Of a DNA stretch of 64,000 nt, positions 1-64,000 are shown one piece after another. The stretch spans positions 1,609,611 to 1,673,610 of the forward strand of contig JAWQFM010000006.1 in NCBI GenBank assembly GCA_033442325.1, in the 5' to 3' direction. The DNA is from Salpingoeca rosetta (taxonomy: Eukaryota; Protista; Choanoflagellata). A model generated the notes under the pieces. That model saw only the letters and a list, made by a program, of their open reading frames with translations. It did no database searches and had not been told where the DNA came from. How positions within the stretch are numbered: position 1 is the stretch's first letter; each line of letters opens with the position of its first letter. Position numbers and translations under genes: made by a program.

Positions 1-66
1 GTGTATGTGTGGTTTCAGCTGACATTGGGGTTTGAAATGTGGCCGTGTACCTGTTGCATCGATCAG

Positions 67-157
67 GATGTGTTTCAGCAGTGGCTGGAAGCTGACGGCA
101 TCTTCACCGTTCCTCTCAAGGGCTGCCCCCTCGCCATGAACCAAGTACTGCTGCTTG

Positions 158-242
<85 letters not shown>

Positions 243-424
243 TGTGTCTCTGTCTCGCGGTGGAACATGGATGTTGTGACAGTGCCCACGGCCAAGATTA
301 CACGCCTGCTCATCGCCCGCACTCGCACAACGCAACTGCACATGGCTGTCTTCAGGTTGCCATTTCGAGTGTGTCACCAACAGTTGCAGCACACATTGCA
401 GACGGCATGGCCGTGCTGGTGTGA
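67..424 (+). CDS. 3' end of an unidentified gene (last two exons 67-144 and 356-424; upstream part lies outside the window)
   Basis: cag|GAT at 66/67, CAA|gt at 144/145 and cag|GTT at 355/356 join in phase 0 to give DVFQQWLEADGIFTVPLKGCPLAMNQ-VAISSVSPTVAAHIADGMAVLV*. No recognisable motif. Confidence 0.5.
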
Positions 425-925
425 AGCGCAATCACAACACCGACGCAGCACCAACAACATTCACGTGACACGCGACAGGCGCGCGCACACACAACCACGT
501 GTGTTTCATCCACCATGCTACAATCCTCGGCAGCGCACACCGCCAAACACCTGCCCTTTGTTACACCAGCCACACAACATATTTGGCAGCTCTTTCAAGG
601 CCAAACCCACTCTCGAAACACTTGCGTTCCCGTGGTTCTTCTTTCCATGGTCCTTCTCATTGCTTATCCTTCTTTCTCCTCTTCCTACTGCGATTGCTGT
701 TTTTATTTCTTCAACAAAGCGCCCACAAACACTCACGGAGATGCCATAAAAGAAACACAATGTGATTGATGGACAGTCCCAGCAGAAGTATCATAGACGG
801 GGTGGGGTGGTGTACACGTGCACGCGTACATATGTCCACGCCTGCACACGTGTACAGATGCACGCTGCGCAACACTGCAACCACTGCCGCACTGACACAA
901 CCAAACCAACCACGAGGTGACGGCG

Positions 926-2500
926 TCACGCGGCCGTGTCTGGCTGCGTGGCGAATGCAAACAGCCTGAAGGCGAGCTTGAGCAGCGTCTCTGGCCGGCG
1001 CTTCACGCGGAAGATGCGCTGCATACATTCGCACAGCGCAACGGGTCCGTCGCGCCCCGCAGACGCCAGCAGCGCAGTGAAGCCAGCACCCTCAACGTGC
1101 GACAGCAGCGACGAAAACTGCACCAGGGGGGGGGTGTGCGTGTGTGTGTGTGTGAGTGTGTGAGTATGCATGTGTGCGTGTGAGTGTGTGTGTGAGTGTG
1201 TGTGTGAGTGTGTGTGCGTGCGTGTGCGCGTGTGCGTGTGTGTGTGTTTGTGTGTTTATGTGCGTGTGCGTGTATGTGTGTTTATGTGTGTGTGTGCGAA
1301 AAGCAGGCCGCTGTGTGGTGCATCGTGTGCGTTAGGCTCTCGGTGTTCACTAGCGCTACACAGTTTGTGTCCACAACTGCGCATGCGTTCACCCTTACAC
1401 CAACCTCGCTGCAATCGTTGTCCTTGAGCCACGTGTCAATGTCCTCCCGACCCCAAAACGTCGTTGCAAACACATGCGCAGGCAGCGGCTGCGCATATGT
1501 GGCGTTGCTCATGGCCTGATACCCGCCTGGCGCGGTGGAGCCTGCTTGCTCGTGTGCCGCTGCAGACTTGAGCGTGATCTGCGGCGAGATGCGCGGAGCT
1601 GCTGCAGGTGGCGCTGCGTCGCCCGCGTCCTGTCGCATGCGATACAGTACCTCTCGCATCATGCGGCCCATTGTCTCTTCCCGCGTGGCAGGATCCCGCA
1701 CGTCGTACCTGATGGATTGATGTTAGCGGTGGTGGTGGTGGTGTGGTGTTGGTGTTGGTGGTGGTGGTTGGAGGAGTCAGTGAGTGCGACAGCTTCGCTG
1801 AGATGTGAGGATCAGCAAAAGGCATCGTTGGCAGCAGCAGCAGCAGCAGCAGCATCACGGCACGCACCAGAGCTTTGTCCCCAGCATTGCGCCAAGCCAG
1901 CCGTCCGGTTGGTATCCGTCCACGCGCACGGGCACAATCGTCTGTTTGTGAAGACAATCAAAGGTGGCGGTGATGGATGCAAATGAGCTGGCACATGGGC
2001 AAAACATATGCGAGTGTGTGTGTGTGTGCATGTGTGTGCGTATGTGTGTGCGCGTGTTTCTGTGTACGACTTAAAAGCCCGAAGACGCTGAACGCTGCGG
2101 CAAACACACACACACACACGTGCATGTATGCAAACAAGTACAGATCAGAGAGCTGCATAGACAGCGTGCCTTCTTGAGCTGGTATGCGTATTCTGCCTCT
2201 GTGCGGCAGTTTGTGCTGTTCTTGTACGGTTTGCTGAAGAAGACGAGGATCACCTGTGACGTCTCCACTGCGCGCGACATGGCCTCAAGCTGCCAGTGAA
2301 GCGGAGGTTAAGCGAGGAGGGTGTTGGAAGAGAGAGAGAGAGAGAGAGAGTATGAGAGCCGTACAAAGTCATGCACAGGTTTGAGGCAAAAGGAGAATTC
2401 ACAGTTCGACAGGGCAAGCATACTGTTGGGTGCCGCGGTTTTCACGCACACACACACTGACGCGCGCACACACACACACACTGACACACACACACACACT

Positions 2501-2546
<46 letters not shown>

Positions 2547-3313
2547 TCATACGGACACACACTCTTGTCTCACCGTTGATCCGGCCATCTCGTCGACATC
2601 CATCCACGTGTGAATGCCGTTGGCCTTGAGGAAGGAGCGCACGTTGAGCACAATGTCCTGGTTTGCCCAGCAGTACGACAGCATCACCTGCTGCTCTGTA
2701 CCCGCAGGCTGAGGCTTTGCTATCTCCGCTTGGGACTGCCGCCTTGCGAGAGGGAAGGCAGCCAGGTGGATGTGGTGGTGGTGGAAGTGGTGAAAGTGGT
2801 GATAAGTGGTGTTAAAAGTGATGAATATGATGAGAACAACGCCGAGTTGGCCAAGTCGTGTGCAGTTGTGAGAATATATGTGCGTGTCGACAGACGAGAA
2901 TGCCAGCCTTGAACATGTGACAAAGACCATGGACGGGCTGTGAATGGCAGGTGCGGTGCCGCACTCACTTTGACTCGTCCATCTGCCACAGCAGGCCGTC
3001 GGCTTGGGATGCAAGCTGTGACGGGTGGCAACGTGGGGGGGGGGGGTGCTTGTTGGTTCCGTCAAAGCCAAGAACCAGACAACGTGGAGCAGGGCAGCAT
3101 ACCCAAGACGACACACACACACACACGCACACGCACACACGCACACGCACATGCAGTACCTGCGAATCTGAGGAGCGGAGGGTGTGGAGGAGAGCCCTGA
3201 ATCCTGGCCGCGCCGCCATCGCCGCCGCGTTGTCGCCGTTGAAGCCCAACCGGCGCAGCGTGCGCGCAGCCAGCACGCGCTGTGTATGTTATGTGTTGCG
3301 GGTACATGTGATG

Positions 3314-3356
<43 letters not shown>

Positions 3357-3683
3357 CATGTTGAACGTGTATATATCGTGGATGCGTTGTGTGTGCGTGT
3401 GCGTGTTGTGTGTGACGAGGAAACGGGTCAATGGGATTGCAAAGACGGCTCAAGCAACGGGTGTGTGCGCATGTGGTGTGTGATTGCTCACGAGTTCGAA
3501 TGGGGCAGAGTCCTCCTCCAGCACACACGCGCAAATGTCGAGTGCTCCCGATTTGGCAAGAAGCACTTTGTTGTTCTCGTTTCCGGCCAGACAGTACACG
3601 CCCAACAACACCTGCAGCCATTGGCAACCGTTGGCAGCACAGAGCCGACAATGAATGAGAAAATTGGACGCGGTAGCACAAGT

Positions 3684-3752
<69 letters not shown>

Positions 3753-5294
3753 CTTCCAATACATTTGCATTCATGCGCAGTGCGACAATACACGATCGCA
3801 CACACACACACACACACACACACGTTCTCTGGGACGTTGTACGTGTTGGATCCCTCTGGGTATGGCTGCTGCTTGAGTGCAGCCTGCAGGGCGTGGGTGA
3901 TGCTCTCCACAAGCTCTGTCGACGCTTTCAGCGCAGGGTGCTTCTCTTCTTCGCCCACGAGCGACGCAACACCAAGCATCGCCCGCACAAACCTGCGCAG
4001 TCGCAGCGGTGATGGTGAGGGGGTGTAGGGTAATACAGTGAGAAGGAGGGAACATGGATGGTGGGCGGCAGTGGTGAATGACAATGGCAGCAGCGGTGGC
4101 AGTCATGGAGCGCAAACACCGCCATCATGCGACTGCGTTTGCTGTTTCCTTTCGCCTCACACCTGAGCAGAGTACGCACTTGTGCTTGGTCGACTTTGAG
4201 TTGGCAATGGGGAGGAGGGCCTCAACCACGCCAGACTCCAGCAGCGCGTCCTTGTTCTCTGGGCGGAAACACATGTACGAGAGGCCGCCAACACACATGC
4301 CAATCACGTCTGCCTCCTCCTCCTTGGTGCCGAAGCGCGCGACGTGCTTCACCATCGCGCCCACCGTGTTGCCTTCCCGCAACTGCGCATGGAAGCTTGG
4401 CAGTGCCGCAATATTGTTCAAGAAACGAGAAGCCTCTCTCCGCACACCTGTATGTGTGTGTGTGTGTGTGTTGGGGATGAGAGAGGATGGGGGATATTGG
4501 GAACGGGTGAAGCTAAGGGGATGTAGACGACGTTGAGCACGATGCATCGTGCACAACGCTCACGCATACAGGCACACGCCCGCATTACATCAGAGATCAT
4601 ACGACACACGCGCACTCAGATACACGCATACACACCCAGATACACACATACCCGCACACACCCAGATACACACATACCCGCACACACCCAGATTCACATA
4701 CACACACATACACACACGCTTACAAGATTGAATGGAGGCCGCCTTGGCGAGATCAAGCGCTTCGACTGATGCATCAATGGCACCAAACTGAACAACCTCG
4801 TCGGCGAGCGCAGCCAGCTCAGGATCGTTCAAGGACTTAACAAGGCCATTGCCAAGTGCACGGAACGCAGCAGCTCGCGCCGCTTGATTCGTCGAGGATG
4901 TGGCTGCAGCCAACAGCAGCGGCACCACGTCCACCAACTCCAGCTGTTCCTCGCGTTTCGGCACGCGCCGTCCCTGCTCGTCCGTCGTCAGCCCATAGTT
5001 GTGCACTCGCTTGATGGTCTCTGCCGACAAAGGAAGGGGAGCAGGGAGGGGGAGGAGGGAGGTTGGGTGTGAAGTGAGGATAGGCATGGCGGCGTGGAGG
5101 GAAAGGGCGACGCTGCAAGTGCGAAGAAAGAAACACTTGAAAGACACACCAGTCACAGTCACATGCACAGTCACACCACACTTACAAACACGCAACGCAC
5201 ACACAAACTTACAAAGACGCACACGGACAAGCAACGCACCGTCATCTGGAGTGGGCGAGAGCAGGGACAGGACAAGATCGCGCACAGTTGTCAT
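926..5294 (-). CDS. Multi-exon Armadillo-repeat + TIR (TIR_2-like) + SAM-like protein
   Basis: ATG 5294. ARM-like exons ([59 protein letters not shown]). TIR exons [39 protein letters not shown] / [40 protein letters not shown] / [29 protein letters not shown]-like [15 protein letters not shown]...[10 protein letters not shown]...LLKLAFRL. Stop 926-928. Confidence 0.85.
4618..4705. repeat. Short minisatellite, about 3 copies of a ~25 bp CA-rich unit (cacacccagatacacacatacccgca), intronic
   Basis: Unit repeats visibly. Confidence 0.7.
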
Positions 5295-5613
5295 CGTTGT
5301 TGTGGTTTGGCGAGCGTTGTAGAAAAGTGGATGAAGATGTAAATAAATTTCGAGTAGGCAGTCATCCTGCGCAGTTTACGATGCGTTTGCACGACTTGTG
5401 TGTGGTGTCATCACACCAGCAAGCGAGCAAGCGAGCAAGCAGGCAGGCGTTCCAATGAAGACGCGTGACAGCCAAACACGGCTAACAGGACAAGCAAACA
5501 GCGAGGCCAGCAAACCAACATGAGTCAGCTCTGTGTAACGTGACAGAACACAGCACATCAACAACCAACAGGGTGCCCTTTTCCTTTCCATCATTTGTCT
5601 TCCCTCCATTTCT

Positions 5614-8209
<2,596 letters not shown>

Positions 8210-8364
8210 CTTTCCTCTCTCCAAACAAACACAAGGCCGAAGGACACCCACAGTGTTTGGCCTATGACTAGGACGGCGGATATCAGCAACGACTTTTCAC
8301 GGACAGCAACCAAGCAACTGACTGCACACTTGCCCACGTCTCCACTCCTGTTCCCCTGCCAAGC
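8210..8364. promoter_or_regulatory. Putative compact bidirectional promoter (phosphatase / TAPT1)
   Basis: Divergent ATGs at 8209 (-) and 8365 (+), 155 bp apart. Inference from arrangement only. Confidence 0.5.
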
Positions 8365-12496
<4,132 letters not shown>

Positions 12497-12689
12497 CCAT
12501 CCCCTTGCACCTGTTGTACATCACACGTCACGCTGTCACATAAACGAAGACCAAGTCGATGGCAGCACCACAACCAGCACCAGCATCACAAGCACTAGCA
12601 GCAACAACAACACATGCAATCATCTGTCACACCACACTCTGTCACAACAACATCCCGCCATTCATCTTCACAACAACAAAACACACACA

Positions 12690-13026
12690 ATGGAGGAAGA
12701 GGAAAGAGATCGAGGAGCGGTGGTGCAGCTGCAACTTAGGAAGCAGAAGCGACGCATGCACCCGGCGTTTCAAGAGGTGTGACCCATGTGGGTGGTACGC
12801 TTTGTCAGTGGTGGATGCATGAGCATGTCCCTTGTGGTCGGTCGCACTTTGACGCTCGATGATCATCACATCATGACAGGAAGACGATGACGATGATGAC
12901 AGTGATGATCACCATGGGGCGGACACTGGATCACTGCTCACGAAACGAGCACACACCACAGCCATCTGCCTGGAAGACACAGAAGCCAAGGCCAAACGAC
13001 TCACGTCCGAAGGTCAATCGACAGCG

Positions 13027-13058
<32 letters not shown>

Positions 13059-13271
13059 ACACTGTCTCTCTTTCACTCACACACACTCACACACACGCAC
13101 ATCATTGCAGGTGTTACGCTGGCTGTTGATGGCAAGTATGGACATGCGATTGGCCGCTGGAACGAAGCCATTGCTCTGGAGCCAACGCCAGAGCGTCTGG
13201 AGATGAAGGCCCAGGCACTCATGGAGATGTACCAGTACTTTCCCGCCATCCAAGCCGCCGAAGAGGTGCAA

Positions 13272-13305
<34 letters not shown>

Positions 13306-13781
13306 ATGTGTGTGCATGTGTGTGTGTGTGTGTGTCTGTCTGTCTGTGCATGTGTGTGTGTGTGTCTGTCTGTCTGTGCATGTGTGTGTGCGTGTGTGTG
13401 TTGGTGGCGTCACTACTGCGCAACTTCATCCTCTCCCCCTCCCCTGTCCTTCAACACACGCAGGCTTTGCGGCTGCGACCAGAGTGGCCGGCAGCGTTGT
13501 TGACGCTGGGACGCGCGCAGCTCAACTTTGGCGAGCTGCTGTTGGCGGAAGCAACATTGGTCAAGGCAATCGCCATCCTGGCCCGCAGCAGCCACACAGG
13601 CGACAAGCAAGACCCGGCAAGCAATGACAGCAATGCCACCACCACGGATGAGGGTGGTGAACAGCGTAGGCAGGCGCAGGACGACCTGTGGTTCGTCCAA
13701 GAGCTCATCCAACGCAAGCGGTCGCAAGGCCTCGAACCCCACGACAGACGGCCGCACCAACCACCAAAGCCACCCCCATAG
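12690..13781 (+). CDS. TTC33: Tetratricopeptide repeat protein, TTC33-like (4 exons)
   Basis: [84 protein letters not shown] matches the TTC33 TPR pattern as I recall it. ATG 12690, stop at 13781. Confidence 0.8.
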
Positions 13782-13817
13782 ACGCTCTGTGTATGAATGT
13801 GTGTATGAATGCATCCA

Positions 13818-13879
<62 letters not shown>

Positions 13880-14100
13880 TGTGTGTCTGTGTATGTGTGT
13901 GTGTCTGTGTGTCTGTGTGTGTATGTGTGTGACTGTGTGTGTATGTGTGTATGTGTATGTGTGCGTGCCTATCACCACCGATCAGAGTACACATGTGCAG
14001 TTCGGGATCAAAGACACGCGCCATTGTACTACCAGTGACAAACGAGACCAACACGGCCGCAAAAGGCACCTACACGAACACTCACACACACACACTCAAG

Positions 14101-14145
<45 letters not shown>

Positions 14146-14248
14146 CACGCACACGCAACGAGGTAACAGCCGCCTTGGCACAACGACAGCAGTCATCACA
14201 AGCACCCAATCACAGATTCAAAGGCCACATATTGCTGGTCGAGGGTGG

Positions 14249-14941
14249 TTACAGACCCAGGAAGCAACCGCCAGTTTGTTGTGCAAAGACATCTGAACCA
14301 CAAGCGACAACAGCGGACGTGAGAGACAGAGAGTGTGTGAGTGTGTGAGCACACATTGATGTGACACAGCAGCCCCTCAAGCACCCAAAAAGGTGTGTGG
14401 GTGTGGATGTCGTAAACACACACACACACTCTCTCTCTCTCTCACTCTCACTCTCTCTCTCACACACACACATTCACACACACACGCACACTCACACACG
14501 CACACACACACACATACTCTCTCTCTCTCTCACCAATCACGTCGTTGTTCTCCATCTCCAGAAGCGCGGGTGTGTCCTTCTCCTTGATTGCCTGACCGTC
14601 AAACAAGAATCGCACCGACGCCTTGTTCAGGCCCTGCATGCGTGCGTGCGTGCGTGCGGGCGTGCGTGCATGTATGTGTATGCCAAGCGTGAGCATCACA
14701 AGCAGCCATCCAGCAGCAAACAACAAAGCCAAGGACACAAACAAACAGTGTACAGTCACAACAACAACAACCACAACGCCACTTGCTGTCCGCGTACCTG
14801 TCGCTGGCAGAAGGTGTCCATGAGCTTCTTCAGCTGTGTCGTTGTCTTAATCTTGAACTGCACGGTGGTACCATCCTGCGAGTTGACCTTCAGGTTCACG
14901 TACTGTGTCTCATCGCCACCCTCGGCCTTGACCTTGGGCTG

Positions 14942-14995
<54 letters not shown>

Positions 14996-15116
14996 ATGTA
15001 CGTGTCCATGTGTATGTGTGTGTGTATGTACGTGTCCATGTGTATGTGTGTGTATGTGTGTGAGTAGGGATGCGGCTTCAAAACGGTGCGTCAGTTCGCA
15101 TCATCTTCATGCACAC

Positions 15117-15147
<31 letters not shown>

Positions 15148-15517
15148 CACAACTAAACTTTTCCTTTCAGCACACCGCCGTTGAACGAGAATTGCGTCTC
15201 GATTATCTCCTGGAGTGCTGACCATTTCTGCGTACACAAGGGAGCATTACAAGCACAAAAGACGGAAGCCGTATGCTCGATGTACTATGCGTCAAAGATG
15301 GAGAGCCACCACCCGTCTACCGCGTGCATTCTACACCATCCTCAGGACGGTCCTGAGGTAAGGGTTGCTCTGCTCCAGAACACGAACGTCGCAAGGAGTC
15401 CAGGCGTGCGCCAGCATGTACGTGCGTGCAGATGCTCAGCACAGTCGTACACGAGCAATTTGGGTCGCGGCGATAGAACTGGGGGTCATTGCGCATGCTT
15501 TTCATCAGCACCACACG

Positions 15518-15551
<34 letters not shown>

Positions 15552-15649
15552 CTTTTCCCTTTTTTCCAAGGCACACCACCACCACCACTACCACCACCCA
15601 CGCCAAGACATATACATACCTTCACGTCCTGCTGCTGCTGGTCAGCCAT
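14249..15649 (-). CDS. SUMO: SUMO (small ubiquitin-like modifier) precursor, 4 exons
   Basis: MADQQQQDVK / PKVKAEGGDETQYVNLKVNSQDGTTVQFKIKTTTQLKKLMDTFCQRQ / GLNKASVRFLFDGQAIKEKDTPALLEMENNDVI / DVFAQQTGG + CFLGL*. QQTGG di-glycine followed by a cleavable extension. Confidence 0.95.
15431..15512 (-). ncRNA. Candidate intronic box C/D snoRNA-like element in SUMO intron 1
   Basis: Minus strand ggtgc-TGATGA ... CTGA-gcatc, ~80 nt, with complementary termini. No convincing rRNA target identified by eye. Confidence 0.3.
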
Positions 15650-16163
15650 GGTTGCTGTGTGTCTTTGCTGCTTGTGGACTGTGCACTTGCTTGCGTGAGC
15701 GTGTCGTGGTGCGTTTGCTGTCTTCTTCTTCTTGGTTGTGGCGTGTGGAGAAAAATAACCAAAATCATTCACTACTAATCGCAGCCCGCCAAAACCTGGC
15801 AAAGGCGCACAACAAGCAAAGAAGAACAACAAGCACAGCTTTTCTGGTGGGGAAGGAAGCATGGGACGGCGGTGGTGGAGGATGGATAACAGCCGAACAA
15901 ACAGAGGCACACGGAAGTAGAGAGCAAGGGGGAGGGCAAGACGGCAAGACGGGCCGTATGTGGGGGGGGGGATGGACAAGCGAACAAAACAACAGGACAA
16001 ACGGCCAAACGAACCATCATCTTCACAAAACATGGAGGCTCTATTGAAACAGTGCCATGCAGGGCAACAAAAACGGCAAAGGAGCAAAAACGAGCATCGG
16101 AGCAAGCACAAGCACAAGGAGGCGGTGAACGTCAACGGAAGCTGGATCAACGAACGCTGCCAA

Positions 16164-28353
<12,190 letters not shown>

Positions 28354-30554
28354 CACGCCCAGCCACGCAGACCAATGATGTCGTCAACGGTTTGGTGATG
28401 GAGGGTGTTGGTTGCCCCTGCTTCTTATTGCTGCTGCTTCTTACTACTGCTGTAGCTGTAGCTGCTGCTCGCGCTGCTAGCTCGTGGTGGTTGTAGTTGC
28501 GGAGCACCAGCCAATCAACGCGGGTACCGACACAAACAATCACCCAAGCAGAAGGACAAGGGACAGGTGAGGCTGGTGTCACACCCGTGATGCACGCGAC
28601 ACGGCCAAGAAGATGCTGTGCCTTGACGGCTGGGCTGGGTCTCTCTGAATTTCCCTGGTGTTGATTGAGCGTGCACACATGCAGCACGCAGGAGGGTGGG
28701 GTGTGAAGCAAGCAAGTCACCAGCAGTAATTGACAGAGGGTGAGCAGGAGAGACACAAGGAATCAGCCAATGAGTGTGACTTGTGTGTATGTGTGTGTGT
28801 CTATGTGTGTGTGTCTATGTGTGTGTGTGTCTACGTGTGTGTGTGTGTGTGTGTGCGACCTACACGCCAGGTGGGGATGCTCAGCGGAAAAGGAAATGAC
28901 GCACACACACACAAACAGACAGACACACCCATACACACACAAGAAACGACTTCAGATGTGCAAGTACGAGCCAGCTACAAGCAAGCGAGCGAGTCTGACG
29001 GCTGGAATACGAAGCAGTGGTGTGCTGTTTCTCACGAATCCACATCAACCCACAGAAGCTGAACGATCTTCTTTCCCTCCACTAACAAAATGACACGCAC
29101 GCACTTTTTGTCTTTAACTACACAGCAGCTCACATCACCATGACCCACGACCCACGACCCACGCACAGCTCACTCTTCACACACCAACCAACCAACCAAA
29201 GCCCCTTCCTCCTCTCACCTTGCTTGGCTTGACTTGCTTCTCGCTCACTCGTTGTCGGTTGCTGCTTCGCTCTCGCTCGCAAGTTTTTGTGCCTTTCGTG
29301 CTAGGCAAGATTGTTTGTGAAAGATATAACATAGAATATTCGGCAACGACGTGACGCCCAACGAAAACAACGAAACGAACAACGAGAAGATAAAGGGAGG
29401 ACGCGAAACAGAAGAAGAAGGAGGAACGTCGCAAACAAAACACACACACGCACACGCACCCGACCAGCCCGGATCGTCGACCACCATCGCACCCTCCTTC
29501 CCCTCTGATCGATCCATTGTTTCCTTCACTCGAGCGTGTGCAAGCGTGTGCACGAACCAACGCATCCCACGCCCGTTTCTCTTGCTGCGAAGCATACGTA
29601 GCCAAAGGTGTGTTGTTGATTGCTTCCACCTTGTTGGGGATGTTGAGTTTGCCTCGGCAAAGAAGCAAGCAAGCAAACACACAAGCAAGAAGCAAGGCAC
29701 GCCATGACAATGACGATGATGAACGCATTGCTACACACGTGTGTTGTTGCTAGCTGCTGTTGTGGGCGGCCACTGCCCATGTGCGCGAGGCAGGCGCGCA
29801 CTCCCTCACAGACCGCACGTCGCTCACAGCAACACACACACACACACGCACATGCACACGCCCACCACCACGCCTTTGCAGCAACCAAACCAGCCACGCC
29901 CAGCAAACAACAAACAGCACGGAGGTGAGCGGGGAACGCTTGCGCGCGCACCGTTGTGTGCATGCGTGCGTGTGTACGGTTGTGTGTTGTATGTGCGCAT
30001 GCATGCACACATGCTTCCTTCCTTGGTGCCTTGCTGCCAGACATCCGTGCTTGCCTTGCTTGCCTTGCTTGCTTGCTTGCACCAGCCCATGCTGTTGGCT
30101 TTGGCAAGTCTGCAGTGGCGCGTTGTCTTTTGCATGCACCCATCCACCAGCCCACCACCACTCCCTGCTCGGTGTTGGTCTTCGGTTTGCTTGCCACTGA
30201 CAATCCCTTGTCACCTTCGACCAACCCGGCGGCAAGCCTGTAACGCTCCACACACGCCCTGCACACACGCGCGCGTACACTCGCGTTGCTGCTTGTTCTA
30301 TGCAGAAGGTGCAAGTAACCACCATCGCCAACGCAGCCATCAACACACCGCCCACCGCAGCTTGCAAGAAGGCCCATGGCACTGCTCATCGAGAGCGGAG
30401 AGTAACGCTGACGGCTCACACACAGCCATCACAAGTGCTGACAACCGCAGCCACACACCTCAACAGCAGCAGCAGCAGTTGTGGTGGTGGTGGTGGTGGC
30501 CAGTGCACGTGCATACACATGCGGGGCAGGCGGCGCAGGCAGGGCAGTGTGAAG

Positions 30555-32627
30555 ATGGCTGCGGCTGCCACAAGCCGACGTGTACGGCCACAAGTGCTGC
30601 TGGCCACGGCTGTGATTGTGCTGGCTTGTCTTGCGCCATGCCCTGCCACGACTGCCCCTGGGGCGGTGGACATTCCTTCATCCGCGCGCATCTTGGTGTG
30701 GGGCGAGGACTTCAATGACGTGCCCATCGCCACGGGTATCGGCAACGACACCACGCCGCCCGCAGGGTCGCTATCCTGGAACATCACCGCTGCACAACCC
30801 CCAGCACCACGAGGCTACTTTAAGGTGTTGTGTTTGTGTCTGTGTGTTGTGTGTCTGTGTGTGTGTGTGTTGTGTGTCTGTGTGTGTGTCGTGTCGTGTG
30901 TGTGTGTGTTGTGTGTCTGTGTGTTCCTGTGCTTGTTTGTCTCTGTTGTGTGACTCGCGCCTCAGCCTCAATGTACAGCTCACTTCTCACACGTTGACCC
31001 CCCCCCCCCTTGTTTAACACCACCACCAATACCACCAACATCGCCGGCGCCAGGTGGTGCCTGTCGCAGCAGGTGCTGTTGACCACGTGCTGGAGGCTCA
31101 TGCGCTGGGGACATCTGCCCGCTGGTCCACGGGTCTCTTTTACACGGAGTGTGCAGTGAACCTGACAGCAGGCATCCACTTGGAGGTGCACGGCACGCTA
31201 CAGCAAGCAGATTCGCTCGTGGTCTACTACCTCACGCGCCACGATGACAGTGGCGGTGGCGGAACAACAACAACAACAACAACAACAGCTGGCACCACTC
31301 TGATCACGCCCACAACCACCACCGCAGCAGCGACGACGACAACAACAACAGCGATACCACAGGCGTCGACGGTGTCCATGAACACGACCGCCGCCGCCAC
31401 CACCACCATGCGTACCAGCACAATGCCGCCGCCTACAGACGGTGGCAGCGGTAGTGGGGTGGACCCAGGCATCTTCCTGCCGCATCAGTCCATTGAAGTG
31501 GCTCGCATCACAGCGGCAACCGTGAAGCAACAACAGCAACAGCAGGAGGGAAATGGCACGGCTGGCGGCGTGTGGGAGGACCACGTTCTCTTCTTCTCGG
31601 ACATCAACGCCAACTACGTGCAGCTGGGTGTGGAGGTGGTGCTGGGAGACACGAGCGACGCGACCTTTGTCATTGACAACATCACCCTGCATGCTGCCGC
31701 CCCGCTTCGTGAGGAGGCGCACTGGTCGCCGTGGTCCCCCATCGCTTGGTCCAACTGGACGCAGTGGGAGCCGCAGGAGTGCAACGTCAACCAGACACGC
31801 ACGCGCACGGGCACGCGCACGCGCACGTGTGTTGTTCCCAACTGCGCACCGCCGGCGTCGACGTGCAACGATGGCGGTGCAAGCGAGGAGGTGGCGCAGA
31901 CGGATGCGCGGCCCGCGAGCGACAACTGCTGTGGCCCCGTGCACGGCGGGTGGTCAAACTGGACCGTCGCGCCGTCGCTGTCTGGTGAATGGACGGAGTG
32001 GTCGCCGGCGCAGTGCGGCGTTGAGCAGCAGCGAACGCGGCAGGTGGTGGCAACGCGCACGTGCACGAGCCCTGCGCCGCTGTGCGGGGGAGCTCCCTGT
32101 GCGGGCAACGCCACCCGCGTGACAACGGAGCAAGACACGCGCACGGCCGCCGACAACTGCTGCCCTGTTGACGGTGGCTGGACTGCCTGGCTCGCTGGAG
32201 AGTGGTCCCCCTGGTCGGCCTTCTCCCCGGACACGTGTGGTGTTGAACAGACGCGCACGCGCATTCGCCGCCGCACGCGTACATGCACGCAGCCGGCACC
32301 GGCTTGCGGCGGACTGCCCTGTCCTGGAAACAGCACACACATCGACACGGAGACGCAGACGCGCAACGCCAGCGCCAACTGTTGTGCAGTAGACGGGGAG
32401 TGGTCGCAGTGGGCGCCGGAGGAGTGGAGCAACTGGTCTGACTACACGCCCAGCGAATGCGGTGTTGAACAGAGGCGGGAACGGCTTCGCACGCGCGTGC
32501 GCACGTGTACGGACCCTGCGCCCGTGTGTGGGGGAAGCGCGTGTGTTGGCTCGCCCACGGCCACAGACACACAGAGTCAAGTGCGCACCGCAGAAGAGAA
32601 CTGCTGCTCTGTCAACGGAAAGTGAGT

Positions 32628-32705
<78 letters not shown>

Positions 32706-35700
32706 CGTGTGTGTGTGTGCGTGCGTGTGTGTGTGTGTGATTGTGTATCGTTGTGTGAACTTTTAGTGCGTGTTCTCGGTGGCGGTCTGTTTACATTCCC
32801 TGCCTGCCGCTGTTGCTGTGATTCATGCGCGCTTGTGTACCCATCCTTTCTGTCTCCCCTCAACCTCCCCCTTCCCCCATCTTTGCAGCTACACGACGTG
32901 GCGTGGTGGCCCCTGGTCTGCGTGGACAGACTACAGCCCTGCAGGTTGCGGGGTCAACCAGACGCGCGCGAGAACACAGGTGCAGACACGCACGTGCACC
33001 AACCCATCGCCAGCGTGTGGCGGACTCGCATGCACGGGACCAGATACGCGCGACTACGTTGATATTGAGTACCGCACTGCCGAGGAGAACTGCTGCCCCG
33101 TTGACGGCAACTTCACCGCCTGGCAGACGAGCGAATGGTCGCAGTGGTCCGCCTACACACCAGACGTGTGCGGTGTTGCACAGAACCGCACGCGTCGTCG
33201 CATACACACGCGCAACTGCACGGCGCCGGCGCCGTCGTGTGGCGGCCGTGATTGTGTTGGCGAGACGCGCGTGGTGGACACGAGAGTTGGCACGCGCACT
33301 GCCGAGGAAAACTGCTGCCCCGTTGATGGCCAGTTTGGGGAATGGCAGGATGGGTCTTGGACGGAGTGGAGTGAGTTTGCGCCAGAGGGGTGCGGCATTG
33401 AGCAGAGCCGCTTTCGGCAGAAGCAGCAAACCCGCGAATGCAACAACCCGCCGCCAAGCTGTGGCGGCGTCTCGTGTTCGGTACGCTGCATGTGTGTGAG
33501 AATGGGAGTAAGTGCGTGTCTATGTCTGTATGTGCGTGTGTGCGCGTGTACATGTGTGCGTGTGCATGTGTGCGTGTGTCTATGTCCGTGTGTCTGTGTC
33601 TGTGTGTGTGTGTGTGTTGCAAACGTGCATGTTTATGTCTGTCTGTGTGCATCATGATCCTTCGTCTTCTCAACCTTCAACTTGACTACCACCACACCTC
33701 ACACACGTGAACACACCACAATTCATACCCGCCGCCACCACCACCACTTTGTTCCAGGGCGAGCGCGTGCGCATCGTGGAGGATGTAGAGCGGCGCGTTG
33801 CTGATGAATACATGGACGGCGGGTGGTCTGACCCCATGCCCGTCTCCGAGTGGACAGAGTGGTCGCAACCCTGGCCTGCAGACTGCGCTGGCCCGCAGAC
33901 ACAGAACCGCACGCGCATGCTCAACCGCACATGCACCAACCCGGCGCCGCAGTGTAACGGCCGTCCCTGCGAGGGCGACGCCACGCTCGTCGACATCCAA
34001 GTGCGCAACGTGACTTGGCAGCCCGTTGACGGTGCCTTTGGGGCGTGGTTCGCACCAGATGGCAGCGAGTGGTCGGCGTGGTCGGCGTTCGACCCACCAG
34101 GATGCGATGTTGCGCAACAGCGAAACAGGACGCGTGTGGAGGTGCGCACATGCACAAACCCCGCGCCGGCTTGCGGCGGCCGTGATTGCGTTGGCGCCAC
34201 CACTCGCATTGCGGTGCAGGTGGAGAACAGGACAGCAGCAGAGTCGTGCGTTCCTGGCTGTGTGCGCAATGCCACATACACCCCATGGCAAGAGGGGTCC
34301 TGGTCTGCCTGGGAACCCCCACTCGATCTCCTTCTCTGCGACACTCCACAGGTGTGTGTGTGTGTGTGTGTGTGTCTGTGTCTGTGCGTGTGTGTGTCTG
34401 TGTGTGTCTGTGTGTGTCTGTGTCTGTGTGTGTCTGTGTGTCTGTGTGTATGTTTATCTCGCCGTCTTGTGTATGTGTGTGACTGTGTGCTTTGTCTGGT
34501 TCGTTTGTTTTACTTGTTGCGTGTGTCATGTGAGATTGCTTCTTTGGCTTTCGTTGCTTTGTCTTGCGAATATTGTTGCATTCAACACACGCTAGCGCTC
34601 GCCCCAACTCACGCTCCCTCTTCCCGTTTGCGTTTCAATGCGTCCTCGCGTTAGGGGCAAGCACGGACCCGCCGCCGCATGCGCGAGTGCGTGGCGCCCG
34701 TGTGCGGTGGACAGCCGTGCACAGAGGACCTGGCAGAGGCAGTGACGGAACAGCGAAGCATGACGCTGCGAAACCTCAGTGCAGACGTGAGCGAATGGCT
34801 GCTGGGCAACTGGAGCGCGTGGACAACACCCAACCCGGGTGACAACTGCCCGCTCGTTTCAAACGTTTGGGTGCGGCGGCGCCAGGATGCGCGCACCTGC
34901 GCCATCCCGCCAAACTCGTGCAACCAAGACGCGTGTGCTGGCGTCTCCACACAGCGCACTGTGCGTGATTGGTCGCTTGGCCCAACAGCACCATCGTCAC
35001 AACCAACGGCACCAACAGTACCAGACGCAGGCACTACCACTACCACCACCGTCACCGCCCCCAACGGCACGACCAGCAATAGCAACAGCACTGCAAGCAA
35101 CCAAGCCGTGTTTCGATCACAGGACTGTTGCGACGGGTTCCAAGGCTGGGCGGTTGTACACATGTCGGAATGGTCCGCGTGGGGTTATCCAGACATTGAC
35201 GCGCTGGGACTGCCGTGCAACAGCACGCACGAAGTGCAGCGCACCCGCTCTCGCAACGTGACTCGCGCATGCGACGCTGCCGGCACACCGTGCGCGTCGC
35301 GCGTGTGTGTTGGCGATGCGCGTGTGGTCGAAGATGACATGCAGACCGTCCCCGTGTCTGCCCTGCAGGATGGCTGGTCGTCGTTTGTGTTTGGCGAGTG
35401 GAGCGACTGGCAGTTTGTCGACACCATCGGCTGTGGGCAGCAACGCGTGCGCGTTTCCAAGCGCGTTGGGGTTCGCACGTGCACGTCACCGTGGCCGTCG
35501 TGCCGCTGCGTTGGTCCACAGACTGTCACAAACGTCCGCAATGAGACCGTGTATGGAGAGGCGACATGCGACAGCGCGTGCCGCGTTGATGGCGGCTGGT
35601 CGCTCTGGGTTTCACAGGAAGGGTCGTGGACACCATGGACGCCATGGCTGCCGAAAGGGTGCGGCGTTGAGCAGCGTGCAAACCGCACGCGCACGCTCGT

Positions 35701-37516
35701 GCGCAGCTGTGTGAACCCGAGCCCTGCGTGTGGCGGGCGGGACTGTGAAGGGCCATCAACCACCGTTGACGTCGCCGCCCGCAAGCGATCTGCAGAGGAC
35801 AACTGCTGCGGTCAGTGTTGGCTGTTGTGGTCGATGTTGTGTGAGGGGTGGGTTGATGTGTTGTTTGTGTTTGTGTGTGTGTGTGTATGTGTGTGTGTGT
35901 GTGTTGTTGTGTGTGTGTATGTATGTGTATGTGTGTGTGTGTTGTTGTGTGTGCAAGAAAGTCGATTGGGCCCGTTCGGCAGGCGAAGCAGTGCGCAAAA
36001 AGCCAAATCTTTTCATGTTCCAAAACCTTCTGCAAAGAAGTCGTTCAACGAATGTACTAATGCACTAAAGTTCATGTCTAGCCGATAAACGGCCAAGCAA
36101 AGAGACTTTCGTACGTGGCCTACAGGACACACCGTCCCATAAAAGTCAGATTCGTAGGCGTCGAACACCTGTCCGCAAATGATAAATTTTTGAATGTCGC
36201 CCATACAACTTCAGCACTTATGTCACTCTCCCAGGTTAATTCATACAATAACCCCGCGAGAGGAGCGTCTTTAGTTCTTCGTAGTGGTCCTAAAGTTGTG
36301 TTGTGTGTGTGTGTGTATGTGTGTGTGTGTGTGTTGTTTGTGTGTGTGTATGTATGTGTATGTGTGTGTGTGTTGTTTGTGTGTGTGTTGTTTTGTGTGT
36401 GTGTGTGTGTTGTTTGTGTTTGTGTATGTGTGTGTATGTATGTGTGTTTGTGTGTGCGTGTGTATGTGTATGTGTTTATTTGTGTGTATGTGCGCGCACA
36501 TTTATGGTTTCTGGCATTGCCTTCTCGTCATCCTGTCATTGACCTGATTTGGTTTGTTCTCATCCTCGTTCTGCGCCATGTTCGTGCCCTGTTGCAACCA
36601 CCAGGCTGCATCACGTGCCAACCTGGCCGCTACCTCGACCAGTTTGAGCCGAGTCGCACGGCGTGTCGCCCCTGTCCTGCCGGCACGGTTGGTGACGGAG
36701 CCCAGTGCGCGCAATGCAGCCCTGGCGTCTATGTGCCTGAAGGGTCGGTGCCAGACTGTGAGCAGTATGCGTGTGAAGAAGGATACACAGACCACGACTT
36801 TGACCCAGCGACGCCGTGTGTTCCTTGCAGCGCCACGGGCTGTCCCTCTGGCTCGTTTCCCCTCTACACATGCACAGCAACACAAGACTTGCGCTGCGCA
36901 CCTTGCCCGCCAGACACGTCAGTTTGTTTGCAGTTGTCATTGCTTGTGTATTTGCTTGCTTGTTTGCTTGTTGGCTTGTTTGCATGTGTTTGTTTGTTGT
37001 TTGCACCTCTTCGTGCGCCTGTGTGTCCCTGCGCCTTGTCCTGCTGCCCCTGTGAACCAGTGCTGCCAAGCCGCACGGCCGCGCAACGACACAGCTCACA
37101 TCACAACACCACCACCAATTGCAATGTGCAGGTTTAGCCCCGATGGCGTGGCATGTCGCGCGTGCGATGCCCCGTGCGAGAACGGCAGCTATGCCGCCTC
37201 GGTTTGCGATGGAAAATCAAACTTCCAGTGCCTCCCATGCACACCAGAGGTACGTCCATTCATTGCATGTTGCGCTTGCTCCACACACTGGAATTGTGTG
37301 CTCATTTCCATGCCGCAAAATACTCGCGCACACATACACACATACACGCACGAGCGCACGTACGCTGCCGTTGTTCTCACTGTGGTGCGGTGACCCTGCG
37401 CGCTTGTCGCCAGTCCACCTGTCCCTTTGGCGTGAAGCGCCCCTGTGAGGCCCTCGTTGACACCACATGCTTTGCATCGCCAGAGGAGGCAAATGCCAGC
37501 AACGACGGTGAGAGCA

Positions 37517-37595
<79 letters not shown>

Positions 37596-38767
37596 CTGGC
37601 TGGCTGGCTGTTTGTGTGTTGTGCTGAGATGATGGGTGGGCATGACCTGGCCCACTCTTCATTTTTGACCTTCGCCGCTGCGTGATGTAAACGTGTATTT
37701 CAGGCGATTCTGGTGGGGCTGGCTTGTCACAGGCATGGTTGATTGTGGTGCTTTGCCTGGGCGGCCTATTTATTGCAACCAACTGCTACTGGGTTGGCCG
37801 CTCATGTAACCGCACGAAGCAATCCGACCTCTACCCAATCAACGAGATGGAGATGTCCACACTCAGCCGCAACGGCGCCGTGGTCAAGCTGCCGCACACA
37901 GCAGGTGCTGTTGCTTCGACGCATTGAGGAGAGGGGGCTGTCTGCCCGTCTGTGTCTGTGTGTACTACGTATCTGTGTATCTGTGTATGCATCCTCGTAC
38001 ACGTTCGCCCGCCCCCTTCTTGGTTGTTTTCGTTTCGTTACGACCCCCTCCCTTCGACCCCCTCCCTGTTACAATGCTACAACCACACCCCTTACACTGG
38101 TTCAAACGCGTTCATACATGTACACATGCACACACCAGGCGTTGCGCCCGTATACGCTGATGGCGATTCCGACTCTGGGCTGGCGGAGACACCGCTGCAA
38201 GCGTGGATGCTGCCTGGTCACAACGCATCGCCAGCCACTGCCCGGCGTGGCGCAGAGCCTGCCTCGGCCAAGCTGGCCAGCCCGCAGCAGAGCGGCGGCA
38301 GCGCACACACGGCAACAACGACCATGACGGCTGCAACGGGCCAGACGAGTGGGGCTGCTGCTGGTGCAAGCAACAGCCAGACCAGTGGTGGCAGCACTGG
38401 TGGCGGGTCGTGGTGGTCGCGGTTCACGCGTCACCGGTCCCGCTCACCAGCGGCCCCGCGGTCGGCAGTGGTGCTGCCCACACGCGATTTCAGCGGCGCG
38501 TACGGCGGCGATGGAGGCCACGTCCACGCCGTGAACACGGGCCACGTAGCGTTGAATCTGCCCATGTACACGGATGCTGATGGGATGCAGGCTGCGCTTG
38601 AGTCGAGAACAACGCCTTCGCCACAGCAGCAGCGGCGGCGGCCGGCAGAACTGCGGGCAACGCAGCGGCGAAAGCCCGGCACGCGCCCAAAGCTGTACAT
38701 GCAAGCATACCAGCCCTCTTCCGCAAGCACCGCGTCCCCGTCCCCACGCCTTCCTCCGCGCCGCATT

Positions 38768-38823
<56 letters not shown>

Positions 38824-38905
38824 CATGTCTTAAGGCTTGCGAATGGACCCAGTGCACAAGCCTACGTATCCGTGTGCTTCCCAACCTTTTCTACATTCTC
38901 CCTCG

Positions 38906-38938
<33 letters not shown>

Positions 38939-39406
38939 CAATGTGCAGCGGGCGACGAGAGCGGGTCGTCCATCTGCAGTGTTGATCCGTCGCCAGACTA
39001 CCTGACGGCAGCAGCAGCGGTGGTGCAGCCAAAGGAGTCCATCTACGCCACAGCCGGCGCAAGCACGCGACGGGCACGTCGCATGACGCAGCGCCTGCAG
39101 CCGTCTGCGGGGCGCAAAGTGGCCGTTGGTGGTGCCAGTGGAAACGGCGCGCACGCCATGTCGCCACACCAAGCCTTTGGCCCCAGCCCAACTCAGGTGA
39201 GCACCGTGGCGGTGATGGTGGTTGTAATTGTTTTTTGGTGGAAATGATGGGCATTGTGATGGTGATTTGCACCCAACAGGGATGAGATGCTGCTGTTGGT
39301 GTGCTGCTGGGCGTGTTGCGACGTTCGCTCAACAACAGCAAAACTCTGCATTCCATTTCCTTTTACGGCATTTGCCTGCCATTGCTGTGCCCCTGTGACT
39401 CACCCG

Positions 39407-39449
<43 letters not shown>

Positions 39450-41506
39450 GCACGCACGGTTGACAGTTTGGCGGCGTTTCCTTGCAGCGAGACGACCATG
39501 GCGATGTGGTTGTGGACGATCGAGAACACAGCAGCGTGCACCCTCATCTCAACCCCAGCAACGCACACCCTGCCCAACACCACCAACACCACCAACGCCA
39601 CACGCGGCGGCGCCAGCCACGCGTCAACCACAGTGACAGCGAAGGTGATGCTGATGCGTCATCGGTGGACTCGGACTACTGCGTCCCTGATGATGCGCGC
39701 GACGTGGAGGACCCGCCGTATGCGCGCGCGAATGACGTTGGCATTTACTCGAGCATGACACGGTCTGGCACGGTGAAGAGCGGGCGGTCAGACGCCACGG
39801 ATGCCACATACGCGCGTGCGGAGGACTTCCCGCAAGCGCTGCCGGCCTCAGCGGTGCACACCTACGCAGAGCCGGTCCGGCCGTGGCGACAACACTCGTC
39901 CACAACCCTGTCGACATCTGGCCAGTCTGTCGCGCGGGATGGTGATCGGAGTCGCGCTCATTTTGGTGGTGGTGATGGTGATGACGGTGACATGGTGTTG
40001 GCGTCTCCAGATGACGTGGGCGGCCGGGAGCGGCGCCACAGCAGCAGCAGCCAGTACGCCAGCTTGTTTGGAGAGGTGCGGGAGGTGGCGGTTGGCAGCG
40101 GCGAGGGCGGCGGGCGCGGTCATGCTGGCCGGGATTCAGACTATGACCACCTCGATCGCTCTGGTGATGTGCGTGGGTCCGTGTGGGCAAACGATGAGCG
40201 GCCCGGCCCGCTTGTGCTGCACGATGATGAGATGGAGGAAGGGTTCTACTCCATCTTCAGCGCGCACGCGACCAACGACGAAGAGGTGCCGGCGCGGGTG
40301 AGGCAGGTGTTCAACAACCTCAAGCGCCAGCACACGCAACCCCACAGCGATGAGGATGATGATGATGATGATGAGGAGGAGGAGGAGGAGGAAGATGAAG
40401 ACGCTGAAGATGACTTTGGTGGGGTTGGTGGTGGGGGCATTGGTGGCGAGCGGGAAGGGGCGCGCCAAGCAAATGGTAGTGGACAGCAACAACTGCAACA
40501 CCAGCAGCAGGCGGAAGGCCGGGGTCGGCGCGGGCGTGGCCGCAGCAGCAGGACCTCTGTATCCAGCCAGGGCGGCTGCACACGCGCTTCGCTAGCGTCT
40601 GAGGAGGATACGTGGGTGCCTGGTGAAGAGGGGCCGATGAATGGGCGTGGTGGTGGGCAGGGGACAGCACCGGCTACGGCCACCACATCTGCGCGCGCGT
40701 CATCATCCGCATCATCACTGCAAGGGGGAAACAGCAAGGCGCTGTCCTCTGCGTCTTCACGGGCATCGGTACTGGCGTCGCACCAAGCCATGCCGCCATC
40801 GACGGCGCAAAGCGGCCGCCAGGTCGGCTCCATTGATGCGTTTATCGCCGCGTTTGCCAAAGACGGCAACAACAACCCACCCAAGGTGCAGCAGCAGCAG
40901 AAGCAGCAGCAACAACAAGAGGATGGTGAGATTGGGACATCATTGACAACAACTGCGACTGCAACAGTGACGGCGACTGCGACGGCGCCAGAGACAGAGA
41001 CAGAGACAGAGACAGCAAAGCCGAAGCAGCGCCGCCTGTCGCTGCGGCGTTCCTCCAGAAAGAAATCCAAGGACAAGAAGAAGAAATCGTCGTCGTCCTC
41101 GTCGTCCTCGTCATCGTCAGCAAAGCCGCGGCCCCGGTCTGAGGCGGACATCCGCCACATTGTGTTTGTCAACTCTGGCGCTGACGACGAGGAAGCTGGC
41201 GGAGCCGATCACCACCACCACCGTCACCATCAGGGTCAGCAGGGGCACCAGGAGCACCAGCAGAGGTCTGGTATGCGAGAGGGCAAGCAGCGGTCGCGGG
41301 GTGGGGGCAAGAACAAGTCGATGACGCGGAAGAAGACAAAGCCGCGGCCGCGGTCGGAGGGCCACGAGTCGCCCGCGAGCGATGTGCCGATGGCCATTCC
41401 CACCGCAACACCTGCCAATCCACCGAAACCAAAACCCCAGCGCGGCACAACCACCTCCACCGACTGGTTTTCTTCCTTTGTGCGCCAACACGCAGGCAAC
41501 GAGTGA
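30555..41506 (+). CDS. Large type I membrane protein: signal peptide, beta-sandwich-like N-domain with mucin insert, ~14 thrombospondin type-1-like repeats, TNFR/GCC2-GCC3-like Cys-rich region, TM, long Tyr-motif-rich disordered tail
   Basis: Signal peptide [18 protein letters not shown]. Repeats VDGxWxxW..WSxW..PxxCGVxQxRxR..RTCTxPAPxCGGxxCxG..[50 protein letters not shown] near 37733-37798. Terminal exon ORF 39482-41506. Confidence 0.85.
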
Positions 41507-42170
41507 TGTGAATGCTTCTGTGTGTGTTGTGCATGTGTGTTTTTTTGTGCCCAGGCGCCCACTTCCACGGTACTACGAAGACCTTCAAGGCAGTTCTCAA
41601 TGTTAAATTACACCTGATGACGCCAAATGACGCCACCCCCACACAAAAAGAAAGAAAAAAAAAGAGAAAAAACCAAAACAGCAGCAGTCCAACCACGCGC
41701 ACACGCACGCTCATTTTCGCGCTGTAAGAGCTGAAAGAGCAGCAAGCAACAGCAGCGAAAGAGGTGAGGCGTTGTGCTGGAGCAACAACAGGAAGTCGCG
41801 GGTTGCTTGTGAAGTGTGATGGGCGGCGGTGGCGGTGGTGAACACCGTTGCGGCCTTTTGCAACAAGGCGTGCACGCTCCGTGCGTGTTCGTTTGCATGG
41901 ACATGTCTATTTCTGTCTGTTGCTTTGAGCGTGTGCACCTGATTATCTGATGACGAAGCCACTGGTTGTGGCTGATGTGTTCATTTCTTCCAAGCGCACT
42001 GTCGCCACAAATCGTTTGACACTGCCGTTCTCATTTCCACGTGCCACCCCCCTCCAATCACACAACCCATACCATATCATATCACACCAACAACAAGCAG
42101 CGATACGTGTTGCCGTGTCAGATCAGATATACCGCGCCTGCTGCGTAACACTTGACTGCGACCCGCAACC

Positions 42171-42187
42171 ATGGCCCGACGTACGTC

Positions 42188-42234
<47 letters not shown>

Positions 42235-43373
42235 TGTGATATGGGGCTGCTTGTTGCCCACTCATCCACCCACTCATCCACCCACACGTTCATTCCACAC
42301 GTTCATTCCACACGTTCATTCGCTGTCACCGACTTGCTCCCTCAATCGACGCAATCCACGCAGGCAAGAGCCGTGATGGCAAGAAGGCCAAAGAGGATAA
42401 GAACGCTGCGGTTGACAAGAACGCCAAGACGGAGGAGGAAGAAGAGAAACTCGAACCAGTCTCCTACTTTGCCCTCTACCGCTACGCCGACGCCTTTGTG
42501 CGTACCACACCCGTGCATGCATGCGTTTATTGATGATGACGTTGCATGCTGCTTGCGTGCATATGTGTAGGTGGGTGGGTGTGTAGGGGTGGATGGGTGT
42601 GTCTGCGCTCACTCTCTTGCACTGCCTTTGCTCCCTCTTACTTTCGCCTGCTCGCTGTGTTTCACGTATACGCTTTGCTCACACACTGCTGTGCATGGCT
42701 CACGCCCAATGCAGGACTGGGTCCTGGTTATCGTTGGATCCCTGTGTGCCCTCGCTCACGGTGCCCTGTCCCCCGCGTTTGTCGTCTTCTTCGGCGATGT
42801 ACGTTGTGTGGGCCGTGTTATTCACCCATGCATACATGCATACATGCGTGCAAGGGCTTGTTTGCTCATTCCAAGCTGGCTCGTGTGCTCCTTTTTGGTG
42901 CTAACCAACCACCACCACCCACGTACCCTCTCTCGCACTCACCATCCATCCCCTACACACACGCGCACACACACACACACACGCACACACACACGCACGC
43001 GCACACTTTCCAGGTGATTGACAGCTTTGGCGCTGATGCCGACCCGGCAGATCTGATTGACAGCGTGGCGCAAACCAGCCTGTACATCCTGTACCTTGCG
43101 TGCGGCGCTGCCGTCACGTCATACTTCCAAGTCGCCTGCTTCACTCTCTCTGCGCAGCGCCAGAGCCTGCGCATCCGCAAGCTGTACTTCAAGGCCCTGG
43201 TACGGCAGGAGATGGCCTGGTACGACCAGCACAAGACCGGCGCCCTCTCCTCCCGCATCTCCAGCGACGTTCCGCAGATCCAAGAGGCGCTCGGCGACAA
43301 GGTCGGCAGCTTCCTCCAGTTCCTCGGCATGTTCCTCGGTAAGCAACACCATGCGCTCGCGGTGCGTGTGGGT

Positions 43374-43425
<52 letters not shown>

Positions 43426-43628
43426 AAATGCATTGCAGTCGGATGTGTAAAGTGCTCAGTGCCGTTTCTAGTGTGCCGTTGTCAGCCCTCACACCTCACC
43501 ACCGCAACACGTTTGCTACCCACACGGACTGTAGCCGGCTTCATTGTCGGCTTCATCTACGGCTGGAAAATGACGCTCGTCATCATCGGCATGGCCCCTC
43601 TCATCGGCATTGGTGCGACAAGACCGCT

Positions 43629-43695
<67 letters not shown>

Positions 43696-43799
43696 CTGTT
43701 CCTGCTGCTGCTTATTGACAGCAGCCGATCATTGTTTCTGTCTTGTCCCCGCAACTGCACACGAACGCGCCGCTGCGACCGCAATCGTGCACCACTGCA

Positions 43800-43856
<57 letters not shown>

Positions 43857-44974
43857 CAGGTGGTGCGCTGATGAGCAAGTACATTGAGCAGGCGTCCTCG
43901 GGCGGGCAGGGCTTCTACGCAACGGCGGGCAGCGTTGCAGACGAAGTGATTCGCATGATCCGCACCGTCATTGCCTTTGACACGCAGGACCGCGAGGTGG
44001 AGCGCTACCACAAGGAGCTCGACGGTGCACGCAAGGCCGGCGAGCACGGCGGTCTCATCCAGGGTTGCGGTGCGTATGCTGGAGAGTGGGGGGAGGGCAA
44101 CGTGCTGCTGTCTGTGCTGTGATGAACACTGGCTGCTCTCAAACCTTTCGACACTCCAACTTGTTTCTCCTTCTCGCACTCACACACACACGCACACACA
44201 CACACGCACACGCACACACACACACACACACTCATGGAACAGGCATGGGCTTTACGTTCTTCATGATCTTCATCTCGTACTCTGTGACGTTCTGGTTTGG
44301 GTCGTATCTCGTTGACGAGGGCGAGCTGACGGCCGGTGAGGTGATTATTGTCTTCTTCTCCGTCATCATCGGCGCCATGTCCCTTGGCCAGGCCGCCCCC
44401 AACATCAAGGTGATGGCCGCTGGCCGCGGTGCTGCGCGCGCCATCTTCGACGTCATTGACCGCCCGTCCGAGATTGACTCGCTGTCCGAGGAAGGCGCGG
44501 TGCCCTCCAAGCTCACGGGCCACATCCGCTTCAAGGACGTGGACTTCACCTACCCGACTCGCCCTGACGAGCAGATCCTGCACAAGCTCAACATCGAGGT
44601 GAAGCCGCAGGAGACGGTGGCGCTGGTCGGCGCGTCCGGTTGTGGAAAGTCCACGACCGTCGCCATGCTGGAGCGCTTCTACGACCCGACGGCAGGCAGC
44701 ATTGAGCTCGACGGAACAGACATCCGCAAGCTCAACATCCAGTGGCTGCGGTCACAGATTGGCCTGGTGAGCCAGACCCCGGTGCTGTTCCCCACCACCA
44801 TCGCAGACAACATTGCGCTTGGCAAGGACGATGCAACAGAGCACGAGGTCCACAGCGCCGCAAGGTGAGGGGAGCAGGGCAGGGCGGGTGTGTTTGTTTT
44901 GTTGCTTGTGTTGGGGAGGGGGAGGGAGGGAGGACGCGCGAGTGGATGTGTGACGGTTTGTGTGACGGTTTGTG

Positions 44975-45042
<68 letters not shown>

Positions 45043-48000
45043 GAAGGTGGTGTATCACTGTTAGTGATGCATGCGTACGGTATGCTCCCATTCAGCCCCC
45101 TCCTCCAATCTTGTCACTGCCGCCCTCACATCATGCCATGTCGCGCGGCGACGTGTCTCCAGGATGGCGAATGCGCACGACTTCATCATGGCGCTGCCTG
45201 ACGGATACAACACCATGGTCGGCGACTCCGGCACACAGCTCTCCGGCGGACAGGTCAGGACCCATCATCGTGGTGGCGGTGGTGGTGGTGGGTCCGGACA
45301 TTGTGGTGTGTACGCGCCGTTTGTTTCCTTCTCCGCCTCCCCTCACGCTGCTGTACACACGCACACATGCGTGCATTATTGATTTGCTGGTGTGCCTGAT
45401 AGCGGCAACGCATTGCCATTGCTCGCGCTCTCATCAAAGCCCCAAACATCCTCCTCCTCGACGAAGCAACCAGGTGTGTGTGTGTGTGCGTGTGTGTGTG
45501 CGTGTGTGTGGTGTGTGTGGCGTGCGCGCGTGTGTGTGTTTATGAGTGTGTGTGTTGCTGTTGCTGTTGTTGTTGTTGTACGGGTATTTATTGGGCCCAC
45601 ACGCGCTTGTGCTTTCCCCTTCCACAACCACTCACCTTGTTCATTCGCGCCCGCACCCTCTCTTTCCTCTCCCACCTCCCCCACTCCAGCGCGCTGGACA
45701 ACGAGAGCGAGGCGATTGTGAAGGAGGCGCTTGACCGGGCATCGACCGGCCGCACCACCATCATGATTGCGCACCGCCTGTCCACCGTGTTCTCTGCAGA
45801 CAAGATTGTAGTGATTGACCACGGGCGTGTGGTGGAGGCTGGCTCGCCGCAGGAGCTGCTTGACCAGCAGGGCGCCTTCTACCGCATGGTGCAGGCGCAG
45901 CACGGCCACGGCGGCGAGAACAGCCCGCACGGCCGCATGTCAATTGACGTCGCAGGCAAGCTCAACGCCAAGGTGCTGGCAGACTCGGGCAACGTTGGCG
46001 TGAGCACGGCGTCCTCGTCGATGCAGAACACCAAGGCTGTGGAAGTACGGCTGACGGCGGACATGGACGAGTCTGTGGAGAAGGCTGCCGACGAGGTGCC
46101 CAAGGTTGACCGCAGCATGGTGGGCTGGGCCTTTGAGCTGAACAAGCCCGAGCTCAAGTACATTGTGATGGGCTGCATCTGCGGCGCCATTGAGGGTCTC
46201 ATCTGGCCCGTGTACGCCGTGCTCCTTGCCGAGATTCTCACCGTCCTCAACACGGACAACAACAAGACGCGTGTGAACCAGTATGCCTCTGGCTTCATTG
46301 GCATTGCTGTGCTGGCCACTGTTGTCCTCATTGGCAAGCTGTACTTCCTCTCTGTTGCTGGCGAGCGGCTGACGATGCGGCTGCGCGACATGGTGTTCCG
46401 GGTGATGGTGAGCAAGTCTGCCGGGTGGTACGATGACCCGCGCCACTCCCGCGGCATCCTCACCACGCGCCTGTCGTCCGACGCCTCTGCTGTTCGCGGC
46501 ACGCTCGGTGACCGTCTTGGTCTCTTTGTGCAGATTCTTTTCACCATCCTCGGCTGCATCACCGTTGCCTGCATCTACTGCTGGCGCGTTGGCCTGGTCA
46601 TCCTTGCCGCCTTCCCCGTCGTTGCACTTGGCGGCGCCGTGCAGTTCAAGATGATCAGCGGCTTCTCCACGGGCAAGGCCTTTGAGCGCTCTGGAAAGTT
46701 TGCCAGCATCGCCGTCGAGGAAGTCCGCACCGTCGCTTTCCCTTGGTGCGTTGTGNNNNNNNNNNNNNNNNNNNNNNNNNNNNNNNNNNNNNNNNNNNNN
46801 NNNNNNNNNNNNNNNNNNNNNNNNNNNNNNNNNNNNNNNNNNNNNNNNNNNNNNNGTGTGTGGGTGTACGCAGATGTATGTGGGTGTGCGTGTGGGTGTA
46901 CGCAGGTGCATGAGGGTGTCCATTCCATCCCACCACCATGTGTTGAACCCTCATCATGATGCTGGTATCGTGTTGTCATCTGGTTCCCTTTGTGCAACAG
47001 GCCGCCTTGACAGCTTTGTTCAGGATTACTATGCCACGCTGGAGTACCCGAGCTCTGTGATGAAGAAGACAGCGCAGATCCAGGGCCTCACCTTTGCCTT
47101 CTCTGAATTTTGCGTGTTTGCCGTGTGGGCGCTCGCCTTCTGGTACGGCAGCGAGGTTGTTGACGACGGCTTCTGCGGGTTCAACGAGATGTTCACAGCA
47201 CAGATGTCCATTGTGTTTATGGGCATCATCGCTGGACAGGCTGGGTCGCTTGCGCCGGACGCTGTCAAGGCAAAGCAGGCTGCCAGCCGCCTCTACGCCA
47301 TGATTCAGATGCACAAGGAGGAGCAAGATGCCGAGGCGGAGAAGACGTATGTGCGGCCCCAGATTACGGGTCGCGTTGAGTTCAAGGACGTCGACTTTGT
47401 GTACCCGACGCGCCCCGATGCGCAGGTGCTGTCCAAGCTGAACCTGTCGGTGGAGCCCGGCAAGACGATTGCCCTGGTCGGCCAGAGCGGGTGTGGCAAG
47501 AGTACGATGATTTCGCTGATTGAGCGGTTCTACTCGCCCGTTGGCGGCAAGATCCTGGTGGACGGCGTGGACGCGGAGAAGATTGACCCGGGCCACCTCA
47601 GGAAACACATTGCCCTCGTCACCCAGCAGGTATTGTGTGACTCTGTGTGTGTGTGTGTGCGTGCGTGTGTGTGCGTGCGTGTGCGTGTGCGTGAACATGT
47701 GTGTGTGCGTGTGTGTGTGTGTGCGTGTGTGTGTGTATCTATTTGCGTTGTGCGGGGACAGGTCGTGTCAGAAATTGAACTGCAGCAACCTGACAAGACA
47801 CATTGACTCGTTGTGTTGTGACGTCTTGCAGCCTGAGCTGTTTGCGTCTTCCATCAAGGAGAACATTGCATACGGCATCCCCGAAGACGTGCCCATGGAG
47901 TGAGTCGCTGCAACTGCTGATGGTGAAGACGAATGTACATGCATGATGAGAGAAGAAGCACAACACTGGGTGGGGAGCGGCTGCTTGCATGACACGTTTT

Positions 48001-48313
48001 ATTTGGGCGCAGAGACTGATGTGCGTGTGTTGCACTGCCTTCCTGTTTCATTCGTCAGGCGCATTGAGGATGCGGCGCGAAAGGCCAATGCCTATGATTT
48101 CATCCAGGAGTTTCAGGACAAGTTTGACACGCTCGTTGGCGAGAAGGGCGCGCAGCTCTCCGGTGGCCAGGTTGGTTCTGTGGACTGTAGGGGCATTGCA
48201 GCAGTGTGCGATGCTCGCTCGGCCTTGGTCCTGTTTGTGGGCGGTGTTGGCTTGCATGTGATCACCAAATCCCAACCACCCCACCTCATCTCACGCCACT
48301 GCCAACATCAACT

Positions 48314-48350
<37 letters not shown>

Positions 48351-49311
48351 ACAGCGCCAGCGCATTGCTGTTGCACGTGCTCTGATCCGCGCAGACGACA
48401 TCAAGATTTTGCTGCTGGACGAAGCTTCCGCTGCCCTGGACACCAAGAGCGAAAAGCTCGTGCACGAGGCCTTGGACAGGTGTGTTTTGTTTAGTGTTTG
48501 TTGGGTGTGTGTTGAGGGTGTGTGTGTGTGTGTTTGGAGAAGTGGCAATCACGATGTACCACGCGTCGTGCATCGATGAGAGGTTTCATTTTTTTGCTTA
48601 CGAGATACACCACTACTGTTCTGGTGTTGGCGGCACAGGGCGCGCAAGGGCCGCACGACGTTTATTGTTGCGCATCGGCTGTCCACCATCAAGAACGCAG
48701 ACGAGATTGCTGTCATCAAAGACGGCAGGGTCGTCGAAAAGGTGTGTCATGTGTGTGTGTGTCATGTGTGTGTGTGTGTCATGTGTGTGTGTGTGTGTGT
48801 GTGCGTGTGTCAAGAACAATTTATGGGGTTGCTGCTGCTGTTGTACTGCGTTTGCTCGTGTGGTACTCTCGCCGATCCCTGCTGACGCGACATGTCACCG
48901 CCACTATATTCCTGTGCTTGCCTGCCGTAGGGGTCGCACAAGGAACTGATGGCGAAGAAGCAGCACTACTATGAGCTCGTCAGCTCGCAGGAGTTTGTGA
49001 CGTATGAAGAAGACGACGAGACAAGCGGCAGCAACACGCCCTCCCCCGCCAACACCGATCACAATGACGATGACAACAACGAGCACGACGACGACGACAA
49101 TGACAATGATGGCGGTGCCACCGGGGAACACCTGCCTGCTCCAGGTGATGACCATGGTGATGATGATGATGGCGATGACAATGGCGATGGTGGTATGCAC
49201 ACGAACGGTGGTGTTGCTCCTCGCCAATCCTCCACTGTGTCGCTCACGCTTGCTGGTGATGGTGGTGCTCGCAAGGACTCGTCGACAGATCCAGATGAAA
49301 GCGTGCAGTAA
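42171..49311 (+). CDS. ABCB1: Full-length ABCB (MDR1/P-glycoprotein-like) transporter, TMD-NBD-TMD-NBD, with Asp-rich C-tail
   Basis: ATG GCC CGA C|gt at 42171. [23 protein letters not shown]1: [40 protein letters not shown]2: [13 protein letters not shown]2: [37 protein letters not shown]. Exact orthology within ABCB not established. Confidence 0.93.
46756..46855. other. Assembly gap (N run) inside an ABCB intron
   Basis: 100 N. Confidence 1.
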
Positions 49312-49679
49312 GTCTTGCTGCTTGTGTCGTTTGTGTGGGTGGGTGGGTGCGTGCGTGGATGTGTTATTGTATGCTTGTTTGAGCCAGCATGCAGTTGCTC
49401 ACATGGTGTTCGTCTCCTTTCTGTTTTGCAGGACCATCGTGATCTAAACACCCCTTTCTCCGTGTTGGCTGCTTGTTTGTTTGATGAGGTTGAACGTGTG
49501 TAAGAGAGAGTGCTGCTTGTTGGCCGTTGAATCGTATGGTGACGCTTGTTTGACTTGTGTTGTAGTCGTTGCAGTTGACAACCAAGTAAACTGTTGTTGA
49601 GGATGCCTTTTATGGAGACAAAAGAAACAAGCGCAAGCATGTGTGTGTGTATGTGTGTGTGTGTGTGTGTGTGTGTTGG

Positions 49680-49782
49680 TTACATGAGGGGTTTGCCGAT
49701 TTCGCTCTGGAAGCGCCGCGCCTTCTCAAAGCCGTTGCGCCTGCAGCAACAACAACCCAAACGCCAAGGTGGTGAGCAATGC

Positions 49783-49831
<49 letters not shown>

Positions 49832-50247
49832 GCGTGTATGTGTGTGTGTGTGTGTGTGTGCGTGTGTGTGTGTGTGTGGTAAACGGAAAGCAATGCACTG
49901 TTCTGTTCTTCTGCTCACCCCGTCTGGTAGTCGAGGAAGGCCTGCTGGATCTGTTCGGGCGTGTTCATCACAAACTGGAGATAAACAGCAAAACAGTAAA
50001 GGGGAGGGGAAAAGGGGTGCTTTTGTGAGTGGCTGACATGAAGAAGCAACAACACAACACACAGCACACCACAACACACAATCACAACATACCGCCGCCG
50101 TGCTTACCGGTCCGTACTGCACAATGGGTTCGCCATGGGGAACGCCGGCAATGAGAACAAACTCTGCAGCGCCCTTGTCCGCCTTGATTGTCACGCCCGT
50201 CTGCTCGTCGTCCCGCGTCAGCGTCACCTGCGTGGTGTTGTGTTGTG

Positions 50248-50300
<53 letters not shown>

Positions 50301-51672
50301 TGAGTGTGTGTGTGTGTGTGTGTGTGTGCGTTTGTTTCTGTTGTCTGTCCGTCTGTCTGTCTATCTGTCTGTCTGTCTCTCCGTCTGTGCGTGTCTGTGA
50401 GCAAACGCACTGTGTTAGTGAAATGACATGCGCGCGCGTGAACACTTCCCTGCAACCGCCATTTGCAACTCACCGTGCTGTGGGCTTCGCACTTCTCGCC
50501 ACTCTCGCCGACGAGGATGGTCCCGGAGAGCGTGTACAGGAACGCATTCATCTCGGCTGGGATCTGGGTCGTGAACAAGTCATGACGTAGCATGGAAGCA
50601 GAGGTTACTGACAAGGATGATGGCTCAATGGACTGCTGATGGCATGATGTGCGACGCACAGCTGCACGCACACACACTCACTCACTCACTCACTCACTCA
50701 CTCACTCACTCACTCACTCACTCACCTCCTGGTCGAGGCGGGAGTCTGGCTGCATCTTGAAGTGGAGGTAGTATGTCGGCGTGCGTGTGAACACGGGAGA
50801 CTGCAACACAACAACGAACCCACAACACACACAACGTTGACGAGCGGTCAGAGTGAAGACGTGATGTGAAGCAGGAAGAGACGACGGCTGCACATACATG
50901 GTTGACATCCCCACACACTCACACTCACACACACACATACACACACAACAACAGCCAGCAGCTCACCTCGACGCCAAAGGCCTTGCCGGCAATGATGATG
51001 GCCTCCACACCGTCCTTCTCCGCGTGCGGAATCTCGTCTGCCTTGAGCTCCTGCAACAGACAACATGTAAAGATGGGTGTGAACCGATAAGCCTTGAAGA
51101 CAAGCCTTGAACATCAATGTGCAAATGCACATTGACACCCCCCACACAACCACGCACGCAAATGCAAGCACACACCCACTCTTACACACCCCCAGACACA
51201 CACACGCACACACGCACAGATACACACACAACACCTGGTATTGTGGCTCGACAAGCTTGTCCTTGGCACCAAGGTTGACCCAGAGCTGGAGGCCGTGGCC
51301 TTCTTCTGAGGCGGGCATCTCCGCGTGGACAACACCGCGACCAGCCGTCATCCACTGCAGGTCGCCTGCGTTGATGCGGCCGCGGTGACCGCAAAAGTCC
51401 TCGTGCTCAAACGCGCCGTCCAGCATGTACGTGACAGTCTCGAAGCCGCGGTGCGGGTGGTCTGGGAACCCGGCGCCCTTTTTCACGCGGAACTCGTCCA
51501 GCATGAGGAAAGGGTCGAAGTTGCGCAGCTCGGGGCGTCCAATGGACCGGCGCACGCGCGCGCCCATGCCCTCACCCTGCTCCTGCGACAGGAGCTGCGC
51601 CGCGTGTGTGGATTGTGTATTGTGGGTGTATTGTGTGTGAGCGAGTGTGTGTGTGTGTGAGTGTGTGTGTCA

Positions 51673-51707
<35 letters not shown>

Positions 51708-52075
51708 AAGGGAGTTAGAGACGACGACGACAACAACAACAACAAACAAACAAACAAACAAACAAACAAACAAACAACAAACAAACAACAACAACAACAA
51801 CAGCAACAACTTAAACAACAACAACTTAAACAACAACAACCTAAACAAACAACAACCTTAAACAACAACAACAACAACAACAACCACACAACCTGCTGGT
51901 TGACAGCACGGGAAACAACGGGGGCTGCGGACGTCATGATGGAACGTGTGGTGGTTGAGCAAGAAGCGGTGGCGGGCTTTGCACCAACAGCACAGGTCTC
52001 AGCAACACTCGAAGCAGAGGCGAGGAATGCGGCTCGTGGTTGTCTTGCAGCGAGGAAAAATAACGCCTTCAACAT
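49680..52075 (-). CDS. PIR: Pirin (iron-binding bicupin) with possible N-terminal mitochondrial presequence, 8 exons
   Basis: EQGEGMGARVRRSIG..DPFLMLDEF..GFPDHPHRGFETVTY..GDLQWMTAGRGVVHAEMP..LQLWVNL; GEPIVQYGPFVMNT; NGFEKARRFQS. Stop 49680-49682. Confidence 0.95.
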
Positions 52076-52376
52076 GTCACACACGTGCACGTGAGCGGGG
52101 TAAAATGGATGCGAGGCAAGCAAGCGGGTTCGTCACACGGGCACATATGAGGTGATGTGATGTGACATGATATGACAGACGCCATCAGACACACAGACCA
52201 GAATCACATCAAGCAAGCGAGCAAGCACGCGCCGCCTTGCACCTGCACAAACAACGTTGTTGCAACCACTGCTGTTCGCGTCATTCGTGGCTGATTTGTC
52301 ACCGCACGATGACGTGAGATTGTTCACGAAGATATCGCAAATTCTCCACACTCGACAACCACCAAACAAACCAAAG

Positions 52377-52408
52377 ATGGTGTGTTTGTGTGTGTGTGTG
52401 TGTGTGTT

Positions 52409-52448
<40 letters not shown>

Positions 52449-53287
52449 GTGTGTGTGTGTGTCGTGTGTGTGTGTGTGTGTGTGTGTGTCTACGTGTGTG
52501 TGTGTGTGTGTGTCTGTGTGTGTGTGTGTGTCTGTGTGTGTGTGTGTCTACGTGTGTGTGTGTGTGTGTCTACGTGTGTGTCTACGTGTGTGTCTACGTG
52601 TCTGTGTGTGTTCGCAGCTCCCTCTCTCCCTCTGTCGCAGCTCCCCCTCTCCCTCTGTCCCTCTCTCGCTCGCTCATTCCCTCAACTTTTCTCCCTCCCC
52701 CCCCTGCCCCTTCTTCTATTCGACAGGATCGGGAAACATGGGAGGACGACCAGGAGGGATGGTCCATGTACCTTGACAAGAAGGTGTGTTGTTTTGTTGT
52801 TGCGTTGTGTTCTGTGTTGTCACGTTGTGCCTGTCTAGATCTTTGTGCACACTCGCATCAATTGTGTTGACGCCTTTGTTGGCTCCTGGGTCCCCCTACA
52901 TCTTGTGTCTGTGAGTGTTCTCTCTCACTCGCGCACCATCTTGGAGCACAACATGCATGGATTCTTCCTTTTTTCCTGCCCCTCACCTCCCTCAAGTCCT
53001 CAAACTCCTCATCTCCTCCTCACCCCACCACTTCCCATCTTCTTCCCATGTCATCTCTACTGCAGGCGGAGTTGAAGGAGGAGCAGCATGCATATGTCAC
53101 GGCACACCCGGAGCTGAAGCACCTCGTGTCAGATTTCCTGCAGCACATCATCGTGCGCAAGCCCGACGACGTGTACCAGGCTGCCAAGGACTACTTTGCC
53201 CAATTCAGAGAAGATGAAGATGAAGACGAAGCCGAAGACGAAGCCGAAGGAAACGAGACCAATGGTACTGGCACAACAGCACAATAG
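52377..53287 (+). CDS. Small protein with RIIa-type dimerisation/docking domain resembling the CATIP C-terminus
   Basis: ATG|gt at 52377, then exons DRETWEDDQEGWSMYLDKK / AELKEEQHAYVTAHPELKHLVSDFLQHIIVRKPDDVYQAAKDYFAQF plus an acidic tail. HPExxxLxxDFL..PxD pattern. Confidence 0.7.
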
Positions 53288-53294
53288 AATGTGC

Positions 53295-53369
<75 letters not shown>

Positions 53370-53370
53370 G
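53295..53370. repeat. (CAT)n microsatellite
   Basis: Seen directly. Confidence 0.95.
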
Positions 53371-53405
53371 CGTGCTCTTCTTTTGATGTTCCTCTTCTTC
53401 GCCAG

Positions 53406-56400
53406 TGCTGGGCTACTGTCTTGCCAACAACCAATGGCTACTCAGCCAGCACTGTGCACCCTTTATCGATCGCTGTATCTGCGACACAATAAACGACCAA
53501 CACGAGAGATCAAGAAGCAAGCAAGCAAGATCGACAACAACAAGCCCACAACAGCATCCACTCCCACCACAACAGACAGCAGCGCCGGCCACAGCAGCAC
53601 CGGAAGACGACAGCACAAAAGTTCGTCGCCACAATAAAAAAAAATTGGCGGCAACTTCAAAAAATCTCGCACTGCCAACGAATGGTGACCGCCAACGCAG
53701 AGCGCAGCCAGCCAGCGATGGAGACGACGACGACAACGATGGCAGCCACCCGCCGAGGTCGGTCGGTGGAACAAGCAACAAGAAGGGAGGGAGAGGAGAG
53801 ATCCAGTGGTGCGTGTTGAACATTGCCTTGCTCAATGCACACACGTAATCGCACACACACACGCTGCACACACTCAATCGCGCACACACGCACACACACG
53901 ATGCACACGCACACCCAATGCACACGCACATGCACTGACATGAACAGGGCTGAGTCAGGCCACAAACACACCACGTGAGCGTCAACAACGGGATGCAAAA
54001 CCGCAACGTGGTCCCGCTGCAATCAACACATCGTAAGCACACATCCGACACTCACACGACGTTGCACATGCAATCCACTGTGACTCGCGCTTCAACGCAT
54101 TGGCTCACACAAATGAACAAACACTGCAGGAAGCCACACCAAAAGAAGAAAACGGGCGTGAAAGTGCCCGACTGGAACAAGATACACGCCAAGGAGGAGC
54201 GCCGCAAGCAGAATGTGAGCGCTGTGCACCTCGCTGAGTCTGCTACTCCACATCCAGGCACAACCGACACCCGATACCATCCTTCGCGCCCATCCTCACG
54301 ATTTTGTGCCCTGTGTTGTGCCTTGTTGGGTTTGTGTCCGGTCAGCGCCTGGAAAAGCTGAAGAAGCCAACAACCAAAGTGGAGGAGTTCCATTTCAACA
54401 CAACCGCCCCGGTACGGGTTCATCGCAATTGATACCTTGATCCTCCTGACGTGCAAAGTAGATGAGGTTTCTTGGATCAATCAACCGCACCATGCACACA
54501 CACACACGTTCACCATAAACTACACTCACATTCATTGCCACGTTCGCATCATCAACCGCACCACTCACACGCACGTCATCAACCACACTTACAACACACG
54601 ATTGTACAGTCCCCGAGCGGTCGACAGGAGCCAGGCACGCTCAAGGTGTACGAGGACACAGATTCGAAGAGGCGAGCAAGCCCAAGACCACAAGGACAAG
54701 CGAGCAAGGCAAACGAGGACAACGCGTTCCTCGCACACCCGTCCTCACTCAACGCCATCCTCTCCGCCAACGACACAGAGGTAAGGTTGACAGCACATGG
54801 GGAAGAAACCATTATTGAATCCCGCACAGTCACTTAAGCGAAGCTGTTCACATGCGAGCATACACACCCTTATTCGCAAATTCAAAACAACCGCCACCAT
54901 CATCACACCTTACACCACCACCACTCACACCACTCACACTACCACCACTTCAACTTAAACACGTGTGACCTTGTACTTCAGCAATTGCACCAGAAGCAAC
55001 GACCGCCCGCCACACCCTCTGCGCCGCCAACAACATCGGCACTGGAGAGCGTGCTGACACGCGAGCGTCTGGAGGCCCATCGCCGCCGCCGCGAAACCAT
55101 TGCACTCGCAAAGAGCGTCAAGCCCTCTCCGCGCCGGCGCCACCCTGGTGCACAGCGTTCTCTCCTGCACTCGCGTTCGGCCGCAAGCCAACAGCACCAC
55201 GCCCCAGTGACGCCTGGACGTCTTGGGCTCGGTGCCTCAAAGGGGGTCAACGTGCGCCGAGAGACGCTTGCAGGCGGTGCTGTGGCCGCAGCTCCATCCC
55301 TGTCTGCGTCCGTGGCTGCCACCCCTGCCGTGTCCCGATCAGGGCATGCTGCAAACCATCAGCAGGACGCTGAGGACGGCAGCGGCTTTGAGCCTGATGC
55401 CGGCAGCAAGGAGGCCATTGTCAACAACACGGGCCTCTCCGATGCGTGGGCAACCACCCCACTCCGTCAGACACTCTGCCCATCTGGCATGCGCGCGGCA
55501 GAGCGACGCAGGCAGTTCTTTGAGCAGACGCCGGCCCGTCACCACCACCGCATGGGCACCACGCCAAAGACGCACGTGCACCGCGCACGTCGCCATCCCG
55601 AAAAGCAGCAGCAGCAGCAATGCGAGGGCGATGGTGAGGGTGCTCGCGTGCCCGCAGCCCACGGCAGCAACGCGCATGCAGCCATGCTGCGCACACCCTC
55701 TGACGAGCATCTGCGCCGTGCGCCAAAGAGCCCGAAGACAAAACCGTCCCTGGTCAGCCACCGGGAGACCTTGTTGACGCCGCATCGCACAATGCAGGCA
55801 ATGCCTGCAGGCACGCAAGTGGAACAGGCAGAACGTGCACGTGCTGTGAATGCGAACGAAAACGCCGAGGCTGCTGTCACAACCGGCACAGCTGGCCTGC
55901 GGCTGTCTGTGCAGAGACTGTCACAGAGCATCATGAAGTCGACCCAGCGACAAGGTCGCACGCGCAACGCTGGCAGTGGCGGCAACACTGGCAGTGTTGG
56001 TCACATCCGCTCCTTCAACGCGCGCATCGCAGATGCACTGCAGGAAGAAGAGAATGAAGATGAGGGTCGTCAGGGGGGAGTGAAGGAATCAAGTGTCGGT
56101 GGAAACACGCCTGCTCCTCCGCCCAGTCTTCAACGCGTCAGCAGTCGTCGCCATGTCCTTGAAGCAGAACTTGCTCGCATTCGCGCAGAGGTGCGTGCAT
56201 GTGTGTGTGTGTGTGCATGTGTGTGTGTATGTGGGTGTGGGTAAGGGTGTGAATGTGGGCGTGGGCGTGGGTCGGTGAGTCGGTGTGTCTGTGTGTCTGT
56301 GTGTGTGTGCGTGCTTTCGTTGGTGGCACCAGTCGTCATTGTGTGTCTTGGTGAACCCATTTGCAGTCTGTCCTGTGTCAAATCGCCAGAACGCTTGCGC

Positions 56401-57329
56401 TCATTCTTTATTACACCTCCCCCCCCCCCACACACACACACACACGCACGCACACGCACACACACACGCACACACACACGCACACACACACGCACACACA
56501 TACACAGGAGGAGCGGTTGGAGCGTGAACTGCTGGCAGAAGCGGGCCTCCAGCGCCGCGGCAGCGAGTACAGCGACGCCCACGACGACGACGACGACGGT
56601 GGTGACCGCAATGTTGAAGGCGAAGGTGGCGTGGGAGGGAATACTAAGACGCACGCATTGCACACGCTGCCAGTAGTGGTGGAAGAGGAAGAGCACGAAG
56701 GAGAAGGCCACGAAGAGAGCGAGCACACGGGTGCGGCCACGGCATCGACCCACAGCGACAGCGCAGCCACCAGGCTGGTGGACGCGTTTGACCTGGTGCA
56801 GCAGCTGCGGCGCGACATTGACGGAGCAGCGACAACGGCGCCAACAGTCATGGCCACTGTCAACAGCAGCGGTCGGAGCGCCACCACCCACTCTACATGC
56901 ACAACGCCAAGCGCCAGCAACACAAGCAGCAACCGCAGCGAACACGCAGCACCGGGCATCAACGGCCACGCCGCACCAATGCCCGCAAGCAACGCAACCA
57001 CTGCCGACTCCTCTGCTGCCTATGCTACTGCTCACGACGACGAAGGCGAGGACGAGGAGCTCGTGGCCATTTTCTTCAACGCCGTGGCAAACACGCTCCA
57101 AGGCACCGCGCCGCCCATGCTTGAGCCGCGACTTCCGGGCGACCCGGTTGCAGAGCGCCTGCACCAGCTCAGTGTCGAGGAAGACAAGGAGTTTGAGCGA
57201 CGCGTGAGCACGGATGGAACCGACCTGCCACTCGGCATGTTCCGGCCCATCACATCTGCCAGCTGCGTGAACACCCCAAGCACCACAAGCATGCTGCCAG
57301 CGGCACTGGCGCAGCTCCCACAGCATTGA
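53406..57329 (+). CDS. Low-complexity basic/disordered protein, putative microtubule-associated (tastin/NuSAP/TPX2-like motifs); 5' end uncertain
   Basis: Phase-consistent exons ..GEIQW/AESGHKHTT/KPHQKKKTGVKVPDWNKIHAKEERRKQN/RLEKLKKPTTKVEEFHFNTTAP/..AFLAHPSSLNAILSAN../long exon 54982-56190 (FEPDAGSKEAIVNNTG; many TP/SP)/terminal exon to stop at 57329. Confidence 0.6.
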
Positions 57330-57510
57330 CGATGTGCGTGTACGGTGTTGAAGCTGTGCAGTGCCGGGCGGTGCGCTGTCCTCTGACCACAGCTTGCTTG
57401 TATGCTTGTGCCTTTGCGCTTCACTATCGTTCCAGAAAACAAGTGTCACTCACACCTGCTCTGTTTTGTCGTTTCTCGGGTTGTGCTTGTGTGTCTGTGT
57501 CTGTGTGTGT

Positions 57511-57549
<39 letters not shown>

Positions 57550-57947
57550 TGTGTCTGTGTGTGTGTGTGTGTGTCTGTGTCTGTGTCTGTGTCTGTGTAT
57601 GTGTGTCTGTGTGTCTGTGTGTGTGTGTGTGTCTGAATGCTGCTGTGTTGACACATACATGCCTTGCTTGCCTCGTTTGTTTGGTTGTTACCCCCCTTCG
57701 CATCTGGTTTGCGCGTTACACTTTGGTGGTTGGTTGGGCTTTGGATATCGCTACCTGACTTGCTTTGGTTGTTGCGTCCATCATCCAACAAGAAACAACG
57801 GGACATTGGTGTGATGGTGAGAGGGATGGTGGGGTGGATGGTGGGGTGGAGGGATGGTTCATGAGAAGGGATTGGGGGGGGGGGTGGCAAAATGGAAACT
57901 TCGGGCCTCAAATTTTTTCCTGGAGATGAATCCTTCCCACGACCAAA

Positions 57948-58522
57948 ATGGATCGCTGTCCTGTCGTCCGGAATACGGCGCTGGTGCTGGCGATGCTGGT
58001 GGTGGTGCTGGCTTTGGGCGAACCAGTTCGACCTGCTCCTGATCACGCACGCTCTGTAGCAGTGCAGCACTTGCAGCTGGTGGACTTCTTCTCCCCAACA
58101 GCCACGACATGGACAACAACAGCAAGAACGACAACCAGTCCTTCCGATGGCAGTACTCCTCCACCACCTTCTCCTCTCAACCGGACAACCTTCTTTCAGG
58201 ACGTGTATCAGCACGACACGTTGATCGCACGGGATGCCACATCTGCACGCCTGCGATCCCTGACACGGCCACTCGGACAAGTGCAAGAGCTGTGCCACGC
58301 CTTTGAACAGCAGGCCCAACAGAGCGGCGGCTTCCATGTGAGTGACATGAACGTGAAATGCATGGCATCTTGGTGCCTGTCCTTCGCCTGTCTTGTCTGC
58401 TGCTGTTGTTCGTTCAGCGAGCAGAACCCTGGGTGTGGTGGGAGAAGGGCATTGGAGGAGAAGGTTGAGATGATGATCCCTTGCCTGCAAGCAAGCGTTG
58501 TCAGCTGCCTTGCCGCTTGCAG

Positions 58523-58560
<38 letters not shown>

Positions 58561-61500
58561 TCACGCGCACGCACGCACATTCACACAAACACGCACACGC
58601 ACACACGATCCACAGATCAAGGAGCAAGGCGAGACGCGGCAGGTGTCGTCGTGCAAGCAGATGGAGGACGAGCTGGCTGCCGGCGTGGGTTTGCTCATCC
58701 GCTACGAGGACCTCGTGGACTCCCCCGCCCAGGACCACGTCAAGCAGCTGCAGGACGGCGTGCGCGACGTGTTTGGCACAGAGTCCACGGTCCACCTGTA
58801 CCACGCCACGCAGAACGAGTCGCGCGCCCTCATGCCGCACACAGACCCCTACGACGTCCTTGTCATCCAGCTCCACGGCTCAAAGCGCTGGACAACCTGC
58901 ATTCCAGACGCATACGTCTCCGACACCGACACCAACAACGACGGAAGCGACACCAACGCGGTGGACGACAACAACACCAACACCGGCACTGGCGACCACG
59001 GTGCTTCTGCTTCTGCTTCGTCGTCGTCTTCCTTCCCAAACCACCATGACACACGCGTACGCCCAAGCGAGGCAGAGACCATCAAGCACTTCAACCCTGC
59101 GCGGCTGGGCCAGCTGCAGGAGATCCGGCGCCAGAGGCAGCAGGGGTGCACGCGCTACGAGGACGCAGACCTGCGTGGCATGCGCTGCAACGAGTTCACG
59201 CTGCGTGCCGGCGACACCATGTACATGCCCAAGGGCATCATCCACTTTGCGCTGTCGGGCGAGGAGGGCTCGTCGCATCTCACCATCTCGCTGGAGCGCA
59301 AGGGCCTGGCGTGGGCCGATGCGCTCATGCACGCGGCGCTCTCTGGCTCGGACATTGTGGACAACCCGGCGTTCCTTGGCCACTGGAAGAACACGGTGCA
59401 GTCGCTCATCAGCGACTACCGCGGCGTGCAGCTGCTGGAGGCCATGCCATCCTGGCACCTCAACACGGGTGCGCTGTGTGCAGCGCGTGGACAGGAACAA
59501 CAACAACAACAGCTGCTGCTGCTGCAGCAGCACGGCGATGGCAGTGCAACTGGCGGCGAGCGGGATGAGGTGAAGGCGTTTGTGGCGTCGTTCCAGTCGC
59601 TGTGCCGCGAGGTTGGACCCGATGTGCTTGAGACGTACACCAAGGCGAACGATGTGGACGCGTTCCTGAATGCAGACGGCATTGGCGCGCTTGTTGAGCG
59701 CGTGTGCAGCGAAGAGTCGGCCGCCGCTGTTGTGGAGCAGCTGTGCGCACGCGGCAAAATGCCTGTGGACGTGACGTCACCATTGTTTCGCATCCAGGCC
59801 CCCAGAGTGAGTTGCCAACGCTTTGTTGTTGTGTTTGTTCAGTTTCATGGTGGTTTCACGCAAGCAACGCGCTTCTTGCTTGCCAGCCGCTAACACACAC
59901 ACACGCACAATCATCATGACAGGAGCGTCGGAGGAGGAATACTGTGACAGCATCGTACACGTGTGATTCAAGCTGCGATACGGGCTGCGATGGGTGAGTT
60001 TGTTGTGAAGTTGCACAATGTGTTTTCCAACCCAGCCACCACAACGGCTCAAGGCACTACAGGCCCTAGTGAAGCTAGGTCTTGCTCGGTCTCGAAAACG
60101 TGATGCTCCTGATGCTCGTATTTCTTGCTCGTGCTTGTGGACGCAGGCAAGCATGCTCTGGCTGCGACGACAACTGCAACGCAGGCTGTAAGTGACAGTA
60201 AAAGCCATGGGCGCATGCAGCAATGAGGATAGGTGTGCTTGGAAGCCCATTTCTTCTCACAGCTGTTGCTCCTGGTGCACTGTGCATGACGAACAACCAG
60301 GCGACGATGACTGCAACGAATGCGATGCAAGCTGTGACGGCTGCAACGACCAGTCGTAAGCGAGAGCTGCTGTGTTGGCGCGTGGACGTACCTTGCATTT
60401 CTGGTGGTTAGGTGCGATGATTGCACGCATTGCAAATTTACGCTGCTCTGGATTGGATGTATGCAGGTGCACAGGATCATGCGATGAGAGCTGCGACAGA
60501 TGCCTCGGCTCGTGTGACACCAGTTGTGACGCAGTCACTGGTTGCCCATTGTGAGTGACCGTGTGTGCTCTTGCTGTTCATGTGTTATGTCCTTGGAGCG
60601 TGCCTTCCTGAGCGGCCTCCCTCCCCATCGTTTATAACTGGAGAACTAGTTCTTCACACTCTCCACTTCAATCACAGTCTCGCTCACTTTCAAACTTGTC
60701 TGTGATGTGACGCAACACGAATGCACTGTCTTTTCTACCCAGTTTCTATTTTGTGTTGTCCGACCCCGACTGCCAATGTAAGAAGAACACCCATGCGTGT
60801 CATGTGTAACATAACAACTGTAATGTAACAACATCACAAATTATTGATTGCGTGTTTCCTATGTGCATGCGCGGACTTGTGTGGACTCTCCCCACCTCTG
60901 TTCTCACGTGCTGCCATTACACACACCCACGCACATCCCGGCTCAACTCGACAGCAAGCTGCGACGACTCATGCGACAGCAACTGCAACGCTGGTCAGTC
61001 ACATCAGTGTCAATGTCTCATATTGCATGGCAAGTGTAGAAGTGTTGCGTTGGCTTGCCGTCATGTTGATGCTCTTGGCACTTTCCTGGTCGTGTGTACA
61101 AGCGCACTTTATCGTCACTCATCGCCACTCATCGCCACTCTTCGCCATGTCATTGCATGCTAACGCCCCTTCTTGTGTGTCGCAGATTGTAACGCTGGAT
61201 GCGACAGCAGCTGCACCCCCACGGGCTGCAACTTCAACTGCGACAGCTCCTGTGATGGGCCGTGTGACGCGTACGTGTCGTGCACACTACTATGTTATTT
61301 TGCTACATGCGCGCATAATCGCTCAACCCAGCAACCCTCTGCTGAACTCTCGCGTGCTTCTCATCTTCGCCGTTCGCCCTCATAACCTATTCCCTTTGCA
61401 TCTCCATTGTCCATCTTGAACTCAATACAGTGGCTGTGACGACAACTGCAACACAAGTTGTGATGAGTGCACATACAGCAGCTGTGACAGTTCATGTGAC

Positions 61501-61872
61501 GACTCGTGCTCGTGCAACCCTGGCTTCAATGGAACTGGCACACTGTGCTCTGCGTGTGCGTCCAACACGTACAGCGCCAGCAGAAACCAGACGACGTGCA
61601 CGCAGTGCGAGGCATGCCCCGTTGGCAAGTATCGCTCTGGGTGTGGCGGGTCGAGCCCTGGCTCGTGCCTGGGCGTAAATTGCACAGCCCCTGTCATCGA
61701 GCATGCGGTGTTAAGCTTCAACTCCACCCGATACCCTGCGACGGCAATCGTGTCGTGTGAAGAAGGATATGAGCTGACTGGCGCTTCGTCCTTGACGTGC
61801 CAAGCAGATGGCAGCTGGGGCGATCTACCGTTGTGTGTGGTGCTCGAAACAACAACGACAACGACGCTGATG

Positions 61873-61912
<40 letters not shown>

Positions 61913-61913
61913 G

Positions 61914-61974
<61 letters not shown>

Positions 61975-63228
61975 GCAGCAGCAGCAGCAGAGGTAGTGCC
62001 AACACTCACCTCGGATGATACACCGCCACTGGAACCTGCAACAGGAACAATCCAGTCATCATCAGCATCACAAACTTTCCCCTCTCTTCCTTCATCGATG
62101 CCCGCCTCTCCCTTATCTTCCTCTTCAACCCCAGGACACGCTGAGGCGTCGCCAGCTGGAAGCAGTTCAACGTACGCTTTCCTCCTTGTTTGTGTGTCTG
62201 TGCTTTGTCGCCATTGCACTCCATGCGCATTGAAGGACCACCTCCTTCTGACCGCTGTCAATTGCACTCTTTCTTGTTCCTTACTGTAGAACATCGGCGT
62301 CGTGGCAGCTTGGAGTGGGCATTGGCGCTGCTGCCTTCTTTGTTGTCCTCATTGCTGTGATCCTCGTCGTTCTTCGAAAGCGAAAGAGTCGCATCTCTCT
62401 TCACCACGTCAGTGACTTGATGCAACACACCTGCGCCGTCCTTGCATGTCGTTCCTTGAAGCTGCTCGTACGCCGCGGTAGCCCTTCAGTCATTCACAAG
62501 CATCATTTCTCACATGTCCCTCCTTATGTGTGCGCTTGATATGTTAAGGACGGGTCTCCAAGCGAAACAATGGCTCAAACACGTACTGGTATGCGTATAC
62601 CATGGTGTCATGTCAAAGCAAGATTTGAACACTGTCACTACATGTCTTGAATTCGCTCTCACTTCTTCATCGTCGATTCTGACCTTGCGCATGTGCAGGT
62701 ATTGGAATGTATGCCAACCCCATGTATGAGCCGGCTGACGACGGAAACCACCAAGCTTCCGCAACACCAGCAGCAACACCACAACACACTCACGATCCAA
62801 CGTACGAAAGCATTGATACTGGTACGCAGAGTACATGCGTTGCACCACGCCCAGCCACTCAAGCACAACGCCCACCCCATCGTCAGCTGGCAGCGCGTGG
62901 ACTGCCACCACCACCGCCTGGATTACCACAACCGCCTGGACTGCCACCACCTGGACTGCCACCACCACCCCATCAGACACCAACACCCCCACAGCCTGAT
63001 TCCGTGTATGCTCACATTGGCGACGCGGAAGCGAGTGGCGGCACACCACACCACAGGCACAGGTGGGATCCGGACACTTACGACACAGCAAACGGTGGCG
63101 GTGATCACACACCGCGTGCAAGGCACGCGTGGGATTCTGATGTTTATGACACGCAGCCTCAGCACACCCCCAGCAGAGTGTGTGCTGGACATGTGTGGGA
63201 CGCTGACGTGTATGATGTTTCAGCCTGA
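57948..63228 (+). CDS. Type I membrane protein: signal peptide - JmjC (cupin_4/ROX-like) 2OG-Fe oxygenase - RRRR - C[D/N]xx repeat array - EGF/GCC-like - Sushi - Thr mucin - TM - NPxY/Pro/Tyr tail
   Basis: Signal peptide ALVLAMLVVVLALG. HLYHAT..PHTDPYDVLVIQLHGSKRW..LRAGDTMYMPKGIIHFA..SSHLTIS. Then ERRRRN and seven phase-consistent small exons of CDSSCD-type repeats. Sushi CEEGYELTGASSLTCQADGSWGDLPLC. TM GVGIGAAAFFVVLIAVILVVL-RKRK. YANPMY. Stop at 63228. Confidence 0.85.
61850..61990 (+). repeat. Coding (ACA)n/(GCA)n tract encoding the poly-Thr mucin stalk
   Basis: In frame with the Sushi exon of the JmjC receptor. Confidence 0.85.
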
Positions 63229-63464
63229 CGCGTACGCCGTACGCGGTACGCCGTGCCATGAAGAACCTTGCCCTTTCTTTCGTTTTGTATTCAACTCACG
63301 TGTTACACCCAGTAAACAAAGAAAGGAACACAAAGAACGAGCAAGCAGGCACAACTTCCAAGCTCCCCCGAAGCACCCACCCAAACCCAGCATCCACCCA
63401 AACCCAAACGCCCCAGCGCAAACACACAAACGCAAGCGGCCCATCAACGAGAGCTCCATCCCAT

Positions 63465-63923
63465 TCAGATCTTGACGCCGTAGCCAAGCTCGGCACCGCC
63501 ACTCTGACAACAGCAGCGACCATCACGAATGAGGATGTGTGTGAGCATCCACTGAAAGCAACACGGCAGGAATCACGCAATGCAACGCAACGCAACGCGA
63601 CGCCACACAACCACACCAGCACCACCAACGCGGTCCAGCCCTTTGCCTGCAAGCACGCGAGCGAGCCTTCAACACGAAAGCGACTCCACCATCACCTCCA
63701 CTCCACAGCCTTCACCACCATAGCGTCTCCGTCTCCCTCACTTCACACCTCTTTCCACACGCACCAGGATGTGGTCGACGCCTGTGGTGAAGGTTGCGTC
63801 TGCCGCAATGAACAGGCACAGCTTTCCGCTCTCCTCGATGGTGCCGAATCTGTTCATGACCTGCTGCTTCTCCCCGAGCGCATATCCTTCCTTGAGGCCT
63901 TTCTCGTCCTCCGGCAGCGCCTC
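63465..63923 (-). CDS. 3' end (last two exons, 63923-63765 and 63503-63465) of a short-chain dehydrogenase/reductase, HSD17B14-like; continues beyond the window
   Basis: QQVMNRFGTIEESGKLCLFIAADATFTTGVDHIL|SGGAELGYGVKI*. The GGAELGYG ending is typical of HSD17B14. Confidence 0.8.
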
Positions 63924-63930
63924 CTGGGAG

Positions 63931-64000
<70 letters not shown>

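What the first reader, a model, noticed from the sequence alone, without database searches (positions are those of the whole stretch)
57948..63228. Cell-surface receptor carrying its own extracellular JmjC hydroxylase as a furin-cleavable pro-domain ahead of an Asp/Asn-Cys array
Seen: a signal peptide, then a cupin_4/ROX-type JmjC domain with an intact Fe triad (H-T-D at 58838-58846, distal H at 59243-59245) and the 2OG-binding GSKRW Lys. Immediately after come APR|ERRRR/N (polybasic convertase site), ~170 aa of C-[D/N]-x-x repeats, EGF/GCC-like, Sushi, mucin, TM and a signalling tail. Known: ROX-family JmjC enzymes (NO66, MINA53, YcfD) are intracellular protein beta-hydroxylases; the lumenal Asp/Asn hydroxylase of EGF domains (AspH) is a separate enzyme of a different 2OG subfamily. 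Inference: this may be a self-modifying precursor whose N-terminal oxygenase hydroxylates Asp/Asn of its own repeat array in the secretory pathway and is then cut off (enzyme-substrate fusion logic). That would leave a hydroxy-Asp-rich Ca/metal-binding or adhesive ectodomain, possibly O2/Fe-sensitive. I know of no characterised protein with this architecture.
Basis: partly seen in the sequence, partly recalled or inferred. Interest (0 to 1): 0.88.

Follow-up and report, generated by a model that had tools for sequence, protein, structure and literature searches.

The report
Surface receptor with outward-facing JmjC oxygenase
This Salpingoeca rosetta gene can encode a membrane receptor whose outer tip is an apparently working iron/2-oxoglutarate oxygenase followed by a protease cut site and a cysteine-aspartate domain. 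This protein type was predicted by computer for Monosiga in 2010 and has never been tested, and the RNA data available for this copy mainly show a shorter message without the enzyme.

Summary
With 12 GT-AG introns, 57948-63228 gives one open 1,139-aa frame. It encodes a signal peptide, a MINA53/NO66-type JmjC domain with an intact Fe triad and 2OG lysine, and ERRRR|N. After that come a 152-aa Cys-Asp/Asn domain, a TNFR/ephrin-like module, Sushi, a poly-Thr stalk, a TM and a Tyr/Pro-rich tail. One 35-nt micro-exon (60743-60777) is needed to keep the frame.

The layout is a family trait. S. rosetta has at least 11 paralogous loci. Complete transcriptome ORFs from three other choanoflagellate genera, and a 5'-truncated one from a fourth, carry it too.

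It is not new in kind. Iyer et al. 2010 (PMC2938197) described receptor-like Monosiga proteins with extracellular MINA/NO66 JmjC domains and proposed surface hydroxylation or redox sensing. This scan has already followed up paralogs elsewhere in this genome. The conserved RxKR site and the Cys-Asp domain beside the enzyme are small additions.

RNA reads confirm only the five 3' introns at this locus. Reads on the JmjC exon come from paralogs. Sense-strand coverage starts near 60.75-60.87 kb, which suggests an internal promoter. The fused mRNA here is inferred from exon conservation, not seen. Self-hydroxylation followed by cleavage remains untested speculation.

The parts
57948..58337 (+). Exon 1: signal peptide (aa 1-24, 57948-58019), Thr/Pro-rich linker and the N-terminal strands of the JmjC fold (FFQDVYQHDTLI...)
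   Evidence: ATG-initiated ORF and GTGAGT donor. The hydrophobic score is 3.57. An RNA-type contig of run X4 covers 57643-58337 with no differences and stops exactly at the donor. The N-terminal motif is shared with Hartaetosiga and S. infusionum ORFs.
58616..59806 (+). Exon 2: JmjC_2 (MINA53/NO66-type) oxygenase core plus helical extension. HTD at 58838-58846, 2OG Lys in GSKRW at 58877-58891, distal His at 59243-59245, PVDVTS at 59762-59779.
   Evidence: Pfam PF08007, 58.5 bits. The best PDB sequence hits are MINA53 and NO66, aligned over HxD, K and H. Foldseek's top hits are NO66, MINA53 and YxbC. H75, D77, K90, H210 and three Cys are invariant in 27 homologs. dN/dS against paralogs is 0.2-0.5.
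59923..59993 (+). Exon 3: ERRRR|N convertase-type motif (Arg codons 59926-59937), TVTASYTC, and the first Cys-Asp units
   Evidence: Translation. It is 93% identical with no gaps to paralog L015, whereas most flanking introns are 52-79%. The homologous exon in every paralog starts with ERVRR, RQKR or RTRR. The same site is seen in other genera (alignment).
60147..60187 (+). Exon 4, Cys-Asp/Asn micro-exon
   Evidence: GT-AG sites and open frame. 85% identical and gap-free against L015.
60301..60355 (+). Exon 5, Cys-Asp/Asn micro-exon
   Evidence: GT-AG sites and open frame. 91% identical and gap-free against L015.
60467..60550 (+). Exon 6, Cys-Asp/Asn micro-exon
   Evidence: GT-AG sites and open frame. 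89% DNA identity and 96% protein identity to L015.
60743..60777 (+). Exon 7: 35-nt micro-exon (FFYFVLSDPDCQ), the aromatic break inside the array, needed to keep the frame
   Evidence: Acceptor TTTTCTACCCAG and donor GTAAGA. It restores the reading phase. L015 has a longer aromatic exon in the same phase with the same 3' end. The motif matches the conserved SCDF[FL]x[FW]SCDSSC of the family. No RNA support.
60955..60993 (+). Exon 8, Cys-Asp/Asn micro-exon. RNA coverage runs on unspliced for about 80-100 nt upstream of it.
   Evidence: Its donor is confirmed by RNA joints in three runs. 95% identical to L015. Depth analysis of bins 60555-61145.
61186..61270 (+). Exon 9, Cys-Asp/Asn units
   Evidence: Both flanking introns are confirmed by RNA joints. 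96% identical to L015.
61431..62171 (+). Exon 10: end of the array (to 61515), TNFR/ephrin-receptor-like Cys module (61507-61668), Sushi (61675-61839) and the poly-Thr/Ser mucin stalk
   Evidence: RNA joints on both sides. Sushi scores 39.3 bits. Ephrin_rec_like and TNFR_c6 match below cut-off. Coordinates.
62290..62407 (+). Exon 11: transmembrane helix (62303-62374) and the RKRK stop-transfer motif
   Evidence: RNA joints and hydropathy.
62549..62588 (+). Exon 12, cytoplasmic linker
   Evidence: RNA joints on both sides.
62699..63228 (+). Exon 13: cytoplasmic tail with NPMY (62716-62727), YESI, YAHI, three D-x-Y-D motifs and a PPPPGLP proline run, then the stop codon
   Evidence: Translation. 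This part has the highest RNA depth. NPxY tails are also found in the Hartaetosiga, S. infusionum and Microstomoeca ORFs.

Best explanation
The locus is one more member of the choanoflagellate family of type I receptor-like glycoproteins with an extracellular MINA53/NO66-clade JmjC domain.

Shown by sequence:
- The frame is a 13-exon, 1,139-aa ORF.
- In order it carries a signal peptide, a JmjC domain with an intact Fe(II) triad and 2OG lysine, a helical extension and an R-R-R-R motif.
- After the motif come a 152-aa conserved Cys-Asp/Asn domain, a TNFR/ephrin-like module, Sushi, a Thr-rich stalk, a TM and a 200-aa tail with NPxY, YxxI and proline motifs.

Inferred mechanism:
- The oxygenase folds in the ER or Golgi, stabilised by the family's invariant cysteines. 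There it hydroxylates protein side chains using O2, Fe(II) and 2OG. Its target may be its own neighbouring Cys-Asp/Asn domain or other surface proteins.
- A kexin/furin-type convertase probably cuts after RRRR.
- The tail connects to phosphotyrosine and endocytic adaptors.

Specific to this copy:
- It is a recombinant. The 5' part, up to 59781, is 95% like a paralog 180 kb upstream. From 59782 on it is like a chromosome-21 paralog.
- In the RNA runs examined it is expressed mainly as a 5'-truncated message that starts near 60.75-60.87 kb and lacks the enzyme.
For: Gene model and domains:
- The frame is open across 12 canonical introns.
- Pfam JmjC_2 and Sushi match above cut-off.
- MINA53 and NO66 are the nearest solved sequences and folds.
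- The AF2 model has pLDDT 83.9, with a DSBH core and an all-helical C-terminal part.
- H75, D77, K90, H210 and C95, C178, C191 are invariant in 27 homologs.

Family evidence:
- At least 11 paralogous loci have the same exon order, and each has a basic site at the start of exon 3.
- PTSG_08991 and PTSG_11500 are fused gene models.
- Transcriptome ORFs marked complete from Hartaetosiga, S. infusionum, Microstomoeca and Choanoeca show JmjC, RxKR, Cys-Asp domain, GCC and Sushi modules, TM and tail in one ORF. The Microstomoeca ORF starts inside the JmjC domain.
- Micro-exons are 85-96% identical and gap-free against paralog L015, while most introns are 52-79% with many gaps.
- Purifying selection acts on the JmjC exon.
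- P-domain convertases are present in the genome.

RNA and prior description:
- RNA joints confirm the five 3' introns.
- An exon 1 contig ends at the donor.
- The family was described earlier by Iyer et al. 2010.
Against: - No RNA joint was seen for introns 1-7 at this locus.
- At positions where this copy differs from all paralogs, at most one read in two raw RNA runs carries its letter: for example 0/50, 0/73, 0/40 and 0/48 in X22, and one of six at 59103 in X21.
- Sense-strand depth is about 0 over 59964-60751, against 9-18 on exons 9-10.
- No enzyme activity, cleavage or modification has been measured for any family member.
- No winged-helix domain was evident in the model.
- The array has no confident predicted fold.
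- The array lacks His, the residue hydroxylated by NO66 and MINA53.
Confidence: 0.7

Rival explanations
1. At this locus the enzyme and the receptor are in practice separate products. An internal, possibly bidirectional, promoter at about 60.70-60.87 kb drives a short mRNA covering exon 8 onward. The upstream promoter gives little or no full-length mRNA, so the working receptor here lacks the JmjC head.
For: - Sense-strand depth is about 0 at 60555-60751, then 2.6-5.9 at 60752-60948. That is unspliced coverage, because the exon content of the bin is too small to explain it.
- No 60777>60955 joint is listed, although exon 8 depth is 6-12.
- Exon 6 is at least 8-fold less covered than exon 8.
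- JmjC-exon reads come from the C29 paralogs.
- An antisense, minus-strand-spliced contig spans 59734-60706, and plus-first-mate reads lie in the same place.
- An in-frame ATG sits at 60861.
Against: - Exons 3-6 have no start codon or signal peptide of their own, yet they are conserved as coding, gap-free and with splice sites kept, against a paralog at dS about 0.45.
- The N-terminus of the short ORF (MCMRGLVW...) is weakly hydrophobic, 1.51 against 3.57. The corresponding ATG in L015 is out of frame.
- Exon 1 is expressed and spliced in run X4.
- Only two raw runs from one study were read, and 26% of each.
Confidence: 0.3
2. The JmjC domain stays on the receptor and works as a sensor of O2, Fe, 2OG or redox state. 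It would act by autohydroxylation or by ligand-dependent conformational change that signals through the Tyr-rich tail. It is not a processing enzyme that is then discarded.
For: - Iyer et al. 2010 proposed this for the Monosiga proteins.
- The tail carries conserved NPxY and other Tyr motifs.
- The cofactor residues are invariant.
Against: A conserved RxKR motif directly after the domain in most members would separate the sensor from the tail unless the fragments stay associated. Free Fe(II) and 2OG are scarce in sea water, which favours action inside the secretory pathway (general knowledge).
Confidence: 0.2
3. The oxygenase acts in trans on other secreted or surface proteins, as P4H, leprecan and AspH do. 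The Cys-Asp/Asn domain is then a disulfide-rich, calcium-binding structural spacer and not the substrate.
For: - Iyer et al. suggested modification of cell-surface proteins in general.
- The array aligns over its length with 17 invariant positions across genera. That fits a folded domain better than a substrate polymer.
- The array lacks His and almost lacks Arg, the known ROX target residues.
Against: - The array sits directly after the enzyme in nearly all members examined.
- Among the first 100 of 256 pattern hits listed (contigs C1-C14), dense C[DN]xxC clusters in the genome lie only at JmjC loci.
- That adjacency fits a cis relationship at least as well as a trans one.
Confidence: 0.3

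Closest known systems
Receptor-like proteins with extracellular MINA/NO66-clade JmjC domains in Monosiga brevicollis (Iyer, Abhiman, de Souza, Aravind 2010, NAR 38:5261, PMC2938197)
   Same: Signal peptide and an extracellular JmjC of the MINA/NO66 clade, joined to Cys-rich GCC-type and Sushi modules in a membrane receptor. A lineage-specific expansion. The same proposed roles, surface hydroxylase or redox sensor. Monosiga proteins A9V8E8, A9V0X5 and A9V2P6 are direct sequence hits.
   Different: This is an S. rosetta member with a short ectodomain (one Sushi) and no SH2 or kinase. Its tail carries only Tyr and Pro motifs. The paper does not mention the conserved RxKR site or the Cys-Asp/Asn domain next to the enzyme, although its unnamed 'MSD' Cys domains may include the latter.
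Human MINA53 (RIOX2) and NO66 (RIOX1), bacterial YcfD and YxbC: ribosomal oxygenases
   Same: Pfam JmjC_2, the HxD...H triad, a Lys 15 residues after the first His, and a helical C-terminal extension. They are the nearest solved structures.
   Different: The ROX enzymes are cytosolic or nucleolar and hydroxylate His or Arg of ribosomal proteins. Here the domain follows a signal peptide, has three invariant Cys and a roughly 60-aa low-complexity insert (pLDDT below 50 at residues 102-144), and shows no evident winged-helix domain. Sequence identity to them is only 14-18%.
AspH (EGF-domain Asp/Asn beta-hydroxylase) and FIH
   Same: AspH is a lumenal 2OG oxygenase that hydroxylates Asp/Asn in Cys-rich extracellular modules. 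FIH is a JmjC enzyme that hydroxylates Asn, Asp and His.
   Different: The domain here belongs to a different oxygenase subfamily. No Pfam match other than JmjC_2 and Cupin_8 was found. The AspH substrate consensus C-x-[DN]-x4-[FY]-x-C is absent from the protein. AspH is a separate enzyme, not fused to its substrate.
JMJD8, and the 'secreted JMJD5-like family' of Iyer et al. 2010
   Same: JmjC-type domains that carry signal peptides and conserved disulfide cysteines, so they are placed in the secretory pathway (for the JMJD5-like family; JMJD8 from my own knowledge, not checked here).
   Different: They belong to the FIH/JMJD5 clade, not the MINA/NO66 clade, and are stand-alone proteins without receptor modules.

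Membership tests
MINA53/NO66 (ROX) clade of JmjC oxygenases, Pfam JmjC_2 PF08007 | Profile match above the curated cut-off | tested here: met
   58.5 bits against a cut-off of 22, E 6.5e-16, on exon 2
MINA53/NO66 (ROX) clade of JmjC oxygenases, Pfam JmjC_2 PF08007 | HxD...H Fe(II) triad and a 2OG-binding Lys 15 residues after the first His | tested here: met
   HTD, GSKRW and GIIH align to MINA53 PHYD, GEKHW and GTIH. The residues are invariant in 27 homologs.
MINA53/NO66 (ROX) clade of JmjC oxygenases, Pfam JmjC_2 PF08007 | Nearest solved folds are ROX enzymes | tested here: met
   Foldseek ranks 1-33 are NO66, MINA53, YxbC (7zcc, 1vrb) and a YcfD-like enzyme, E down to 1.7e-8. TM-scores are only 0.30-0.35.
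MINA53/NO66 (ROX) clade of JmjC oxygenases, Pfam JmjC_2 PF08007 | C-terminal helical dimerisation arm plus winged-helix domain | tested here: inconclusive
   The AF2 model is all-helical from residue 233 to 392 of exon 2, and no beta hairpin of a winged helix is seen. Dimerisation was not tested.
MINA53/NO66 (ROX) clade of JmjC oxygenases, Pfam JmjC_2 PF08007 | Hydroxylation of His or Arg in ribosomal proteins; intracellular location | not testable with these tools
   The signal peptide and single C-terminal TM predict an extracellular or lumenal domain, so the ribosomal role is unlikely.
Choanoflagellate receptor-like extracellular JmjC proteins (Iyer et al. 2010) | Signal peptide followed by a MINA/NO66-clade JmjC domain in the ectodomain of a membrane protein | tested here: met
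   Monosiga family members are direct hits.
Choanoflagellate receptor-like extracellular JmjC proteins (Iyer et al. 2010) | Combination with GCC2/3, Ig, disintegrin or Sushi modules | tested here: met
   Sushi is above cut-off. The GCC/ephrin-receptor-like module matches below cut-off.
Choanoflagellate receptor-like extracellular JmjC proteins (Iyer et al. 2010) | Intracellular SH2 or tyrosine kinase domain | tested here: not met
   The 173-aa exon-13 part of the 200-aa tail has no Pfam domain. The tail carries only NPxY, YxxI and PPxxP motifs. The transcriptome orthologs also have short NPxY tails, so this feature is not universal in the family.
Proprotein-convertase (kexin/furin) substrates | R-x-K/R-R motif in an exposed linker of a secretory protein, conserved among relatives | tested here: met
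   RERRRR|N here. ERVRR, RQKR and RTRR in paralogs. KRQKR, RSRR, RERR and RARRR in other genera. Absent in P0054, and only KRR in Monosiga A9V8E8.
Proprotein-convertase (kexin/furin) substrates | A convertase is present in the organism, and cleavage is shown | tested here: inconclusive
   Four P_proprotein (PF01483) matches in the genome are above cut-off. Cleavage itself cannot be tested here.
AspH-type EGF Asp/Asn hydroxylation system | AspH-type oxygenase domain and the substrate consensus C-x-[DN]-x4-[FY]-x-C | tested here: not met
   Only JmjC_2 and Cupin_8 match the enzyme. The consensus is absent from the 1,139-aa protein.

The most novel reading that the evidence does not exclude
The family is a cis enzyme-substrate precursor. 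In the secretory pathway the ROX-type JmjC head beta-hydroxylates Asp/Asn of the adjacent Cys-Asp/Asn domain of the same polypeptide, which would be a residue specificity new for this clade. A kexin/furin-type convertase then removes the head at the conserved RxKR site. What remains is a hydroxy-Asp/Asn-rich, calcium-binding module on the receptor, and its maturation would depend on O2 and iron supply.
Probability: 0.15. Interest if true: 0.8.

Novelty: new member of a known kind. Interest (0 to 1): 0.4.

Why it matters
[quoted passage not shown] If the enzyme is active outside the cytosol, it would link oxygen and iron availability to the maturation or signalling of cell-surface proteins in choanoflagellates. 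It would also widen the known chemistry of the ribosomal-oxygenase clade.

This locus adds little in kind. It does give a compact member (1,139 aa, one Sushi) that suits experiments in S. rosetta, where genome editing exists (PMC7314544 came up; I did not read it). It is also a clear case of 'head swapping' between paralogs by recombination inside the conserved PVDVTS codons. It also warns that expression of individual copies cannot be read from short reads, because the JmjC exons are 94-96% identical at six other loci.

Tried and rejected
- **Fold of the Cys-Asp/Asn domain.** AlphaFold2 on a nine-sequence alignment gave pLDDT 37, so there is no usable model and I ran no fold search on it.
- **ESM Atlas.** The look-up of the array found no usable feature hit, and all structure matches had TM below 0.32.
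- **Pfam on the array.** It has no family for the array in five full-length homologs.
- **NCBI gene model for this locus.**
  - A search with the Sushi exon (135-430 aa range) found nothing.
  - A search with exon 2 (218-695 aa) found no S. rosetta protein.
  - A search with PTSG_11500 (396-1,260 aa) found only PTSG_11500 and PTSG_08991, which map to other loci.
  - These blanks are limited by the tool's length window, so they say nothing about whether an annotation exists.
- **Rejected: JmjC as a dead pseudo-enzyme.** The catalytic residues are invariant and dN/dS is 0.2-0.5.
- **Rejected: the 94-96% identical copies as a transposon.** Identity is confined to the coding exon, or to exon 1 through exon 2 in L002. 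It ends at the same codon in all copies, and every copy sits in the same gene structure.
- **Rejected as a start site: the signal-peptide-like ORF inside intron 8** (MASVEVLRWLAVMLMLLALSWSCVQA, about 61026). It is in another frame, and it is spliced out in all junction reads.
- **Run X1.** It behaves like genomic DNA, with contiguous coverage and no joints, so I did not use it as RNA evidence.

Full report
**What is in the sequence**

The window is eukaryotic, with GT-AG introns and (CA)n/(GT)n microsatellites. Database hits identify the genome as Salpingoeca rosetta: PTSG_11500 and PTSG_08991 are near-identical paralogs, and the assembly is 55.4 Mb.

Reading 57948-63228 with 12 canonical introns gives a 3,420-nt frame with a single terminal stop, so 1,139 aa. 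The exons are 57948-58337, 58616-59806, 59923-59993, 60147-60187, 60301-60355, 60467-60550, 60743-60777, 60955-60993, 61186-61270, 61431-62171, 62290-62407, 62549-62588 and 62699-63228. The 35-nt exon at 60743-60777 is needed to keep the frame. It has a strong acceptor and donor and encodes the aromatic break (FFYFVLSDPDCQ) that the family shows in the middle of its Cys-Asp domain.

Pfam gives JmjC_2 at 58.5 bits (cut-off 22) and Sushi at 39.3 bits. The module between the array and Sushi matches Ephrin_rec_like and TNFR_c6 only below cut-off.

Hydropathy shows only two hydrophobic segments, an N-terminal signal peptide and a TM at aa 916-939. The oxygenase is therefore lumenal or extracellular.

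The array is 152 aa with 36 Cys, 31 Asp, 11 Asn, no His and one Arg. The Cys spacing is 4 in 24 of 35 intervals.

**Is the oxygenase real?**

- The nearest solved sequences are MINA53 and NO66. The HxD, the Lys 15 residues later and the distal His all align.
- An AlphaFold2 model of exon 2 (27-sequence alignment, pLDDT 83.9) has a double-stranded beta-helix core, a disordered low-complexity insert and an all-helical C-terminal part.
- Foldseek ranks NO66, MINA53, B. subtilis YxbC and YcfD-like enzymes first, although TM-scores are low at 0.30-0.35.
- In 27 homologs H75, D77, K90 and H210 are invariant. So are three cysteines, C95, C178 and C191, which fits disulfides in a secretory protein.
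- Against paralogs the exon has dN/dS of 0.2-0.5.

A dead domain is therefore unlikely. Activity itself has not been tested.

**The architecture is a family trait**

The genome holds at least 11 loci with this JmjC exon and 38 JmjC_2 segment matches in all. In every paralog examined the JmjC exon ends about ten codons after PVDVTS. An intron follows, and the next exon begins with a basic site (ERVRR, RQKR, RTRR or ERRRR) followed by TVTxxYTC and Cys-Asp units.

The Broad gene models PTSG_08991 and PTSG_11500 splice exactly this way. Trinity/TransDecoder ORFs marked complete from Hartaetosiga balthica (3,090 aa), Salpingoeca infusionum (3,044 aa) and Choanoeca flexa (2,360 aa) carry the layout in a single ORF. 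So does one from Microstomoeca roanoka (2,799 aa), which begins inside the JmjC domain. Three Monosiga brevicollis proteins carry it as well. That layout is JmjC, RxKR-type site, Cys-Asp domain, GCC-type modules, Sushi, TM and a short tail with NPxY.

The Cys-Asp region aligns over its length between genera, with 17 invariant positions and a conserved SCDF[FL]x[FW]SCDSSCDSSC core. It therefore behaves as a domain, not as free low-complexity sequence. It has no Pfam family. Neither AlphaFold2 (pLDDT 37) nor the ESM Atlas gives it a fold.

Four P-domain convertase matches in the genome make cleavage at RxKR plausible.

Among the first 100 of 256 genomic matches to a C[DN]xxC x3 DNA pattern (contigs C1-C14), dense clusters lie only at JmjC loci. 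The list was truncated, so this is only indicative.

**Prior knowledge**

Iyer, Abhiman, de Souza and Aravind (2010, PMC2938197) reported a Monosiga-specific expansion of the MINA/NO66 clade. They described it as receptor-like proteins with extracellular JmjC domains joined to GCC2/3, Ig, disintegrin or Sushi modules, with intracellular SH2 or kinase domains. They proposed either hydroxylation of cell-surface proteins or redox sensing through tyrosine phosphorylation.

I found no later paper on the subject. The paper does not mention the convertase motif or the Cys-Asp domain beside the enzyme. This scan has already followed up paralogous loci in this genome with the same conclusion.

**RNA evidence at this locus (one call allowed)**

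Junction reads in two raw stranded RNA runs, and contigs of a third run, confirm introns 60994-61185, 61271-61430, 62172-62289, 62408-62548 and 62589-62698. No joint was listed for introns 1-7.

Reads laid on the JmjC exon carry about 40 consistent differences and diverge at 59778. Those letters are the ones of the chromosome-29 paralogs. At positions where this copy is unique (58686, 58903, 59103, 59605, 59713, 59764), 0 of 50, 73, 40, 48, 23 and 19 reads in run X22 show its letter. In X21 one read of six does, at 59103. This copy's JmjC exon is therefore at least 20-fold less represented than its own exons 9-10, which have depth 9-18.

Sense-strand depth is about 0 over 59964-60751. It resumes in 60752-60948 at a level that the 26 exonic bases in that bin cannot explain, and no 60777>60955 joint is seen. 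The simplest reading is an internal start site at about 60.75-60.87 kb.

A contig of run X4 spans 59734-60706 with a CT..AC joint, which is a minus-strand intron (60186-60391). Reads of opposite orientation in X22 lie in the same place. Together these suggest a divergent antisense transcript from the same region.

The short message has an in-frame ATG at 60861. The N-terminus it would encode is weakly hydrophobic (1.51 against 3.57), and the corresponding ATG is out of frame in the closest paralog.

Against a simple 'two genes' reading:
- Exon 1 is present in run X4 as a contig with no differences that stops exactly at its donor.
- Exons 3-6, 8 and 9 are 85-96% identical and gap-free against paralog L015, whose synonymous divergence in the JmjC exon is 0.45. 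Most introns are 52-79% identical with many gaps.
- Those exons have no start or signal peptide of their own.

I conclude that the fused protein is what selection maintains. In the sampled conditions, however, this copy is expressed mostly as a truncated message. The fused mRNA of this copy remains unobserved.

**A locus-specific finding**

This copy is a mosaic. From 57981 to 59781 it is 95% identical to a paralog 180 kb upstream on the same contig (L002). From 59782 onward, covering the exon 2 tail, intron 2 and the micro-exons, it matches the chromosome-21 paralog L015 and not L002. The switch lies inside the conserved PVDVTS codons.

Six other loci share 94-96% identity over the JmjC exon alone, ending at the same base. 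The JmjC 'heads' are therefore being homogenised or swapped between receptors with different bodies.

**Mechanism and odds**

- Shown: the architecture, the topology, intact catalytic residues, the conserved basic motif and Cys-Asp domain, and membership of the family described in 2010.
- Inferred: oxygenase activity in the secretory pathway (about 0.6), convertase cleavage (about 0.5), and action on its own array (about 0.15-0.2).

The array lacks His and nearly lacks Arg, which are the known ROX target residues. It also lacks the AspH consensus. Self-hydroxylation of Asp/Asn would therefore require a new specificity for this clade.

**Verdict**

This is a correct observation of an interesting but already predicted protein type, and a new member of a known kind. 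The added notes are the conserved cut site, the Cys-Asp domain, the mosaic origin of this copy, and an apparent internal promoter.

Noticed in passing
window 57981-59781 versus 59782-61300; loci L002, L015: This copy is a recombinant. Its 5' part is 95% identical to a paralog 180 kb upstream (G000:C6:1.488 Mb). From 59782 on it matches the C21 paralog. The switch lies inside the PVDVTS codons. Six other loci share 94-96% identity over the JmjC exon, and all end at 59781, which points to gene conversion or head swapping among receptors.
   Followed up: partly
window 59734-60706, minus strand: An RNA-type contig of run X4 is unspliced across sense introns 2 and 3 but has a CT..AC joint 60185>60392, which is a minus-strand GT-AG intron. 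Stranded reads of opposite orientation in X22 lie over 59964-60357. This is probably an antisense transcript, perhaps divergent from the internal promoter.
   Followed up: no
window about 60752-60870: Sense-strand RNA coverage starts abruptly here and runs unspliced into exon 8. This is a likely internal transcription start. The in-frame ATG at 60861 would give a 5'-truncated protein without a convincing signal peptide.
   Followed up: partly
window 62716-62727 and the tails of P0010, P0011, P0014: An NPxY motif close to the membrane is conserved in the cytoplasmic tails of family members from four genera (NPMY, NPLY, NPTY). This suggests PTB-adaptor binding or endocytosis.
   Followed up: partly
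G000:C29:524749-593819: Three JmjC-receptor paralogs, at about 541 kb, 559 kb and 593 kb, plus the strongest JmjC_2 hit of the genome (C29:524749, 82 bits), cluster within 70 kb. These copies supply most of the RNA reads that map to the JmjC exon of the window.
   Followed up: partly
window 61846-62001: The roughly 50-residue poly-Thr stalk is encoded by a near-perfect ACA/ACG trinucleotide run. Read-laying tools skip it as a repeat, so its length may be polymorphic.
   Followed up: no
proteins P0054 (ENA contig of 86 kb) and P0043 (Logan): Proteins from unnamed environmental assemblies show the same JmjC plus Cys-Asp domain layout. P0054 lacks the RxKR motif. Their taxonomy is unknown, so the family may reach beyond cultured choanoflagellates.
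   Followed up: no
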